A DNA stretch of 64,000 bases from a bacterium (GTDB taxonomy: Bacteria; Hinthialibacterota; Hinthialibacteria; Hinthialibacterales; Hinthialibacteraceae). Made by a program: the position numbers and the translations under genes. Positions 1 through 64,000 of the stretch are shown here, in pieces. Position 1 is the stretch's first letter; each line of letters opens with the position of its first letter. The notes under the pieces were generated by a model, which was not told the DNA's origin, ran no database searches, and saw nothing but the letters and a program-made list of their open reading frames with translations. Where the stretch lies: the NCBI GenBank assembly GCA_963662285.2, contig CAXXMV010000006.1, positions 1,632,001 to 1,696,000 of the forward strand, given 5' to 3'.

Positions 1-2
1 TT

Positions 3-230
3 CAGCAGTTTAATGATTATAAAGATGATGTTTATCGTCTTCAAGAGCATATCAATGCATTAGAATGGACATTAAAACGGGGAACTAATCCTGGTTTCCT
101 TATAAATAAAATAGCAAACTTTTGGGTATACTCATATTTCGATCCCATAAACAAACAAGATGTTAAAATCTTCTACCTAATCAAGTCCAACGTTCACCTG
201 CTAGATATCAGATTAGTTCCTCAAAAATAG
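3..230 (+). CDS. Partial CDS (5' end outside window), hypothetical protein, possibly RelE/ParE-like
   Basis: Frame 3 is open from the window edge to TAG at 228-230 (QQFNDYKDDVYRLQEHINALEWTLKRG...VKIFYLIKSNVHLLDIRLVPQK). The family guess rests only on a vague pattern. Confidence 0.5.
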   Translation, partial: QQFNDYKDDVYRLQEHINALEWTLKRGTNPGFLINKIANFWVYSYFDPINKQDVKIFYLIKSNVHLLDIRLVPQK

Positions 231-245
231 ATTTTCAGCCATGTC

Positions 246-319
246 TGGTGAGATCGCGCTTTATCGACTCACCAAAAATCATTGATTCGGTGGGTCGAAA
301 AGACGCGACTCACCCTACG
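246..319. repeat. REP-like palindrome doublet (GTAG family)
   Basis: tggtgagatcg..cgactcacca followed by cggtgggtcgaaaagacgcgactcaccctac; the same family recurs at 24251, 27171 and elsewhere. Confidence 0.75.
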
Positions 320-443
320 CCGCTAATAAATCCATTTGTATGACTAAAATAAGCGACTCTTCCATAAGATCAATAACAATGATAGTTTACAAAGCATAAT
401 GATGATATTGAATCTTGAGATTAATAAACTGGATTAAGCTAAT

Positions 444-1844
444 ATGAAAAATGTTGTTCTGGTGAGATTGAAAAGTAATTATAATGTTGTCTCTCCCCCT
501 CTTGGTATCGGATATTTACTAAAAGCTTTGAGCCGGGTTGATGGCGTCAATCCTTTGTTTGTTGATTGCCATCGTGATAATTTGAGTGATGATAAACTCC
601 TTGAAATGTTGCAAAATAGCAATCCTATATTAATAGGTTTTCAAGTCTATTCGATTGATTATTATAATTTTTCGAGCATATTGCCCCATGTTCATCGAGT
701 ATGTCCCGAAGCGTTGATTATAGCTGGAGGTCCTCATGTATCCGGTCTACCCGATAAGACATTAATTGATAATCCAACGCTGGATTTTGTGGTCAATGGA
801 GAAGGTGAAGTAACTATACAGCAATTAATGCACGGGCTGCTTAATGACGCCTTAAAAGATAATATACAAGAAATTCCAAATCTGGTTTATCGTCAGGGCG
901 ATCGAATAGTTCATAATAATCAACAATTCGTTGATGTTAAAAACTATGGGGCGCCTGACTGGAAGAGACTTGAACCAGATAAATATCCACCAATTCAACA
1001 TGGCACCTTCCACAAATCGAATCGGGTTGTTCCGCTTTTGACGAGCAGGGGATGCCCATATCCGTGCACTTTCTGCGCCGGTCATTTAATTACAGGAAAA
1101 AAAATAAGACGTCGTGTTTTGTCTGATGTAATTGATGAGATAGAGTTTCTGCAATCAACTTATGGATACAATGAATTTATTATAGAAGATGAGAATTTTA
1201 CATATTATAAAGAGCATGTACTGGATTTTGCCGGGGAAATCGAAAAAAGAAAAATTGACTGCTATTTTTCATTTCCTAATGGTATAAGATTAGATCGTTT
1301 AGATGAAGAAATTACGATAGCATTAAAAAAGATGGGAACTTACCTTGTCGGTCTTGGCATAGAATCAGCATCCCCGCGAATATTGAAGAGCATTAAAAAA
1401 AATTGGGATTTAGATTCAGTTAAGCAGAAAATTCAGATGTTAAAACAGCATAAGATAATTGTGTGTGGATTCTTTATTTTCGGATTCCCGGATGAAACAA
1501 AAGCTGATATTGAGTTGACGATCAATTACGCTTTGAAATCAGGTTTTGATCGCGCATACATAGGCAATTATATTCCACTACCTGGCAGTGATGATTTTAA
1601 TGATTTGATCCAAAAAGGTGAACTTATATTAGACCAAATTGATTGGAGAACATACACATCAGGTCTGGGTAAAATACCATATCATCCCTCCGCAATATCT
1701 TCTGATGAACTAATATCATTGATGCGACGGGCAACGATAAAATTTTATTTACGCCCCGGAATTTTATTCAATTTTCTGTTACAAATATTACGCCCTAGTT
1801 CGATAAAGAGTTTATTGTTCAGGATTTATAAATTGTTTTTTTGA
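444..1844 (+). CDS. Cobalamin-binding radical SAM protein (class B methyltransferase-like)
   Basis: N-terminal B12-binding domain (PPLGIGYL, IIAGGPH, GEGE), then SRGCPYPCTFC (CxxxCxxC), GIES and GFPDET motifs. Confidence 0.9.
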   Translation: MKNVVLVRLKSNYNVVSPPLGIGYLLKALSRVDGVNPLFVDCHRDNLSDDKLLEMLQNSNPILIGFQVYSIDYYNFSSILPHVHRVCPEALIIAGGPHVSGLPDKTLIDNPTLDFVVNGEGEVTIQQLMHGLLNDALKDNIQEIPNLVYRQGDRIVHNNQQFVDVKNYGAPDWKRLEPDKYPPIQHGTFHKSNRVVPLLTSRGCPYPCTFCAGHLITGKKIRRRVLSDVIDEIEFLQSTYGYNEFIIEDENFTYYKEHVLDFAGEIEKRKIDCYFSFPNGIRLDRLDEEITIALKKMGTYLVGLGIESASPRILKSIKKNWDLDSVKQKIQMLKQHKIIVCGFFIFGFPDETKADIELTINYALKSGFDRAYIGNYIPLPGSDDFNDLIQKGELILDQIDWRTYTSGLGKIPYHPSAISSDELISLMRRATIKFYLRPGILFNFLLQILRPSSIKSLLFRIYKLFF

Positions 1845-1868
1845 AATAAAAAAAGAAGATAAAGCCAT

Positions 1869-1918
1869 GTAAGGTGGGTCGCAAACGTCACTTATCCAAC
1901 GGGATGAAACCATCCTAC
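1869..1918. repeat. Degenerate REP-like element between convergent genes
   Basis: gtaaggtgggtcg...catcctac ends match the GTAGGGTGGG/CCCTAC family. Confidence 0.5.
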
Positions 1919-1932
1919 AATTCTATTAGATA

Positions 1933-4620
1933 TTATTCGATTTTATCAGAATATTGAGGGAAATGTTTTTTAATGCATTCGGGGCAGATTCCGTGGCTGA
2001 ATTTCGCTTGGCTGCGTTCCTGGATATAGGCTTCCACCTGACTCCAGTATCCGTGGTCGTCGCGGACTTTCTTGCAGTAGGAGCATATCGGCAGCAGTCC
2101 ATCCAAAATCTTCAATTGCGCAATCTGTTCATTGACTTTTTCTTGCAGTTCTTGGTTGTGTTTTTTGACTTGTCTTACTCGAAATTTGTATAGAATAATG
2201 ACGAGGGCAATAATCGCTAATCCAATTATCGATTGGAACCACCAGGTTAACCAGAAAGGCGGCAGTACGGAAATGGTTAATTCTTTGACTTGCTGGCTTT
2301 GATATCCATCGGCATTGGTTCCGCGAACCTGGAGTGTGCGCTCTCCCGGAGATAGGTCAGCGAATAGAATTTGCTGAGACTTGTTCATCTTTTGCCAGTC
2401 ATTGGATTGGTTGATACGGTATTCAAGCCTGTTAAGTGATGGAGCGACGTAATCCAGTAAGGAAAATTGAAGGTCAAGATTATTTTGGGCGTAGGGCAGT
2501 TCGATGTAATCTATTTTCCAAATGGGCTGACCGCTGATATAACTTTGTCCTTTAACATTAATTTGGTTCAAAACAACAGGAGAATTTGATTGATAATTTT
2601 TAAATGCGTCGGCGTCTATTATATTGAAACCATATTGCCCGCCAAAATAGATTTTACCGTTTCGTCCCGCATAGCGGGATTTGGGAACGTATTCGTAACC
2701 TTGAATTCCATTATGAAGATCATACCAATTTGTTGAATTATCTTGTGGATTATACCTGATCAATCCACGGTTTGTGCTAAGCCAAAGTTTTCCAGTAATA
2801 TCTTCTACGATTCCCAGGATGGCTCTACTGGGAAAAGCATGTAATGCTTCAATATCCTGGAATTCATCGGTTGCAGGATTATAGAGGTTTAATCCCTTAT
2901 TTGATCCTATCCATATTCGTCCCTGGTGATCTGTTATAATATCCCAAATAGTATCATCCAATATACTGTTCGGATCTTTTGAAGTGTGTGAGTAATAGCC
3001 GATCTCTCCGGTTTCCGTGTTTAAGAGATTTAAGCCTTCAGCTTCTGCGCCAACCCATAGATGCTTGTCATCCTTAAACTCAAGCACTGTTAATCGTGAA
3101 TAACTAAACTTATTAGGCTCATCACCATAGACGCGCTTAATTTGGAAATTTGAATCTAAACAAATTACATGTCCAGTATCATTGCATACCCAAAACTGCC
3201 CTTGTTTATCACGGATAATATCTTTGATTGATTGGAAATATCCAATATAGGGGATGCGCTCTTCGTCATAAAAAGAGGTAAATGTTGCTGTTGCAGGATC
3301 AAATAGAAGAAGCCCGTATCCCAGCGTCCCTATTAACAGATTTCCATTGTCTAGTTCAAACAAAGAGTAAACATAATTGGTGACAACGGTATCTATGTGA
3401 GGTTTATTATCTTCGGTTGCATAGATGTAGTTTTTATATTCTCCCGTTTCGGGATCATAGCGGTCTAATCCTTTTTCATGGGTTCCGATCCATACGATGC
3501 CTTGCGAATCTTCTAGCAACGACATGACCGACTTGTCCGATAAACTTGATTTTGAAAAAGCACTGGGTTGGTAACGTTGAATTTGCGTCATGGGATGCCT
3601 GAAAGTATTGATTCCACCGCTTTCTACGCCAACCCATAATAAACCATTGTTATCTTGCAGGAATGAATAAATCCGGTTTGAACTAAGGCTGGATTCAACT
3701 GTTGGATCATTTTTATATAGAGAAAATCTTTCTGTAGACGAGTCATAATAATATAGTCCTGCATTTAATGTGCCGATCCATAGATTTCCAAAACTATCTT
3801 CTTGAATTAGTCTCACATTGCAATTTTTTATCTCATCCACTGGCTCAAAGGCAAAGTCGTCCGGATTAAAACGCAACAGGCCTTTGTCCCAAGTTCCAAC
3901 CCAAAAGCGATTTTTAGAGTCTTCTAGAATACATGTCGGGGTCCAGGGTATGGATGGCGTCATGTCATCTTGCTCCGGCATGATGCGGGTGAATGTTTTG
4001 CCGTCATCATTTAAGCGATTCATCCCTTTGCTATGAGTAGCAATCCATATCGTTCCCTTATGATCTTCAAAGACATCGTTGATGTGGCTTAAAGAAAGCG
4101 TTGTCGTATCGTTTGGATCATGAAAAAAACTCTCAAATGAATCTGTTTCATAGGAATAAGCGCGCAATCCATTAACGGCGCCGATCCAAATACGTCCTAG
4201 TGAATCTTCAAATATATTCAAAATAAAGTTGGCGCCTGGCTTATCTGAGTCAATTTCGTCAAACATAAATCGCGTGATGCGATCCGTTTGCGGATCCCAA
4301 CGGTTTAAGCCATTGTCGGTAGCAATCCATAGATAACCTCTGCTATCGATAAATAGAGCTAAAATTTGGTTGCTTGATAATGATTCAGGATTATTAGGAT
4401 CATTCTTGTAGATGGTGAAGTTAACTCCATCATAACGATTTAATCCTTCATTGGTTCCAAGCCATATATATCCGTTAATATCTTGAGCAATAGTACGGAC
4501 GGTGTTATTAGAAAGACCATCCGTCGAATAGAGATGATTAAATATGATGGGAATATGATCCGAATAGACCAATAAGTGCACATTGAGAAATATGAAAAGG
4601 GTAAATAATAATTTACTCAT
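1933..4620 (-). CDS. Periplasmic beta-propeller ligand-binding sensor (Reg_prop repeats + Y_Y_Y), one TM helix and a C-terminal Cys/His zinc-ribbon; no kinase domain
   Basis: Signal peptide, repeated 'D..G.lWigT..Gl' blades, PPFWLTWWF before a TM helix, tail LLPICSYCKKVRDD...HGICPEC. Confidence 0.85.
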   Translation of the reverse strand: MSKLLFTLFIFLNVHLLVYSDHIPIIFNHLYSTDGLSNNTVRTIAQDINGYIWLGTNEGLNRYDGVNFTIYKNDPNNPESLSSNQILALFIDSRGYLWIATDNGLNRWDPQTDRITRFMFDEIDSDKPGANFILNIFEDSLGRIWIGAVNGLRAYSYETDSFESFFHDPNDTTTLSLSHINDVFEDHKGTIWIATHSKGMNRLNDDGKTFTRIMPEQDDMTPSIPWTPTCILEDSKNRFWVGTWDKGLLRFNPDDFAFEPVDEIKNCNVRLIQEDSFGNLWIGTLNAGLYYYDSSTERFSLYKNDPTVESSLSSNRIYSFLQDNNGLLWVGVESGGINTFRHPMTQIQRYQPSAFSKSSLSDKSVMSLLEDSQGIVWIGTHEKGLDRYDPETGEYKNYIYATEDNKPHIDTVVTNYVYSLFELDNGNLLIGTLGYGLLLFDPATATFTSFYDEERIPYIGYFQSIKDIIRDKQGQFWVCNDTGHVICLDSNFQIKRVYGDEPNKFSYSRLTVLEFKDDKHLWVGAEAEGLNLLNTETGEIGYYSHTSKDPNSILDDTIWDIITDHQGRIWIGSNKGLNLYNPATDEFQDIEALHAFPSRAILGIVEDITGKLWLSTNRGLIRYNPQDNSTNWYDLHNGIQGYEYVPKSRYAGRNGKIYFGGQYGFNIIDADAFKNYQSNSPVVLNQINVKGQSYISGQPIWKIDYIELPYAQNNLDLQFSLLDYVAPSLNRLEYRINQSNDWQKMNKSQQILFADLSPGERTLQVRGTNADGYQSQQVKELTISVLPPFWLTWWFQSIIGLAIIALVIILYKFRVRQVKKHNQELQEKVNEQIAQLKILDGLLPICSYCKKVRDDHGYWSQVEAYIQERSQAKFSHGICPECIKKHFPQYSDKIE

Positions 4621-4795
4621 AATTAAATTGTATATACTTTCTAAACAAGAAAGAGAAGGTTATCTCTATAATATTTAAATACTATTATTCTGTATAGTTT
4701 ACCGCAAATTTTATCGATTAGGTATATTAACCGGGTTACAGAGAGATTTAGCCGTTTTCTTGATTCTAGAGTAGTTGTTAAGTTTGACAATCATT

Positions 4796-5920
4796 CTAAT
4801 CGAATTTGTTAAAAAAAGGTATGAATGAATGGACATTCACCCTGAATAAACAGAGTGAGTTGCTGAGTGCGTTAAAGGTGATTAACGATTTTCCATTCCA
4901 AACAGGATTAAAAAATTGACCGTCAGTTCTATGGAGTTCTTTGGGAATCAAGCCATCCATTTCATAAATAGCTAAACCACTCTTATAGTTATCGATAGAA
5001 ATGAAATAATCACCAATGGGTACAATATGACCAGGGATAAATGGCGTTTGCGTCTCTTGGGTTTTGACGGGAGAAGCGGGAGTTGATACATCATAAATTT
5101 TTAAGGTTGGTAAGCCTCCAATCCAAACCGTAGTGTATAAATAATGGCTAAATTTGTTAATTTTTATTATGTTCATTGATGAGTTTGTTGTTTCTGGAAA
5201 AGAGATGGTATGGACGATTCGGGGGTGTTCCATATCCTCCCAATCGAGAACGCATAGCTGATAGTCGGTCATTTCCCAAGAATGCTGGCCTTGCGTAGCA
5301 ATCAGCAGGAATGCATGGGCATCGTCTCCAATTTCAAAATCGATCACCCGGTTTCCCGGAAGTTCTACAAAAGATTTACGCACTGCTTTGACCGGATCAC
5401 TGATATCTAGTAGTTCCACTTTTCCATATCGTGGAGATAGAAGCGCTTTTTGATTCACGGTCCAAATCGAACCGCCATTCATTCTGTTTTCATTTGGAGT
5501 ATAGGTTCCTACAAGAACAGGATTCTCTGGATTTTCGATATCGATTATTTCCAAACGGGATTCAGAAGGCAGGTATACGTATGGCCATACGGTTTTGGAA
5601 GAATACGTAGGAGAGTCATCAATAGCATATCCACCTATGGCGTCTGATTTGTAACTCTGTAATTCTCTTGGATTATAAATATCAGAGACATCGAACAGTA
5701 CAAGGCCGGAGGAAAATTGGTAATTTAGTTCATTGCGCTTACATCTGGTTGTTGCGATTAACGTGTCATCGCGAACTGCTAAATTTCCAATAAAATTTTG
5801 TGGATAATCAAGTTGAAGTGAATGAATACGGTATAGAAAAGGATTTTCTGAACTAAAGCTTGCTTGAATGGTCGATAAAATTGTGATGATAATTAGTAGG
5901 TATTGGATTATCTGTTTCAC
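4796..5920 (-). CDS. Secreted LVIVD-repeat beta-propeller protein
   Basis: Signal peptide; repeats GLVLFDVSDIYNP, LEIIDIENPENP, VELLDISDPVK, LKIYDVSTPASP. Confidence 0.75.
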   Translation of the reverse strand: MKQIIQYLLIIITILSTIQASFSSENPFLYRIHSLQLDYPQNFIGNLAVRDDTLIATTRCKRNELNYQFSSGLVLFDVSDIYNPRELQSYKSDAIGGYAIDDSPTYSSKTVWPYVYLPSESRLEIIDIENPENPVLVGTYTPNENRMNGGSIWTVNQKALLSPRYGKVELLDISDPVKAVRKSFVELPGNRVIDFEIGDDAHAFLLIATQGQHSWEMTDYQLCVLDWEDMEHPRIVHTISFPETTNSSMNIIKINKFSHYLYTTVWIGGLPTLKIYDVSTPASPVKTQETQTPFIPGHIVPIGDYFISIDNYKSGLAIYEMDGLIPKELHRTDGQFFNPVWNGKSLITFNALSNSLCLFRVNVHSFIPFFNKFD

Positions 5921-5984
5921 AATAAATCTTCTCCTGATGAATCAACTATTGTATGCATATAACAACTTTATTATGCAAGTCAAA

Positions 5985-6659
5985 CTAATCAAAGGTATTC
6001 CACAGATCGCCGAATGCTATGCGGAAATCCCGTTCTCCGCTGAATGATAGTTTCTGCGCGATCCAGATGTCGCCATCGGATACCAGGCCGTTTGAACTGT
6101 TATAGGGAACCGATTTTCCCTGTGAAATAAGCCAGCGTACATCGTCATAATCTCCATCGGTTCCAGCAGCGATGAATACCCAATAGGCGCCGAGGTTGCC
6201 GTTGGGGCAATGGCTGGTTCCATAGGTGTAGAAAATCCCCTTGACGAATGGATCGACCGGGATGGAGGTGATATATGATACGGGGGTGGTTAGCTGGGCG
6301 TAGATGCGTCCATCATTATTGGGATCATAGCAGTTAAGCCCCATATCGCTGCATTTTTTGCCCCAGCGCTGATTGCCCCAGGGCGTCAAGACGCAATCCT
6401 CTGGTTTCCCGTTTCCCTCTGCGCCCTGGTCGTTTCCGTCAACCATCCATTTGTTGCAATCCATCTGCCTGATGCTGTTTTGGGTATGCAGCATCTTGAC
6501 GTCGGAAAACGACCGCGCCAGTTTTGCTCTGATCTGGGCGTTGAGAAAGTTGGGTACTGCAATAGCTGCCAAAATTCCAATAATGGCGACCACGATTAGA
6601 AGTTCTATCAAGGTAAAGGCTTTTTTCTGATTCATCATAATCATAAGTTCCATCCCCAA
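5985..6659 (-). CDS. Prepilin-type N-terminal cleavage/methylation domain protein (pilin/pseudopilin-like); true start may be one of the downstream Met codons
   Basis: KKAFTLIELLIVVAIIGILAAIAVPNF class III signal peptide. Confidence 0.9.
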   Translation of the reverse strand: MGMELMIMMNQKKAFTLIELLIVVAIIGILAAIAVPNFLNAQIRAKLARSFSDVKMLHTQNSIRQMDCNKWMVDGNDQGAEGNGKPEDCVLTPWGNQRWGKKCSDMGLNCYDPNNDGRIYAQLTTPVSYITSIPVDPFVKGIFYTYGTSHCPNGNLGAYWVFIAAGTDGDYDDVRWLISQGKSVPYNSSNGLVSDGDIWIAQKLSFSGERDFRIAFGDLWNTFD

Positions 6660-6985
6660 TTCAAGTTTTCTTTAGAAACGAGCAGTTTTTGAGCATCGAT
6701 CTAAATATATCTACGAAATTTTGGTATCATAATCAATTAACTCCTACATTGTAATAATATTTCATATTATACGTACAAATTCAATCCAAATCCCGCAAAC
6801 GCATATATATTTCATGAAAAATCTTCATTATCCTCTTGATATAGCGGAGGGTATGTTGTTTCCCGGAATATTCATAGATTCGGCGGTTTTGGTTACAGAT
6901 CAGTTTACCGGGTCGTTTTTCTGTATTGACGGAGGGGGAATCTACTGTTTAACTTGAATTATGGTTCGCAGATATCCTATAAGAG

Positions 6986-8446
6986 ATGGTTGCTGAATTA
7001 CAAAAGGTGAAAAACATGAAACCAAAAACGAACAACGATTTTCATAAAGCGCCTATCGCTCATGGCGCCGGAGCGGCTAAAGATGAGAATAAAACCGGAT
7101 GTTTCACCCGTAGGCGGTTTATCGGCCAGAGCGGCGCCGCGCTTGGTGGTGCGGCTGCGGGATTGATGATTGTACCACGGCATGTTTTAGGAAGAGCGGG
7201 GGAGTCTTCACCCAGTGACAAGTTATGCATAGCCGGGATTGGCATTGGAGGCATGGGCGCCAGCAATCTAAGGGAACTGCAATCTGAAAATATCGTCGCC
7301 CTGTGCGACGTGGATCACAATTACGCCGCCCGGCAGTTTGAGCGATATTCCAAAGCCAAAGTTTATAAAGATTACCGTAAAATGCTGGAAACGCAGAAAG
7401 ATATCGACGCGGTGATGATTGCCACGCCGGATCATACTCATGCCGTAATTTCGATGGCTGCCATCAAAGCGGGTAAGCATGTGTACTGCCAGAAGCCATT
7501 GACTCATGACGTCTATGAAGCGCGTATGTTGGCGCATGCGGCTAAAGAAGCTGGCGTAGCCACCCAAATGGGCAACCAGGGTCATTCAAATGATGGCATC
7601 CGCCAGATTTGCGAATGGATTTGGGATGGCGCCATTGGCGATATCCGCGAAGTCGATGGATGGTGCGACCTTTCGTATTATCCCTGGGGACATGCGGGAT
7701 GGAGTTCGAAATGGGGCGAACGGCCTCAAGACACTCCTGCCGTTCCCGATTCGTTGGATTGGGATTTGTGGCTGGGTCCGGCGCCGGAGCGTCCTTATCA
7801 CCCTGCATACCATCCGGCAGTGTGGCGTTGCTGGTGGGATTTCGGCTGCGGCATGATGGGCGACCGGGGAGCGCATACCATAGACGGCGCTGTGTGGGCG
7901 CTTGATCTTGGCGCCCCTACATCAATTGAGGCGACTTCGTGCGGGTTGAATCTGGATACTCATCCACTTTCGGCTATTGTAACTTATCAATTCCCCAAGC
8001 GGGGGAAAATGCCGCCTGTACAGTTAAGATGGTATGAAGGCACCCGTCCTCCGCATCCGGCGGATATTAAAGAATATATTAAATGGCCAGCTGAAGGCGG
8101 GCTTCTTTTTAAGGGCAGCAAGGGAATGATTGCGGCCGATGTATATTCCAGTAATCCCCGCTTGTTGCCCGCAAGTTTGGATAAGGATTATAAACGACCC
8201 GCTCCAAAAATTCCAAGAGTGAAAACCACCCATGAAATGAACTGGGTGCAAGCCTGCAAGACAGGTCAAAAAGCCTGCTCTGATTTCAGTTATTCCGGCC
8301 CTCTGACCGAAATTTGCCTGCTGGGCAATATCGCCAAACGGATGGATACACGAATCATGTGGGATGGCGAAAAAATGCAGGCGACCAATTGCCCGGATGC
8401 GAACCAATACGTTAAGACTAACTACCGCAAAGGCTGGTCGCTGTAA
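6986..8446 (+). CDS. Tat-exported Gfo/Idh/MocA family oxidoreductase
   Basis: TRRRFIG twin-arginine motif, GIGIGGMG NAD(P)-binding motif, ATPDHTH, HVYCQKP. Confidence 0.9.
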   Translation: MVAELQKVKNMKPKTNNDFHKAPIAHGAGAAKDENKTGCFTRRRFIGQSGAALGGAAAGLMIVPRHVLGRAGESSPSDKLCIAGIGIGGMGASNLRELQSENIVALCDVDHNYAARQFERYSKAKVYKDYRKMLETQKDIDAVMIATPDHTHAVISMAAIKAGKHVYCQKPLTHDVYEARMLAHAAKEAGVATQMGNQGHSNDGIRQICEWIWDGAIGDIREVDGWCDLSYYPWGHAGWSSKWGERPQDTPAVPDSLDWDLWLGPAPERPYHPAYHPAVWRCWWDFGCGMMGDRGAHTIDGAVWALDLGAPTSIEATSCGLNLDTHPLSAIVTYQFPKRGKMPPVQLRWYEGTRPPHPADIKEYIKWPAEGGLLFKGSKGMIAADVYSSNPRLLPASLDKDYKRPAPKIPRVKTTHEMNWVQACKTGQKACSDFSYSGPLTEICLLGNIAKRMDTRIMWDGEKMQATNCPDANQYVKTNYRKGWSL

Positions 8447-8499
8447 ACCGGGCTGTGCGTGGAAATTGGTGTGTAATAAGCGCTCAAATAATGCTACTC

Positions 8500-8531
8500 A
8501 AAAAAAAAGGCGGCTCGTTAGAGCCGCCTTT
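8500..8531 (-). terminator. Intrinsic terminator after fabF (possibly bidirectional)
   Basis: aaaggcggctc-gtta-gagccgccttt hairpin with an A9 run on the left (U-tract on the minus strand). Confidence 0.85.
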
Positions 8532-8557
8532 GGGGTTTTGCTGATTTTAAAGAATTG

Positions 8558-9796
8558 CTATTCAAACTTCTTCAGCGCTAGAACCGCATTGTGGCCGCCA
8601 AAACCGAAGGAATTGGAGATAGCCGTTTTAATCTTCAGTTCACGCGCCTGATTGGGAACGTAATCCAGGTCGCAATCAGGATCGGGAGTCTGGTAGTTGA
8701 TTGTGGGAGGAACAATCCCGCACTGCAATGCTTTAGCGCAAGCAATGAATTCAACCGCTCCAGCAGCGCCCAACAGATGACCAGTCATAGACTTGGTGGA
8801 ACTGACTGGAATCTTTTTGGCGTGTTCTCCAAAAAGAGTCTTGATGGCAATAGTTTCAAATTTATCATTATAAGGCGTAGAGGTGCCATGCGCATTGATA
8901 TAATCAACATCTTCCAATGTCATGCCAGCATCTTCGACAGCTAGTTGCATAGCCTTTTTTGCTCCGATGCCTTCTGGATGGGGCATGGTGATATGATGCG
9001 CATCGCCGGACATGCCATAACCAGTCAACTCGGCGTAAATAGAAGCGCCGCGTTTTTTGGCGTGTTCCAGTTCTTCAATGACAACAATCCCGGCGCCTTC
9101 ACCCATGACGAAACCATCACGGTCTTTTTCAAATGGACGGCTCGCTCCTGTCGCATCATCGTTGCGTCTGGAAAGAGCGCGCAAAGAACAGAAACCGCCG
9201 AAGCCCAGTGGGGTTAAGGCTGCTTCCGTACCGCCTGCAATCATCACGTCAGCGTCATCACGCTGGATCAGACGCATAGCGTCGCCAATGGAATGATTGC
9301 CGGTGGCGCAGGCTGTGACCACGCTGGAATTGGGGCCTTGAAAACCAAAGCGTATAGATATCAGTCCCGCAGCGATATTAACGATCAACATCGGTATCAG
9401 ATGCGGGCTGATGCGCCTTGGTCCTTTGGCGTCCAATACTTCTTTTTGTTTTTCGAGAGTAGCTATCCCGCCTATTCCCGAACCAACGATAACGCCGGCG
9501 CGGGATAGATCGATGGATTCAAGATCCAAACCGGAATTTTCGACTGCTTCCGCTGACGCCACTATCGCGTACTGAGCAAAAAGATCAGTATGTTCGACGT
9601 CTTTAGGGTTGATAACTGGTTCAGGATTGAAATCCTTCACTTCAGCATCCACTTGTGATGAGTGTTTACTGGCATCAAAACGCGTAACCGGCCCGGTGCC
9701 TGACCTGCCGTTCTTCAGCGAATCCCAGAACTCACCGACGGTGTTTCCAATAGGAGATACAACTCCCATACCTGTTATGACAACACGACGAGACAT
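8558..9796 (-). CDS. fabF: 3-oxoacyl-ACP synthase II
   Basis: [32 protein letters not shown]. Start moved to ATG 9796, which has an AGGAG RBS. Confidence 0.96.
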
Positions 9797-9825
9797 TAAT
9801 TTGTTACTCCTATGGTCCAATACGA

Positions 9826-10068
9826 TTACGATACTTTGCTTTTAATGTACTCAATCGCATCACCAACTGTTTTGATCTTCTCTGCTTCCTCTTCAGGGAT
9901 TTCGTCGATGCCGAAATTTTCTTCAAATTCCATTACCAGTTCGACTGTATCTAAAGAGTCGGCGCCTAGATCACGCGTGAATGATTTCTCCGCCGAAATC
10001 TCGTCCTTATCCACTTTAAGTTTCTCAGCAATAATATCAATTACTTTTTCTTCAATGTTTTCGCTCAC
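9826..10068 (-). CDS. acpP: Acyl carrier protein
   Basis: [14 protein letters not shown] phosphopantetheine motif; lies between fabG and fabF. Confidence 0.97.
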
Positions 10069-10146
10069 GAATAGAACCTCCTTTGGTTTCTTTCTTTTTG
10101 GGTAAATCGATTTCAGCCGCTTCTGCGGCTATTTGTTCTAAGTTTA

Positions 10147-10893
10147 CTACATATTCAAACCGCCATCGATTACAATCACCTGACCGGTGATGTATGATGC
10201 TTCGTCTGAAGCGAGAAATCCGATAGAAGAAGCCACTTCCTCTGGTTTGCCGTAGCGCGCCAAGGGGATATTTTTCAGCATCATCTCTTTCGCAGATTCG
10301 CTCAGAGCGGCGGTCATTTTTGTCTCAATAAAACCGGGCGCCACCGCATTAACCGTAACGCCGCGTGAGGCCAATTCCTTGGCCATCGATTTGGTCATAC
10401 CGATTACGCCTGCTTTACTGGCGGCGTAATTGGCTTGTCCGGCGTTGCCCATCAGACCAACTACTGATGCAACGCTGATAATTCGACCATAGCGCGCCCG
10501 CATCATTAATTTAGCCGCAGCCCGCGCCATGTAGAATGATCCACTGAGATTAACCTTCAATACTGATTCCCAATCAGCGTCTTTCATGCGAATGGAAAGG
10601 GTATCGCGTGTAATTCCAGCATTATTTACTAAAATGTCAATCTTCTCGTACTGTTCTATACATGCATCAATCGCTTTTTGAGCGCCTTCAGAATTTGATA
10701 TATCTGCAGTTGCTCCAGCGGCTTGGATATTTCGTTCTTTAAGGTTGTTAATAGTCTCGTTTAAACCTTCTTCGTCAACATCCACCAGGAACAGTTTGGC
10801 GCCCATTCCAGCGAGATATTCAGCTGTCGCAAGGCCGATGCCGCGCGAACCGCCAGTTACCAAAGCTATTTTATCATCCAATCGAAAAGCCAT
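10147..10893 (-). CDS. fabG: 3-oxoacyl-ACP reductase
   Basis: [30 protein letters not shown]. Confidence 0.96.
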
Positions 10894-10936
10894 TTTCTTC
10901 CTCGCTATGTTAAATGTATACTACAACCTCAGAAAA

Positions 10937-11863
10937 TTATAAGTTCTTTAATTCATCTAATGAAGTATTTGTGCTTTCTATGGCATCTGTGCTGAAGCAG
11001 GGAAGGTCGGGGCAACAGGCTTTTACCAAGCCTTTCAGCACTTCTCCCGGACCTGATTCTACTGCAACCTGGCACTCTTTTTCAATAAAAGTCATCGAAT
11101 CAGTCCAACGCACCGGTTCGCAGAATTGCTTGATAATTTGTTCTTTGATCATAGCCGCGTCTGTAACCGCTTGACCTGTATTATTTGACACCCAGGGGAT
11201 AGTTGCGTCGCAGATTTCAATGTTGTTCAGAAATTCGGCGAATTGCTGCTGCGCTTCTTTCATAAGTGGAGAGTGAAACGCTCCACTGACTTTAAGCGGC
11301 ATGACGCGGCGGGCGCCTTTTTCTTTAAGAGCAGCGGCTATTGCTTCAACCGCATCCGGTTCTCCGGTAATAACCGTCTGTTTGGGAGAATTGAAATTGG
11401 CCGCCTGTACTATGCCATCCGTCCAATTCCGGCAAACTTGATCAACCGCTTCAGGCGCCAAGCCAAGAACGGCCGCCATGGCGCCCGGCTTGGATGTTTC
11501 ATGCATCAATTGAGCGCGTTTGGCGATAATCCGCAATCCTGTTTCAAAATCCCAGGCGCCTGAAGTGGTCAACGCGGCAAATTCACCAGCGCTGTGACCA
11601 GCTGTTAACACAGGAGTTACGCCCGATTCCTTCAAATATTCTGCAATAACGCAACTCAATACATAAATGCAGGGTTGAGTATAAAGGGTAATATTAAGAT
11701 CAGCTTTTTTATCTGGATTGGATAATTCTTCAACTGACCATCCCAGAATATCGGTTGCAGTTTGATAGCGGCTGTTGATTGAGGGATTGGATGCAATGAA
11801 ATCAAGCCCCATGCCTTCGCGCTGCGAGCCTTGTCCGGGGAAAAGGAAAGCAATATTTGTCAT
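10937..11863 (-). CDS. fabD: Malonyl-CoA:ACP transacylase
   Basis: FPGQGSQ, GHSAGE, VSGAFHSPLM. Confidence 0.96.
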   Translation of the reverse strand: MTNIAFLFPGQGSQREGMGLDFIASNPSINSRYQTATDILGWSVEELSNPDKKADLNITLYTQPCIYVLSCVIAEYLKESGVTPVLTAGHSAGEFAALTTSGAWDFETGLRIIAKRAQLMHETSKPGAMAAVLGLAPEAVDQVCRNWTDGIVQAANFNSPKQTVITGEPDAVEAIAAALKEKGARRVMPLKVSGAFHSPLMKEAQQQFAEFLNNIEICDATIPWVSNNTGQAVTDAAMIKEQIIKQFCEPVRWTDSMTFIEKECQVAVESGPGEVLKGLVKACCPDLPCFSTDAIESTNTSLDELKNL

Positions 11864-12019
11864 TGTTATAATTCCGGTAATTGATTTTCAATTTAGTTCA
11901 TGCCGTTTCTGACAAGCTATTCTTAAAAGGTATTCTGAAACGGCATGAGTTTTTCAGATAAGTTTTGGTTAATTCAATAATGCAGCAAAGCGCTGATTGG
12001 AGCGATTATAAAAATCACT

Positions 12020-13000
12020 CTAGAATTGCACCAGGTTAGCGCCCCAGGTCAGACCACCTCCGAAGGAAACGAATATGGCGGCGTCTCCTTCTTTTAACCG
12101 GCCTTCCTGTAATGCTTCATGTAATGCGATTGGAACAGTGGCAGCCGATGTATTGGCGTATTTTTCGATATTGACGTAAAAATTCTTTTCCAGACTAAGC
12201 CCTAAGCGCCTGGCTACAGCTTCGAGTATGCGAATATTGGCTTGATGCGGGATAATCAGAGCGATATCCTCTTTTTTCTTGTTGGTGCGTTCCAGCACCT
12301 TCTCGCACATCTGAGCCATAACCCGAACGGCTTGCTTGAAAATCTCTTTTCCATTCAGATAGAGAAAATGATCATTATTATCGATAGCTTGTTGAGTAAT
12401 AGGGACTCGTGATCCGCCGCATTTCTGGCATAGCAGATCAGCCATTGAGCCATCCGCACCCAATTCCGAACAGAGTACGCCTTTGGTTTCATGAGGTTGA
12501 ATGATGACCGCTCCGGCGCCGTCGCCGAAAAGAACGCAGGAATTGCGGTCTGTCCAGTCTACAACTTTAGTCAGCAGGTCAACGCCAACCAACAGAACAT
12601 TCTTATACTGGCCTGATTCTACGTATGCTTGAGCAATTGACAAACCGTATACAAAACCACTGCATGCAGCGGATAGATCGAATGCCATAGCATTCTTGGC
12701 GCCTAATCTATGTTGAAGGATGCATGCGGTTGCCGGCCAGCTGTAATCGCCTGAAATAGTGGCGATAATCACTGCATCAAGTTCTTCGGGATTTACGCCC
12801 GCAGATTTTAAGGCGTTTTGAGATGCTTCCAAGGCCAAGTCGGAAGCGGCTATGGATTCATCAGATACATGGCGTTCAGACATGCCAGTTCTTTCGCGAA
12901 TCCATTGATCAGATGTGTCTACCATCTTTTCCATATCATGGTTGGTTAGAACACGCTCTGGAACAGCCATACCAGTTGAAACTATATTTGCTAAAACCAC
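12020..13000 (-). CDS. fabH: 3-oxoacyl-ACP synthase III (start uncertain: GTG 13000 or ATG 13015)
   Basis: AACSGF, LFGDGAGA, PHQANIRI, NTSAA, FGGGLTWG. Confidence 0.95.
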   Translation of the reverse strand: MVLANIVSTGMAVPERVLTNHDMEKMVDTSDQWIRERTGMSERHVSDESIAASDLALEASQNALKSAGVNPEELDAVIIATISGDYSWPATACILQHRLGAKNAMAFDLSAACSGFVYGLSIAQAYVESGQYKNVLLVGVDLLTKVVDWTDRNSCVLFGDGAGAVIIQPHETKGVLCSELGADGSMADLLCQKCGGSRVPITQQAIDNNDHFLYLNGKEIFKQAVRVMAQMCEKVLERTNKKKEDIALIIPHQANIRILEAVARRLGLSLEKNFYVNIEKYANTSAATVPIALHEALQEGRLKEGDAAIFVSFGGGLTWGANLVQF

Positions 13001-13032
13001 TAAATTGCCTTTCATTATGAGAAAAAAATAAC

Positions 13033-14025
13033 TTATGTAACCACGGAGGCAAATTCCTCTATGGCGTGTTTGATCTGATCTGTCGGACATTTTTGAGCAG
13101 CTGTCCGGGCTGTTCTAATTCCATTAGCAATCGCTTTGGGACCAGAGCGCCCATGACCGATTAAGCAATGCCCGTTAACGCCCAAAAGAAGCGCAGCGCC
13201 ATAAGATGAATAATCGACGCGTTTCATAGTCTCCTGGAAGAAGGTTTTCCTGTGCGCCGAGTCAACTTCGTTACCGAAAACATGTTCGATTTCGATCTCC
13301 ATGGCCCGGCAGAACATCTTGGCGAAACCTTCGCCGAATTTAAGAATTACGTTGCCGATGAAACCATCGCAGACCACTACATCTGCAGTTCCCCGCATGA
13401 TATCGACGCCTTCAACGTTACCTATATAGTTGATGGGAGCTGTCTTAAGCAGTTTATGCGTATTGAAAGTAAGTTCGTTGCCCTTACTTTTTTCTTCACC
13501 GATAGAAAGCAACCCGATTTTCGGATTGGAAACGTTGAAAGCCATTTTCTTATAGATGGAACCCATCACAGCGAAATGCAATAAATGCTCCGGCTTGCAA
13601 TCCACTGTTGCGCCCACATCTAATAGAAGCGTATAGCCATCAACCGTAGGGAAGGGAGCGATGATTCCCGGTTTGGATATATCGGCGAAGCGTCCCAGAA
13701 CGAATATGGCGAAACCAACCGTAGCGCCGGAGTTGCCCATAGAAAGCAAGGCGTCCGCTTTACCTTGCTTAACTAATGATGTTGCTACGGCGATAGAGGA
13801 ATCACGTTTGGTTTTCAGAGCCGTTGAAGGGGAGTCATGCATATCAACGACGGTCGGAGCATCAACGATAGTAACGTCTAAGCCATCGCACAGTTTATTA
13901 AGACGATCCTGCACCCCGACCAGAATGATTTCCGTATCGGTTTCTTCCGATAAAAATAAGCGAACGCCCTCAATGACATCGTCAGGCGCCCTATCGCCGC
14001 CCATGGCGTCAATGGCGATTCTCAT
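13033..14025 (-). CDS. plsX: Phosphate acyltransferase
   Basis: IAIDAMGGD, LDVGATVDC, GEEKSKG, DVVVCDGFIGN; position between rpmF and fabH. Confidence 0.95.
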   Translation of the reverse strand: MRIAIDAMGGDRAPDDVIEGVRLFLSEETDTEIILVGVQDRLNKLCDGLDVTIVDAPTVVDMHDSPSTALKTKRDSSIAVATSLVKQGKADALLSMGNSGATVGFAIFVLGRFADISKPGIIAPFPTVDGYTLLLDVGATVDCKPEHLLHFAVMGSIYKKMAFNVSNPKIGLLSIGEEKSKGNELTFNTHKLLKTAPINYIGNVEGVDIMRGTADVVVCDGFIGNVILKFGEGFAKMFCRAMEIEIEHVFGNEVDSAHRKTFFQETMKRVDYSSYGAALLLGVNGHCLIGHGRSGPKAIANGIRTARTAAQKCPTDQIKHAIEEFASVVT

Positions 14026-14074
14026 GCGTATTTCCTTCCAGGTATTTCAGCAGCCTATACGCCGTTAAACGGCT

Positions 14075-14242
14075 TTAGACTACCGTTGCATTCTTGTAAA
14101 AACCACAATGAGGGCATACGCGATGCGGCATTTTCCAACTACGGCAATTAGGACATTCTGATAATGATGCAACCTTGATAGCATCATGTGAACGTCCCAT
14201 ACGGTTTTTTGATCTTGATTTTCTGTGTTTCGGATGAGCCAT
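14075..14242 (-). CDS. rpmF: 50S ribosomal protein L32 (55 aa; below the ORF-track cutoff)
   Basis: Own translation: MAHPKHRKSRSKNRMGRSHDAIKVASLSECPNCRSWKMPHRVCPHCGFYKNATVV; zinc-ribbon form, directly upstream of plsX. Confidence 0.95.
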   Translation of the reverse strand: MAHPKHRKSRSKNRMGRSHDAIKVASLSECPNCRSWKMPHRVCPHCGFYKNATVV

Positions 14243-14344
14243 GATTTCCTCACAATAAAATAGATTTGTTAAAGATTGATTAAAAATATAATGACCTGAA
14301 TTGGAGTAGCCGGCAAAAACCGTTTTCGACTTTTTACCGTTTCG

Positions 14345-14833
14345 TCATATTTGGCCAAATTTTTCCTTTAATCGTTGTGCAACATATTCCGGTACATAAT
14401 CACTGATATCGCCGCCAACTTTAGAAACTTCTTTAACTAGACGGGCGCGAAGATAAATATATTCAAGACTTGGCGCCATAAAAACCGTTTCTATATCGCA
14501 AGCCAGTTTCCGGTTAGTTAGAGCCATTTCAAATTCATATTCAAAATCGGAAACTGCGCGTAAACCACGCAGGATTAAATTCGCTTTTTTCTGACGAACG
14601 AAATCAACCAGCAATCCACTAAAGGAATCTAACTCGATGTTACTAATATTACTGGTGACTTTTTCAAGCATGGAAACCCGTTCTTCGATGGTAAACAACG
14701 GCATTTTGCTGGGATTAGTAACTACCGCAACAACCAGCCGGTCGAAGATTTTTGCGCCCCGTTCGATTAAGTCTAAATGGCCGTTGGTGACGGGATCGAA
14801 CATTCCCGGATATACAGCAATTCTTTGGGGCAT
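14345..14833 (-). CDS. coaD: Phosphopantetheine adenylyltransferase
   Basis: YPGMFDPVTNGHLD, RGLRAVSDFEYE. Confidence 0.96.
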   Translation of the reverse strand: MPQRIAVYPGMFDPVTNGHLDLIERGAKIFDRLVVAVVTNPSKMPLFTIEERVSMLEKVTSNISNIELDSFSGLLVDFVRQKKANLILRGLRAVSDFEYEFEMALTNRKLACDIETVFMAPSLEYIYLRARLVKEVSKVGGDISDYVPEYVAQRLKEKFGQI

Positions 14834-15037
14834 TATTTCAAATCCTAAACAGAGTTAAAACCTAATAAATTTACCAGTAAATAAACAAAGCCAACTGCAA
14901 CCAAGTAGGGTACTTGCGTAAGGGCATTTTATCAAGCGGCGCACTGCATATTGTGTATTTCTTGTTTTAATACACTGATTATATTAATTATTATCTACAT
15001 AATGCCTGACATTAACTGCCCCTGATTACTGATTATT

Positions 15038-16108
15038 TCAATTGGTTGACCAAGGGGCTTTTTTACCAACTGCTTCAACAACCGGAGGAAGAACTTTCAT
15101 TATCTCTTCGAATCCTTGGGCGTCAAGCGATTGTTTCCCATCAGAAAAAGCGCGTGATGGTTCTGGATGAACTTCCAGCATTATACCATGACAGCCCGAT
15201 GCGGCTGATGCGAGGCTCATGGGTTTTACCAGATTTATATCGCCTGTTCCATGGCTGGGATCGACTATAACCGGCAAGTGGGTCAAATCTTTCAGAGCTG
15301 GAACTGCATTCAAATCAAGCACATTCCTGTATTGCGTTTCAAAAGTACGAATACCGCGTTCGCACAGAATCACATTATTATTGCCTTGCGATAATATATA
15401 TTCCGCCGACATCAACCATTCAATAATGGTTGATGACATTCCCCTTTTTAACAGAATTGGCCGTTTTGTCGCTCCCAGCGACTTTAATAGAAAGAAATTC
15501 TGCATGTTACGGGCGCCGATTTGTATTATGTCAGAGTATTGGGATACTAATTCCAGGTGATGCGCATCCATTAACTCCGTCACCACTGCAAGCCCATATT
15601 CTTGACGCGCTTCAGCCAATAATTTCAGACCTTCTTCTTCCAATCCCTGGAAACTGTAAGGAGAAGTTCTGGGTTTAAAAGCGCCTCCTCGCAGGCAGCA
15701 AGCTCCGAACTGTTTGGCGATTTTGGCGGATTCAAGAATCTGATCGCGGTTTTCCACTGAGCAGGGACCAGCGATAACCGTAAATTCCGGACCGCCTATA
15801 GTGATTTTCTTTTTGCCTTCTTTCCATTCAAACTCAAATTCTATGATAGTATCTGGACGGATGAGTCCTTTTTGAATTTCGCGGCTGACTAATTTATATG
15901 GGGGAAGAATAAACTCTACTTTATCAACGCCCGGCTGACTGAGCATGCGGTCATATAGACCTTCTTTACCGCGTTCGTCTCCCACTGCGGCGAGGACGGT
16001 TAAGTTGGTTCCATAAATAGGGTGAACGGTATATCCCGCTTCCTCGATTAAATTTTCAACATTTTTGATATCTTCCTTGGTCGCCTTGGTCTTCATCTGG
16101 ATAATCAT
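15038..16108 (-). CDS. aroF: 3-deoxy-7-phosphoheptulonate (DAHP) synthase, type I-beta with N-terminal regulatory domain
   Basis: IAGPCSVE, RGGAFKPRTSPYSFQG, QIGARNMQN, DPSHGTG. Confidence 0.93.
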   Translation of the reverse strand: MIIQMKTKATKEDIKNVENLIEEAGYTVHPIYGTNLTVLAAVGDERGKEGLYDRMLSQPGVDKVEFILPPYKLVSREIQKGLIRPDTIIEFEFEWKEGKKKITIGGPEFTVIAGPCSVENRDQILESAKIAKQFGACCLRGGAFKPRTSPYSFQGLEEEGLKLLAEARQEYGLAVVTELMDAHHLELVSQYSDIIQIGARNMQNFFLLKSLGATKRPILLKRGMSSTIIEWLMSAEYILSQGNNNVILCERGIRTFETQYRNVLDLNAVPALKDLTHLPVIVDPSHGTGDINLVKPMSLASAASGCHGIMLEVHPEPSRAFSDGKQSLDAQGFEEIMKVLPPVVEAVGKKAPWSTN

Positions 16109-16503
16109 GTCACAGCCTCTTTACTTGGTAATAGATTTGGTGACCGGGTACGCCATGGTATTTAGAAAATAAATAATAATGGATCGAATGGAAATCCCGC
16201 CCGGAGACCTTTATTCTAGAGTCAGAACTGTGGGATTAAAGGTTTAAGTTTTTCAATAATGCAAGTTATTTCATCTTTTTCGCTAAAATTCCTTACAAAA
16301 TTGAAGTTAAAGCGTAAAACAGCCAGTTCAAACTTCGATTATTACGGCGTAATAGCCGAAGCGGTCGTCCTGGGTAATGTCTCTATTGGCGTTAGGGAAA
16401 AGATATATTGGGATGCTGAAAGCAACCAACTGCCCGGCAGCGGATCGATTTATCAAACCGATTTAACATAATGGAAGGGTGGTTGTTATCAACCCTCTCC
16501 TAA

Positions 16504-16525
16504 CCTCTCCCAATCTTGGGAGAGG
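16504..16525. terminator. GC-rich hairpin downstream of the flagellin gene (terminator or REP-like)
   Basis: cctctcccaa-tc-ttgggagagg perfect 10-bp stem; no clear U-tract. Confidence 0.5.
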
Positions 16526-16555
16526 AATGATTATCTATGGTTGTTGTTTAACTTC

Positions 16556-18952
16556 TTATCTCAAAAGATCAAGAAACATGTTGTTATACAAGTTATTGGC
16601 TTGAGATTGAACATTGATATTGCTTTGCAGAAGCATCTGGTTCAATGAGTTCCGGGTTGATTCTCTGGCGAAGTCGGCATCCATAATTCTTGATCGGGAT
16701 GCAAGTAGATTTTCAGAAGCGACGGATAAATTATTGGCGGTCGCTTCGAGCCGGTTGGTGACGGCGCCAATTTCTCCGCGCGTCTGGTTAACTTGTTCCA
16801 TGGCCTGATCAACAATAGCCAGCGCTTCATCAACGCCGCCTGCTTCAGTTATGTCAATATCATTGAGCGACCGGCCTTTTCCTAAACCTAATGATCCAGG
16901 GCGTACGTCGCCAAACCTCATGCCCATTCGATCTCCGGCGTTGGCGCCAATCTGGAAATTGGCCTCCCGGCTTACAGCGGATATGACTACAGTGCTGAAT
17001 GCTCCCTCGCCCGCATCGGGGACATTGACGTTGGCGTCAAAATCAAGCGTTAGCGTTTCACCCTGACGGATGCCATTGTTAAATGTTACATCCTGCGCGC
17101 CCGCTCCAAACCGGACATTGGGACCGCCATTAAGGGAACCGCTGAACTCTTCGCGGGTAACGTTAATTTCATCAGTTCCATTGCTGAGGTTATCGCCCAT
17201 ACGTAAGGTTATCTGTGAAGCGCCTGCGCCGTTTGAATCGCCGGGGCGTCCATAGAGAGTGGCATTTTCGCCAGCCCTAACTCGTTGCGCCGGGCCGCCA
17301 TTTACCCTTACCGTGGCTTGTTGATCGTTGCCTGCTGTTACGGTGTTGGCTGAATCTGAAATTGTGGCGAAGGTTCCACCTCCGGCGGAGCGGTCGTTAA
17401 CCGTGATGTTGAAATTGGATTGTGATGTTCCGGCGACGTCATCCACCAGTTGAAGGTTGCCGCCGGATGTCAACCGGGCGGTGGCGTCTTCAAAGCCGCT
17501 TTGTCTGCCAATGCCTCCAGCGGCGTTGGTGCGGTCACGAACATTCAGTTCGTCAACCAGGTCTTGTATGGTTACAGCTGCGCCGTTGCCCGCTGACCCA
17601 TCAACATTGGATACGGTTATGGTATTGGTGAAGGTTGATCCATCGGCGTTGGTTCCATTGATGCTGATAGTATCGCCTTGAGCCAGGGTTGCGCCATTGA
17701 ATACTGAACCGATCAGGTTGGTTGTTAAATCCGCTGCTCCTCCGCCAGCTTGTTGGAAGGAGACGTTGCTTTCAACTACCCGCGCCTGGGCTTGGGTGAC
17801 ATCGGAAACCTCTATGGTCAGCGTTCCGGTATCGAAGGTATTGCCCGTGATGGCGGTGACGGCGTTGCCCACCTGGGCGCCGGTAGCTGCGCCGCCGATT
17901 TCTGCGGCGCGGGTGGTTGCGGTTGTATTTTGAACTCGGTTATTTGCATCAAGGGATGTGAAATTTACATTGAAATCAGAAACTCCAGTCACCGCGCCGT
18001 TGGAGAACTCCATGCGTCCAGTAGTTGCGTTGAATGAAACGTTGGTTTCAGCCGCATTGGTTCCAGCGGCGCTATTGACGCCTTGTTCCATTTCGGCGGC
18101 GTCAATCGATGCTTGGATGGCATCGGCCAGACTGGTTCCGGCGCCTCCACCTCCGGCGATATCTGATCCCGCGGATATTTGGAATGAACCGGAAAATTCC
18201 GTCACGCCATCAGCCAACACGCCGCTGAAGGCAATAGTTCCACCAGCCTGGAGCGCCGCTCCGTTGAATGTCACATTGGTAAGGTTCTCACCAGCAGCTG
18301 CGGCGCCGGTTCCATCATCGAAGGTTCCCTGAGTGACGGCGATATCCTGTTGATTTTGGATTCCGGCGTTGATTGTTGCCGCGCCGGGATCATTTCCGCT
18401 GACAATAGTAGCTGAACCTTCCTGGACGCGGGTGATATTGAAAAAGTTTTCCCGTGTGGTCAGGTCGCTATCATCAACATTAACTCCCATATCGGGGGTT
18501 CCCGGACGGATTCCGGCGCTTGAATCGAAATCACCATTTAAGAGAGTATTGGATCCGAATTGAGTAGTATTGGCGATGCGGCCTATTTCATCAACATATT
18601 GATTAATCTCTAATTGAATGGCTTGTTGAGCGCTTTGATCCAATACTCCGGTATTGCCGGATTGAACCACTAACTCACGTATACGCTGGAGGTTTTGGTT
18701 GACCGTATCGAGCGATGAATCAGCCACATTGGCCAGATTTATACCGGTTTGAGTGGCATCGAAAGCTTCTCCTAATCCTCGAAACTGGCTGTTAAGCCGA
18801 TTGGCGATGCTCAGACCAGCTGCATCGTCACCCGCCTGATTGATGCGAAGACCTGAGGTGAGGCGATTCATATTGGTGTTGATAGAACGGTTGAGACCAA
18901 TAAGGTTTTGAATAGAAGATAATGAACTTAGGTTGTTGTTGATACTAGTCAT
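16556..18952 (-). CDS. fliC: Large flagellin (798 aa)
   Basis: N-terminus RLTSGLRINQAGDDAAGL, LQRIREL; C-terminus FQIGAN, RGEIGAVTNRLE, SRIMDADFA. Confidence 0.92.
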   Translation of the reverse strand: MTSINNNLSSLSSIQNLIGLNRSINTNMNRLTSGLRINQAGDDAAGLSIANRLNSQFRGLGEAFDATQTGINLANVADSSLDTVNQNLQRIRELVVQSGNTGVLDQSAQQAIQLEINQYVDEIGRIANTTQFGSNTLLNGDFDSSAGIRPGTPDMGVNVDDSDLTTRENFFNITRVQEGSATIVSGNDPGAATINAGIQNQQDIAVTQGTFDDGTGAAAAGENLTNVTFNGAALQAGGTIAFSGVLADGVTEFSGSFQISAGSDIAGGGGAGTSLADAIQASIDAAEMEQGVNSAAGTNAAETNVSFNATTGRMEFSNGAVTGVSDFNVNFTSLDANNRVQNTTATTRAAEIGGAATGAQVGNAVTAITGNTFDTGTLTIEVSDVTQAQARVVESNVSFQQAGGGAADLTTNLIGSVFNGATLAQGDTISINGTNADGSTFTNTITVSNVDGSAGNGAAVTIQDLVDELNVRDRTNAAGGIGRQSGFEDATARLTSGGNLQLVDDVAGTSQSNFNITVNDRSAGGGTFATISDSANTVTAGNDQQATVRVNGGPAQRVRAGENATLYGRPGDSNGAGASQITLRMGDNLSNGTDEINVTREEFSGSLNGGPNVRFGAGAQDVTFNNGIRQGETLTLDFDANVNVPDAGEGAFSTVVISAVSREANFQIGANAGDRMGMRFGDVRPGSLGLGKGRSLNDIDITEAGGVDEALAIVDQAMEQVNQTRGEIGAVTNRLEATANNLSVASENLLASRSRIMDADFARESTRNSLNQMLLQSNINVQSQANNLYNNMFLDLLR

Positions 18953-19101
18953 GATCTTTTCTCCTGAATGAACGCTCCGTTTTTTAATGAAATACAGAGT
19001 GTATTATATTTTATCATTTTTATACCATGTTATACAAGCGATAAATTACATTATGTTTACTAATATAAAGTACATTGATGCAATATTTGTTTGCAACCAG
19101 A

Positions 19102-21441
19102 TCATGGAAGATCTAACAGGATTTGCAATACTGCTTGCGGCATAGAGTTAGCTTGCGCCAACACTGCGCTTTGCGCTTGCAACATAACAGTATTTAAGGC
19201 TAATTCTGTAGTTTCCTGTGCTATATCAGCGCTGACAATGCTGGTATGTGCGTTCTCAATGTCTAATGAGGCTAAATCGAGAGTTTCTATTGCATCGTCC
19301 AGGCGGGAAGCAAAAGCGCCTAATCTGGCGCTGAAACCATTAACTTGTTCCAGGGCGTCATCAATTATAGTCAAGGCGGCGGTAGCGCCAGATGCGGTAG
19401 TCACATTTATGCTGTCTAAATTATTAGTTGAGTTGCTTCCTAAGTTTTCTGAACGCAAGTCAGCAAAGATGAATAATTTCTGGCTGTTGGAATCTTTGCC
19501 GATTTGGAAATTAACTGCATTGCTGGTGGTTGAGAGAACGAACGTTTCACCCCCCGATGATGCAAGGGTTGTGGCATCCAGGATGGAATCGAAATCAAGT
19601 GTAACCTGTTGGAATTTCTTAATGGGGTAAATAGAAGCTTGACCGGCGGTGAATTGCACTGCCTGGTCTCCATTTTGGAATGTGACTATTTCGCCGCCAT
19701 TCAAACTACCGACAAACTCTTTGGCGGAAGTCTCCAATTGATCATCGCCTGCAGCGAGTCCCGTGCCTAACCTGATAGTAACTTCCGGATTTGGACCGCC
19801 GGATAGATTAACGCCTTCCAGAGTTACAACTTGCCCGGCATCGACCTGCTGCGCCGCGCCTCCATCAATTGAAACGGTAGCTTTTTCTCTGGAGCCTGCC
19901 GCATCAACTGTAGAATTTACGGTTTGGCCTCCAGCGCTCACAATTATTTGCAGATTGGTTGTTGAATCTTTTCCAATATCATCAATTAATTGAATTTCAC
20001 CTGCGCCGGTTAGAGTGGCGATGGCGCCGTTAAATCCCCGGCTGGTCAGGCTTTGATCCCGGTTGTTTAATTCTTTAATTAAACCGGAATATGTTTCAAT
20101 AATTCCATCTCCGACGCCTGTATCGAATCCGACGGTGTAAGTAGTAGTAAAGGTGCTGCCATCAGATTCCGTGCCATTGATTTGGAAAGTACTGCCCATG
20201 ACGATAGATACGCCATTGAGCAACGAGTCGCTTAAACTGGTGGTATTGAATACAGGTCCGCCGCCATTACGGTCAAAATTGTTGCTGGTAGTAATTTGCC
20301 GTCTCTGCTCAGCGATAATATTACTTACCGTAATATCGAAGGTTCCTGAGTCAAAGGTTGAACCTGTTATGGCGGTTACGCTATTACCAATCAGAGCTTC
20401 AGATATCGTTCCCCCTACTTCCTGGTTATAAATGTTGGTTGCTCTATCGATATCAAAAGTAGTTCGAATAGTTCCCGCCGAATTTCTGACGGCGAAATCG
20501 ATATCGAATTCGGAAATGTTCTGGTCTGTTCCACTGTTGAACTCTAATCGTCCGTTGGCGGTAAGAGCAACGTTTGTTTCCAGTACACCGGTTCCTTCAA
20601 TACCGATATCGTTTTCTGCGGCGTTTATGGAAGCCTGTATGGTATTAATAAGGGTAGTTACGGTGTTTCCTGCCATGACGGATAGCGTACCGCTGAAAAA
20701 AGTGGTTCCATCAGCCAAGACGCCGGAGAAGGTAATATAGTCCATCGAATTTAAGGTAACCCGGTTCATCGAGGTTGCAGCTAAATTGTTGCCGCCAACC
20801 GCCGCGATTCCACCATTAATTAATTGTCCTGTCGACACGGCGATATCGGTAGCGGCGGAAATTCCGGTATGGAAGGTTCCGTCGCCTGCGTCTTTAATTT
20901 CAGTGGTTCCTGAGTCGGTTACGCCGATATTTAAGTATGAACGTCCCGAAAGTAAACTGGTTGCATTGGGACCGAATGATAAACTGGCGCCAAAGTCGCG
21001 CGTACCGCTTTTGAAATTTACGTCGGTGGTTAATGATCCGTTGAGCAGAAATTTATTGCCGAATTTGGTTGTGTTGGCGATTTCATTTAAGGCTTCAATT
21101 TTCTCCTGGATAACGGCCTGTTGGGCGCCGCTTCCACCTGCCGCGGCAACGGCGGCAACACGGATATCATTTAATAGACTAACAATCTGATCAGTTGCGC
21201 TTGAAGCAGTAGCAGTTAAGTTAATAGCTTCCTGGGTATTTTCGGATGCCCGGCTGAGACCACGGAATTGTGTTTCCAGTTGATTACTAAGAATATATCC
21301 GCCAGGATCATCTTTGGCGCTCTTGATGCGAAGCCCTGAACTGATCCTTTCTAGATTAGTCGCGATTCGATTGTCTGTATTATTTAGCCGTCCAATTATT
21401 TGTAAGGCGCTGATATTAGTGCGGATACTTTCAATAACCAT
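19102..21441 (-). CDS. fliC: Large divergent flagellin (779 aa)
   Basis: ERISSGLRIKSAKDDPGG, TKFGNKFLLNG, FQIG, ARLGAFASRL, ADIAQE...QAQSAVLAQAN. Confidence 0.9.
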   Translation of the reverse strand: MVIESIRTNISALQIIGRLNNTDNRIATNLERISSGLRIKSAKDDPGGYILSNQLETQFRGLSRASENTQEAINLTATASSATDQIVSLLNDIRVAAVAAAGGSGAQQAVIQEKIEALNEIANTTKFGNKFLLNGSLTTDVNFKSGTRDFGASLSFGPNATSLLSGRSYLNIGVTDSGTTEIKDAGDGTFHTGISAATDIAVSTGQLINGGIAAVGGNNLAATSMNRVTLNSMDYITFSGVLADGTTFFSGTLSVMAGNTVTTLINTIQASINAAENDIGIEGTGVLETNVALTANGRLEFNSGTDQNISEFDIDFAVRNSAGTIRTTFDIDRATNIYNQEVGGTISEALIGNSVTAITGSTFDSGTFDITVSNIIAEQRRQITTSNNFDRNGGGPVFNTTSLSDSLLNGVSIVMGSTFQINGTESDGSTFTTTYTVGFDTGVGDGIIETYSGLIKELNNRDQSLTSRGFNGAIATLTGAGEIQLIDDIGKDSTTNLQIIVSAGGQTVNSTVDAAGSREKATVSIDGGAAQQVDAGQVVTLEGVNLSGGPNPEVTIRLGTGLAAGDDQLETSAKEFVGSLNGGEIVTFQNGDQAVQFTAGQASIYPIKKFQQVTLDFDSILDATTLASSGGETFVLSTTSNAVNFQIGKDSNSQKLFIFADLRSENLGSNSTNNLDSINVTTASGATAALTIIDDALEQVNGFSARLGAFASRLDDAIETLDLASLDIENAHTSIVSADIAQETTELALNTVMLQAQSAVLAQANSMPQAVLQILLDLP

Positions 21442-21496
21442 GATCGTTCTCCCACAATAGGTTTGAAAAAACTTAGGTAAAAAGAGAACTTTTTAC

Positions 21497-21523
21497 TAAA
21501 GTTTTTGATAAATTTGCCTATAA
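21497..21523 (+). promoter_or_regulatory. sigma28 (FliA)-like promoter pointing away from the flagellin genes, into the structured region
   Basis: TAAA-GTTTTTGATAAATTT(15 nt)-GCCTATAA; one mismatch to TAAA-N15-GCCGATAA. Confidence 0.55.
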
Positions 21524-21529
21524 TGAGAG

Positions 21530-22184
21530 AAGAGCATTTCTCATAAGATTTCATATGAAATCAGAGAACGGCTTAAAAAAGGCTATAAAACAGGCGTAGC
21601 GCCTGCGGACCTCGTCTGCACGTGCTGCGGCGGTCAATTAAGTCATAACTCTCACTTCTCTTGGCCGGGATGCGAAGTTATGACTTAATTTTTTAAGAAC
21701 TATATTTTCTACCGCAATTTATCTTCTCTCATCACATTTCTTTATTAATAACGCATTGGAGATGTGCTTATAAAAAGCATCTCCAGACGCGATGTTTTTC
21801 GTTACGTTCCTATCGTTGTCGTCGAAGGGCCTCGGAGATCTTCAACGACTGGCCAAAATTGGCGTAAGTTCCTTACATTGAAACAAACATTTCCTTACAG
21901 ACATAATCTATGGTCTGCGGCGGTCAGGATAAGCATCTTTCAGCCGGGATATTATAAATATATATATTTATAATATCCCGGTTAAACACGCCAATTTTAC
22001 AACAGGAACGCAAATATTTTTTGTTCTATCAGAGAGAAGACGGACGGTTTTCCACTGGAGGGAAAGGCGCCGTTCCCGCTGACCTCATCATTTGTCTCTT
22101 TCATTGCTGCGACGGTCAATTAAACCATGCTCACTTCACGAAAAACTTCTCGTTGGCCGGGATGCGAAGTTACTGCTTTTTTTT
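21530..22184 (+). ncRNA. Candidate large structured non-coding RNA or tandem cis-regulatory RNA (family not recognised)
   Basis: Three copies of CTGCGRCGGTCA...GCCGGGAT, nested long-range inverted repeats, several hairpins, and U-tracts at 21689-21694 and 22177-22184. G-U pairs mostly favour the plus strand. Confidence 0.5.
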
Positions 22185-22246
22185 AAATTCACTTTGAATA
22201 AATATACACCTCGATGAAAAGGTACTTTTCAAACTGTTCGTCATAT

Positions 22247-22274
22247 GTATCGGCATGACTTTAGAAAAACTTTA
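22247..22274 (-). promoter_or_regulatory. sigma28 (FliA/SigD) promoter pointing toward the flagellin genes
   Basis: Minus strand reads TAAA-GTTTTTCTAAAGTCAT(16 nt)-GCCGATAC. Confidence 0.75.
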
Positions 22275-22333
22275 GCTATTTTTTTTAATTTTTTCTAAAA
22301 AAAATAAAAAAATCTATTTATTAATAATAGATG

Positions 22334-22373
22334 TAAAAAAATGATTGACATTACCGATAATATCTGTTGTAAT
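22334..22373 (+). promoter_or_regulatory. Overlapping sigma28-like and sigma70-like promoters for the receiver-domain gene
   Basis: TAAA(22334)-N15-ACCGATAA(22353-22360) and TTGACA(22345)-N17-TGTAAT(22368-22373). Confidence 0.6.
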
Positions 22374-22506
22374 GTAATGTTCATTTTTCTATTTGTATGT
22401 AATGATATGATATGTACTAATAAATAATATAGTTAAATAGAATGTTTTGTTATAAATTTATAGAGTTATTTATTGAATTAATACTTTTAGAGAGCATGGA
22501 TTGTCA

Positions 22507-22890
22507 ATGCGTAAAACAGCGTTAGTGGTCGATGATGAACCAATTCCACGTACTTTTGTCTCTCATATCTTAAAATCCTTAGGATTTTTCGTTATTGAGG
22601 CCGATTCAGAGGAAAGCGCATGGGATAGTTTCGTCGAGAATGAAGAGGAATTGGATTATATAATTACCGAGATACATCTGGTAAGAGGTTCTGGACTAAA
22701 TTTATATCAAAGAATCAGGGACCGAAGCAAAAATAAGACGATAGTAGTATGTGATGATTGTTATGTTAACAATCATCAAGAAGTAATGGATGATCCCAAC
22801 GCAGTGCTGCTGGTTAAACCTTTTCCCGTGGACACCTTAATTGAGACTACCAATTTTACCAAACATAATAATAAAATAATATCAAGCTGA
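22507..22890 (+). CDS. Single-domain response-regulator receiver, atypical (phosphoacceptor Asp replaced by Glu)
   Basis: ALVVDDE...DYIITEIHL..GSG...LVKPF; ATG at 22507 chosen over TTG at 22501. Confidence 0.8.
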   Translation: MRKTALVVDDEPIPRTFVSHILKSLGFFVIEADSEESAWDSFVENEEELDYIITEIHLVRGSGLNLYQRIRDRSKNKTIVVCDDCYVNNHQEVMDDPNAVLLVKPFPVDTLIETTNFTKHNNKIISS

Positions 22891-22993
22891 TATTGAAATT
22901 TTCCTCCGTTATATCATTGAATTATTTCAAAACTATCCTGGTCATATTAAATATTGCTTAACAATTATTCCAAATAGTATTCGGTGAATATCA

Positions 22994-24253
22994 ATGCTCA
23001 CAGAAAAACAGATAAACATTGGTCGGCGCAATTTCATTAAGATGGTTTCTGCGTTGCCCGCAATTGGCTTGTTCGATTATTCAGCGCTTGATATGGAACC
23101 GGTCAAAGTAGCTTTGATCGGCGCTGGCGGAATCGGACTTGATCATATAAAGAAATTTGATCCTAAATATATTCAAGTAAAAGCGGTCTGCGATATCCGA
23201 CCCGGAGCGCAGGATAAAGCGCTGCATCTCCTTAAAAAAGAGCATGATATGCAAGCTGACGCCTACGCTGATTATAAAGATGCGCTAAAGCGGGATGATA
23301 TTGAGGCGGTGATTATTGGAACGCCTCTTTGGACTCACGCCCCAATCGCCATTGACGCCCTTAATGCCGGGAAACACGTATTTTGCGAAAAGATGATGGC
23401 TAAAACAGTTGAACAATGCCAGGCCATGATCGACGCCGCCGATAGTAATAAACGCATTTTGCAAATCGGTTACCAGCGTTTTTACAGTAAATTGTATCAA
23501 GATGCCTACCAATTGATACGTAACGGGCTTCTGGGCGATATCTATTACATCCGCACCTCATGGCATCTCAGCGGAGGGCGGAAACGTACTATTGAGGGCA
23601 GGGATAAGCGCGACATGGAAAAAGGTTTATTATCCCCCACCAAATATGGCTACCAGGACCTCGAACATCTGATTAACTGGCGTATGTATTGGAAATATTC
23701 TGAAGGATACGCCGCTGAATTGTTAAGCCATCAAACCGCTGTCACCAATTGGGTATATGACGCTGAACCCACATCAGTTATGGGAATGGGCGGAACCTAT
23801 ATATATAAGAATGACCGGGAAATCGAAGACCATTTTTATTGCACCTTCGGCTACCCGAACGGCCGCACGGTAACCAGTTCCATGATTCTTTCCAACGATT
23901 TTGAGCCGACTGGTGAAGTGATTATGGGTACAGAAGGAATACTGTATCTGATTGGATCATATCAGGCCTACCTGTTTCTACGCCAAGGCAAATCCAATTG
24001 GAAATACGCAGAGATTGATACTATAGCTAAAGACTTATCCAATAAACTTGATGTCAATAATTTACCTGATAAGAAAGTTGAACCAGTTAATTACGGTTCT
24101 GATGATTCATATAAAACAGAGTTCAGGGGATTCGCCAACGCCATTCGTAAAGACGGGCCGGTATTAAGCGGGGGCAGGGAAGGAATGGCGGCGGCCAAGG
24201 CCATCATCGCCGCTAATCGATCCATCAAATCCCGTCAAGCGGTTGAAATCTAG
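22994..24253 (+). CDS. Tat-exported Gfo/Idh/MocA family oxidoreductase
   Basis: GRRNFIK, IGAGGIG, GTPLWTH, HVFCEK. Confidence 0.9.
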   Translation: MLTEKQINIGRRNFIKMVSALPAIGLFDYSALDMEPVKVALIGAGGIGLDHIKKFDPKYIQVKAVCDIRPGAQDKALHLLKKEHDMQADAYADYKDALKRDDIEAVIIGTPLWTHAPIAIDALNAGKHVFCEKMMAKTVEQCQAMIDAADSNKRILQIGYQRFYSKLYQDAYQLIRNGLLGDIYYIRTSWHLSGGRKRTIEGRDKRDMEKGLLSPTKYGYQDLEHLINWRMYWKYSEGYAAELLSHQTAVTNWVYDAEPTSVMGMGGTYIYKNDREIEDHFYCTFGYPNGRTVTSSMILSNDFEPTGEVIMGTEGILYLIGSYQAYLFLRQGKSNWKYAEIDTIAKDLSNKLDVNNLPDKKVEPVNYGSDDSYKTEFRGFANAIRKDGPVLSGGREGMAAAKAIIAANRSIKSRQAVEI

Positions 24254-24335
24254 GGTGGGTCGCGCCTTATCGACCCACCGATTGTGATTAATTAATTTAT
24301 TGATCCGGTGGGTCGAAAAACGCGATCCACCCTAC
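24251..24335. repeat. REP-like palindrome doublet (inverted pair)
   Basis: tagggtgggtcg-cgccttat-cgacccacc ... cggtgggtcgaaaaacgcgatccaccctac. Confidence 0.8.
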
Positions 24336-24339
24336 GAGG

Positions 24340-24972
24340 TTAATAAATAGACCAGTCATCAATACCCGTTTCCTGGTTTAGTAAATACAATTTTAAGTCA
24401 TCAAACCAAACTTCATTTTCGTCATATTCATCACCTGGATTGCCCATGTGGAATATTAAGAGTAATGGATCAGTGGTTAGATTGCTTTCCGCGTCAAGAA
24501 TCAGATCAACATATACCCATTCATCCGCGTTTTCGATGGTGTATTCCGCCGATGTCCCGGTCCATGGATCTTCACTCATCGCCATGATTGGCCGAATGGT
24601 GAATGGAGCAGTTTTAACCTGAATCCAAAAGGTTACGCGCCAGGGATAGATGTCAGCGCCTTCAGGTAGAGAGATGGTTTCATTGGTATATTGGATGTTG
24701 TTCATCGCGACATCCGGCAAAGTAGTTGTTAAAATAACCATGGCAAAACCGCCATCAGGACCATCTTCAATCATCCCAAGAATCTCCGCAGTATTTCCAT
24801 TATTTTGCACTAAGTACCAGTCGCCGGGTACATACGTTTCATCTTCGAATGGAACATGTAGAATTAGTTCACCATTGACTTCTTGCGCGGCTATAACTAA
24901 TGGGAATGCTCCACTGAGCATAATTAAAGAACAGAATGTAATTAGAAATATTGATTTATCCTGGAGTTTCAT
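24340..24972 (-). CDS. Secreted acidic protein, probable carbohydrate-binding (CBM4/9-like) beta-sandwich, with conserved C-terminal tail
   Basis: Signal peptide; ...MSEDPW...EW....FHMG...VWFDDLKL pattern; ends TGIDDWSIY. Confidence 0.65.
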   Translation of the reverse strand: MKLQDKSIFLITFCSLIMLSGAFPLVIAAQEVNGELILHVPFEDETYVPGDWYLVQNNGNTAEILGMIEDGPDGGFAMVILTTTLPDVAMNNIQYTNETISLPEGADIYPWRVTFWIQVKTAPFTIRPIMAMSEDPWTGTSAEYTIENADEWVYVDLILDAESNLTTDPLLLIFHMGNPGDEYDENEVWFDDLKLYLLNQETGIDDWSIY

Positions 24973-25073
24973 GATTACCTCCTGATAGAAAGAATGGCTG
25001 TCATTTCCTTTTTATATCAGGAAATCTCACATAATACAATCGAATCTATTATGGATTTCAAGATTTAGAATAT

Positions 25074-27140
25074 TTATTTATACGTTGCTCCCCAGGGTTC
25101 GATCTGGATTAAGTTCTTTGTCTTGAGTTCTTTATATACATCCGGCATATCGAAGGTTTTTAAGACATCGGGGATCAGAGTCGCCAGGGGCCAATCATAG
25201 AATTCTGATTCAGCGATATCAGAATATGAGGTCAGGGCGTTCTTCAGGGTAACTTGTTTAACCGAGTCAGAGAAAAGCGATGCGAATGAGGCTGGTAAAG
25301 CGCCCCATCCTTTGGCTGCTATGTGAACCTTGGTATAACCGCAACTTTTCAACCAATCCAAGACGCGCAAAACATCATAAGTCTTTTGCCCTACGTAGGG
25401 GTAATCAAGCATTATCGAATGGATGGCGTAAAAATAATCATTGCCATAGGGATTAAAGAAATCATCGCCGCAGGTATTGGGTTTTGATTCTCCGATGCCG
25501 CGTACGTCGCAGGTGAAAAATGGCGTATCAGGATATTTGGCGATTAATTCGCTAATCATCGGTTCATCGCGCAATTCCTGGTCGCTGGATAGGTGGGATA
25601 TGTAAAGAATGGCCTCATTGGTCTCACGGGGCGGTCTGGAATATTTGGGTTCATCGCAAAGCAGATAAACCAGCGCCTGGATGCCCGGTTCGGTTTCAAC
25701 TGCATAAGCTGCGGCATGAGGTTTGGGATATTTTCTCGATCCGCGGGGACGCAGGATACGGTATTCAGGGACGCTATTATCGGCGGGGAATTTCAAAGCC
25801 TCTTTGACCGCATCCTTCAAATCATTGCCGCTCAATTGTTTACGCTGCTGCGCCAGTTTCTTTGATGAATCTTTGGTAAACGAAAAGACGGTGCGTGAAT
25901 CCAAAGAGCTGACTTGGCCTTTCGGAGCGCAAAACAGCGTTTCAATCTCTTCGATAGTGAGTTCAGGTTCTGTCTGTGCTTTTGATACGCCGGTTATTTT
26001 ATTGAACCATTGATACATGGCGGTGCGGTTTTCAATGGAATAGCCATGATAACTTGGTCCAATAAACAGGCCTATGTTATCCCGTGCGCCAAGCAATCCA
26101 TAAAGATTTTGCAAGCGCTTGTGAGCTTCTTCTAATCCACGGGCATCGAAATAATCTCTCTCTTTGCCGAGTAGTATTACGGGTTTGGGCGCCATAGCTG
26201 CGATGAAATCATCATGATCCAAACCGAGCGCTAATGCTTTAGGAGGGCATTGCTCGGTATCGGCGGGAAGTTCATTCTCCAGGTTGCGGCGGAAAGTGAT
26301 GACAAAACAACTCGGGGCGCCCATAGTCCAACGGCTTTCGAGACCGCAGAGCCAGGTCGTCATGGTTCCACCGCCGGAGTTTCCGGTTACGCCAATGTGC
26401 TTGGGATCGACTTCCTCACGGGTCAGCAGGTAATCCAGCGCCCTAATGCCATCCCATGCGCGCCAGGCGCCGATAAACTCGCCAACCAGAAACTGCTGGT
26501 TGCCGGCATATAGGTGTTCCCGGACGCCAATGCCTATGCTTGATTTGTTGATTTCTCCGGCTACTGGATATTGTATGCGTTCACCCTGACCTATTGGATC
26601 ATAAATCAGAACCACATATCCCTGCCGGGCGAGTCCCTGAGCGAAGGATTGATAGATATCGACCATTTTCCCGGTGGCGGAATGTCCACAGGTTCCAATA
26701 ATACCGGGCAGGGGGAATTTCCTGTTTTTGGGGATATATAAATTAGCGGTAACCAGAAAACCGGGGCGGCTTTCGAAGATGATATTTTCTATGGTGTAGG
26801 CGTCTCTCTCGATAACCTTGGTTATTCTTGGATTTAAGGGAGTTTTTTCGGGGAACTCGCCGAAACTTTGTTTTATTTTTTCCCGGACGGATTTAAGGTA
26901 TGCTTCTGCATCGGCTTTGGTTTTGAGGTTTGATTTGGCCTCCAAACTTTTCTGTTCCGCCTGACGGACTTGTTTGACAAAATATTCCTGCACCATGCGG
27001 GGGAAGCGATTCAGTGGTTCTATACTAGATGAACTGGATGAATCGGCTGTGTAAGAAGTCATGGGGATGAATAATATTGAAAAGAGAAGAATCAATATTC
27101 CGCAGCGATTTACTTTATTGACTGAGTTTGAAAAGTTCAT
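25074..27140 (-). CDS. Secreted acetylxylan-esterase-like alpha/beta hydrolase (two-domain)
   Basis: FESRPG..VTANLYIP, YDPIGQGER, GNSGGG nucleophile elbow; second degenerate domain DVRGIGE. Confidence 0.8.
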   Translation of the reverse strand: MNFSNSVNKVNRCGILILLFSILFIPMTSYTADSSSSSSIEPLNRFPRMVQEYFVKQVRQAEQKSLEAKSNLKTKADAEAYLKSVREKIKQSFGEFPEKTPLNPRITKVIERDAYTIENIIFESRPGFLVTANLYIPKNRKFPLPGIIGTCGHSATGKMVDIYQSFAQGLARQGYVVLIYDPIGQGERIQYPVAGEINKSSIGIGVREHLYAGNQQFLVGEFIGAWRAWDGIRALDYLLTREEVDPKHIGVTGNSGGGTMTTWLCGLESRWTMGAPSCFVITFRRNLENELPADTEQCPPKALALGLDHDDFIAAMAPKPVILLGKERDYFDARGLEEAHKRLQNLYGLLGARDNIGLFIGPSYHGYSIENRTAMYQWFNKITGVSKAQTEPELTIEEIETLFCAPKGQVSSLDSRTVFSFTKDSSKKLAQQRKQLSGNDLKDAVKEALKFPADNSVPEYRILRPRGSRKYPKPHAAAYAVETEPGIQALVYLLCDEPKYSRPPRETNEAILYISHLSSDQELRDEPMISELIAKYPDTPFFTCDVRGIGESKPNTCGDDFFNPYGNDYFYAIHSIMLDYPYVGQKTYDVLRVLDWLKSCGYTKVHIAAKGWGALPASFASLFSDSVKQVTLKNALTSYSDIAESEFYDWPLATLIPDVLKTFDMPDVYKELKTKNLIQIEPWGATYK

Positions 27141-27170
27141 GATTATCCCATAAATAATAAAAGTTATAAT

Positions 27171-27200
27171 CGGTGGGTCAAAAAACGCGATCCACCCTAC
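27171..27200 (-). repeat. REP-like palindrome
   Basis: cggtgggtcaaaaaacgcgatccaccctac, one mismatch to the 24306-24335 copy. Confidence 0.8.
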
Positions 27201-27382
27201 GGCGTCAATCTAACTGTACTAAAAAAAAGACGGGGTTTCAACGTTTCCTGGCATTTCATGAGGTTTAAAGTGTTGAGCAAAGTGAACCACCCATCTCCTT
27301 TTATAAATTTGACTGTAGTAGTAAAGTTAAATACCTATAAATACAATGGATAACAACTCTTTAATTTGATGGGACAAAAACA

Positions 27383-29470
27383 ATGTTTAAGAAAATAATG
27401 CAAATTAGCAACGTGTTCATTTTAGTAATGATACAGGCCGCTCTGGCGCAGGCTCAGCCGCCGCAGCCTGGAGTTCCTTCTTTTGATGATGGGAAAATCC
27501 CGGAGTTTGTCATTACTCACAATACGGAAATTGAACTGGTTGATTATCAGGGCAAGGCTGCGCTTCAGGTTATTTATGATTCAAAAGTGGAATGGCCTAA
27601 TGTGTTTTTCAGGGCAGGTGATTCTCCCTGGGATTGGCGGGATTATTCGGGCATTGCTATTGATATGTATAATCCCGGCGATGAGTCTGTTTCGGTGAAT
27701 CTACGGGTTGATAATGAGGGCGCCAATGGTACAGATAATTGCAACGTAACTCAAAAACTAGTTCCAGCGGGGCAATCCAAGACGTTGAAACTATATTTCA
27801 GCACCAAAGACCGGGAAATTTTCTGGGGTATGCGCGGCATTCCGGTGCGCGGTCCTATGGGAAACGGTTCACCGTTGGATATGTCGAAAATTACCGCTTG
27901 GCAATTGTATCTGGCGCGTCCCCAATCACCTCACACTATTTTGATTACATCAGTCACTCTGTTTGGCGAGGGCGGCGACCTCACTGATAAAGTTCCTTTT
28001 CCATTTATTGACGCCTATGGGCAGTATATTCATACCGATTGGCCCGGCAAGATTAAAAAAGATAAAGATTTTCAAATTCAACATAAAAAAGAGTTAGCCC
28101 AACGCGCTGCACACAAAACATCTCATCTAGATGCTTACGGCGGTTGGAAGGACGGGCCTAAACTTGAAGCAACCGGGTGGTTCCGTACTACTAAAATTAA
28201 GGATCAGCAATGGCTGGTTACGCCGGAAGGTCATCTATTTTTTTCGCTGGGCGTCGATTGCGTTGGAACCTGGAGCCAGACCTTTATTGAAGGACGTAAA
28301 ACCTGGTTTTCCGGTATGCCCGATGAGAATGACCCAAAATTCAAATCTGCTTTCGGTTATGTCGGTAGTACTCACAGCATGGCCGAAAACATTGGCGGCA
28401 AGGGGAAAACCTATAGTTTTTATTCATCAAACCTTATACGTAAGTTCGGTGAAGATTGGCGAAAACAGTGGATAGACAACAGTCTGGCTCGCTTGAAAGA
28501 CTGGGGATTCAATACCATCGGCAATTGGAGCCAGGGTGATTTATTGAGCGTGAGCGATATCCCATTTGTGGTTAATATGAATCTTAGCGGGGTGCGCCCT
28601 ATCGAGAGTTCCACTGGATACTGGGCCAAGATGATGGATGTATATGATCCCAGTTTTACTGAAGCCGTAGAGAAAACTATTGCCAATAGAACCAAGCAGT
28701 GGCGCGACAACCGCTATTGCCTGGGATATTTCGTAGATAACGAACTGGCCTGGAGCGGAGTTATGGACGGCGTACTTACCAGCAACACAGATCAGCCGGT
28801 TCGTCAGGCTTTCATCAAGGAGTTGCAAGGCAAGTACAAAACACTGTCGAAATTGAACGAAGCCTGGAAGACCTCTTATGCAAAATGGTCTGACATTGGT
28901 AAGGTCAATAATCCAGCTGCGGCGGTTACCAAGGATTTAGAAGATTTTCATTTTACCTTTGCCGAGAGGTATTACCGCATCATCAAGCAAGCCTTCGAGC
29001 GTCACGCCCCTAACCAACTCTACCTGGGTTCGCGTTTTTCCGGAGCGCCTGATCCGGTAGTCCGCGCCTGCGCGGTTCATGCCGATGTTGTCAGTTTTAA
29101 TATATATCAAACCGCCCTCAATCAGTCGAAATGGGGAGATATCAGCAAGTTGAACAAACCTATCATGATCGGTGAATTTCACTTCGGCGCCACCGACCGG
29201 GGCATGTTCCACACCGGGCTGGTTCCAGTAGAGACCCAGGCGGATCGCGGCAAGGCCTATGAACATTACGTAAAAAGCGTAATGGATAATCCAGCCTTTG
29301 TTGGATGCCACTGGTTCCAATACGTAGACGAACCAACCACCGGACGCACCCACGATGGAGAGAATTACAATATCGGTTTCGTCGATGTAACCGACACGCC
29401 CTATCCGCACATGGTTGAGTCGGCCAAAAAGATTCATGGCGATTTGTATGCGCGGCGGTTTAAGAAGTAA
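27383..29470 (+). CDS. Secreted GH50-like beta-agarase/galactanase
   Basis: N-terminal CBM-like domain; WLVTPEGHLFFSLG, WGFNTIGNWS, GYFVDNEL, IGEFHFGATDRG, GCHWFQY, DGENYNIG. Confidence 0.85.
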   Translation: MFKKIMQISNVFILVMIQAALAQAQPPQPGVPSFDDGKIPEFVITHNTEIELVDYQGKAALQVIYDSKVEWPNVFFRAGDSPWDWRDYSGIAIDMYNPGDESVSVNLRVDNEGANGTDNCNVTQKLVPAGQSKTLKLYFSTKDREIFWGMRGIPVRGPMGNGSPLDMSKITAWQLYLARPQSPHTILITSVTLFGEGGDLTDKVPFPFIDAYGQYIHTDWPGKIKKDKDFQIQHKKELAQRAAHKTSHLDAYGGWKDGPKLEATGWFRTTKIKDQQWLVTPEGHLFFSLGVDCVGTWSQTFIEGRKTWFSGMPDENDPKFKSAFGYVGSTHSMAENIGGKGKTYSFYSSNLIRKFGEDWRKQWIDNSLARLKDWGFNTIGNWSQGDLLSVSDIPFVVNMNLSGVRPIESSTGYWAKMMDVYDPSFTEAVEKTIANRTKQWRDNRYCLGYFVDNELAWSGVMDGVLTSNTDQPVRQAFIKELQGKYKTLSKLNEAWKTSYAKWSDIGKVNNPAAAVTKDLEDFHFTFAERYYRIIKQAFERHAPNQLYLGSRFSGAPDPVVRACAVHADVVSFNIYQTALNQSKWGDISKLNKPIMIGEFHFGATDRGMFHTGLVPVETQADRGKAYEHYVKSVMDNPAFVGCHWFQYVDEPTTGRTHDGENYNIGFVDVTDTPYPHMVESAKKIHGDLYARRFKK

Positions 29471-30201
29471 TGTTAATGACGGCGCTCATAATGAATTTAT
29501 TGAATAACCGATGGTATTTGATCAAACTCTTATTTGCCTGTTTTTCTATTGTTTTGCTCATAGGTCTAGGCTTTCTATCTTACCAAAGAGAAGGAATTCT
29601 TTATCTCATCATTAATAGCGATCTGTCTGCTGCGGATCGAATTGAAAGTATAAGAGATCATTTCCTCTCCTATGGGGCTTTTGCTCCTTTGATCTATGTT
29701 ATTTTCGTCATAATCGAGGTGGTCGTCGCTCCACTGCCGGGTCTGATGTTATATGCTCCGGGAGGCATGATTTTCGGCGGATTTCTGGGAGGCCTTCTGT
29801 CACTGATCGGGAATATCATTGGAGCGGGAATCGCTCATCAAATTGGCCGTATTTTGGGGCAGCCTTTTGTTGAGAAATTTCTAGAAAAAAAGTCATTGAA
29901 TGATTACAACCGCAGGATTTCAGATAACGGGATTTGGATCGTTTTTCTATTAAGAGTGAATCCATTCACTTCTTCAGACCTTGTATCATACACAGCCGGA
30001 TTAACCCGCATGAAAGTATGGAAATTGATGGTGGGAACCATGTTGGGTATGGCGCCATTATGTTGGATTCAGGCCTACTTTGCGTATGGGTTGCTGCAAG
30101 CGTTTCCCCAATTGATTTATCCATTAATCCTTGCTTGCGTGATCTATGCAGTCGTTATTATTTGGATAATCAAGAATGTGTTCAACGTTAAAAAAGTATA
30201 G
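29470..30201 (+). CDS. TVP38/TMEM64 (VTT/DedA-like) membrane protein
   Basis: VVVAPLPG...GGMIFG, LLRVNPF..DLVSY.AGL; hydrophobic. Confidence 0.85.
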   Translation: MLMTALIMNLLNNRWYLIKLLFACFSIVLLIGLGFLSYQREGILYLIINSDLSAADRIESIRDHFLSYGAFAPLIYVIFVIIEVVVAPLPGLMLYAPGGMIFGGFLGGLLSLIGNIIGAGIAHQIGRILGQPFVEKFLEKKSLNDYNRRISDNGIWIVFLLRVNPFTSSDLVSYTAGLTRMKVWKLMVGTMLGMAPLCWIQAYFAYGLLQAFPQLIYPLILACVIYAVVIIWIIKNVFNVKKV

Positions 30202-30419
30202 ATCTAACTCAATTAATAGATATTCGGAATGCCGGTGGAAGTCAAACAGAGCAAGGCGTCCGGATGCGGGATCAAGCGAGCCTATAAGTAAACCGTTGTT
30301 TCAACTCCTATATATTAAGCATACATTGTAGTTAACCCACTGTTGACAAAAGCAACGAGGTACTTGAAAATATTATAATAGATTGTCAGGTATTAAAATA
30401 TGACAGGGGAGGCAATAAT

Positions 30420-32339
30420 ATGAAAAAAACGATTGTTATAGTCTTTTGCGTCGCTCTCATTGCAAGCGGCGCGTTCGCGCAACCAGTTGGTATTTTTGAT
30501 AAAGCAGCCGATTGGACTATTGGAGATCCACCCACTAAATACCCGGGCGAAGCCAGCCTGGATGGAGATGTCTATACGCTGGTCGGAAACGGCGACGATA
30601 TTTGGAACGCTGAAGATGAAGGATATTTCCTCTATACAGAAAAAACGGGCAGTTGGACCCTGACCGCCAAAGTTCAGTGGTTCGATCCAGGGACCGAAGT
30701 TGATTCGAAGGCCGGACTGATGATTCGGTCGAATCCGGCTACCGCCAATTCGGCCAATTTCATGTGGCGCCTTCGCGGCAATAACTTCGCGCCGGACGAA
30801 TCCGGCGCCCAATGGCGATTAGACGTCGGCGCCCCGTCGACCAGTTATGTTTTCACGGATGCCGCGGGCGCTAACATCGGCGATCTCAATATGGAAGGTC
30901 TTTGGGCGCGCGTGGCCTACAACGCTCCCTTGGGCGTCTGCTACGCCTGGTATTCCACTGATGGCTCCAATTGGGTATTCGGCTATTCCGTCGCGGTCGA
31001 TTTAGGTCAAAATCCCGCTTACGGTATTGTCATCACCAGCCATTCAGCAGATGAAAATCCCGTAGAAGCCAATTACTCCGACGTTACTTTGGTGGAAGGG
31101 GCGCCCACCGCCGCTAAGCGAACGCTGCCCAAAAACCGCATTACCGGCAACGATTTGGTTGACGTCAAAATCGAAGTAGGCAATCCCAGCACAACCGCTA
31201 AGAGCGTTACCGTGACCGAAGACGTACCAGACGGATGGACGGTTACAGATATCAGCAACGGCGGAACCTTGGCCAACGGCGTTATCACGTGGAATCTGGA
31301 CGCCGCACCCGGATTGACGACATTATCATACAAGGGCACTCCGGAAATCGATGCATCCATCTTTTGGACGGGTACGGTTAATGATGCGAATCTTTCTGGC
31401 GACAACACCATTATCTTCCTGCGCGCCCGTACGCCAATCAAAACCGGGTGGAACGATCCGACAGGAGGTTGGTTATACATCTTCGATCCCGACCTGGGCA
31501 GTGATCCCGATTTGGAACGAGACGGCTGGAAACATAACAACAATTCCGACTCTTACGCTTATCAGCCGGTTATTCCCGCCGGACCCAATGCTGGCATGGT
31601 ATGGCACAATCCCGGCCTGATCGATGACGAAGAGGGCGGTAAATGCTTGGTTATTTACGATCCGGGCGACCCGCGCAGCATGGAAGCCTATGGAAGCATC
31701 CCCGATCCAGGCCTTCGTAAAGTTACGATTGACTATGATCTGGGTCCCGTCACCAAAGCAGTCGCCGCGTTTCGCGTTCGCAGCAAGGCCTTCACCGACG
31801 AATTCGGCATTGATATTCCTTTCGGTTACAGTGAGCTGGAAGGATATAACCTGCTGGGTTTAATGAAGAACCAAGACATGCAGGACCTGAACAATTGGGA
31901 GGGACTGACGGCATCGGGATTGTTCTTCTCACCTGATTTCCCTGACTCATTGAATTTCCCAACCTACAGCGACTATGCTGGTCACGCCATACCCGGCTCC
32001 TATGAGGACGGCTGGGATAATACGCAATGGCACGAATACTGGATCACCTGGAACATCGCGGCGGGCGAAAAAGCCACAGCTCTGTACGTAGACGGCGAAC
32101 TGCAACCCAAGTTCTCCTATCCACAAGATCCAAACGACGATGCCGAAAAGGCGGGCGCATTCTTCAACCGCGTGCGGGATAACGAGAACGACATTACGGT
32201 CGGTAACGCCATGTTCCGCATCTCCTTCCGCCAAACCGGTCAAAACGGCAACCTGCAGTTCGATTACATCTGCTTCAAACCGGGAACCGACGAACCGCCC
32301 AAGAAGTACGTCGCGGTCTCCGATTGGCAACTGTATTAA
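30420..32339 (+). CDS. Secreted multi-beta-sandwich protein of unknown function with conserved C-terminal tail
   Basis: GGGAGG RBS, signal peptide; GDDIWNAEDEGYFLY ConA-like domain, Ig-like VTVTEDVPDGW domain, WHEYWITW..LYVDG LamG-like region; ends VAVSDWQLY. Confidence 0.75.
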   Translation: MKKTIVIVFCVALIASGAFAQPVGIFDKAADWTIGDPPTKYPGEASLDGDVYTLVGNGDDIWNAEDEGYFLYTEKTGSWTLTAKVQWFDPGTEVDSKAGLMIRSNPATANSANFMWRLRGNNFAPDESGAQWRLDVGAPSTSYVFTDAAGANIGDLNMEGLWARVAYNAPLGVCYAWYSTDGSNWVFGYSVAVDLGQNPAYGIVITSHSADENPVEANYSDVTLVEGAPTAAKRTLPKNRITGNDLVDVKIEVGNPSTTAKSVTVTEDVPDGWTVTDISNGGTLANGVITWNLDAAPGLTTLSYKGTPEIDASIFWTGTVNDANLSGDNTIIFLRARTPIKTGWNDPTGGWLYIFDPDLGSDPDLERDGWKHNNNSDSYAYQPVIPAGPNAGMVWHNPGLIDDEEGGKCLVIYDPGDPRSMEAYGSIPDPGLRKVTIDYDLGPVTKAVAAFRVRSKAFTDEFGIDIPFGYSELEGYNLLGLMKNQDMQDLNNWEGLTASGLFFSPDFPDSLNFPTYSDYAGHAIPGSYEDGWDNTQWHEYWITWNIAAGEKATALYVDGELQPKFSYPQDPNDDAEKAGAFFNRVRDNENDITVGNAMFRISFRQTGQNGNLQFDYICFKPGTDEPPKKYVAVSDWQLY

Positions 32340-32366
32340 TCCGTATCGTTCTTGAGATGGTCTTCG

Positions 32367-32402
32367 ATCCCCCGATTTTCATCCAAAAATCGGGGGATTT
32401 TA
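32367..32402 (+). terminator. Intrinsic terminator
   Basis: atcccccgatttt-catcca-aaaatcgggggat followed by T-rich sequence. Confidence 0.8.
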
Positions 32403-32675
32403 TTATGTCTGAATCGGTATAGGCTGGATGAATGGCGAAGGATAAAAATATTCAGCCGATCATCATATTGTTTGCTATAATCGACGAAACATAATCCCAA
32501 TGGTTAAATTTTGATCAATGGAGTATCAGAAAGGTTCCTATAGTACTGGAATTTGCAGAACAGCTTACGATTAACGATTAAAGAGAAGCATTTTTTTCTT
32601 TTAATATTGTAACAGCCGTGATAAAGTGTATTGAATCCACAATTACAGTAATTTTGCACCATACTCAATAATGAG

Positions 32676-34340
32676 GTGACTCTTATGAAACTGCGTCTCT
32701 GTTTTTTGATCATTCTGCTTTCCCTTTTCATTTCGATCTGTGCACAAGAACTGCCGGCCGAAGAAATCCACATGGTGGAAATGCGGGATGGAATCAAATT
32801 AGCCACCAAGGTTTATCGCCCTAGTGGGGGAGACGGCCCCTGGCCTGTCATTCTGGCCCTAAGTCAATATGGAAAAGGCAATAGGCAGGAAAGTGAGAAT
32901 GTTTTGTCAAAAAGGATAGCGAGAGTCGTTCAAGATGTTCGCGGAACAGGTGGTTCTGAAGGTCATTATGATATGATGGCTTCCAACGGTTGGGGTGAGA
33001 AACAAGACGGCTACGATACGGTCGAATGGATTTTGGCTCAACCGTGGTGTAATGGGAAGATCGTGACATATGGCGGCTCCGCCCTGGGCATGACGCAAAT
33101 CCTTTTGGCGGGTACAGGTTCCAAAGGTATTGTTGGGCAGCTTATTGATGTCGCATGTATCGGAAACGATCTTTGTTGTTATACAGGCGGAGTATTGCGC
33201 AAACTTTTCGTTGAATCTGTTACAGGCTGGTATAGAGATAAAGTACAAACGCTGAATACTGTACGGTCTCACTATACATATGATGATTATTGGAAAACAC
33301 AAAACCTATCCGAGAGGGCTGACCGGGTTAATTGGCCCGTGGTATTGAAAACAGGATGGTATGACATTTATCATCAAGGAGCTATTGACGCTTTCAACGC
33401 GATTCAATCGAATGGCGGCCCTAAAGCGCGTGACAACGTACACATTCTCATTGGTCCGTGGGGACACGAGGGAAGCTGTGGAGCATTTAAATATCCCCAA
33501 GAAAGTTGGAAGGATGAATGGCCTTATAGATTCAAGGCGCAATGGCCTTATCAGGAAATCGACTACTGGTTATTGGATACGCCCGCGCCCGACGATATTC
33601 CCACTATCAAGTATTTCACGATGGGTGAATATCCAGTTGGAAATTCGCCCGGCAACGAATGGGGGACTTCCAAAATCTGGCCTCCGGAAGATAGTAAATT
33701 AGTCCCGTTCTATTTACATACCGATGGCAATCTCCAACGAACGAAATCCGATCCTTCCCAACTGAGTTACGAGTATGATCCCCGAAAACCCGTGCCAACA
33801 AATGGCGGGCAGGTGATTTTTATTTCGGCAGGCGCCTATGATCAACGTGTAAGCGAAAAGCGGGATGATGTGATTATCTTCAGCACACCACCGCTTAAGG
33901 AGCCAGTCGAAGTGACCGGGCGAATGACGGCTGTGCTGTATGTTTCAACCAGCGCAGTGGATACCGATTTCACCGCCCAGATCACGGATGTCTATCCCGA
34001 CGGACGAAGCATGATCCTCACCCACGGCATACGTCGGCTCAGTTTCCGCAACTCGTATGAGAAACATGAACTCGCAATACCGGGAGAAATTTATCGATTG
34101 GAAATCGATCTGCAATCCACCAGCATGGTATTCAACACCGGACACCAAATTCGCGTCGCTATATCCAGCAGTAACAGCCCCTGGTTCGAGCCTAATCCAA
34201 ATACCGGCATCCCAAACGATAGCATTAGTAACGCCGTCAATGCCACTCAAACCATTTACCTGGGAGGAGAAAACGCTTCTTACATTAATCTGCCCATCAG
34301 AGAAACTGCTTCTTATGTTGGGGATTATTATTTATATTAA
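32676..34340 (+). CDS. Secreted CocE/NonD family hydrolase (peptidase S15-like) with conserved C-terminal tail
   Basis: MRDGIKLA, QDVRGTGGSEG, DGYDTVEW, GGSALG, IGPWGH, IRVAISSSN; ends SYVGDYYLY. Confidence 0.88.
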   Translation: MTLMKLRLCFLIILLSLFISICAQELPAEEIHMVEMRDGIKLATKVYRPSGGDGPWPVILALSQYGKGNRQESENVLSKRIARVVQDVRGTGGSEGHYDMMASNGWGEKQDGYDTVEWILAQPWCNGKIVTYGGSALGMTQILLAGTGSKGIVGQLIDVACIGNDLCCYTGGVLRKLFVESVTGWYRDKVQTLNTVRSHYTYDDYWKTQNLSERADRVNWPVVLKTGWYDIYHQGAIDAFNAIQSNGGPKARDNVHILIGPWGHEGSCGAFKYPQESWKDEWPYRFKAQWPYQEIDYWLLDTPAPDDIPTIKYFTMGEYPVGNSPGNEWGTSKIWPPEDSKLVPFYLHTDGNLQRTKSDPSQLSYEYDPRKPVPTNGGQVIFISAGAYDQRVSEKRDDVIIFSTPPLKEPVEVTGRMTAVLYVSTSAVDTDFTAQITDVYPDGRSMILTHGIRRLSFRNSYEKHELAIPGEIYRLEIDLQSTSMVFNTGHQIRVAISSSNSPWFEPNPNTGIPNDSISNAVNATQTIYLGGENASYINLPIRETASYVGDYYLY

Positions 34341-34351
34341 CTAGTAGAACA

Positions 34352-34392
34352 CGGTGGGCTACGCCGCTTTCGCGGCTTTTAGCCCACCCTAC
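34352..34392 (-). repeat. REP-like palindrome, second subtype (GGTGGGCTA/TAGCCCACCCTAC)
   Basis: cggtgggcta-cgccgctttcgcggcttt-tagcccaccctac, between convergent genes. Confidence 0.8.
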
Positions 34393-34406
34393 GAGAACTA
34401 AATATA

Positions 34407-35291
34407 TCAATGCTTGTCCTGTTTGGCGGCGTTATTCGCGTTCTGAATATGGCGGGCTAGAAATTTCATCATTTGCCCGGCGGACCGCTCGTAATAATGG
34501 CCCAGGTTATGTTTCGTGTCTGGTAGTATTATCAGCTCATTCTCAATATCCAATGCATCCAAATGTTTGGCGAAATCCTGATTGCCTTCCGGCCGATCCA
34601 GATCGCCTTTAATTTGCATGAGTGCGACATGGTTCTTTTTCAGGATGTCTGCATTTTTTGAAGCCATTTCAAAGAACTCCGTATTTCCTTGGCGAGCGCC
34701 TCCGCCCCAGCTGGCAGCAGCGCAAAAGAGATTGGGGTATGTTATAACAAGCCGGACCGCTCCGGCTCCACCCATTGAAAAACCAGCGACAACTCGTGAT
34801 TCAGGCTTCGCAATTGTGTGGTAAGACTTGTCGATAAGAGGAATTAATTCTTTGATGATCATTTCTTCAACCTCACCGCGATAACCACTCATCCCGCCAT
34901 TCGGGAAAACGCACAAAGCCGGTGGAAGAACGCTATCTCTGATCGCCTTTGAGACATGACCCGAAAATCCAGCTGCATCAGCGCTTTCATTTCCTCCTAC
35001 ACCATGAAGAAAATAAATCACAGGATAACGTATGTCCTTATTATTGTTATAGTCAGGAGGAGTCCAAACAACATATCCGACCTCGTGTTTCATTGACTCG
35101 CTTTTAAGAATATGGTGTGACAACCCTGGACCGTTGGGTAGTTTTGGATTTACCCAGTTGACCTCTCGTTTTTGTCGATTTTGCGCAATGGATGAAGAGG
35201 TAATGATTAACATCATCATGACAACAATAAGAACTTTTGTAATTCTGTAATTTGGATAATTATTTAAGAATCTCATGACGCATCCTTTCAA
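34407..35291 (-). CDS. Secreted alpha/beta-hydrolase esterase (CE1-like)
   Basis: YPVIYFLHG, ELIPLID, GFSMGG. Confidence 0.85.
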   Translation of the reverse strand: MKGCVMRFLNNYPNYRITKVLIVVMMMLIITSSSIAQNRQKREVNWVNPKLPNGPGLSHHILKSESMKHEVGYVVWTPPDYNNNKDIRYPVIYFLHGVGGNESADAAGFSGHVSKAIRDSVLPPALCVFPNGGMSGYRGEVEEMIIKELIPLIDKSYHTIAKPESRVVAGFSMGGAGAVRLVITYPNLFCAAASWGGGARQGNTEFFEMASKNADILKKNHVALMQIKGDLDRPEGNQDFAKHLDALDIENELIILPDTKHNLGHYYERSAGQMMKFLARHIQNANNAAKQDKH

Positions 35292-35326
35292 GTAGCATTA
35301 ATTATATACTATCATTTTTTATAGGT

Positions 35327-36817
35327 TCAAGGACTGACCTTTATGATCACGCGTTTGTAGCGGGTCAGTGGAGGCGCCCCTTTATCAGTGACGGCCAGGA
35401 TAATGTGCATCGTTCCTGCACCGGGCGGCATAACACGACTTGTGGGTACAGTGAACCAGGCATTGGGCTGGTCATGATTTTTAATCTCGAGCGGCTGGCC
35501 TGTGCGGGCGCTGGAAACGGTAAAGGAGCCAGCCTCACCGTAGTAGAACCACTCGTAGGACATAGCATCGCCGTCAGGATCGGTTACGCCCCCGGTGCTG
35601 AGGTTGACGCGTTCGCCCCCTTTAGCAGTCAGTTCTGCTGGATGATCGAGCTTTATCACAGGCGGATGGTTTGCTGCTTTATACGGCTTGATGGTCCAGT
35701 CCATGCGTGCGACGAAATCGTTTTGATAGGCGGATCGCCAGCGCCAAATGGTCGCGTGGTTGCTAGTGTGCCAGCGGCCATCCACGCCGAGAACCTCGTC
35801 CATAGCGTTGGACCAAAACGGGCGGGTTTCGGTTTCTAGATGCCATTTCTGCTTATGAGGAGTATAGAATTCGTAGCGGCCGCCCCAACCGCCCCAGTCG
35901 GGACGTTCGGATACATTAAGCCCGTTATTGACCAAGCCGAGGAAACTCGGTGTGTCACCTTCCATGAGATAATCCATGTGGGGATACTGTTTACCGAGTG
36001 GACCTTTGCTGCGAATGTTCTTGTCGAGCCAGGGATTATCCACGATAGTAAAGTCTGCACCGGTAAATCGGGCATGGAAGTTGTCGCCAGCGATACCGCT
36101 CCAGGTTGCGAAGTGATAGGCGCCGCCGGGATGATAACCTGGGCTTGCGATATAGAATAACTTTGGAAATGTCTTCCGGATCCACGGGCCGCTGTCGTCC
36201 TGATCGGAGATGGTATAAACGCGGAGTTTGGCGACAAACTTATCAAGTTCTTCAGGAGTGCGCGTGGCTCGGATTTTCCAGAGCGCCTGCGCCAGTACGT
36301 TGGGGCCGCCCCAAACCGGAACCCAGAGCGGGCGCGGATCGTCGCGGTCGACTGCTGCGATAAGCCGTTCAGACCCTGAGGAATCCATACCCTCACCAAC
36401 TGCGTTCATGCCGCAAGCGGGTCGGCCTTCTTTGATCACTGAGAACAGATATTCGGCTTTAGGGTAGCCGGACTCGTGGATTTCGAGATTGTCACGAACT
36501 TTGCCGTAGGCCTCGACGATCTCCTTTATTCGCCAAGGCGCCGTCTTATTTGGCTGATGGATGGAGGTGGTGGCAACCAGTCCCTCGATATCGAATTGGT
36601 TGGAGTAAGTGAGAAGGCGAACCATGGACATAGCATCATCAGGTTCGTTTTCGATATCAGTAAGAACAAGGATGCGGGTCTTTTCTGTAGCACTGACAGC
36701 TGTGGTTGTAATCGCGAACATAACCGTCACGCAAACAAGCGTTCCAGCCAATTGAACTATGGCATTCAGGTTTTTCATCGATTTGCCTTTCATGTATAAA
36801 TCATAGATTCCTTGCAC
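35327..36817 (-). CDS. DUF1593 (nucleoside-hydrolase-like, Sde182-type) secreted protein with C-terminal Ig-like domain
   Basis: [47 protein letters not shown]. Confidence 0.85.
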
Positions 36818-36872
36818 AGGATTTTTTGTATACTGACCGGGCTATTTGATCGATGTCTTTCCTAATCGTAGA

Positions 36873-38924
36873 CTACCTTAACCATCGTACCAGTTCTGGA
36901 ACAGTCGATCTCATATCCCGGATAGCCATATCGCATATCCGGGAGGCGCCAAATGCATTGAGATGCGTGTCGTCTTGTCTGCCATCTTTGATTGCATCGA
37001 ACTCAATTGGTTCAACCCACATATAAAGTTTCTTGGAAAGTTGCGGACCCAGTTTTTTGACCAAGGTAGCGCTCTGTTTTTCGATGTCTAATAGAGGCGC
37101 GTGGAGTTCTTTGGCAACCTGACGAACAGCAATCGAATAATCCCCATGTGTATCAATGAGTTCTATATCATTCGCAAACTTCCGGCGCACGACAGGTGTA
37201 GCAAGTATTGGTTTACCGCCTTTTGAACGCGTTTCACGAACATAACGCGCCAGATTTTCTTTAAAGGAACCGAAGGCTTCTGTGTAGCGTTTCGGATCAT
37301 GGGACTTCTGATCGTTGTGGCCAAACTGAATGATAACAAAATCGCCTGGACGTAAATCATTCATTACGATATCCCAGCGGCCTTCAGCGCGAAAACTCTT
37401 CGAACTACGCCCATTTCTGGCCAGATTTCGGATATGAACATCATGCTTGAAATACAGTGGTAGCAATTGGCCCCATCCACGTTCGGGCTGTGCAGGAAAA
37501 AGGGGCTTGTCAGACATCGTGGAATCACCCACCATAAAAATTACAGGCGCATCTGTTGAAGAATCCTTAGTTTCCACAGCGTTAATGGGGTGAAAAGGTT
37601 CTTTGCCATTAACCTTTGGAGACTGACAGCGAAGCATTCGCGCGGCGAAGTCTTTTAAGAATGCTTCTCGCCAGTGGTTCACCGTTTTTGCGCCGATATG
37701 TCCGTCTTCGGCGTATTCAGGTGAAGGATTATCCGTCCACCAGTTCGGAAGTTTGGACGATGGACGTTGCGCTGCGTCAGGTGGAACTTTGATTGATGTG
37801 ATGCCGCCAGTCTTTCCATTGAGAGCAGGGATATTACTTTCAATTTTGAATTTATACGTCTTTGAGGCCTTTGGAGAAAAACGGAAACGCATGGTCTTGT
37901 CATCCGCAACATGTCCGGGGAGTGACTGGTTTTCAACAATGAGCATTGCTTTCGGATTCTTTAGAATATTGTTTCCAAGAGGTAATGCAATTTCGAGAAT
38001 CCCGAATTCCTCGATTTTATCATCCTTCGTGGTGAGCCGTTCAAAACGTTTATAAGGACGCTCCCATGCCCGTACATAATTTCCGCCCCAACCCGGCTGT
38101 GTTGGTTCTTCAGGTTTACCTTTAAGCAACCAGCTTACAGATGGAGTATCACCCATCTTGATTGTTCCACCGAGTTGAGTGTTGAAAAAATCTCCAAGAG
38201 AACCTTTACCAGCAATGTGTTTGGTTACGAATTCTTTGTTTCCCCATTCCCCTGACTGGTTGCCGCCGGTAAACCAACCGCGGTAGGTAGCGTTTGACTC
38301 GATGATCCATAAATCGGGATGATGGTCGACGATATATTGATAGGGATTTGGCCCCCACTTTTTATTTGGACCACCGATCCAATAGACGCGCAACTTTGGC
38401 AGGATATCCGGCGCATCATGGAGCGCCTGTGCAAGGTCTTCTATACCTCCCCAAACAAGTACATACAACAAACGCGGATCATTTCGGCGCGCGCATTTTA
38501 TGAGCCAATCCGATCCTTCCGTTGATTGCCGCACGCCAGCGTATGGCGCTCTATCGATTGCCCCTTGCTTTGTTAGTTTTCTTAATGCACCGGGTGTTGG
38601 GTACATTTCGGAATATGACTTAAGATTGTAGTAATCTTTCGCATAGCAATCGATAACTTTTAAGATATCCTCTTTACGGCCAGGACCATAAGGAGATGAA
38701 ATCAATCCTTCGATATCAAAAACATCCGCATACAAAAGCAGATGAACCATCGACTGGAAATCGTCGGGATCAGTACCGCCGATATCAGACGAGACCACGA
38801 CGCGGTAACGTTCCCCAAAGAGTGCGCCATTTTCTGCAATTTCCATTGCGTAAGAGGAAATGTTAAAAATTGTTATACTGATTAACATCAGAAATATTCG
38901 TTTGAGTTTATTTCGAGTAAACAT
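36873..38924 (-). CDS. DUF1593 protein fused to a C-terminal SGNH rhamnogalacturonan-acetylesterase (CE12-like) domain
   Basis: SDIGGTDPDD, MGDTPS, GWGG; then GDSTM..GWGQ, NGRSS, QFGHND, DDTHLN. Confidence 0.85.
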   Translation of the reverse strand: MFTRNKLKRIFLMLISITIFNISSYAMEIAENGALFGERYRVVVSSDIGGTDPDDFQSMVHLLLYADVFDIEGLISSPYGPGRKEDILKVIDCYAKDYYNLKSYSEMYPTPGALRKLTKQGAIDRAPYAGVRQSTEGSDWLIKCARRNDPRLLYVLVWGGIEDLAQALHDAPDILPKLRVYWIGGPNKKWGPNPYQYIVDHHPDLWIIESNATYRGWFTGGNQSGEWGNKEFVTKHIAGKGSLGDFFNTQLGGTIKMGDTPSVSWLLKGKPEEPTQPGWGGNYVRAWERPYKRFERLTTKDDKIEEFGILEIALPLGNNILKNPKAMLIVENQSLPGHVADDKTMRFRFSPKASKTYKFKIESNIPALNGKTGGITSIKVPPDAAQRPSSKLPNWWTDNPSPEYAEDGHIGAKTVNHWREAFLKDFAARMLRCQSPKVNGKEPFHPINAVETKDSSTDAPVIFMVGDSTMSDKPLFPAQPERGWGQLLPLYFKHDVHIRNLARNGRSSKSFRAEGRWDIVMNDLRPGDFVIIQFGHNDQKSHDPKRYTEAFGSFKENLARYVRETRSKGGKPILATPVVRRKFANDIELIDTHGDYSIAVRQVAKELHAPLLDIEKQSATLVKKLGPQLSKKLYMWVEPIEFDAIKDGRQDDTHLNAFGASRICDMAIRDMRSTVPELVRWLR

Positions 38925-38965
38925 TATTTAATCCTATTCTGTATTGATTATTATTTAAGATAATA

Positions 38966-39688
38966 TTAATCAATGTAGTTTAGATATTTCTCCAGCATGG
39001 TGTAACCATCGGCAGCAACCTTGTTCCCATCAGTAGAGTCATGTGGATTAAGACCCTTCTTTGTTTCCCATTCGTCGGGCATACCGTCGTGGTCGGAGTC
39101 CGCAGGCGGTGTAGTGCTTTTCAGTTCCGGCCAGCCGCCGACATCATTCTGAGAATCAATAATACCGCTCTTTTTTGATTTATCTTGCATCGTATTATTT
39201 TGTTTGTAATTAGGCCCTTCATAGGTTGCATAGCCATTAATGACTTCGTTAATAATACGTGCATCAACCGCATCGGCATCCACACCCGATTCATCTCCCA
39301 ATCGTACTCGTATATAGCGAATAATCACTTCATCCGCGCCAATCGATAGCGGATAGCGTTTTATACAAATCCCATCTCCGGGCGCCGTTTGCCCGGCGAT
39401 AGTGATATAGGGATTACGAATCGTTAATCTACTTTTCAAATCGATTGTACCAGAGACTCTAAACACAACAGTTCTCGGCCCTTTCGCTTCAACCGCAGCA
39501 CGCAGGCTGCCTTCGCCGGAATCATTGAGGTTCGTCACTTCGTATATTTTACCGCCGCGTCCCCCAACCGTATATTTTCCGTATCCTTCAGCGCCGGGAA
39601 ATGCAAGTTGATTTTGGGCGAAACTGTATGCCGTGTAACTTAATAGGATAATCGCCATAACTGATATATTGCAGAAATACTTATTCAT
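38966..39688 (-). pseudogene. Pectate lyase (PL1-like) with a large in-frame internal deletion
   Basis: N-terminal [14 protein letters not shown]...[10 protein letters not shown] joined directly to the C-terminal DAVDARII...GIIDSQ.DVGGWP...[12 protein letters not shown]; the central DH.S.SW..DE catalytic region is missing. Confidence 0.7.
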
Positions 39689-39731
39689 AATAATTTTCTT
39701 CCTTATATTGATTTATTGATTTCATGTTCTT

Positions 39732-39881
39732 TTAATATGATTCAAAACAATTGAACAATTTCGGGAAAGTATTGCGCAACCAACCAATCGTGCCATCCTA
39801 GGTTGCAATTTGATGAATACGTAACTTGCTGAGGAAGGTTTCCAACGCGACAGCGCTGCGCGTATTATGTATCTTCCCCAT
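39732..39881 (-). pseudogene. Relic fragment of a fifth DUF1593 gene
   Basis: Translates as KIHNTRSAVALETFLSKLRIHQIAT*DGTIGWLRNTFPKLF, aligning to [41 protein letters not shown] of 35327-36817; in-frame TAG at 39798-39800. Confidence 0.75.
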
Positions 39882-39884
39882 ATC

Positions 39885-41306
39885 TCAGTTTTTCGGTGTA
39901 TTTTCAATCGACTTAAAGATAATCCTGCGATAACTGGTTAGATTATGCGTACCGTTATCCGTAACTTCGCATATCACATGAAAACTCTTCCCCGCTGAAT
40001 TGGACGGTATATTTACTGAGGCCTGATTTGAGTTGCTGTTTGAGATATTGACCTTCTCTGTATAAGTGCCTGCTTCGGTTAAAACCCACCAATGAAACGT
40101 CAGTTTATCGCCATCCGGATCATACGATTTGGAAGCGTCAAGTGTGACAATCTTTCCTTGGTTGGGTTGAATCGTCAATATATCAAGGCCTTTGTCATCA
40201 TTAATAACAACAACTGGATTTCGGTTCCCTTTACCTTCTTTCGCCCAGTCCATTCGGGCGGCAAAATTGTTAAAGGTTGCCGGGTAGTAATACTGTTGAT
40301 ATTTGTAGGAAGTACTACTAGCTGTACCACCATGGTTCTGATATGCTTTGGTTGCGCCGTCCTTGCATTCACCAAACTCAAAATACCCGCCCCAGCCAAC
40401 ATGGTTTGGAATATCAGGATTATTAAGACCGGTAGGTATGATATGAAGGAAAGCAGGAGTGTCACCTTCAACTCCATATTTATATTTAGGATATCGGTTA
40501 CCCAGATTGCCATGATTCTGGATATGGGTTGCATACTCATTCCAATTTTTTCGTCCGGCGCCATTCTGATATTTCCAGGCGCATTCATCCCAAATAAACA
40601 GAAGATCCTTTCCAAACTCCCGACGCATCCATTGATGCGAGCTTTCACTCCATTTGATGACATTACCGGATTTCTGGGCTCCATCCTGATCGGTTATCGT
40701 ATAAATGCGGAGTTTATGCAGAAAAGTTATCAGTTCTTCTTCACTACGCTCTTTCTTCACCTGCCAGATTGCTTGAGCAAGAGTATTACCACCGCCCCAG
40801 ACTGTAATCCAAAGGGGACGGTCATCATCTTCATCAGCCAGTTTAACAATCAGTTCGCTGCCGGGAGAAACATTATTTTTACCTATGTAACTGTACCCCC
40901 GGTTCTTACTGCCGAACATGGTCCGGTCTCTCAAATATTTCGGACTGGGCCAGTATCCGATTTCCTGTTGAGAATCATCGAGTAAATATCCATCTTGGTT
41001 GGAGCGTTTTATCAGGTTGGGTAAATCTTTTTCGTATAAATCAATCGCTTCGTGAATCAATTGATAATACGGCTCCCGAGCGGTACTTGCACTCCAGCCG
41101 GTTGAGTGAACCAGCCCCTCGATTTCGAACATGTCGGCATGGACAAAAAGCCGGATTATGGATTCCATATCATCCGGTTCAACGTTGTCGGGTGAAATGT
41201 CCGTCAATACAACCATACGCGGTTTGAGCGGAGCCGTATGGGATGATATAGAGATAGTAATGGAAAGAAACAGCATTAACGTAAGTGACCAAAATGTTTT
41301 TTTCAT
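39885..41306 (-). CDS. DUF1593 secreted protein
   Basis: LTDISPDNVEPDD, EIEGL, WGGGNT, EGDTPA, FAARMDW, DPDGD. Confidence 0.85.
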   Translation of the reverse strand: MKKTFWSLTLMLFLSITISISSHTAPLKPRMVVLTDISPDNVEPDDMESIIRLFVHADMFEIEGLVHSTGWSASTAREPYYQLIHEAIDLYEKDLPNLIKRSNQDGYLLDDSQQEIGYWPSPKYLRDRTMFGSKNRGYSYIGKNNVSPGSELIVKLADEDDDRPLWITVWGGGNTLAQAIWQVKKERSEEELITFLHKLRIYTITDQDGAQKSGNVIKWSESSHQWMRREFGKDLLFIWDECAWKYQNGAGRKNWNEYATHIQNHGNLGNRYPKYKYGVEGDTPAFLHIIPTGLNNPDIPNHVGWGGYFEFGECKDGATKAYQNHGGTASSTSYKYQQYYYPATFNNFAARMDWAKEGKGNRNPVVVINDDKGLDILTIQPNQGKIVTLDASKSYDPDGDKLTFHWWVLTEAGTYTEKVNISNSNSNQASVNIPSNSAGKSFHVICEVTDNGTHNLTSYRRIIFKSIENTPKN

Positions 41307-41366
41307 CGTTTCCTCGATTTGATTTGTTTTGCGCCTATGAACGAGATGATCTTTAGTAAGTAAGGT

Positions 41367-42800
41367 TTACCGGATATGAACAACCACCCGCTGATATCTC
41401 GTTAATGGCGGTGTACCTTTATCTGTCACTTCACAGATAATATGAATTGTTTTCCCTTTGCCGGCATTGTTTGGGACTATGAATGATGCATCCTGTTTCC
41501 CTGCATCATTAATTTCAACGGCGCCATCGAAACTACCCGCTTCCTCATATTGCCACCAACGATACGTCAGATTATCTCCATCAGGGTCGCTTGTTCCTTT
41601 TGCGCTCAGTTTTACGGTAGCGCCCGGTTTAGCCTCAAGATCCAATGCATGTCCGAGCATAACAATTGGCGCATGATTTGCATCCTCATACGATTTAACG
41701 CACCAGTCTGCGCGAGCTGCAAAATCGTTTTGCAAAGCATCCGTCCAGCGCCACATCGGTTTGAAATACAACCGACGCTGCTCTGGTGTAGACGTTGAAC
41801 TTTTCCGCAGGCTGTTTCGTCCCCATCCAGTGCTCCCGTACCATCGTCCGCTTGGATGCGTATATCCTGAGACTGGAACTGGATCGAGCCATGTGTTTTC
41901 ACGAACCCGCACATAACGTCCGCCCCATCCTCCCCAATCTGGCGACTCCATGTTGCGCAATCCAGTCACGATTGTATGCAGAAAGGCTGGCGAATCACCT
42001 TCTGAGCGGAAATCCCCGTTTTCTTGCGCCGCATAGATTGAACACAATGGCCCATGGTTTTCCAATATGTTTTTCTTCATCCACGCACCCTCGAAATATT
42101 TCTGCATTTCCTCTGGCTGAGCCTGCTTCCAGCGATACGCTATCGCCTCGAACTGATCCGAAATGATTGTTGGAATCTCATACTTTCTCCAATGTGGATG
42201 AATATATTCTTGATAGGTTTTATCCTGCTCCCAAATAAAGAAGAACCGCATCTTCTTTGCGGCCTCTGCCATTCTTTCGGGATGTTCATCTTCGATAGTT
42301 TTCAGTGCACGGGCAATCGTGTTCATCCCGCCCCACGCTTGCAGCCAAACCGGTCGATTATCCGTCTTATCTAGCAATACCTTCACGATAAGCTGCGATC
42401 CTGCCGTGGCCTCTTCCATATCTCCTTCAGACTTCACATTCCCCAGGACCGTGCGCTCTCGCAGGTATTGAGGCGTCGGATATTCTGGATCGTGTTTTAT
42501 CAGGTTTGGATAAACCTTTGCATATGCATCCAAATCTGGATTAATCCAGTCATCCCCGGCCCACTTGTGTCCATGAGCGTGATACTGGGAACTCGAAGAG
42601 ACGATTCCCTCTACATCGCACTCATTCGTATATAGAAGGAACCTAATCATGGAGCACTGGTCATCAATCTCTCCATCGCTTGTGACAATAACACGTGGTT
42701 TTTCCCATAGCCTTGTGTTCTGAGCAAATGCATGATCGGCATTTAAGATCACGCATAGTAGAACCAATACAACATTAAACAAAATTCTTAATGCTTTCAT
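41367..42800 (-). CDS. DUF1593 secreted protein
   Basis: TSDGEIDD, DVEGI, WGGMNT, EGDSPA, GGWGGRY, NDFAARADW. Confidence 0.85.
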   Translation of the reverse strand: MKALRILFNVVLVLLCVILNADHAFAQNTRLWEKPRVIVTSDGEIDDQCSMIRFLLYTNECDVEGIVSSSSQYHAHGHKWAGDDWINPDLDAYAKVYPNLIKHDPEYPTPQYLRERTVLGNVKSEGDMEEATAGSQLIVKVLLDKTDNRPVWLQAWGGMNTIARALKTIEDEHPERMAEAAKKMRFFFIWEQDKTYQEYIHPHWRKYEIPTIISDQFEAIAYRWKQAQPEEMQKYFEGAWMKKNILENHGPLCSIYAAQENGDFRSEGDSPAFLHTIVTGLRNMESPDWGGWGGRYVRVRENTWLDPVPVSGYTHPSGRWYGSTGWGRNSLRKSSTSTPEQRRLYFKPMWRWTDALQNDFAARADWCVKSYEDANHAPIVMLGHALDLEAKPGATVKLSAKGTSDPDGDNLTYRWWQYEEAGSFDGAVEINDAGKQDASFIVPNNAGKGKTIHIICEVTDKGTPPLTRYQRVVVHIR

Positions 42801-43160
42801 GAACGTATTTCTCCCTTATAAATAAAAACGGTTAAGTTGTTTTTTTCAACAGAATTCTTAAGTTCGATTACTGTTTATTATATGGCGTCGACAGAAATAT
42901 TAATAAAAAACCAATTTAGCCATTAAATTAACGAAAAATAAAAAATATATAGTTATTATATGATAGAAAATGATGGGATTCTACACGTTTTTCTTGATAT
43001 TTATATCGGATACTAGCTCAATGACCGCATTAAATCCAATACGAAAATAATTATAACTCCATGGTTTTTCATGTGTTAAATGGAAAACATCATTGATGTC
43101 CTGTATGGACAGTTATTATGTGATAGAAATAAATCAACGGGGAAAAGAATCGTTAAATAT

Positions 43161-44330
43161 TTATTTAACTTTCTTGATATATTCGATCATCCTAACTTTG
43201 CCCATACGTTGTTCAAGGCTTTTTACTTTGTGGTAGCCTGTGCCATAGGGGTTATCGGTGCGGGCTTCTAGGTGTTCGAGGGTTTTGGGGAAATTCTTGA
43301 TATGCAGAATCTGGGATGAGACCCATTGGGCGAAGCCTTCCAGTATTTCGAGCGACTGATTGTTGATGCAGTTTTCGGATTGCCAGGCATGGGCGTATTC
43401 ATGCGCCGCAGTATCGTAAAGCATCTCTTTGGGCAGACCATACAAGAGAAAAATTTCTGATTTGCCATTTAAGCGCCGGTATAAACCCAATTCCTTGCCA
43501 AATAAGGGGCTGTCGCCATTTTCTCCCTTTTTGGCTTTATTGGCTTGAATTGACGACTTGCTATTCATCGGTTTAATTTGTAGTTGATAGGGAGTGTTGA
43601 CTTTCAAGCCTAAATGCTTGACGCAAAGTTGCTCTACTTCAGCCATGATTTGTTTTATCTGCTCTACGTCATATACCGCACGGTTATTGCAGTTAATGCA
43701 TACTCTTCGTCCATCATCGAAGCGAAAATGTTGTTTACCCAGGGGGACGCCGCAGGAATAGCATTTAGGATTGTGGTTTTTGCACTTTTCGCAGAATAGT
43801 TGGTCTGAGGAATCGAATTTATAGTAGGTTCCAACAATGGGTTTGCCGCATGATCCGCATAAAGGCAGTTTAGCGAGACACTCATCGCATACGGATTTTC
43901 CCCCATCAAGGCGATGCAGGTTGCCGGGGCGGTCGCATACTGCGCAACGGGGATAACGGTTATAACAGTGGCTGCAATATTTCTCTGAACCATCCTTGGA
44001 TTGGTAGTATTTTCCATTAATACGCCGGTTGCATATATTGCAAAATATTGAATTATCATAACATGGCTTGCAAAGGATTTCACCTTTGATTTTAACCAGG
44101 TCCTTGTTGTGAAATGGCAGGCCGCAGGCTTTGCAATGCAGTAGTTGTTTGTCGCACTTCTGGCAAACCAGTAATTTCTTATTGCCATCCAGGCTATAAG
44201 AAACATACTGTCCCTGAATGGTTTTACCGCATCGACCGCACTGGAGTTCTTCAGCCATAGCTTTAACCGATAAGAAGGCTATGGCTATGAAGACCAGTAA
44301 TATTATGGAATATTGGACTTTTAGATTCAT
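43161..44330 (-). CDS. Secreted or membrane-anchored protein with LIM-like CxxC repeats and a DA1-like zinc metallopeptidase domain
   Basis: Hydrophobic N-terminus; about 12 CxxC pairs; LLYGLP...AAHEYAHAW...EGFAQW...YGTG. Confidence 0.8.
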   Translation of the reverse strand: MNLKVQYSIILLVFIAIAFLSVKAMAEELQCGRCGKTIQGQYVSYSLDGNKKLLVCQKCDKQLLHCKACGLPFHNKDLVKIKGEILCKPCYDNSIFCNICNRRINGKYYQSKDGSEKYCSHCYNRYPRCAVCDRPGNLHRLDGGKSVCDECLAKLPLCGSCGKPIVGTYYKFDSSDQLFCEKCKNHNPKCYSCGVPLGKQHFRFDDGRRVCINCNNRAVYDVEQIKQIMAEVEQLCVKHLGLKVNTPYQLQIKPMNSKSSIQANKAKKGENGDSPLFGKELGLYRRLNGKSEIFLLYGLPKEMLYDTAAHEYAHAWQSENCINNQSLEILEGFAQWVSSQILHIKNFPKTLEHLEARTDNPYGTGYHKVKSLEQRMGKVRMIEYIKKVK

Positions 44331-44404
44331 ACTTCTAATTATATCGCATGTTCAGATCATCAACAATGAAAACCAGTCATGTAACAATGACGGATAGAAA
44401 ATTT

Positions 44405-45559
44405 CTAATCCTGACGGGCATGAGGACAATCTTTATTTTTAGAAAGTATTACAGTTTGGTAAAGGTCTACGTATTGTTGAGTAATTAAATCAAGGTTGAA
44501 TTTGTTTATGATATGTTTACGCGCCGCTTGTCCCATGGTTCTCTGTAATTGAGGATTTGTCAAAATGCGAATGGCGGACCGGGCTAATTCCTGAATATCG
44601 CCAATGGGTTGCAGAAATCCGGTCACTCCATCTTGCATAACTTCAGGAACGCCTCCAACTCTAGTGCTCACTACAGGAACGCCACAGGACATGGCTTCAG
44701 CGATGGTCATGCCGAAAGACTCGCTTTCAGAAGTGGATAGCAGTAAATCCGCTTTTCGTAAAAGTCCCGTTACATTATTCAAAGAACCGGCGAATTCCAC
44801 TTTCTTTTGCAAACCCAATTGATTGACAAGCAATTCGGCAGAGGATTGTTCAGGCCCTTCACCAGCTAGAATTAATCGAACCGGAACCGATGCAGCGATT
44901 AAATCAAATACTTTTATGATATCCAAAATACGTTTTACCGGTCGGAAATTACTCAGGTGAACTATTGTTTTTGTAGTATTCTGCCAGCGATCATCGTTGG
45001 CCGGTGGAGAATAAACATCCGTATCTATAGGATTATGAATGACATGGATTTCTTTTTTTATATTAAATTGCTCTAAAGTCGATTTTTTCAAATCATGACT
45101 GACAGCTGTCACCTCATCACTGGCGTCAATGCTGAATTCAACCACTGGTTTGTAGGATGGCATCTGCCCCACCAACACAGAATCGGTTCCATGCAGGGTA
45201 GTGACAACCTTAAGATGCTCGGCTTTTTTACAGAGCATCTGTTTGGCCAGAAAGGCGGATGTGCTATGAGGAACGGCGTAATGGACATGAAGGATATCCA
45301 GGGGATGCTCCTCAATAGTCTGGTAGATAGTAGAGGCCAGCGCCAGAGTATAAGGAGGAAACTTAAATAATGGATAGAGCGGTACATCTACATGATGATA
45401 GTGAAATTCTTCAGTGGCGTCTTCGAGTTTACGGGGGAGATCATAACTGATGAAGCAAATATTATGACCTTGTCTGGATAATGATTTCCCCAGTTCTGTG
45501 GCGACTATGCCGCTGCCGCCAATCGAGGGATAACATACAATACCGATATTTAGACTCAT
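44405..45559 (-). CDS. bshA: N-acetyl-alpha-D-glucosaminyl L-malate synthase (GT4)
   Basis: IGIVCYPSIGGSGIVATELG, HVHYAVPH, TTLHGTD, HLSNFRPVKR, ESFG; ATG 45559 overlaps the upstream TGA. Confidence 0.88.
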   Translation of the reverse strand: MSLNIGIVCYPSIGGSGIVATELGKSLSRQGHNICFISYDLPRKLEDATEEFHYHHVDVPLYPLFKFPPYTLALASTIYQTIEEHPLDILHVHYAVPHSTSAFLAKQMLCKKAEHLKVVTTLHGTDSVLVGQMPSYKPVVEFSIDASDEVTAVSHDLKKSTLEQFNIKKEIHVIHNPIDTDVYSPPANDDRWQNTTKTIVHLSNFRPVKRILDIIKVFDLIAASVPVRLILAGEGPEQSSAELLVNQLGLQKKVEFAGSLNNVTGLLRKADLLLSTSESESFGMTIAEAMSCGVPVVSTRVGGVPEVMQDGVTGFLQPIGDIQELARSAIRILTNPQLQRTMGQAARKHIINKFNLDLITQQYVDLYQTVILSKNKDCPHARQD

Positions 45560-47502
45560 TTTTGCATAGATCCATGGGCTATGAGGGATGACTGCGCCAA
45601 ATCGACGCATTGAATAAAATTCTTAATGATAGTTTTCATTTCAGGAACAATAGAAGAATATTTATGAAGGATCAACTCGAGGAAAGCGTTTCCGCTATCG
45701 TCTCTCGCCCGTGCAGTACGTTGACGAACAAAATAGACGTGTTGCACTGATCCGCCCAGTAATGGATCGAATAGTTCCTGTCCGCACATTTTTATCCAGA
45801 TATTTTCAAATTCATTAAATAAATCATGCGCCTCTTGCTTGTTAAGGTTTTGTTGTGAAAGAATGATTTTCCAGCGGTCGAGCATCGCGAGCAGTGAATC
45901 GCATGATTTTACGGAATCTTCTAGAATCTGACGTCCATGCTTTAACTTATCAATCACTTCCTGGTAGGGAGGCTGCGGCTTATGTTGTTTGAAACTGTCA
46001 AAACGTTGTGAAACGCCAGTGTCTTTTAAGTGAGTCTGTAAGGCCTCCTGTAAGGGCATACGCTTCATTCCCTTGATTAACGCGCCGCCTTCAGTGGCAT
46101 CAATGATCTCAACATTCGATTGAGCAGCGGTTTTTTCCAGCGCCCGGATATAGAGGGAGAAGGGAACTGTGGTGGGCACTTCGTCACCATAATAACCTGG
46201 AACCAGGGTCATTTTACCCGATTCAGCTATAGCTTTGCCTGCTTTACCGCCAATATTAACAGTTCCATCCTGCTGCATGGGATCTATGGTACGGGATACA
46301 GCGCCATCCTGGGCATGAGTCGTTCCTCCATTACGAGGGAAAGCCATGTCGAAGCCGATCAAAATTATGGGAGAGCATCCCATATGCAATGCCAGATTAA
46401 GGGCAATATGCCCTACATTCATGGCGCGTTCCATGCGCCCATTCACCTCATCAAGGTCGAATAGATAATCCAGCAGTGGAATATTGGGATCAAACAGGGG
46501 AAGCAGGTATGGGTGATCGATATATTTTTGAGTTATAGCCCGTTGCGATTCTGGGTGGAAGGCCAAAATTGAATTGCCCAGATTATCGATTTTTTCAAAG
46601 TGACTGAAATTCAAAGGAGTTGGGTCAGCCGTAATGACCACATCGGGAATAAAGCCATGTTTTTTAAAAGTGATTTGCGCCGTGTCGACAATAAAAACAG
46701 CAGCGTTGTCATTAAGCGCCTTCAACTGATCAATGTTTTTATCCAGCGAAGGACCCGCAGCAGAAACGATGGCGGGGACGCCCTGCATCAATCCCTGGCA
46801 ATCCTTCAAGGCGTATCCTTTTATCATGGCAGGCAGATTCATGTAGATATTGAACTGGTTGCGTCCCTGGTTCTCCATGTTGGTGCGCATGTTGACTTCA
46901 TCATGAGTCAACATCTGCAGTAAGGTTTCCTTTATTGAATTGTAATAGTTTGGCGACATCCGCAGAGATTGAGAATGAGACAGGAAATGGCAGTTATGAA
47001 TAATCATATCGGAGCGAACATCAGTCAAATGCTCAGCAAGACAATCGGCTTCCGGTTCAGCGCCAATGATGAATAGGGTTCCTTCGCGATTGATTATGGA
47101 ACGCATATCCAGGGAAGATAATGCAATCCACATTATGCGTGGATCCTGCTCTATGATGATTAAATGGCGTAATAGTCTTTGTTGTTGCTTAACCAATGTA
47201 TGCAGGTGATAACCTAAGCCCATTCCCAAAACCGCTATATTAGTAGGAGTTTCCAATACTGCGCTTTCAGCCCAACGCTGCGCTTCGCGTAAAGGATCAT
47301 AAGCGCTGTGCAACAGTTCCGGTTTACCGCTTTCGGGCGAGATGACGCGAAGCGAGGGCGCCGATGTCTTGGTGCGTACTATTTCCGCCTGAAAACCCGC
47401 CAGATCAATAGACCGCATGGTTGCGGCAAGTTGTGGGGAATTTGCATTAAGGGCAGTAAGGTTTAATTCTAATATGCTGTTTGTCAATGACAAATACCTC
47501 AA
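45556..47502 (-). CDS. Motility-associated factor (Maf/DUF115) flagellin glycosyltransferase
   Basis: LHSAYDP.REA, LGMGLGY, AAGPSLDKNI, GCSPIILIGFD, DATEGGA; follows the mot genes. Confidence 0.85.
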   Translation of the reverse strand: MRYLSLTNSILELNLTALNANSPQLAATMRSIDLAGFQAEIVRTKTSAPSLRVISPESGKPELLHSAYDPLREAQRWAESAVLETPTNIAVLGMGLGYHLHTLVKQQQRLLRHLIIIEQDPRIMWIALSSLDMRSIINREGTLFIIGAEPEADCLAEHLTDVRSDMIIHNCHFLSHSQSLRMSPNYYNSIKETLLQMLTHDEVNMRTNMENQGRNQFNIYMNLPAMIKGYALKDCQGLMQGVPAIVSAAGPSLDKNIDQLKALNDNAAVFIVDTAQITFKKHGFIPDVVITADPTPLNFSHFEKIDNLGNSILAFHPESQRAITQKYIDHPYLLPLFDPNIPLLDYLFDLDEVNGRMERAMNVGHIALNLALHMGCSPIILIGFDMAFPRNGGTTHAQDGAVSRTIDPMQQDGTVNIGGKAGKAIAESGKMTLVPGYYGDEVPTTVPFSLYIRALEKTAAQSNVEIIDATEGGALIKGMKRMPLQEALQTHLKDTGVSQRFDSFKQHKPQPPYQEVIDKLKHGRQILEDSVKSCDSLLAMLDRWKIILSQQNLNKQEAHDLFNEFENIWIKMCGQELFDPLLGGSVQHVYFVRQRTARARDDSGNAFLELILHKYSSIVPEMKTIIKNFIQCVDLAQSSLIAHGSMQK

Positions 47503-47544
47503 AGGTGAGATGAAATAATCAACATGATTTTTGTATGTTTTAGT

Positions 47545-48360
47545 TTATCTGATCGGAAGAAAATCTGAGTCTTCGGGGACTTTCCTGGTTTCCTCTGAAC
47601 CTTCAAGAATACCCGTAATTGATTCGGAATTGGTGCTTTGCAAAAGCACAATTTCAACACGACGATTTAAATCCTGATACTCTGGAGTAGTTTCCGGGAA
47701 GCGCGGTCTATTATCTGAACAAGACATGATGCTGAAGCGTTTTCCATCTATACGCACTTCGGGATTGGTTACTTCATCACGTAAATAAACCATAGTGTTA
47801 AAAGCGCGTCGATAGGCCAGGGTCCAGTTATCACGGAAACTGGAGTTACGCATCGGAGCTGAATCGGTGTGACCTTCGATGCGAATATCCTGATTCTTAA
47901 AATCCATCAAAATCTCAGCAATAGCATCAAGATGTTTTTTACCTTCTTGTGATAACATAGCCATACCACGAGCAAAAAGAATCCGACCGGAAAGAGAAAA
48001 ACGGATTCCTTCCCGGACGCCTTCCACGATTATTTCACTGGAAGACTCGTTAGAAACAAGTTTGGAACGTGCTTTTTTAGCAATGGCTTCTTTGGCCCGT
48101 TCAATAGTTTTATTACGTTGCGTAGGTTCAGATTTCTGTGGTTGTATGCTCACTGGGGGTACGAAGGCCATGTTGTACATACCCGGTATTCGGCCCAGAG
48201 CGCCCTGAATAGATGAAATGGCTTGAACAAATTTCTCTTTTTCAATGGTGGACATGGAAAACAAAAGAACGAAAAAGCAAAGCAGAAGCGACATCATATC
48301 TGAGAAGGTGCACATCCATTCGGGCGCGCCGCCGCTGCTTTCTTCTTCTTTTTTGGGCAT
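47545..48360 (-). CDS. motB: Flagellar stator B subunit (MotB/PomB), copy 2
   Basis: WMCTFSDMMSLLLCFFVLL TM helix with conserved Asp; OmpA-like IEGHTD, NW.L...RA, NRRVEI. Confidence 0.92.
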   Translation of the reverse strand: MPKKEEESSGGAPEWMCTFSDMMSLLLCFFVLLFSMSTIEKEKFVQAISSIQGALGRIPGMYNMAFVPPVSIQPQKSEPTQRNKTIERAKEAIAKKARSKLVSNESSSEIIVEGVREGIRFSLSGRILFARGMAMLSQEGKKHLDAIAEILMDFKNQDIRIEGHTDSAPMRNSSFRDNWTLAYRRAFNTMVYLRDEVTNPEVRIDGKRFSIMSCSDNRPRFPETTPEYQDLNRRVEIVLLQSTNSESITGILEGSEETRKVPEDSDFLPIR

Positions 48361-48377
48361 GGTAATGCTCCTTAATA

Positions 48378-49184
48378 CTATTCGCTATTAATAAGTAGTA
48401 ATGGCGTACGAGGATCTTTCACGATAGGATCATAAAAGAATGTCCCCTCTCCCTGGTCTGTTTGAATAAGAATAATTTCTACTCGCCGATTGAGAGCCTG
48501 TTCGATTCTTGTTTGACGTTCATGCAAATTAGGCAAAGGTTTATTATCGGAAAATGCTTCATAACTGATGCGCTCTTTTTTAACCTGACCATAGGGACAA
48601 CCAATTTCAATCAGGAATTTCATCACGGCATATGCCCTTTCCGCCGACAAATGCCAGTTGCCATCTTTTTCAGAGTGCGGGGAAGCATCCGTATGTCCCT
48701 CGATTCTGATGGGATTAGAGGGAAATTGAATCAGTTCACTTGCAATTTTATCAAGAGCTACGATTCCTTTTTCAGTAATAATGGAACTGCCTTTTTCGAA
48801 AAGGGCGTCTCCGGATATTCTAAAAGTAATGCCCTGTTCCACTCCGGTTACTTGAACAACGTTTTGTAAGCTCCATGATCGAACTTTTTGGCGTTCTTCC
48901 ACGCGCAGTTCATCTTTGCCATAAGATTTCTTGCGCTTGGGCTGCGCAGGCCGGGATAACTCCGGCTGAGTGTGTTTGTCAGGGATGTTTTCAACAATAT
49001 ATGGAGCTGGTTGTCCTCCGAAGGCCGCCTTGAGAGAGGCCATCGCCTGTATTTTTTTCTTCTTTTCGATAGTGGACATGGAAAAGAGCAGAACGAAAAA
49101 GCAGAGCAGGAGAGACATCATATCCGAGAAGGTGCACATCCATTCGGGCGCGCCGGCGCTGCTTTCTTCTTCTTTTCTGGGCAT
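48378..49184 (-). CDS. motB: Flagellar stator B subunit (MotB/PomB), copy 1
   Basis: Same TM motif; IEGHTD, NWHLSAERA, NRRVEI. Confidence 0.92.
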   Translation of the reverse strand: MPRKEEESSAGAPEWMCTFSDMMSLLLCFFVLLFSMSTIEKKKKIQAMASLKAAFGGQPAPYIVENIPDKHTQPELSRPAQPKRKKSYGKDELRVEERQKVRSWSLQNVVQVTGVEQGITFRISGDALFEKGSSIITEKGIVALDKIASELIQFPSNPIRIEGHTDASPHSEKDGNWHLSAERAYAVMKFLIEIGCPYGQVKKERISYEAFSDNKPLPNLHERQTRIEQALNRRVEIILIQTDQGEGTFFYDPIVKDPRTPLLLINSE

Positions 49185-49210
49185 CGAACTGACTCCTGAT
49201 TATCTGATTA

Positions 49211-49975
49211 CTATTCTTCTCTTGGCGGTCTAATGCTAGGCGCCAGGAATGCCAACAGTTTCTGTTCCAGGATGCGCGGGTTATCGCCCGCCTGGATGGA
49301 CATGACACCTTCGATGGCTACTTCCTTAAGCAATATTTCATCTGATGACCGCGCCTTTAGTTTACCAGCTAATGGAATAAAAGCCAAATTGGCCATCATA
49401 GCTCCATAGAGTGTTGTTAATAGGGCGATAGCCATAGACGGACCTATAGTGCTGGCGTCTTCCAGGTTGCCAAGCATCTGCACCAAGCCAACCAGCGTAC
49501 CGATCATACCCAGAGCGGGTGACGCCGATCCCATATAGGTAAGTATTGATTGTCCGGTCCGGTGACGGTCTTCAATAAAGGCCAATTCCGTCTGGAGAAT
49601 ATCCTTGATAAGTTCCGGTTCAACGCCATCAACCGCCAGACGTAGACCGGAGCGGATAAAATCATCTTCAATCTCATCCATTGAACCTTCAAGCGCCAGG
49701 ATTCCTTCACGACGGGCGCGTTCAGCGAAACTGACGAGCGTGCTTACGGTATCTAAGGGAGATAAGGCGGCGTTGAAAAAGGCGTTCTTTAAAACTCCAA
49801 CTAAACCCAACACAGTCGGTAGAGGGAAATTAATCAGAGTTACGGCGAATGTACCACCGATAACAATCAATACTGACGGGGTATCGATGAAATCCATGAA
49901 ACTGCCGCCAGAGATAATAGCCGCCGCCACAAGACCGAATGCGAGAATAAGACCGACAACTGTCGAGAGATCCAC
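49211..49975 (-). CDS. motA: Flagellar stator A subunit (MotA/PomA)
   Basis: ARREGILALE, PALGMIGTLVGL, ALLTTLYG, GDNP. Confidence 0.95.
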   Translation of the reverse strand: MDLSTVVGLILAFGLVAAAIISGGSFMDFIDTPSVLIVIGGTFAVTLINFPLPTVLGLVGVLKNAFFNAALSPLDTVSTLVSFAERARREGILALEGSMDEIEDDFIRSGLRLAVDGVEPELIKDILQTELAFIEDRHRTGQSILTYMGSASPALGMIGTLVGLVQMLGNLEDASTIGPSMAIALLTTLYGAMMANLAFIPLAGKLKARSSDEILLKEVAIEGVMSIQAGDNPRILEQKLLAFLAPSIRPPREE

Positions 49976-50009
49976 AGGTTAACTCCCTATGCGTTACTTA
50001 TATCAGAGA

Positions 50010-50207
50010 TCAGCTTTTTAATAAATCCTTGAAAATATCCCGTTTATACGCTACGCACTTATTACGAACTTCTTCCATTGATTCACTAACCAAATACTTA
50101 CGTCCTGTCGCCATTGATATTACCGTATCAGGCGTCTCTTCAAGCGTCTCGATCAATTCTGCATTCATCATGAAAGAAGAGCCGTTTAACTTTGTTAATT
50201 GAATCAC
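50010..50207 (-). CDS. flbD: Flagellar FlbD/SwrD family protein (an in-frame upstream extension to 50348 is possible)
   Basis: GTG at 50207 with AGGAG RBS; IQLTKLNG..F..NAELIE.LEETPDTVI...G.KY.V.E. Confidence 0.88.
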   Translation of the reverse strand: MIQLTKLNGSSFMMNAELIETLEETPDTVISMATGRKYLVSESMEEVRNKCVAYKRDIFKDLLKS

Positions 50208-50489
50208 GCCATTTCTCCTATACATGACTCCGGGTAAGAATTTCCTGACCTCGAACTCAGGAATTGGTTTTGAGAATTCCTGGCTCAGTTGATCACGAAT
50301 ATTTTTGACTCTTTCTTCATCCAGAGGACCCAAAACCATGAACATCAACCACCTTGATTAAATAATATCGCTATATGTTATATTACATTCGATGTAATTT
50401 CAAACCATTATTAATATTTTTTCAATAATTTTATATAACAACCATTATTAATCATAATTGTAAATGAACATATCTTTTATAATCATTTT

Positions 50490-50735
50490 AGTCGTGCGTT
50501 TAATTGTTTTTTACATTGCGTTTTTAATTTGCCTAAACCATAGCCCTTTCAAGGTGGGAGTGGGTGCTTGCTTACCTGAATTTACCGTAGGTAAGAATAC
50601 TATCCGCTATTATATAGACTATACGCTTGTTCCCAATAGCATGCAACACTGAAATCGATGTGAAATTGTAAACAATGGAGAATATCAGGTAGAGTAATAA
50701 AACAAACCGGAAGCCATTAAATGACTCCCGGTTTT
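50490..50735 (+). ncRNA. Candidate rod-shaped small RNA convergent with flgE
   Basis: TATAAT at 50478-50483; nested stems from 50503 to 50676 with G-U pairs on the plus strand; ends at the 50704-50735 hairpin. Confidence 0.3.
50704..50735 (-). terminator. Intrinsic terminator after flgE (possibly bidirectional)
   Basis: Minus strand aaaccgggagtcat-tta-atggcttccggttt followed by gtttt. Confidence 0.7.
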
Positions 50736-50773
50736 ATGATGGTATGAGTTAATTAATTCTATTGCGTGAATTA

Positions 50774-53700
50774 TTAACGTTTCAACGAAACAATTTCTGT
50801 AAGAATCTGGTCGCCTGTGGTTATGATACGCGCATTAGCCTGATAAGCCCGTTGCGCAACGATCAGTTTGGTGAATTCTGCCGCCAGGTCGACATTAGAC
50901 AGTTCCAATGATCCTGATTCGATAGTACCGGCTTCTGAATCAGCTTCAACGAAGCGTCGTTCTCCACTATTGTCGCCATCACGGTACTGGAAGAGGGTGT
51001 TGCCTTGTTGGACGAGTCCGCCTTCATTGGTGACCGTGGCTAACATGACTTTACCTAATGTTTGAGAATCGCCATTAGTGAACAGACCCATGATTTCGCC
51101 ATTGGCTGTAATAGCGACATTATCAAGCATACCTACGGGACGTCCGTCCTGGCTTTGCAGCTGAGCTGTGTGGTTGCTGTCAAACTGGGTGATGCCGCTT
51201 AAATCCATCTCGAATTTAACTTCTCTGGCGCCGCCGTTTTGTGGATCATTATCATCGTAATCGAATGAGATGTTGGGCGTATTGCTAGAGCCATACTGGT
51301 CAAAACGTCCCGTGTTATCAAAATAAAGTGATCCGGTGGTTCCTTGTGGAGGTTTGCGTGCGTCGTTGGGAACAACCGCCTGGAAATTCACCGTATTGCG
51401 AGTGAGGCCATCCTGATGAATAGTATTTGATGTGAATACATTACCAGAGCCTGCTTTGGCGACTATTCCTATAGGAACGCCTTCAGTGCGATCCACTCCC
51501 GTTTCGCCGTCGAAATCAGCCGCTATTCCATAGCCTCTCTGATTGAAGAGAGCGCGGAATGCAGTAACTTCGGGATCGAAAGCGTCAGTTTCGCTAAAGT
51601 ATTCTGGAGCGCCAGCGGCGTCTTCCATTTCAAAAAATGTACCTGAACTTAAGGCGACCAGGTGAACGCCGGAATCATTAATGCCAGTAGGCTCAGCCAA
51701 AGATGGATCGCCTTCAACCAGTGGTCCAAAGTCGGTATTTCCAATAGAAAATACTTTAGTTAAATCCGAACCGAAGATTTCATCTGCTGTAGCGTCTTTG
51801 AGAAATCCAGTAACTTTTTTATCAACATCGGTGTTATCGATATCTATTTCCTGATCCTCTGTGGCCGGATCAGTAGTCGTATCGAGGGTGCTGACGCGGA
51901 TCGAGCGCGTTTTGGCAGCCAGATCAAGCACCATGCCCATATTATCTTCGCCGCCGGCGGCGGCTATCAGACTCGCGGTTCTGGCATCACTATCAGGCAA
52001 AGCTGATGCTCCCATATTACCACCAGTCGTTTCGAATTGGAAACTACCGTCATCAGTAAGAATTACTTTGAATTCCAGTTCAGTTGCCGGTTCAGCCAAT
52101 AGTCCTGATACGTTAGGACTAATGAATTCAGCAGGTAAATCGTCTGGATCAAGATCCACAATGTTATCCGCTATTCTCTGGATTGATGAATTGATTCTTT
52201 TTTCAATATTGCTGCGTACAATTTCCAAGGTGGTGTTTTCAGTAAAACCTTCATCGCCAATTAATCCACCTTCAACATTTTTACTAGGGATGTTTAGAAA
52301 TTCGTTTCCAGTAACATTAATGTCATTGTCATCAAACACAGCTCTAATGGCATCGTTGGTTGGTACGTTGAATGTGCCTCCGTTAATAGATAAGGCGCCA
52401 TCAGAAACGCGAATAGCGATCAGGTTGCCATTGGCGTCATTATATGAAAAGACTCCCTGCGTCGCCACAATATTACTAACCTGCCGCGCCGTGAAAGTAG
52501 CGGTATTGCTGGCCGGGTCATTTTGTGGTTCAAGCAACTCTATCTTGGGAGGAACAATACCATCTGGAATAAGAAAACGTCCTTCACTATCCCGTAGTTC
52601 CCCAAGGATAGTCTCTTTGATGGCGGCAGGTTGACTGGTATCCGCCGCTAATCCCACAGAAACAGTATGCGATGCGCCCAGGGAATCGAATACATCGATG
52701 GATGTATTACGATCCGCCTGGCGGACGCTATTAGTTGAAACTACTTCTGTTGCACCAACATTCAATGTTTTGGTAAAATCAGGATCGCCTTCATTGACAA
52801 ATAAGTTGCCAATTAGTCTGTTCGCATCCACCGGAGGCTCAGTTTCGGTATTTCTGGCATCCAAACCTATTCGAATCCCTTTTAGTGAATTTTTACCACT
52901 GTTAGAAAATTCAAAAGCACCGGAAGAATTAAAATTGACGTCTATACCGCTGGCCACGCCTGGAGTGATTTCGGTGATAATTCCTGAAAAGAAATCAGTA
53001 AAGGCCTCCTGCAGATCAGCAATTGTGGTGGTTGCCGTGATTGTCATGATGACGCCTTCACCTCTGTCATTGATGTTCTGCTTTGTAAGTTCAACCGGAT
53101 TATCGACGCCGACAGGAGGATTATTCAAATTTAGAAAGCCAGTTTCAAATTTGATAACGTCTCCATTTATTAATCCCATGGGTTCGCCTTTTGCGTCGAA
53201 TATCCCCAGAAGATTACTGGTATTTAATGCTTGAGATACAGGAGAGTTGTCACCAACGCTGGAATCAAAATTACCTCCGGCGCGAACAATGTTAGTTGTT
53301 TGAGCGAGAGATTTGCGATTATCATCAATTTGTAGAGGACCTAGAGATTTTGATGTCTCTAACATGCCATTTTCATCGGCGGTCTGGCCAATTAGCCGAT
53401 ATCCTGATGCCGGATCAACAAGGAAACCTTCATTATCCAGAGAAAAATTACCAGCTCGGGTCAGAAATTCGTTACTCTTCTCACTTCCATCACCATCCCG
53501 CAGCACGAAGAATCCATCGCCCATAACGGCCAGATCCAATAATCTGCCGGTGGTTTCAGGACTGCCTTGGGTGAAAATCTTGTCAACGCTGCCCAGTTTT
53601 ACGCCTGTTCCAAATTGAACAGGATTAACGCCGCCTCGCGTTCCGCTGGCGCCGATGCCTGATGATAGGGTTTGATAGAATATATCGTCGAAAGAAGCGC

Positions 53701-53815
53701 GGCTGGCGCGATATCCAACGGTATTGACGTTAGCAATATTGTTACCGATAACATCAATATTGTGTCCCATCGCGGTAAGACCGGTAAGACCTACAAAAAG
53801 TGAACGAATAGTCAT
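50774..53815 (-). CDS. flgE: Flagellar hook protein, very large (1013 aa)
   Basis: DVIGNNIANVNTVGYR, DLAVMGDGFF, TRAGNF, LELSNVDLAAEFT.LIVAQRAYQAN. Confidence 0.93.
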   Translation of the reverse strand: MTIRSLFVGLTGLTAMGHNIDVIGNNIANVNTVGYRASRASFDDIFYQTLSSGIGASGTRGGVNPVQFGTGVKLGSVDKIFTQGSPETTGRLLDLAVMGDGFFVLRDGDGSEKSNEFLTRAGNFSLDNEGFLVDPASGYRLIGQTADENGMLETSKSLGPLQIDDNRKSLAQTTNIVRAGGNFDSSVGDNSPVSQALNTSNLLGIFDAKGEPMGLINGDVIKFETGFLNLNNPPVGVDNPVELTKQNINDRGEGVIMTITATTTIADLQEAFTDFFSGIITEITPGVASGIDVNFNSSGAFEFSNSGKNSLKGIRIGLDARNTETEPPVDANRLIGNLFVNEGDPDFTKTLNVGATEVVSTNSVRQADRNTSIDVFDSLGASHTVSVGLAADTSQPAAIKETILGELRDSEGRFLIPDGIVPPKIELLEPQNDPASNTATFTARQVSNIVATQGVFSYNDANGNLIAIRVSDGALSINGGTFNVPTNDAIRAVFDDNDINVTGNEFLNIPSKNVEGGLIGDEGFTENTTLEIVRSNIEKRINSSIQRIADNIVDLDPDDLPAEFISPNVSGLLAEPATELEFKVILTDDGSFQFETTGGNMGASALPDSDARTASLIAAAGGEDNMGMVLDLAAKTRSIRVSTLDTTTDPATEDQEIDIDNTDVDKKVTGFLKDATADEIFGSDLTKVFSIGNTDFGPLVEGDPSLAEPTGINDSGVHLVALSSGTFFEMEDAAGAPEYFSETDAFDPEVTAFRALFNQRGYGIAADFDGETGVDRTEGVPIGIVAKAGSGNVFTSNTIHQDGLTRNTVNFQAVVPNDARKPPQGTTGSLYFDNTGRFDQYGSSNTPNISFDYDDNDPQNGGAREVKFEMDLSGITQFDSNHTAQLQSQDGRPVGMLDNVAITANGEIMGLFTNGDSQTLGKVMLATVTNEGGLVQQGNTLFQYRDGDNSGERRFVEADSEAGTIESGSLELSNVDLAAEFTKLIVAQRAYQANARIITTGDQILTEIVSLKR

Positions 53816-53822
53816 TATGAAT

Positions 53823-53964
53823 TGACCTCCATGTCTGCTCTACTACCCGTTGAGCGGGTAATTTATCCCTCAAACGGTAGATAATTATGTAGAAAGCATC
53901 CTGCTTTCTTGAATCGCATCAGTCGATCAACGATTCAGAGGCTTCCTCAAAGAGGTCCAGCCTC
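53823..53964 (-). promoter_or_regulatory. Structured flgE leader with several CsrA-type GGA sites
   Basis: Four adjacent hairpins, including AGAAAGCA-GGA-TGCTTTCT (53891-53909); ATGGAGG overlaps the RBS. Confidence 0.6.
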
Positions 53965-54039
53965 ATTTGTATAGAGTGTAAATACAGTTAAAAATTGATC
54001 CAGCGGGCGCTGCTAAAGGGTAAAAATAAAATTAAATAA

Positions 54040-54444
54040 TTATGCAACAACGGCGCTGTCGATTTGAGTGAACACATTCTTCGATGCACCGGATAAATCC
54101 ATAGCTGTGACTACTGTGCGGTTGTCGATATTAACCACAAGCGCGTTGCCATCCAAAACGATCAGGGAGTTGTGCGCTCCTTTTTCGTCTGCTTTATCAA
54201 TGGCGTCATCAAGCCGGGCCATATCTTCGTCACTTAGATTAATGCCTCGCGTTGTAAGACGTTGTTGCGCATGAATTGAGAAATTAACATCAACTTTTTG
54301 CGCATTGAGCGATTTCGATAGAATATCGGAGAATTTACCGCCATTACTCGATTTAGGCGTCATTCCTATGGCTGGCGCCTGAATGAAATCGGAAATCGAT
54401 GGAGGTGGAACATATACTTGATTGCCAATGTTCATGGAATTCAT
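54040..54444 (-). CDS. Flagellar operon protein (TIGR02530 family)
   Basis: FSIHAQQRL..RGI, A.EKGA.NSL, NRTVVTAM, NVFTQIDSAV; between flgD and flgE. Confidence 0.88.
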   Translation of the reverse strand: MNSMNIGNQVYVPPPSISDFIQAPAIGMTPKSSNGGKFSDILSKSLNAQKVDVNFSIHAQQRLTTRGINLSDEDMARLDDAIDKADEKGAHNSLIVLDGNALVVNIDNRTVVTAMDLSGASKNVFTQIDSAVVA

Positions 54445-55124
54445 TGAGTGTTAGTCCTTTCATAGACGCCAAAGACATTGCTGAATGGAGTGGCGTTGCC
54501 ATCCACTATCAGAATTGGCGTACCGTCAATGTAGTTTACCCCTTCAACAAATCCTCGAATGAATACTGGATATTCGGTTACATTGCCTTCTTCATCAATC
54601 GTATCACCGACCGACATGCTGTATTCGCCTGGTGGAAGTTGATCGCCATTATTATTCTTGCCGTCGAAATGGTAAGCAACTTCTCCTGATTGATATACCG
54701 TCACTAAATCGCTGCGAACGATTTCCCCAGCTGCGTTAAATATCTTTACGTTTTCAATACCGGTATTATCAGCCAGGAAGGAGAAATCGATTGATTTGTC
54801 CGCCTGTAGAGTAAACTGATCCTCGGCGATTGATACTTCTTTACCGATGAGCGACAGGGCTTGAGTTGAAGTATTATTATTTTGGCCTTCTATTAGTTGT
54901 TGAAGCAAATCCGTTTGCATCTGCTGTTGCTCAAGAGAACTGAAGGTTGCCAATTCGGCTACGAAATCCTGGTTTTCAATCGGATTCATAGGGTCCTGAT
55001 TCTGCAACTGAGCGATCAACAATGTCAAGAACTGATCGCTGTTAACTTCTTGAGAACCGATCGTGCTTTGCGTAGCCGCAGATGAAGCTAAACTATTGAC
55101 AGAAGACGTGGGAGCGATAGCCAT
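54441..55124 (-). CDS. flgD: Flagellar hook capping protein
   Basis: FLTLLIAQLQNQDPMNP..FVAELATFSSLEQ, FDGKNNNG..LPPGEY. Confidence 0.94.
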   Translation of the reverse strand: MAIAPTSSVNSLASSAATQSTIGSQEVNSDQFLTLLIAQLQNQDPMNPIENQDFVAELATFSSLEQQQMQTDLLQQLIEGQNNNTSTQALSLIGKEVSIAEDQFTLQADKSIDFSFLADNTGIENVKIFNAAGEIVRSDLVTVYQSGEVAYHFDGKNNNGDQLPPGEYSMSVGDTIDEEGNVTEYPVFIRGFVEGVNYIDGTPILIVDGNATPFSNVFGVYERTNTQ

Positions 55125-55162
55125 GGTATAGTACCTTTAACTAAAATTTCTGTAACTAATTC

Positions 55163-57682
55163 TTAAAAGTAATAATCCGATGTTGCCATGCGATCAGACC
55201 ATAAAGCAAATTTATTCCTGGCCTGGTTGCCATTACGGTTGTTTTCCTGTTGATTCTGGCGGTTGTTATAATCAGAACGGTTTTTCGCTGTGCGATCCTG
55301 TGAATCTTCATTCTTGCCATAATCCTGTTTGGGATCAAATTGTTCTTTGTTAACTACCAGTCGGTCAACTTTGAGTCCTTGTTCATCAAATGCAGAGCGT
55401 AAGGTGTTAAGGCCTTGCTGCATCATGGCCCTGGTCGAGTCTTTTTCAGCATTCAACTGAGCGGATAACTGGCCGTTTTCCATAGTTATCCTGATATGGA
55501 TTTGTCCCAGAGATTCTGGAACCATACGCAAGGTGACGTGGCTGCGATCAGAACCAATAGTTCCTTGAACGCCTTTTACAATTTGTTTAGCCGCCGCTTC
55601 CTGTACTTCGGCTATCTTCTCCATATATTGCTGCATCATGGTTGCTTGTGGAGTCTGTTGAATCTGTGGCGTACTGGCAATAATCGGTTGTGATTGAAAA
55701 TTGGTTTGCGCTGACTGTTGACTTTGAATCTGCGTTTGATCTGGTTGATTGTTGCTTTGCGTTTGAACAGTAGGCTTTACCTGATTAACCGTTTCAAGAA
55801 TACTTGCCTGTTGATTATTGCGAAGACTTTGTAGAATAATTGCTTCTGATTTATTATTCGAAGAAGACGTTGTTTTGTTATCCTGAGATGTGAAAGCTTT
55901 TTTGAATGATTCTTTGGAATCATATTGAGCGATGCGTTCTTCCTTGGCTTTGATCATGCTGCTGATCCTGGCGGATTCAATTAACCGGGCGCTTTCTTGA
56001 TCCGAGTTACTTTCGCCTTTTTGCTTTTGTTGATTGTTTTTGCTGGATTCAGAAGAATCGCTTTTAACTTCCTTATCTTCTTCAGTAATGGAATGCGCTA
56101 GAAGGACGATTTTTTGCTGCTTGTCATCATCATCGCCTTGATCCATGCTGCGAACCATGTATAGAACTTTGGAACTTTCAGGTTGTTCGCTATTGGTTTT
56201 GCTATCCGTAACAACTTTTTCCGCAATGACGCTCTCAATAATTGCTTCATTCTCAATGATATTGGTTGTATCAGAATTGGAGGCTTTCACAAATTCTTCA
56301 GCATCTATAATCTTTTGACCTTCGCTCTCCTGACTCTCTTCCTTGGATTGAATTTGATTATCGTTAATAGTTTCTGATTGTTTTGAATTATTGTCAGATA
56401 CTTCAACCGCAGGTGATTTCAGGTATTTTGAAATTGAGTTTTCTGCGTCTTTGAGTTCCGGGTCTTTTGATGCTGAGTCTTTGTGTACTAAATCTTTGTG
56501 TACTGAATCTTTGTGTACTGTATCCTTCTGTACTGTATTTTTTAGTACTGTATCTTTAGAAGGCGCTGACTCTTGTTTTACTGAGTTGTTCAGTACTGGC
56601 TCTTGCTGCACCGGGTCTTTTGTCGTTTTTTCTTTAATATCTGAATCTTTTGATAAAGATGCAATAGGCGTCGATTGATTGAGCGCTGTATCTTTTAATA
56701 ATGGTTCTTTAGGCGTTGAATCATTGGGTGCTGATTCTTTGGATACGGCGCCTTTGAATTCTGAATTGCTGGATACTGAATTCAAAGGAGTCGAATCTTT
56801 GAGTTCAGAATTTTTAGGCGCCGAATTATCATCCTTTGAATTTAAGATATTATTCTCGCCTTTTTTATTTTCAGCGAGTTTTTCTTTCAGTGGAGTCTCT
56901 TCTGATTTAACAAGGTTATCAACTAATTTAGTTGATTGTCCTGTGATATTGCTTATAGCATCGGCGATTTTGTTGCTGGAATTTTCACCTGATGTCTTGT
57001 TTGAATTATCGGATTCTTTGGATTGATCGGATTTTGATTCGTCTTTAACAATCTTACTGGAAGATTGGGAATCTTCATCTTTTTCGGCATCACTTTTTTG
57101 ATACCGGGCAAAAAATAACCGTTCAACGGGAAAATCTTTCTGCTTATTATCTTCAGAATTGGTAATGCTATCAAAAGATTCTTTACCCTCAAGCAAGGCT
57201 GCAATTTGTTCTTTGGAGAGATATACCGTTTTGATTTCTACCGATTCCTGGTCGCCGATTCCCAATTTTTCTTTCACGTCATCGGGCAGTACGTCAACGT
57301 TAATACGGACTTTGCCTTGGTCGTCGATGATGATACTATCTTTGGGAACTTCAACGATTACTGTCGAATCGTCTTTAACCTTTTCCCTGGATTCCTTTTT
57401 ATCATCTATAGTATTGGATTCTTTTGATTTAACTGAATTTATCGGGTGGTCTGAATAAACTTGTTCCGCCTGATCAGATGTTTGCCCCGGGTTGTTTTCA
57501 GTGGATTGAGTTTGAGGGGTAGTTTGGTTAATTGCCTGAGAAAAGTAGTTTTCAAAGGAATCGCTTTCTGACTTTGGAAGATCATTAACCCTGGAAGATG
57601 TTTCCATTCGATTAACAATCTGATCAGAGGAGAAAAAAGCGATTGTTGTGTTTTGGTTCATGACTACCATCCGTGGTTTCAT
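55163..57682 (-). CDS. fliK: Flagellar hook-length control protein (true start may be ATG 57661)
   Basis: Long low-complexity N-terminal region; C-terminal LRMVPESLGQIHIRI...LRSAFDEQGL T3S4 domain; upstream of flgD. Confidence 0.88.
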   Translation of the reverse strand: MKPRMVVMNQNTTIAFFSSDQIVNRMETSSRVNDLPKSESDSFENYFSQAINQTTPQTQSTENNPGQTSDQAEQVYSDHPINSVKSKESNTIDDKKESREKVKDDSTVIVEVPKDSIIIDDQGKVRINVDVLPDDVKEKLGIGDQESVEIKTVYLSKEQIAALLEGKESFDSITNSEDNKQKDFPVERLFFARYQKSDAEKDEDSQSSSKIVKDESKSDQSKESDNSNKTSGENSSNKIADAISNITGQSTKLVDNLVKSEETPLKEKLAENKKGENNILNSKDDNSAPKNSELKDSTPLNSVSSNSEFKGAVSKESAPNDSTPKEPLLKDTALNQSTPIASLSKDSDIKEKTTKDPVQQEPVLNNSVKQESAPSKDTVLKNTVQKDTVHKDSVHKDLVHKDSASKDPELKDAENSISKYLKSPAVEVSDNNSKQSETINDNQIQSKEESQESEGQKIIDAEEFVKASNSDTTNIIENEAIIESVIAEKVVTDSKTNSEQPESSKVLYMVRSMDQGDDDDKQQKIVLLAHSITEEDKEVKSDSSESSKNNQQKQKGESNSDQESARLIESARISSMIKAKEERIAQYDSKESFKKAFTSQDNKTTSSSNNKSEAIILQSLRNNQQASILETVNQVKPTVQTQSNNQPDQTQIQSQQSAQTNFQSQPIIASTPQIQQTPQATMMQQYMEKIAEVQEAAAKQIVKGVQGTIGSDRSHVTLRMVPESLGQIHIRITMENGQLSAQLNAEKDSTRAMMQQGLNTLRSAFDEQGLKVDRLVVNKEQFDPKQDYGKNEDSQDRTAKNRSDYNNRQNQQENNRNGNQARNKFALWSDRMATSDYYF
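56484..56558. repeat. 15-bp tandem repeat (5 copies) inside fliK
   Basis: tgtactaaatctttg tgtactgaatctttg tgtactgtatccttc tgtactgtatttttt agtactgtatcttta. Confidence 0.85.
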
Positions 57683-57715
57683 ATAGCGGAAACTCCGTCC
57701 GCATATTAAATTAAG

Positions 57716-57731
57716 AGCAAGGGTAATGCCA
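57716..57731 (-). promoter_or_regulatory. sigma54 (-24/-12) promoter for the fliK-flgD-flgE operon
   Basis: Minus strand TGGCAT-TACCC-TTGCT, canonical spacing. Confidence 0.75.
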
Positions 57732-57892
57732 AAAAATAAAAATGTTAATTAAGTGGTGATGTATTGATATAACTCGCTGATTTATTTATATTAATGTTTA
57801 TAGAGACATAACATTTACTGATTTCAATGTTATGTTGAATAGGAAAAACTTGCCGAAGCGTTTTTAGCGCATATTTTATAGAGGTAATAATA

Positions 57893-58252
57893 GTGAGCGA
57901 TCTGATTTTTATTGAAGACTTAATCGTACCAGTTCATATTGGATGCAGTAAAAAAGAGCGCAAAATCGCCCAACCCGTCAGGCTTAATATATCTATGGAA
58001 TTTGATGCTCATGCTGCGGGAGCATCAGATAAATTAAGCGATGCGTTGGATTACGTGAAAGCCTATCACCTGATTCAAGGGATTGTTGATAATAATTCTT
58101 ATGTATTACTGGAACGGTTTTGCACGGTCTGCGCTGATGCATTGCTGGAGCTGGGCGCCCGGTCCGTTAAAATTCGAGCATCAAAAGATAGATGTCCCAT
58201 ACCTGGCTTCCAGGGCCGGGTTGGCGTTGAAATCATCCGTAAAAAGGATTAG
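57893..58252 (+). CDS. folB: Dihydroneopterin aldolase
   Basis: HIG...ER...Q, SD.L.DALDY, LLE, VGVEI.R. Confidence 0.9.
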   Translation: MSDLIFIEDLIVPVHIGCSKKERKIAQPVRLNISMEFDAHAAGASDKLSDALDYVKAYHLIQGIVDNNSYVLLERFCTVCADALLELGARSVKIRASKDRCPIPGFQGRVGVEIIRKKD

Positions 58253-58260
58253 TCAGGTTC

Positions 58261-60537
58261 ATGAAGAACGAAACGGCTCGTTCATCGAAAAAAAACAGCA
58301 ATATATCATTTAAAGACGGGTTGGAGACTCCGGTTATGTACTGCCCGTCGGTTGGACCTAAACGCGCCCAATCACTGGAGAAACTCAATATAACTACAGT
58401 GCGCGACCTCTTGTGGCATCTGCCGCGCAGTTATGAAGATTATCACACCATCACCCAGATAACTCACCTTAACGCCGGTCAAGTCGCTACAGTGGTGGGC
58501 GACGTCGTTTCAATTGATGAGCGCAGCCCCGCCAGTAGATTCAGCAAAGTGCGGCATATTCTTAATGTTCAGATCAAGGACGCATCCGCATTCATGAAGG
58601 TGGTATGGTTTAACCAACAATTCCTTCTGAAGAGCATCCATATTGGATCGCGGATATTATTGCATGGTAAGGTTGAGCTATACGATTATCTGCCGCAGAT
58701 GTCCGCGCCTAAAATACAGGTATTGGATAATGACAAAGGTTCCGATAGTTTGCCCGACCTGGTTCCTTTGTATCCCCTGTGCGATGGTTTAACCCAGAAT
58801 ATTATCCATACCATAATCCATAAAGCCTTTGAACGCTTTGGTAAGGAATGCGTTGAATTTCTGCCGGAAGCGATCCTACAGAAATATAACTACCCATCCA
58901 GGGAAGAATCTTTCCGCATCCTGCATGATCCCAAACCGGGTGACGGCGCCCCCACCAGCGGTTCCGGACAGGCGCCGGAATTATTTAATCAGGATGAGCA
59001 GGGGGAAGTCTTACAGGCGGGATCACCGGAAACGTCCTGGGAAAAAGCGCGGCGGCGTTTGGTATTTGAAGAGTTTTTGTTGCACCAGTTTATTCTGCGC
59101 CGCATAAACGGCAGCCGGAAAAAAGAGCAGGGCATTGCTCATCCAGCTCTTAAGATCGATCCCTGGAACGACCAGACAACCGTGTTGGATACTGATGATA
59201 AGTTGTGCTGGCCCGCTTTATTCGTGCGCAACCTGCCTTTTCAACTTACCGATGATCAGATAAAAGTATGCCGCGAGTTTGCGCATGATATGGTTCAGCC
59301 CGCGCCTATGAGCCGTCTTTTACAGGGCGATGTGGGATCGGGCAAGACGGTTGTCTCGCTCTTCGCCATGCTGATAGCTGTCTCTGGCGGATCGCAGGCG
59401 GCTTTGATGGTTCCAACGGAGATTCTAGCCCAGCAGCACGCCGCTACGATTAGAAAATTAACTCAATCGATTCCCGGATTACGCGTGGCGGTGCTGAGAG
59501 GAAGCGCTAAAGCCAAAGAGCGCCGGGAGAATATGGAAGCCCTGGCTTCAGGAGAAGCGCAGATTGCGGTGGGCACTCATGCTCTGTTTCAGGAGAAAGT
59601 CCAATTCAAGAACCTGGGCCTGGTGTTGGTGGATGAGCAGCATAAGTTCGGCGTCAATCAACGTCAGAAGATGATCGAGAAGGGGTCGCATCCAGATTTA
59701 CTGGTAGCCACCGCCACCCCTATTCCACGCACCCTGTCGCTGACCATGTTCGGAGATATGGATGTTTCGTTGATTAGGTCGCTGCCTCCGGGGCGTCCGG
59801 AACTGATTTCGCGTTGGACGACGTGGGGTAAAGAGAAGAAAGTATGGGAATTCGTCGATGAGAGGATCGAAGAGGGACAGCAGGTATACGTGGTCTGCCC
59901 CATCATTGAACCATCGGAAGAGATGCCTCAGCTGCCTTCAACGGAGGAAGCATTCGAGCGGCTTTCTGAAACCTTCTTCCCTCATCGCCGGGTAGCCATA
60001 TTACATGGCCGACATTCCGCTGAAGATAAGGAAGACCTCATGTCGCGTATGCAGGCGGGAGAGATCGACGTGGTAGTGGCCACTACGGTTATCGAGGTGG
60101 GGGTCGACCTTCCCAACGCCACCGTTATGGCCGTGCTGGGCGCCGAGCGTTTCGGGCTGGCTCAGTTGCATCAATTGCGCGGCCGGGTGGGGCGGGGGAC
60201 GGAGAAATCTTATTGCATCCTGATTACCCATCCCAATATCGCATCATACGCCGAAGAGAGGATGCGGGTATTAGAGAAGACGCGCGACGGCTTCAAAATC
60301 GCTGATGAAGATTTGCGTCTAAGGGGGCCGGGAGAACAATTCGGCACGCGGCAAAGCGGACATATCAACTTCCGCATAGCCGATCCAGTGCAGGACGGCG
60401 AGTTGCTGCGCCAGGCCAATCAAGCGGCCAGCGATATCTATCAACAAGACCCTGATCTGAAAATGCCGGAGCATAAGTTGCTTAAGAAAGAACTGATCCT
60501 GGCTTTTAACCGGATGGATAGTTTTAGGCCTTCTTGA
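58261..60537 (+). CDS. recG: ATP-dependent DNA helicase RecG
   Basis: RLLQGDVGSGKT, DEQHKFG, ATPIPRTL, QLHQLRGRVGRG, DL.LRGPG..FG.RQSG. Confidence 0.96.
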   Translation: MKNETARSSKKNSNISFKDGLETPVMYCPSVGPKRAQSLEKLNITTVRDLLWHLPRSYEDYHTITQITHLNAGQVATVVGDVVSIDERSPASRFSKVRHILNVQIKDASAFMKVVWFNQQFLLKSIHIGSRILLHGKVELYDYLPQMSAPKIQVLDNDKGSDSLPDLVPLYPLCDGLTQNIIHTIIHKAFERFGKECVEFLPEAILQKYNYPSREESFRILHDPKPGDGAPTSGSGQAPELFNQDEQGEVLQAGSPETSWEKARRRLVFEEFLLHQFILRRINGSRKKEQGIAHPALKIDPWNDQTTVLDTDDKLCWPALFVRNLPFQLTDDQIKVCREFAHDMVQPAPMSRLLQGDVGSGKTVVSLFAMLIAVSGGSQAALMVPTEILAQQHAATIRKLTQSIPGLRVAVLRGSAKAKERRENMEALASGEAQIAVGTHALFQEKVQFKNLGLVLVDEQHKFGVNQRQKMIEKGSHPDLLVATATPIPRTLSLTMFGDMDVSLIRSLPPGRPELISRWTTWGKEKKVWEFVDERIEEGQQVYVVCPIIEPSEEMPQLPSTEEAFERLSETFFPHRRVAILHGRHSAEDKEDLMSRMQAGEIDVVVATTVIEVGVDLPNATVMAVLGAERFGLAQLHQLRGRVGRGTEKSYCILITHPNIASYAEERMRVLEKTRDGFKIADEDLRLRGPGEQFGTRQSGHINFRIADPVQDGELLRQANQAASDIYQQDPDLKMPEHKLLKKELILAFNRMDSFRPS

Positions 60538-60546
60538 GGGATGTCT

Positions 60547-60638
60547 GTAGGGTGGGCTAAAAGCGCCAGCGTAGCCCACCATGATGCATAGGCGGCTTTG
60601 GAGGGCTACGTCGCTTTGTGGCTTTTAGCTAATCCTAC
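60547..60638. repeat. REP-like doublet, second subtype
   Basis: gtagggtgggctaaaagcgccagcgtagcccacc plus a degenerate inverted copy ending cttttagctaatcctac. Confidence 0.75.
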
Positions 60639-60671
60639 GCGCTACGGAGTTGTCTTCAATGGGGGGTAATA

Positions 60672-62345
60672 ATGATTAAATATCTTAAACCATTCTATGT
60701 TTTATTTCTGGCAATCGTTATTGTTTACATCTTCTATCTTGCCTACTTATCAGAGTATTATGAGTATAGTTATGTTTCTGAAACTAAAGACTATGGTTTT
60801 GCATCTAAACCAGACTGCATCGAACGCTTCGGGTTAGGTTCAATCAGGGAAATTGCATATTCTGATAAATTTGATTTTTTATATATCGATTCAGCGATTC
60901 ATTCAGCGCTATGGGATGTAAATAAAAATAGCTGTAAATTGATCGAAGAATTTAAGTACTACGATAAAAATATCTTTTCAACTATTTCAAAATCCGGGAA
61001 ATATATAGTTGCGCCTTATTCAAAAGATGAATCGCAAATCAAGAACTATGAAACAAAATCCGAGTTGATCCTTCCAAAAATCCTAAATGCCGTTTTTTCT
61101 AAGGATGAGAATTTTGTTGCTTTTGTGCAGATAAATAAACTTCGCGTATTGAATCTAAAAAATAATGAATTTATCCTCGACAAGATTTTTGAGGTCGATA
61201 GTTTGCATACCAAGAAAATGTTGATATCGCTAGATAATAAATATTTATATTACAAAAATGAAAGGGATTCAATCACTAAATATGATATACAAACTGGTAA
61301 TATCTTACACGTATTTAATTTTGAAAATAATATTTACGAATGGTTTTTAAATGATAATGGCTTGAACGCCATTTTTTGTTTTAATAGTTTTTCCTATAAC
61401 TCCGGGAAGTATGATGGTTCTAAAATTTTTTCAAAATTTAAAATATCCACGCTTGATGCCATATCTGACAAGGAAATTTCAAGTGTATTTTATGATAAAG
61501 TGATTATTCAAGATGATAAGTTTGATTATAATGAGATATTATGCCTTTATGATACCAAATACACATATATATATGATACGAAAACTCATGAATTGATCTG
61601 CGATAAAATCGAGAAACCTAAATCGATTAGGTATATACTACATGCAATCATCAATAAAGAAATGAATAATATGCTAATCATGGATTGCGATGAGAATATC
61701 TATTTACAATCTTTTAATAATACTGAAGATGCATTTGTGAAATTAGATATTTCGTCTGAACCAAAAAATGCTTTGATGCATAAGAATAAAATATTTGTTA
61801 TTGACATCGCTGATAATCTGTGGTTTTTAGATGACATCAAAAAATTAAACAAATTAACATTGGTTAATGATTTATATAAAAGTACATTGAAATATGCAAA
61901 ACTATTTAATAACAACAAGAATTTATTATCTATATCGAAGACTTATAATTATGTCTGGGAAAGGAAATTTTTTCAAATATGTATTTGGGATTATGACAAG
62001 TATAATATCATAAAAAGTTATTCCACAGGTTTTTACATATCTTGTAGTTATGAATGTGCAGACATCTCGCCAGATGGTAAATACTTAGCTATTTTAGAGA
62101 TTAAACCTGAAAGATGCGTAAGAATAATCGATTGGAATAGCGATAAGATAGTCAAGAAAATTTATGGTATTGAATATCCGAGTAGAAAAGTATCTTTTAA
62201 TGACATGGATTTAAACATAAATATACCTTATGATTCAAAGCATATAAATCATATTGAATGGCTTGCTAGTAATACTATTATGCTTAAATACTGTGATTAT
62301 CGTAAGACGAAATTATATCAAATGAACAAAAATCAAAAAAAATAG
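60672..62345 (+). CDS. AT-rich membrane-anchored WD40-like beta-propeller protein; probably continues in the -1 frame to 62524
   Basis: N-terminal TM helix; FSKDENFVA, ISLDNKYL, ISPDGKYLA blades; A8 run immediately before the stop. Confidence 0.7.
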   Translation: MIKYLKPFYVLFLAIVIVYIFYLAYLSEYYEYSYVSETKDYGFASKPDCIERFGLGSIREIAYSDKFDFLYIDSAIHSALWDVNKNSCKLIEEFKYYDKNIFSTISKSGKYIVAPYSKDESQIKNYETKSELILPKILNAVFSKDENFVAFVQINKLRVLNLKNNEFILDKIFEVDSLHTKKMLISLDNKYLYYKNERDSITKYDIQTGNILHVFNFENNIYEWFLNDNGLNAIFCFNSFSYNSGKYDGSKIFSKFKISTLDAISDKEISSVFYDKVIIQDDKFDYNEILCLYDTKYTYIYDTKTHELICDKIEKPKSIRYILHAIINKEMNNMLIMDCDENIYLQSFNNTEDAFVKLDISSEPKNALMHKNKIFVIDIADNLWFLDDIKKLNKLTLVNDLYKSTLKYAKLFNNNKNLLSISKTYNYVWERKFFQICIWDYDKYNIIKSYSTGFYISCSYECADISPDGKYLAILEIKPERCVRIIDWNSDKIVKKIYGIEYPSRKVSFNDMDLNINIPYDSKHINHIEWLASNTIMLKYCDYRKTKLYQMNKNQKK

Positions 62346-62615
62346 GAATTCGAGATATTTTTGATAAGGAATTGCAATTTTCTATGAAATATATGAGTCC
62401 AAATTACATTAACGTCTATGATAACAAGTATATATTGCTTTCGAGTAATAAAGGTATTGTTGATAAATATGATATTAATAGTTTTAGTCAGGCGCCGGTG
62501 AAAGAAATTATGGATATTAACTGAGAATATGACTGGCGAATGATTGAATATCTTTATCAAATAAAACAGGCATAATTTGATGGAAATATTATTATAAAAT
62601 AAAGGAATTGTCCTA

Positions 62616-63920
62616 ATGGTTAGTTCAAAACCTACAAGCAGCTCTAAAAAAATAACTCGGCGTCAATTCACCAAAAACGTTACCGCATCTTCGATAACTA
62701 TGGGTTTGACCGCCTCGTCAGCGCAACGGGTGATGGGCGCCAATGACCGGCTCAACATAGGCGTCATCGGCTGCGGCTCACGCGCCGGCAGTCATATCAA
62801 TATGTTGATGCAATTGCGGGAACAAGACCATCTTCACGACATAGTGGCAGTATGCGACGCATATCGCCCACGACTTCAAAAAGCCGCAGAGATTACGAAA
62901 GCCAGCTTTTCTGCGTCGCGTCATGAAGAACTGCTTGCCCAAAAGGAAATTGATGTTGTTCTGATCGCTACTCCAGAGCATTGGCACGGCTATCAGGCCA
63001 TAGACGCCATGCGCGCCGGTAAGGATGTGTATGTCGAAAAACCGCTGACTCACTGGCGTCAACTCGGGTTGGCCGAAAAAGTGGCCCAAACTGCTCAAGA
63101 GACCGGACGTTTGGTGCAGGTCGGTTGCCAGCGTATGTCTTGCTCCGCTTATCCCCAGGCCAGGGAACTGATTAAAAAAGGGATGATCGGCAAACCGCTT
63201 ATGGCGGAGACCGGATATTTCCGTTTCGGCGATTGGGGAGAACGCGGCATGAAAATCGACGATCCAAACGCAAAACCCGGTCCCGATCTGGATTGGGAAC
63301 GCTTCCTAGGCGACTGCCCCAATCAGGAGTTCAGCGTCAGCCGCTATTTCCGCTGGCGTATGTATTATGATACCGCGGGCGGCCCGATTTCCGACAATTA
63401 TATTCACTTCTACAATCCACTAGCCTACGTGCTTGATCTCGGTTACCCGGACAAAGTGGCTGGCTTGGGCGGGGTATACCGCTTCAAAATCGAGGATATG
63501 CCCGATCCGGTTTATCATCAGCAACGTGAAGTTCCCGATACCTGCAACCTGATCATTGAGTATCCCGATGATTTCGTTGTTACATGCTCCGGCACTCAAG
63601 CCAATTCCTACACGACCTATGGCAGCAATGAAACACCCGTCATACGTGGATGGGATGCGACAATGTTGATTAACCCCTCTGAAATCATCATTCTCAATGC
63701 GGATAATAATCAAGAACTTTACCGAGAATCAGTAAAGCAAGGCATCAGTCAAATACGGTTTTGGGCAGACTTTCTCGAATGCTGCCGCACCCGCCGACAA
63801 CCGCTATCCAATGCAGCCCTCAGCGCTCCGGTCAATACAACCATGCAGATGGGAGTCCTAGCGGTCAGGGGAGAACGCGTAGTCCGATACGATCATGAAA
63901 ATAAACGCATTATTTCTTGA
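62616..63920 (+). CDS. Tat-exported Gfo/Idh/MocA family oxidoreductase
   Basis: TRRQFT, IGCGSR, ATPEHWH, DVYVEKP. Confidence 0.9.
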   Translation: MVSSKPTSSSKKITRRQFTKNVTASSITMGLTASSAQRVMGANDRLNIGVIGCGSRAGSHINMLMQLREQDHLHDIVAVCDAYRPRLQKAAEITKASFSASRHEELLAQKEIDVVLIATPEHWHGYQAIDAMRAGKDVYVEKPLTHWRQLGLAEKVAQTAQETGRLVQVGCQRMSCSAYPQARELIKKGMIGKPLMAETGYFRFGDWGERGMKIDDPNAKPGPDLDWERFLGDCPNQEFSVSRYFRWRMYYDTAGGPISDNYIHFYNPLAYVLDLGYPDKVAGLGGVYRFKIEDMPDPVYHQQREVPDTCNLIIEYPDDFVVTCSGTQANSYTTYGSNETPVIRGWDATMLINPSEIIILNADNNQELYRESVKQGISQIRFWADFLECCRTRRQPLSNAALSAPVNTTMQMGVLAVRGERVVRYDHENKRIIS

Positions 63921-63935
63921 TTAGGATGCATACCA

Positions 63936-64000
63936 ATGAAATATAAAATTAAGATATGCGGCATCACCAACCGGGATGATTTGGAATTGATTGCGCGTTG
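63936..64000 (+). CDS. trpF: Phosphoribosylanthranilate isomerase, 5' partial
   Basis: MKYKIKICGITNRDD matches the KICGIT N-terminal motif; only 21 codons are visible. Confidence 0.7.
   Translation, partial: MKYKIKICGITNRDDLELIAR

Follow-up and report, generated by a model that had tools for sequence, protein, structure and literature searches.

Comparative analysis of a flagellin upstream region points to a long regulatory mRNA leader overlapped by an antisense sRNA in the Hinthialibacterales

Introduction

Flagellin is among the costliest proteins of a motile cell, and proteins such as CsrA and FliW restrain its synthesis post-transcriptionally. In the 64,000-nt stretch of bacterial DNA analyzed here (the window), a gene-free gap of about 1 kb (21442-22500) lies upstream of a flagellin gene, and the question was what RNA is made from that gap and from which strand.

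19102-21441, minus strand: flagellin gene A (779 aa; Pfam Flagellin_N and Flagellin_C), the gene that the leader discussed below would serve

A second flagellin gene (16556-18952) comes after flagellin A, and on its other flank the gap ends at a plus-strand ORF for a single-domain response regulator (22501-22890). The initial annotation described a nested, multibranch domain at 21722-22080 and placed it within a single structured plus-strand RNA of about 650 nt, transcribed divergently from the flagellin genes; an approximately 800-nt structured 5' leader of the flagellin mRNA was offered as the alternative. These two proposals put the same domain on opposite strands. We examined how the domain folds, which promoters and terminators surround it, and which of its parts are kept in related genomes.

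Results

Folding of the gap and its long-range helices

An Rfam 15 cmscan of 20500-24000 (E up to 10) returned no family at its gathering score; the seven matches were all to eukaryotic miRNA or snoRNA models, with E values of 0.13 or worse and scores of 14.6 to 24.9 bits against gathering scores of 47 to 140. With regard to a riboswitch, no aptamer was matched in the same region and nothing pointed to any ligand. A mobile repeat was rejected as the source of the structure because the spacer occurs once in the genome, and a small protein was rejected because tblastx showed no conserved ORF in the spacer.

All three long-range helices of the initial annotation were found with both arms in place, namely helix 1 (tcttctctc, 21722-21730, with gagagaaga, 22032-22040), helix 2 (cgttcct..gttgt, 21805-21819, with acaacaggaacg, 21999-22010), and helix 3 (aaaattggcgt, 21855-21865, with acgccaatttt, 21988-21998), as were the hairpins at 21757-21785, 21818-21849, 21898-21917, 21944-21981, and 22041-22078. 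In the predicted fold of 21722-22080, helices 1 and 2 appeared in the minimum-free-energy structure and helix 3 appeared in the centroid. Compared with dinucleotide shuffles, both strands folded better than expected, and the minus strand more so. The plus strand reached -111.5 kcal/mol (z of -6.28) and the minus strand -124.2 kcal/mol (z of -8.96), with none of 100 shuffles as good in either case; the minus fold was thus 12.7 kcal/mol more stable. It had also been stated that G-U counts favor the plus strand, and this was contradicted by the folds, which contained 8 G-U pairs on the plus strand and 12 on the minus strand.

Local hairpins made up most of the energy excess, pairs with a span of 60 nt or less giving z values of -4.4 (plus) and -5.3 (minus) when taken alone. 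Long-range pairing added a modest further gain, with a z value of -1.8 for the plus strand, which 8 of 200 shuffles equaled, and of -2.6 for the minus strand, which 1 of 200 equaled, and a perfect 11-bp long-range helix was seen in 1 of 200 shuffles. Among the spacers of relatives, the long-range gain was mostly without significance and the degree of structure varied.

Convergent sigma28-type promoters

The sigma28-like promoter noted previously at 21497-21523 was confirmed and proved to be conserved in relatives. A second promoter of the same type was found on the opposite strand, such that the two converge on the gap.

21497-21523, plus strand: P_right, TAAAGTTT-N11-GCCTATAA, directed away from flagellin; near-invariant in 17 aligned genomes
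22247-22274, minus strand: P_left, TAAAGTTT-N12-GCCGATAC, directed to flagellin; conserved in 17 aligned genomes

P_right stands about 100 nt upstream of the first copy of a repeated motif (copy 1, below) and was found in every locus with enough flank, and P_left has an A-tract upstream in its own direction, i.e., at higher plus-strand coordinates. Exactly two strong sigma28-type promoters, convergent and flanking the motif array, were present at 16 of 20 loci; three of the other four loci are truncated by contig ends. No locus among the 20 examined had a second plus-strand sigma28-type promoter within the array. When the 7.3-Mb genome was scanned with a relaxed pattern, 13 sites were obtained, and only P_right and P_left had a perfect -35 element. 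The genome encodes fliA (236.8 bits against a cutoff of 189.6), and a similar promoter is found 68 nt upstream of its sole FlgM-family ORF, which supports the idea that the FliA of this organism reads this consensus. Thus, as would be expected for a sigma28 (FliA)-dependent sRNA, a promoter of the form TAAAGTTT-N11-GCCGATAA occurs in a FliA-bearing organism. The flagellin loci of motif-less genomes gave no clue to the ancestral position of the promoters.

A repeated motif and a predicted plus-strand sRNA

A unit of about 70 nt occurs in the gap as three direct copies, read on the plus strand (21623-21692, 21913-21986, and 22105-22184). The motif pattern had three matches in the 7.3-Mb genome, all in this gap and all on the plus strand, and a reversed-pattern control had no match in the same genome. 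By DNA search, copy 1 was recovered from 23 of 41 genomes, that of the window included; a covariance model of the unit detected it in 24 of the 26 genomes of the order and in none of nine other genomes of the class. Genomes carry two to three copies, with conserved loops and covarying stems, and at 18 of 19 loci in relatives a flagellin gene adjoins copy 1 divergently.

The unit consists of CUGCGGCGGUC followed by a hairpin in which the 25-nt loop (UCACUUCUCUUGGCCGGGAUGCGAA) is nearly invariant and the stem is variable. Over 47 covariance-model matches, 13 of 13 stem pairs had changed on both sides. Paired cells in the motif stem amounted to 85.4%, compared to 64.9% in shuffles (0 of 500) and 16 to 45% in slid controls, in an alignment that was fitted to the covariance model and leans towards the modeled stem. 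A pseudoknot joining CGGUC with GGCCG in the loop was considered and rejected, alignments by eye giving three breaks and zero compensatory changes. The locus defines at least one RNA family without a match in Rfam 15.

Copy 1 differs from the others in its setting, as it lies within a short predicted transcript that begins at P_right.

21530-21696, plus strand: predicted sRNA of about 165 nt, containing motif copy 1; its start is placed from the promoter
21636-21696, plus strand: intrinsic terminator of the sRNA, with a 15-bp covarying stem, loop UCACUUCUCUUGGCCGGGAUGCGA, and U6

The sRNA would comprise, in order, a variable 5' part, a conserved GGCGUAG, hairpin P1, CUGCGGCGGUC, the terminator hairpin, and U6. 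The copy-1 terminator unit has a folding energy of -25 kcal/mol, and its loop of 25 nt is conserved. A terminator in the sense of the sRNA was present at leader position -241 to -275 in all 15 loci examined, and no other terminator-like site, on either strand, was conserved in position over these 15 loci. Attenuators in the sense of the leader were rejected, since terminators in that direction were sporadic and without conservation. Among the listed copy-1 orthologues with any non-Watson-Crick stem pairs, there were 8 G-U pairs and no A-C pairs as read on the plus strand. In silico, the region has what is expected of a discrete short transcript with an intrinsic terminator.

Because P_right is followed by a strong terminator about 165 nt on, the sRNA is most likely about 165 nt long and would end before the 21722-22080 domain. 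By the same token, a 650-nt plus-strand RNA is unlikely, given a strong conserved terminator upstream of the domain; the single large plus-strand ncRNA proposed to run from the promoter to the U8 tract was not supported. The U8 tract at 22177-22184, put forward as its 3' end, does exist, but no real hairpin precedes it. The predicted sRNA is the perfect complement of the leader from about -88 to -253. Elsewhere in the genome no significant complementary site for it was found, the best having 16 nt (E of 0.22).

A probable minus-strand leader with an SD, an anti-SD, and an SD-mimic

P_left is 805 nt upstream of the flagellin ATG, the first ORF downstream of it is flagellin, and no sigma70-like site was found near the ATG on the minus strand. 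With P_left at this distance and no conserved ORF in between, the minus strand probably makes a long leader. Four short elements of this predicted leader are needed for what follows.

21449-21455, minus strand: Shine-Dalgarno (SD) sequence GGGAGAA of flagellin A, read from the sequence; partner of the anti-SD in the proximal-leader fold
21523-21535, minus strand: anti-SD, UGCUCUUCUCUCAU; its DNA overlaps the start region of the sRNA, just downstream of the P_right -10
21722-21730, minus strand: SD-mimic GAGAGAAGA, at about -289; complement of the 5' arm of helix 1
22032-22040, minus strand: CU-run UCUUCUCUC, which joins the SD-mimic to form helix 1 when the whole leader of the window is folded

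In folds of the last approximately 120 nt before the ATG, the SD paired with a CU-rich segment 80 to 100 nt upstream in 15 of 17 genomes. Moreover, the SD and the anti-SD changed together across lineages, with GGGAGAA matched to UUCUCUC, GGAGAGAGAA to UUCUCUCUCC, GAGAGGAGCC to GGCUCUAUCUC, and GGAGGAAACUG to CAGUUCCUCC. In two comparisons, cognate anti-SD:SD duplexes had energies of -20.1 and -19.9 kcal/mol, against -15.7 and -15.3 kcal/mol, respectively, for non-cognate duplexes, and in neither was any of 5000 permutations as low, although here and in the comparisons below the relatives are kin and the permutation figures overstate independence. An upstream complement of the SD has thus been kept through sequence change, as in an SD-sequestering leader (anti-SD riboregulator).

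In most relatives, a GA-rich run that mimics the SD of the same genome is also found between about -281 and -376. In whole-leader folds, this mimic paired with the anti-SD at 10 of 15 loci, and mimic:anti-SD duplexes gave -28.9 for cognate versus -22.6 for non-cognate combinations, again with 0 of 5000 permutations as low. When the mimic was set against the SD itself as a control, there was no cognate signal (1589 of 5000). Covariation shows the last 350 nt of the predicted leader to be a three-part switch. Any RNA on which mimic, anti-SD, and SD are found together has to run across P_right and the whole sRNA region, and this fits a start at P_left, the distal promoter. In the whole-leader fold of the window itself, the partner of the mimic was the upstream CU-run and not the anti-SD; this pairing is helix 1, for which cognate versus non-cognate comparisons of the upstream region with the mimic gave no signal of conservation (275 of 5000 and 2587 of 5000).

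Together, P_left, the covariation of the SD, and the strand bias favor the structured 5' flagellin leader of about 800 nt, which had been the secondary proposal of the initial annotation, and on comparison of sequences it is most likely a better reading than the 650-nt plus-strand RNA. We consider it somewhat probable that 21722-22080 is the central part of an approximately 800-nt regulatory leader of flagellin A, made from the minus strand and overlapped by an antisense sRNA. Judging by their promoters, the flagellar sigma factor appears to drive the leader and the sRNA alike.

Domain 2, the downstream motif copies, and the strand

The part of the gap closed by helix 2 (domain 2) and the adjoining structures are as follows.

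21757-21785, no strand assigned: hairpin; relatives have a small GC hairpin and a U-run at the same place, just before domain 2
21805-21819, minus strand: first arm of helix 2 (CGTTCC..GTTGT in the plus-strand reading), closing domain 2
21999-22010, minus strand: second arm of helix 2 (ACAACAGGAACG in the plus-strand reading), conserved in relatives
21818-21849, no strand assigned: hairpin with loop GGGCCUCGGA, common to 15 loci on differing stems
21855-21865, no strand assigned: first arm of helix 3, partner 21988-21998; this genome only
21898-21986, minus strand: degenerate motif copy 2, with a P1-like hairpin (21898-21917), CUGCGGCGGUCAGGA, and a palindrome
22105-22184, minus strand: motif copy 3, with a weak hairpin (-8.8 kcal/mol on the plus strand, -11.4 kcal/mol on the minus strand)

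When the nested helices were followed into the relatives, helix 2 withstood the comparison and helices 1 and 3 did not. Helix 2 pairs GCGUUCC(C/U).. with ..(G/A)GGAACGC, and its position 8 alternates between C-G and U-A. In 10 aligned genomes, 106 of 130 cells were paired, compared to 94.3 with shuffled partners (14 of 5000). The helix spans 146 to 160 nt in nine relatives and 207 nt in the window, and it carries no strand signal (8 G-U versus 10 A-C). Since helix 2 is conserved, the core of the 21722-22080 domain, that is, the portion inside helix 2, is a real structured element with conservation among relatives. Neither helix 1, the outer long-range helix, nor helix 3, the inner one, is conserved in the sequences compared, and no counterpart of helix 3 was seen in relatives.

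The GGCCUCGGA-loop hairpin at 21818-21849 ranged from -12.3 to -34.8 kcal/mol over 15 loci, with no preference for a strand (7 versus 8 loci by energy). In this genome, the usual stem of copy 2 has given way to an AT-rich palindrome of 19 bp (21944-21981), into which the CCGGGAU of the loop has been absorbed. On the plus strand, the U8 tract comes after copy 3, without a terminator hairpin.

The copies differed in the strand on which they fold better. Of 25 hairpins from downstream copies, 19 were more stable when read on the minus strand, and of 22 copy-1 hairpins, 18 were at least as stable on the plus strand. A-C mismatches, which are G-U pairs on the minus strand, numbered 39 overall versus 27 G-U pairs, and the A-C mismatches occurred in downstream copies only. 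In the P1-like region of domain 2, the minus strand was more stable at 9 of 13 loci and the plus strand at 3. From these strand differences, we take domain 2 and copy 3 to belong to the minus-strand leader. By eye, helix 2 has T-runs after it on the plus strand, both in the window and in several relatives; they would also suit a plus-strand RNA ending there.

Alternative explanations for the domain

Three other readings take the structure to be plus-strand RNA. For the ncRNA of about 650 nt, whose core would be 21722-22080 and which would extend from the promoter at 21497-21523 as far as the U8 tract (22177-22184), it can be said that the plus-strand promoter is real and conserved, that the domain has a good plus-strand fold (z of -6.3), and that the motif copies all share one orientation. 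Nevertheless, a transcript from that promoter would meet the strong terminator 165 nt on that is conserved at 15 of 15 loci and, before domain 2, the further small GC hairpin and U-run that relatives carry. Nor does a hairpin precede the U8 tract, and no array contains an internal second plus-strand sigma28-type promoter. The downstream copies are better folded on the minus strand, which is also favored by 12.7 kcal/mol in the domain itself. We regard the 650-nt reading as quite improbable. An array of paralogous plus-strand sRNAs that act in trans on distant mRNAs, with P_left serving some other purpose, would account for the two to three copies per genome, the conserved loops, and the covarying stems, and paralogous sigma28-dependent ncRNAs have been reported in Campylobacter (PMC4626219). 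The promoter and consistent terminator of copy 1 are its own, however, and are not shared by the downstream copies, many of which have no T-run and fold better on the minus strand; moreover, the best complementary site elsewhere in the genome (16 nt, E of 0.22) was not significant. There is accordingly little reason to expect an array of this kind.

Domain 2 (about 21800-22015) might instead be a separate plus-strand RNA, encoded opposite the flagellin leader, that acts as a sponge for CsrA; helix 2 would pair its two ends, and a U-run would come next. All of the conserved plus-strand blocks contain GGA (CUCGGAA in the hairpin loop, GUCAGGAA, CCGGGAU, and GAAGGAAC), fliW and csrA are adjacent in the genome, and the T-runs noted by eye in the window and several relatives are where this RNA would end. 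No conserved promoter was found upstream of domain 2, however, and the lone sigma70-like site, at 21878-21907, is at the level of chance, with 6 sites against 4.3 expected. The preference of the P1-like hairpin for the minus strand (9 of 13 loci) points the other way as well, the copy-1 sRNA is not enriched in GGA (2 in 167 nt), and the helices render the counts of GGA and UCC symmetrical, so that a CsrA sponge seems unlikely. Finally, helix 1, helix 3, and the AT palindrome of 19 bp are peculiar to this genome and the long-range energy gain over shuffles is modest, as might be found for functionless chance palindromes in AT-rich intergenic DNA or for the remains of mobile repeats. That the motif sits beside a flagellin gene in 24 of 26 genomes of the order, that several helices covary, and that the spacer is unique in the genome make this explanation scarcely credible; it is already contradicted by conservation.

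Discussion

Model for control of flagellin by the leader and the sRNA

Comparison of genomes shows, as predicted elements, the two promoters, the terminator, the motif, helix 2, and the three-way relation among the SD, the anti-SD, and the mimic. On the basis of these elements, the minus-strand leader may work as follows. FliA (sigma28) would start the flagellin mRNA at about 22240 from the promoter at 22247-22274, with transcription running leftward to the ATG at 21441. P_right, which lies inside the leader DNA on the opposite strand, would produce the sRNA of about 165 nt that stops at 21636-21696. Within the leader, the CU-rich anti-SD (21523-21535) can hide the ribosome-binding site (21449-21455) by pairing with it; in the alternative state, the anti-SD would pair with the purine-rich mimic at 21722-21730 and leave the ribosome-binding site free. 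Domain 2 would be located farther upstream, closed by helix 2 and holding the hairpin at 21818-21849 and a degenerate motif copy. Because copies 2 and 3 carry CUGCGGCGGUC and GGCCGGGAUGCGAAG in antisense, the sRNA can dock there, and they are possible docking sites. Presumably, the sRNA binds the stretch of leader that separates the mimic from the anti-SD and extends into the anti-SD at its 5' end; such binding would alter the balance between the two states and may make the leader a target for a double-strand RNase. The outcome would be FliA-timed control of flagellin translation beside the CsrA-FliW system.

A bolder version of this model can be imagined, in which an RNA-only checkpoint gates flagellin translation throughout the order: the leader would have three states, built from the SD, the anti-SD, and the SD-mimic and set by the FliA-driven antisense sRNA encoded within it, and this sRNA would also dock by loop-loop contacts on the upstream copies of its motif. 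With its convergent FliA promoters, the circuit would time itself, in parallel with CsrA-FliW. We consider this version rather doubtful.

Relation to known systems

In E. coli, the sigma28-dependent sRNAs include UhpU, MotR, FliX, and FlgO, and these are Hfq dependent. Sigma28-dependent sRNAs have been described in E. coli, where they are UTR-derived and act in trans (PMC10578931), and in Campylobacter jejuni (PMC11187230, PMC4626219). Like them, the predicted sRNA has a FliA-type promoter and a flagellar locus, and presumably serves post-transcriptional flagellar tuning. Unlike those of E. coli, it has its own promoter in leader DNA and is antisense to the flagellin leader; in addition, there are extra upstream docking copies (predicted) and no Rfam match.

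CsrA, FliW, and flagellin form a partner switch, and the hag and flaA leaders on which it acts are tens of nucleotides long. Control of flagellin by CsrA-FliW is known for hag of B. subtilis and flaA of C. jejuni (PMC6529632, PMC4894983). The predicted leader resembles that switch in that flagellin would be controlled post-transcriptionally at the SD, and this genome encodes fliW and csrA adjacent to one another. In contrast to hag and flaA, the leader here would be about 800 nt long, and an RNA anti-SD is predicted to mask the SD, with an SD-mimic as its competitor.

The rpoS leader also masks its own SD, and DsrA, RprA, and ArcZ activate it by anti-antisense pairing. As in that case, an upstream segment of the flagellin leader would occlude the SD, and pairing of an sRNA there could free the SD; the sRNA here, however, would be cis-encoded on the opposite strand, and the leader would have an internal SD-mimic.

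In plasmid antisense control, exemplified by CopA/CopT and RNAI/RNAII, the RNAs meet by loop-loop kissing. CJnc180/190 of C. jejuni is a cis-antisense pair processed by RNase III (PMC8687705). The overlapping convergent units predicted here, with complementary hairpin loops, are like all of these pairs, from which they differ in having loops of 25 nt, repeated copies within the target, and a flagellin mRNA leader as the target. A keyword-level literature search turned up no description of a flagellin leader that combines convergent FliA promoters with an antisense sRNA and an SD-mimic.

The leader belongs to a larger conserved module that is absent from Rfam. The locus points to a different, largely RNA-based control of flagellin that is conserved across an order of little-studied bacteria and whose features would be a very long leader that masks itself, a built-in decoy for the masking segment, and an antisense sRNA under the same sigma factor. 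Natural compensatory variants in the relatives make the switch directly testable.

As to the direction in which the sRNA would act, we lean weakly towards activation. When the sRNA-bound stretch was blocked in silico at 16 loci, the effect was mixed: predicted accessibility of the SD went up at six, went down at three, the window among them, and was unchanged at seven.

Neighborhood of the flagellin pair and the FliW-CsrA genes

The flagellin pair of the window adjoins fabF-like, fabD-like and fabH-like genes and plsX, all of fatty acid synthesis, and a DAHP synthase gene (8558-16108), and with such neighbors it lies outside any flagellar gene cluster. The gene that accompanies flagellin A and the gene beyond the array, i.e., the three motif copies upstream of flagellin A, are as follows.

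16556-18952, minus strand: second flagellin gene, with a short upstream region at 18953-19101
22501-22890: CheY-like single-domain response regulator of 129 amino acids, next after the array

When the upstream region of the second flagellin gene (18953-19101) was scanned, no sigma28-type promoter was found; two GGA motifs, ACGGAGCG and UCAGGAGAAAAG, are present there on the minus strand, near the start of the gene. In Bacillus subtilis, hag has a two-site CsrA arrangement, and the paired GGA motifs before the second flagellin gene resemble it. Since fliW (133.1 bits) and csrA (89.8 bits) are adjacent on the same strand in the source genome of the window (contig C1, 76993-77679), this genome possesses a FliW-type CsrA system. 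A homologue of the CheY-like response regulator was found at the matching position in 4 of the 19 loci of relatives (L005, L010, L011 and L017), and its promoter presumably lies within the AT-rich stretch at 22300-22500.

Predicted transcript start and other promoter-like sites

Alignment with relatives revealed a conserved minus-strand block directly after the -10 element of the minus-strand promoter (22224-22246), which reads about ATGACGACAAG in relatives and ATGACGAACAG in the window. A conserved open reading frame was considered for this block and rejected because many relatives lack the ATG. Two further promoter-like sites were recorded.

21878-21907, plus strand: sigma70-like site TTGAAA-18-CATAAT (10/12), immediately upstream of the degenerate motif copy 2
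contig C2 of the source genome, 487207-487233, minus strand: good sigma28-type promoter, TAAAGATT-N11-GCCGATAA

The number of sigma70-like sites in the region was about that expected by chance (6 observed versus 4.3 expected). The contig C2 promoter is followed, 49 nt downstream, by the start of a 228-amino-acid open reading frame.

In the second family, a 13-to-15-bp hairpin with GCCUCGGAA in its loop occurs on the flagellin-sense strand (locus L019, 860-910; locus L022, 815-865), whereas the similar hairpin of the window's family is on the opposite strand; this could reflect either chance or a genuine difference.

Follow-up and report, generated by a model that had tools for sequence, protein, structure and literature searches.

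The small RNAs UhpU, MotR, FliX and FlgO of Escherichia coli are UTR-derived, depend on the late flagellar sigma factor and are thought to feed back on flagellar synthesis (PMC10578931). The late flagellar sigma factor is also described for a non-coding RNA of Campylobacter jejuni, CJnc170/FlmR, which is 47 nt long and has a paralogue, CJnc10 (PMC11187230), and in E. coli the leader of the motility genes flhDC is overlapped by an antisense RNA, AsflhD (bioRxiv 10.1101/2021.05.11.443715).

For CsrA, the SELEX core of the binding site is CARGGAUG (PMC7652899). In the account given in that source, the Csr small RNAs are driven by BarA/UvrY, and fliW is absent from Gammaproteobacteria and anti-correlated with barA-uvrY; where a lineage has FliW, the control of CsrA is ascribed to a protein partner-switch and not to decoy RNAs (PMC7652899). 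The hag leader of Bacillus subtilis and the flaA leader of C. jejuni belong to this flagellin-FliW-CsrA arrangement (PMC7652899; PMC4894983).

In this work we analysed a window of 64,000 nucleotides from a bacterial genome, in which a spacer beside two tandem flagellin genes carries a bipartite motif three times. The motif marks three related copies (units 1 to 3) of an uncatalogued folded non-coding RNA, found in an order of uncultured bacteria, and this RNA probably helps to control flagellin synthesis. The initial annotation had proposed an undescribed tandem RNA element of the flagellar regulon with the architecture of a riboswitch or attenuator; the element did prove to be undescribed, conserved, structured and tandem, whereas the architecture found no support. 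Like the sigma-28 RNAs of E. coli and C. jejuni, it has a promoter of the late flagellar type and, like FlmR, it has paralogues. Nevertheless, it shows no sequence or structure relation to any of these RNAs (Rfam negative), and in place of a UTR-derived or 47-nt transcript there is a stand-alone unit of about 165 nt, with a covarying two-helix fold and tandem copies, placed between convergent sigma-28-type promoters. With AsflhD it would share an antisense overlap with the leader of a motility gene, but here the overlap depends on a probable leader, and the RNA is highly structured, tandem and invariant in its loops.

Results

The motif and its distribution

Box A (CTGCGRCGGTCA) was read directly at 21625-21636, 21915-21926 and 22107-22118 and box B (GCCGGGAT) at 21664-21671, 21943-21950 and 22156-22163, as first annotated, and a repeat search returned the 20-mer TTGGCCGGGATGCGAAGTTA, identical at 21661-21680 and 22153-22172. 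Over the whole 7,286,025-base genome the bipartite A-B pattern gave three forward matches, all in the one spacer, against no reverse and no control matches, so that the motif is beyond chance; the arrangement was found again in relatives. A dispersed repeat of the MITE type, for which many genomic copies would be expected, is ruled out by the three copies in one spacer and by the single locus per genome in relatives. A blastn search of the spacer against the whole genome returned self-matches only.

Thirty-five genomes of the phylum were compared, 26 within the order and nine outside it. The covariance model matches 24 of the 26 and none of the nine, and strong covariation accompanies this conservation; three metagenome contigs also carry the RNA family. 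The full layout was present in 10 of the 30 matches obtained by searching genome contigs, and the number of units per locus varies from one to three (genome G007 has a single unit). Two sister families have longer loci, of up to about 1.5 kb as compared with 0.7 kb here, in which the U-run of unit 1 is interrupted. Rfam 15 gave no match at the gathering threshold over the whole window, a permissive search of 21400-22600 returned sub-threshold microRNA-like hairpins only (the highest scored 24.9 bits, where 140 would be needed), and a literature search on the motif strings and on related systems found no description of the family. The features of the locus are collected in Table 1.

Table 1. 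Features of the flagellin spacer and its neighbourhood (positions within the window).
Feature	Position	Strand	Details
Flagellin gene B	16556..18952	-	798 aa; ORF, Pfam Flagellin_N/C; second of the tandem pair
Flagellin gene A	19102..21441	-	779 aa; ORF, Pfam; start codon 55 nt from P1
P1, sigma-28 (FliA)-type promoter	21497..21523	+	TAAAG-N14-GCCTATAA; points away from the flagellin gene
Unit 1 RNA	21530..21694	+	about 165 nt; covariance-model match 112.5 bits
Helix 1	21593..21631	+	GGCGUAGCGCCU (21593-21604) pairs with ACGUGCUGCGGC (21620-21631)
Linker GGUCAA (tail of box A)	21632..21637	+	nearly invariant; UUGGCC in the apical region is a possible pairing partner
Long hairpin and U-run	21636..21694	+	15-bp perfect stem and inner pairs; intrinsic-terminator-like; U-run 21689-21694
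Small hairpin, then U-rich run	21758..21799	+	GGAGAUGUGC / GCAUCUCC; by reading
Unit 2 domain	21805..22010	+	closing helix CGUUCCU 21805-21811 / AGGAACG 22004-22010; U-run 22017-22022
Hairpin H	21818..21849	+	variable stem; loop GGCCUCGGAGAU (21828-21839)
AT-rich perfect palindrome, 38 nt	21944..21981	.	begins inside box B2
Unit 3, paralogue of unit 1	22056..22186	+	box A3 22107-22118; box B3 22156-22163
Unit 3 short stem and T8	22144-22149/22166-22171; 22177-22184	+	AACTTC / GAAGTT; by reading
P2, second sigma-28-type promoter	22247..22274	-	TAAAG-N15-GCCGATAC, then ATATGACGA; faces the RNA units and the flagellin genes

Unit 1 is a folded RNA

Unit 1 consists, in this order, of a variable 5' part, an A-rich tract, helix 1, a linker, a long hairpin and a U-run, and it folds better on the + strand (-63.2 kcal/mol, z -6.9) than on the minus strand (-53.0 kcal/mol, z -4.7). 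Helix 1 forms on the + strand only and encloses a small variable hairpin (21605-21619). Its 3' strand is made of the first seven nucleotides of box A (CUGCGGC), paired with the upstream partner GGCGUAGC, and 7 of its 10 pairs are changed on both sides in the alignment. Most of box A, which had been taken as the partner of box B, is engaged in this different, covarying helix.

The perfect 15-bp stem of the long hairpin (21636-21650/21676-21690) was recovered by an inverted-repeat search; the T6 run reported to follow it is present at 21689-21694, although the first two T are part of the stem. This hairpin has 14 of its 17 stem pairs changed on both sides, and its apical region (21649-21677), which contains the first box B, is invariant in the family. 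The unit-1 tail reads TTAATTTTTT in 18 of 27 alignment rows and two further rows have T6-T7 runs, which brings such runs to 20 of the 27.

The excess of G.U over A.C juxtapositions in unit 1 (109 against 9), seen in helix 1 as well, marks a + strand signal. Over 41 units, 92.5% of the cells are pairable, compared with 83.5% in shuffled and 34-45% in slid controls, and 21 of the 31 pairs of helices 1 and 2 are changed on both sides, which is the mark of a conserved structured domain with covariation. In three families the stems covary around loops and a linker of invariant sequence. A coding reading was rejected: neither the start nor the length of any ORF is conserved, and 2 of 12 genomes have an indel of 2 nt within the invariant block (stop-to-stop frames seem conserved on both strands, but only across that block). 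The lack of a conserved ORF, together with the hairpin and its U-run, indicates that unit 1 probably gives a non-coding RNA whose 3' end is defined.

Units 2 and 3 are looser copies

The pairing of units 2 and 3 is looser (G.U 50 against A.C 35), and no recognisable promoter of their own was found for either. Relatives have a hairpin and U-run, of different sequence, at the place of the small hairpin at 21758-21799. Unit 2 contains hairpin H, box A2 (with a GGA after it) and box B2. Its closing helix was seen by eye in relatives, but the MAFFT and RNAalifold alignment was too poor to judge this long-range helix. In the loop of hairpin H, every one of the 15 genomes that were folded has GCCUCGGA, on stems that differ considerably in sequence, and the invariant part of this loop is GGCCUCGGA. 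The 38-nt palindrome was recovered by the inverted-repeat search (centre 21962/21963), but the role of rival stem assigned to it finds no support: it is an insertion private to the host genome, unique within that genome and absent from 4 aligned relatives and from 14 other unit-2 regions compared. Unit 3 is matched weakly by the covariance model here (16.3 bits, E 0.08) and more strongly in relatives. Its short stem and T8 are present as annotated, but as a terminator they are not general, a U-run following the hairpin of this copy in some genomes only.

Two convergent flagellar-type promoters

P1 matches the sigma-28 promoter consensus with the right orientation and spacing, and its motif can also be written TAAAGTTT-N11-GCCTATAA. 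P1-like motifs were found in 23 of 24 loci, and the flgM gene of the same genome is preceded by the same sigma-28 motif, which served as an orientation check. We infer transcription of the + strand from P1, under the dependence of sigma-28 and with a start near 21530; among public RNA runs, none was listed as containing this stretch. In 21 of 23 loci an orthologous flagellin begins at a distance of 51-78 nt from P1; no sigma-28 site was found between the flagellin ATG and P1, and neither inspection by eye nor scanning gave a convincing sigma-54 or sigma-70 promoter in the 55-nt gap. Downstream on the + strand there is no conserved gene, and the genes found there differ between loci.

On the opposite strand, the 5' end of the P2 -35 element lies 833 nt from the flagellin ATG, and a relaxed pattern finds P2-like motifs in 19 of 23 loci. 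Other flagellin genes have promoter-like sites 327-825 nt upstream; the signature GCCGATACATATGACGA has an exact match at one such site (-498, genome G021), and similar sites occur in three other sampled flagellin upstream regions. P2 is probably the promoter of the flagellin operon, which would have a leader of roughly 0.8 kb.

Likeness to flagellin leaders and to CsrA sites

The host genome encodes csrA, at 77521-77679 of contig 1, beside fliW; FlbT was not found in it (92.5% complete). The early suggestion that box B loosely resembles a CsrA site holds as a lead, as box B agrees with 7 of the 8 positions of CARGGAUG. It also agrees with 9 of the 12 positions of GGCACGGAUGCC, a hairpin found before other flagellin genes of the order; the flagellin-leader hairpin can also be written GGCAAGGAUGCC. 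Of the 26 genomes, 24 contain the motif GGCA[A/C]GGAUGCC, and at 13 of its matches, spread over 11 genomes, a flagellin N-terminal match follows at 42-57 nt. The other flagellin genes of the order combine a GGA-loop hairpin 45-57 nt upstream with a GGA-containing SD; in the window, the leader of flagellin gene B has ACGGAGC and the SD CAGGAGA. The likeness of box B to the flagellin-leader hairpins was spotted after the fact.

A sample of 20 flagellin upstream regions had the loop motif of hairpin H (AAGGCCUCGGAAACC) in the sense direction in 5 cases, and G000 C4 has it twice; the long leaders that carry it in this direction include those of another flagellin paralogue. The 11-mer GGCNNGGATGC is a frequent one, with 105 matches genome-wide, and a blastn search of the spacer against other flagellin upstream regions gave nothing significant. 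Unit 1 has one conserved GGA, and its predicted fold puts the GGGA partly in a 4-bp mini-stem and not in a small loop; conserved GGAs number about 4-6 per locus, and the loop of H provides a clear GGA-in-loop hairpin. At about 27 nt, the invariant stretch of unit 1 exceeds what a CsrA site requires. There is no enrichment of GGA on the + strand (313 GGA against 286 TCC over 19 loci, or roughly one GGA in 60 nt). All 35 phylum genomes encode CsrA, the 11 that lack the RNA among them, so that there is no presence correlation; flagellin is also present in all 35, and no presence/absence correlation is possible for it.

The locus shares several traits with CsrB/CsrC and RsmX/Y/Z, namely variable stems with invariant GGA loops, the presence of csrA and a loop motif near the SELEX core (PMC7652899). 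It differs from sponges of the CsrB/RsmZ type in having neither the GGA enrichment nor the density of many GGAs, from the BarA/UvrY-driven Csr RNAs in its sigma-28-type promoter, and from the Gammaproteobacteria with Csr/Rsm decoys in that the host lineage has FliW (PMC7652899). Box B and the loop of hairpin H reproduce motifs from leaders of this hag/flaA kind in the flagellins of the order; unlike those leaders, however, the RNA described here is separate, lies on the opposite strand and is not itself a flagellin leader.

Discussion

A proposed leader-copying RNA inside a probable flagellin leader

The reading that we tentatively prefer is that of a sigma-28-timed regulatory RNA which mimics flagellin leaders for CsrA and lies antisense within a long flagellin leader. 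P1, a sigma-28 (FliA)-type promoter, would drive structured RNAs from the + strand, divergently from the tandem flagellin pair. Unit 1 would be a stand-alone small RNA made of the box-A helix, the invariant linker, the covarying hairpin with box B at its apex and the U-run, and units 2 and 3, with hairpin H, would be looser tandem paralogues or add-ons, reached by read-through or from promoters of their own. The most likely target is flagellin synthesis after the release of sigma-28, and no downstream gene would be controlled. In this mechanism the invariant loops, GGCC-G-GGAUGC and GGCCUCGGA, would be copies of the GGA-loop motifs of the order's flagellin mRNA leaders, and the RNA and those leaders would therefore be competitors for one RNA-binding factor. 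This shared factor is probably CsrA, which would bind the RNA. Additionally, the RNA genes would stand antisense inside the probable leader of roughly 0.8 kb started at P2, by virtue of which pairing or convergent transcription may add an effect in cis.

Alternative explanations

An explanation by cis-antisense action or interference alone is unlikely. In such a mechanism the sigma-28 RNAs would pair with the P2 leader, which RNase III would then cleave or which would be processed, or their synthesis would run into transcription of that leader; the loops would serve as sites for kissing initiation. Convergent sigma-28-type promoters flank the units in the same 19 of 23 loci, including the single-unit locus of G007, the distance from P1 to the flagellin start is fixed without a nearer sigma-28 site, other flagellin genes have long leaders behind the same promoter signature, and AsflhD provides a precedent as an RNA antisense to the flhDC leader (bioRxiv 10.1101/2021.05.11.443715). 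What antisense action leaves unexplained is why, in three families, loops and linker are invariant while the stems covary, and why the same loop motifs recur in other flagellin leaders; furthermore, helix 1 exists on the + strand only and the P2 transcript is itself inferred.

A trans-acting base-pairing sRNA, possibly dependent on Hfq, is improbable. The CU-rich apical sequence CACUUCUCUU or box B would then pair with the ribosome-binding regions of flagellar or other mRNAs. The sigma-28-type promoter, the terminator with its U-tail, the A-rich tract before helix 1 and the invariant exposed region would all suit such an RNA; hfq is present in the genome, and analogues exist in the sigma-28 sRNAs of E. 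coli (PMC10578931) and in FlmR of C. jejuni (PMC11187230). The target searches, however, point the other way: across 26 genomes there is no near-complementary site of box B outside the locus, and the flagellin start regions (crudely delimited) rank only 543-3065 of 3979 in duplex energy. The gene fliM, the best flagellar candidate at rank 2, was rejected as a target: its duplex falls in linker codons that vary, and the 24 relatives whose fliM N-terminus could be located do not conserve it.

The switch proposed in the initial annotation would sense a ligand or a protein and set the A-B helix against the hairpin or terminator; the output, at this locus, would be antisense read-through towards P2. 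We regard it as very unlikely. Terminating riboswitches, including tandem ones, have covarying stems around invariant junction or loop nucleotides and a hairpin followed by a U-run. The locus shares the tandem copies, the hairpin and U-run and this aptamer-like pattern of covarying stems round invariant junctions, with a nearly invariant linker and loop. The A-B pairing itself is compatible with the alignment (96.4% of the cells are pairable), as one-sided changes keep it pairable (C/U opposite G; G/A opposite U), and for 11 of 31 units the nascent RNA has this pairing in its fold of minimum energy. Five of its seven pairs vary on one side only, and no aligned compensatory change was found, although on re-reading the alignment by eye G007 changes the last pair from A-U to G-C; on the other hand, G006 breaks three of the seven pairs and G020 breaks the terminal one. 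The conflict between the two helices, on which the switch depends, amounts in unit 1 to an overlap of 2 nt (21636-21637), so that the 7-bp A-B helix and the terminator stem of 15 bp or more are not rivals for the same strand. Together with the lack of a conserved downstream + strand gene to be regulated, this makes the riboswitch or attenuator reading weak. The promoter facing the element from the opposite strand, the frequent absence of a U-run from unit 3 and the absence of any Rfam riboswitch or known aptamer match weigh in the same direction.

Recast as pseudoknot sensors, the units would join linker GGUCRA to loop UUGGCC, and a bound protein (e.g. CsrA) or small ligand would either let sigma-28-driven transcription end at the unit or let it continue, antisense, across the flagellin leader and into P2. 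This version seems to us just as doubtful, and the evidence bearing on it speaks against a classical anti-terminator; were it true, the locus would act on flagellin by transcriptional interference that is gated by switches in three steps.

Least credible of all is a single large multi-domain RNA, running from P1 to just before P2 (0.7 kb here), held together by GGCC loop-loop or loop-linker contacts and possibly scaffold-like, for although GGCC is present in each of the four loops, units 2 and 3 lack a recognisable promoter of their own and the two sister families combine an interrupted U-run with longer loci, a strong hairpin with T6-T7 runs closes unit 1 in most alignment rows and units 2 and 3 are loosely conserved and variable in number.

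Conclusions

Whatever its mechanism, the element is a new RNA family with good covariation, suited to inclusion in Rfam. It is unusual in its position, flanked by convergent flagellar promoters and within a probable long leader of flagellin. If the preferred reading, that of an RNA which copies flagellin leaders and is timed by sigma-28, is true, it would add an RNA layer to the FliW-CsrA circuit in an uncultured phylum.

Motif copies and distribution

What the initial annotation had read directly from the DNA is borne out by the sequence: the positions of boxes A and B (the two halves of a bipartite motif present in three copies beside the flagellin genes), the 20-mer common to two of the copies, the perfect 15-bp stem, the palindrome, and the short stem with its T8 run in copy 3. 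The A-N15-45-B pattern matches three times in the 7,286,025-base genome, each time within the spacer, with no match on the reverse strand or for a reversed control across the whole genome, which rules out a dispersed repeat.

Positions of the features of the flagellin locus and of related leader hairpins
Feature	Position	Strand	Detail
Flagellin gene (second)	16556-18952	-	798 aa; Flagellin_N + Flagellin_C
Flagellin gene (adjacent)	19102-21441	-	779 aa; Flagellin_N + Flagellin_C
Spacer	21442-22500		upstream of tandem flagellin pair
P1	21497-21523	+	TAAAGTTT-N11-GCCTATAA
Helix 1	21593-21604 with 21620-21631	+	upstream GGCGUAGC with GCUGCGGC
Box A	21625, 21915, 22107	+	CTGCGRCGGTCA
Box B	21664, 21943, 22156	+	GCCGGGAT
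15-bp stem	21636-21650/21676-21690		copy 1
38-nt palindrome	centre 21962/21963		copy 2
P2	22247-22274	-	TAAAG-N15-GCCGATAC, then ATATGACGA
Leader hairpin, same genome, contig 2	650101-650112	-	flagellin leader
Leader hairpin, same genome, contig 2	713632-713643	+	flagellin leader
Leader hairpin, same genome, contig 2	upstream of 709386	+	flagellin leader

The exact pattern occurs in four of the family's 19 other genomes and in none of 41 outside it, and a covariance model built from copy 1 finds the element in 24 of the 26 genomes of the order (by family, with the window's genome excluded, 17/19, 4/4 and 2/2) and in none of nine genomes from the remainder of the phylum. Scanning 185,579 species genomes with an 18-mer gave 30 stretches, against a chance expectation of about 17 by our own arithmetic, with the full layout in ten; a 23-mer retrieved three metagenome contigs. 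In keeping with the undescribed RNA that the initial annotation had proposed, Rfam holds no match to the element, and a literature search for the motif strings returned unrelated primers only.

RNA structure

When 41 units are placed on the model, 92.5% of the cells are standard pairs (83.5% when shuffled, 34-45% when partners are slid) and two-sided changes are seen in 21 of the 31 pairs. These counts are flattered by an alignment that was itself fitted to the model; the comparison with slid and shuffled partners speaks for a real signal. Helix 1 shows both-sided changes in 7 of 10 pairs, and its pairing makes most of box A the 3' strand of this helix, while helix 2, a long hairpin, shows them in 14 of 17. 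The strand signal is clear in unit 1 (109 G.U against 9 A.C) and weaker in units 2 and 3 (50 against 35). Unit 1 of the window folds on the plus strand at -63.2 kcal/mol (z -6.9) with helix 1 formed, and on the minus strand at -53.0 kcal/mol (z -4.7) without it. The hairpin is followed by a T6-T7 run in 20 of 27 unit-1 rows, and in the two sister families this U-run is interrupted. Hairpin H, an extra hairpin in the unit 2 domain, keeps GCCUCGGA within its loop in all 15 folded genomes, on entirely different stems.

A coding reading was rejected: peptide similarity appears on both strands, confined to an invariant nucleotide block, and start and length are not common among genomes. A 2-nt insertion lies inside this block in the window's genome and in one relative (G017). 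Altogether, we consider it very likely that this is a real, previously uncatalogued structured non-coding RNA family, whose paralogous copies stand in tandem after a flagellar promoter.

Locus organization

The order of features is constant across genera. From the flagellin start codon come P1, a sigma-28-type promoter on the opposite strand (motif found in 23 of 24 loci; 51-78 nt from the start in 21 of 23), 60-100 nt of variable sequence, copy 1 with a hairpin and U-run at its end, a small hairpin followed by a U-rich run, a domain with a CGUUCC/GGAACG closing helix that holds hairpin H, whose loop is GGCCUCGGA, as well as copy 2, then copy 3 and, about 60 nt further, P2, a facing sigma-28-type promoter on the minus strand. 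With a relaxed pattern, a P2-like motif is found in 19 of 23 loci, a count in which the G003 match is spurious (though P2 had been seen there by reading), one sister family contributes two weak matches, and the misses fall at contig ends, in a masked stretch or in G006. As a check of promoter orientation, the P1 motif also stands, as TAAAGTTAGAAAATTAATTGCCGATAA, before an ORF matching FlgM in the window's genome. One relative (G007) carries just one unit between its two promoters, and the loci of the sister families are 1.0-1.6 kb long.

The next plus-strand genes in the window encode a receiver-domain protein and an oxidoreductase, and relatives carry other genes there. Since the downstream gene is not conserved and P2 faces the element, neither a leader of that gene nor the switch architecture of the initial annotation fits. 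The receiver-domain protein is stand-alone (129 aa, 22501-22890, plus strand) and follows the locus in the window's genome only; a receiver-like ORF also lies downstream of the G006 locus.

The 149-nt gap between the flagellin genes (18953-19101, minus strand) is without a sigma-28-type site, and the two genes may be co-transcribed. The second gene's leader contains ACGGAGC and CAGGAGA, 10 nt apart, possibly a CsrA pair. Between the flagellin start and P1 (21442-21496, minus strand), the features common to relatives are a small AU-rich hairpin with a TTTTTG run, some 25-35 nt ahead of the ATG, and the Shine-Dalgarno GGGAGA; a GGA-loop hairpin is not among them, unlike at the other flagellin paralogues. 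Every genome of the order has about seven flagellin paralogues (780-950 aa), the pair adjoining the RNA having the lowest Flagellin_N scores.

CsrA-type loops and flagellin leaders

In the window's genome, fliW adjoins csrA, and three other flagellin genes have, 45-57 nt before the start, a hairpin (GGCA-AGGA-UGCC or GGCA-CGGA-UGCC) with GGA in its loop, followed by a GGA-containing Shine-Dalgarno (GGAGG). PMC7652899 describes the same two-site layout for B. subtilis hag; within the order, at least 11 genomes conserve it. The motif GGCAMGGATGCC occurs in 24 of the order's 26 genomes, and controls stay close to zero, apart from a repeat family of G011. Thirteen of the matches, from 11 genomes, precede flagellin N-terminal matches by 42-57 nt. 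Together with its flanks, box B (GGCCGGGAUGCG) is identical to GGCACGGAUGCC of the leader hairpin at 9 of 12 positions, and to the core CARGGAUG of the SELEX consensus (RUACARGGAUGU, as quoted in PMC7652899) at 7 of 8, so that the loose resemblance to a CsrA site remarked on earlier stands as a lead at the sequence level.

Additionally, the loop motif of hairpin H recurs as AAGGCCUCGGAAACC, in sense orientation, 310-590 nt before another flagellin paralogue and mostly as two copies some 200 nt from each other, on contig 4 of the window's genome and in 5 of 20 sampled flagellin upstream regions from three families. Four of these five regions have sigma-28-like sites 498-825 nt upstream, that of G021 with a GCCGATACATATGACGA signature identical to P2's, and another leader site lies at -327 in the window's genome. 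Judging from such sites, long leaders from putative sigma-28 promoters are usual at the order's flagellin genes, which supports P2 as promoter of the adjacent flagellin operon. That the RNA acts purely by antisense or interference seems to us rather unlikely. The two loop motifs common to the plus-strand RNA and the flagellin leaders point to a shared trans-acting binder.

The contig 4 region (29819-30465, plus strand, within about 870 intergenic nt before another flagellin gene) contains two copies of a 38-nt module ending in AAAAGGCCUCGGAAACC, at 29999 and 30214, together with a sigma-28-like site (TCAAGG...GCCGAAAA) and, near 29928-29950, a terminator-like hairpin; similar module pairs were seen in 5 of the 20 flagellin upstream regions sampled from relatives, and the region is possibly another flagellar RNA element. 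G011 carries about 65 copies of GGCAAGGATGCC on many contigs, some arrayed 30-50 nt apart, which look like a repeat family, dispersed or in tandem, with a CsrA-type motif; none of the other 25 genomes has it at such copy number.

Several results speak against a classical CsrA sponge. The plus strand shows no GGA enrichment (313 GGA against 286 TCC in 19 loci), and unit 1 has a single conserved GGA, placed partly in a mini-stem by predicted folds. With 105 matches in the genome, where its reversed control has 27, the motif GGCNNGGATGC is common. Every one of the phylum's 35 genomes has CsrA, which hence gives no presence/absence signal.

Alternative readings and proposed function

A small RNA acting by base-pairing is unlikely: no near-complementary trans target sites were found outside the locus in 26 genomes, flagellin start regions rank an unremarkable 543-3065 of 3979 in duplex energy, and the sole flagellar target match, fliM, is not conserved. 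The genome has hfq; FlbT was not found in it.

The initial annotation had read the locus as a tandem switch in which an A-B helix competes with a hairpin or terminator. The helix (CGGUCAA/UUGGCCG) is indeed pairable in 96.4% of the cells, a value that shuffles match, as there is little variation on the box B side, and one-sided, pair-keeping variation occurs at five of seven pairs (C/U opposite G, G/A opposite U). Two-sided change is seen at none of the aligned pairs; by eye, the last pair goes from A-U to G-C in G007, provided an extra G is aligned. Three of seven pairs are broken in G006 and the terminal one in G020, and in 11 of 31 units the nascent RNA's minimum-energy fold includes the helix. 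A-B pairing may occur. The helix's overlap with the terminator stem is two nucleotides only, and it therefore cannot serve as an anti-terminator by sequestration. The linker (the tail of box A, GGUCAA) abuts the base of the 15-bp stem and would have to reach its loop, which makes full helix and full stem together improbable; the two are probably mutually exclusive in full form. The 38-nt palindrome in copy 2, absent from relatives and single in the genome, is outside the conserved design. We regard such a switch as very improbable, and a single large structured RNA as slightly less probable still.

Our preferred reading, held tentatively at somewhat under even chances, is a regulatory RNA whose production would be timed by the sigma-28 promoter, which would imitate the flagellin leader loops and so engage CsrA or another factor reading the same loops, and which would lie antisense inside a long flagellin leader.
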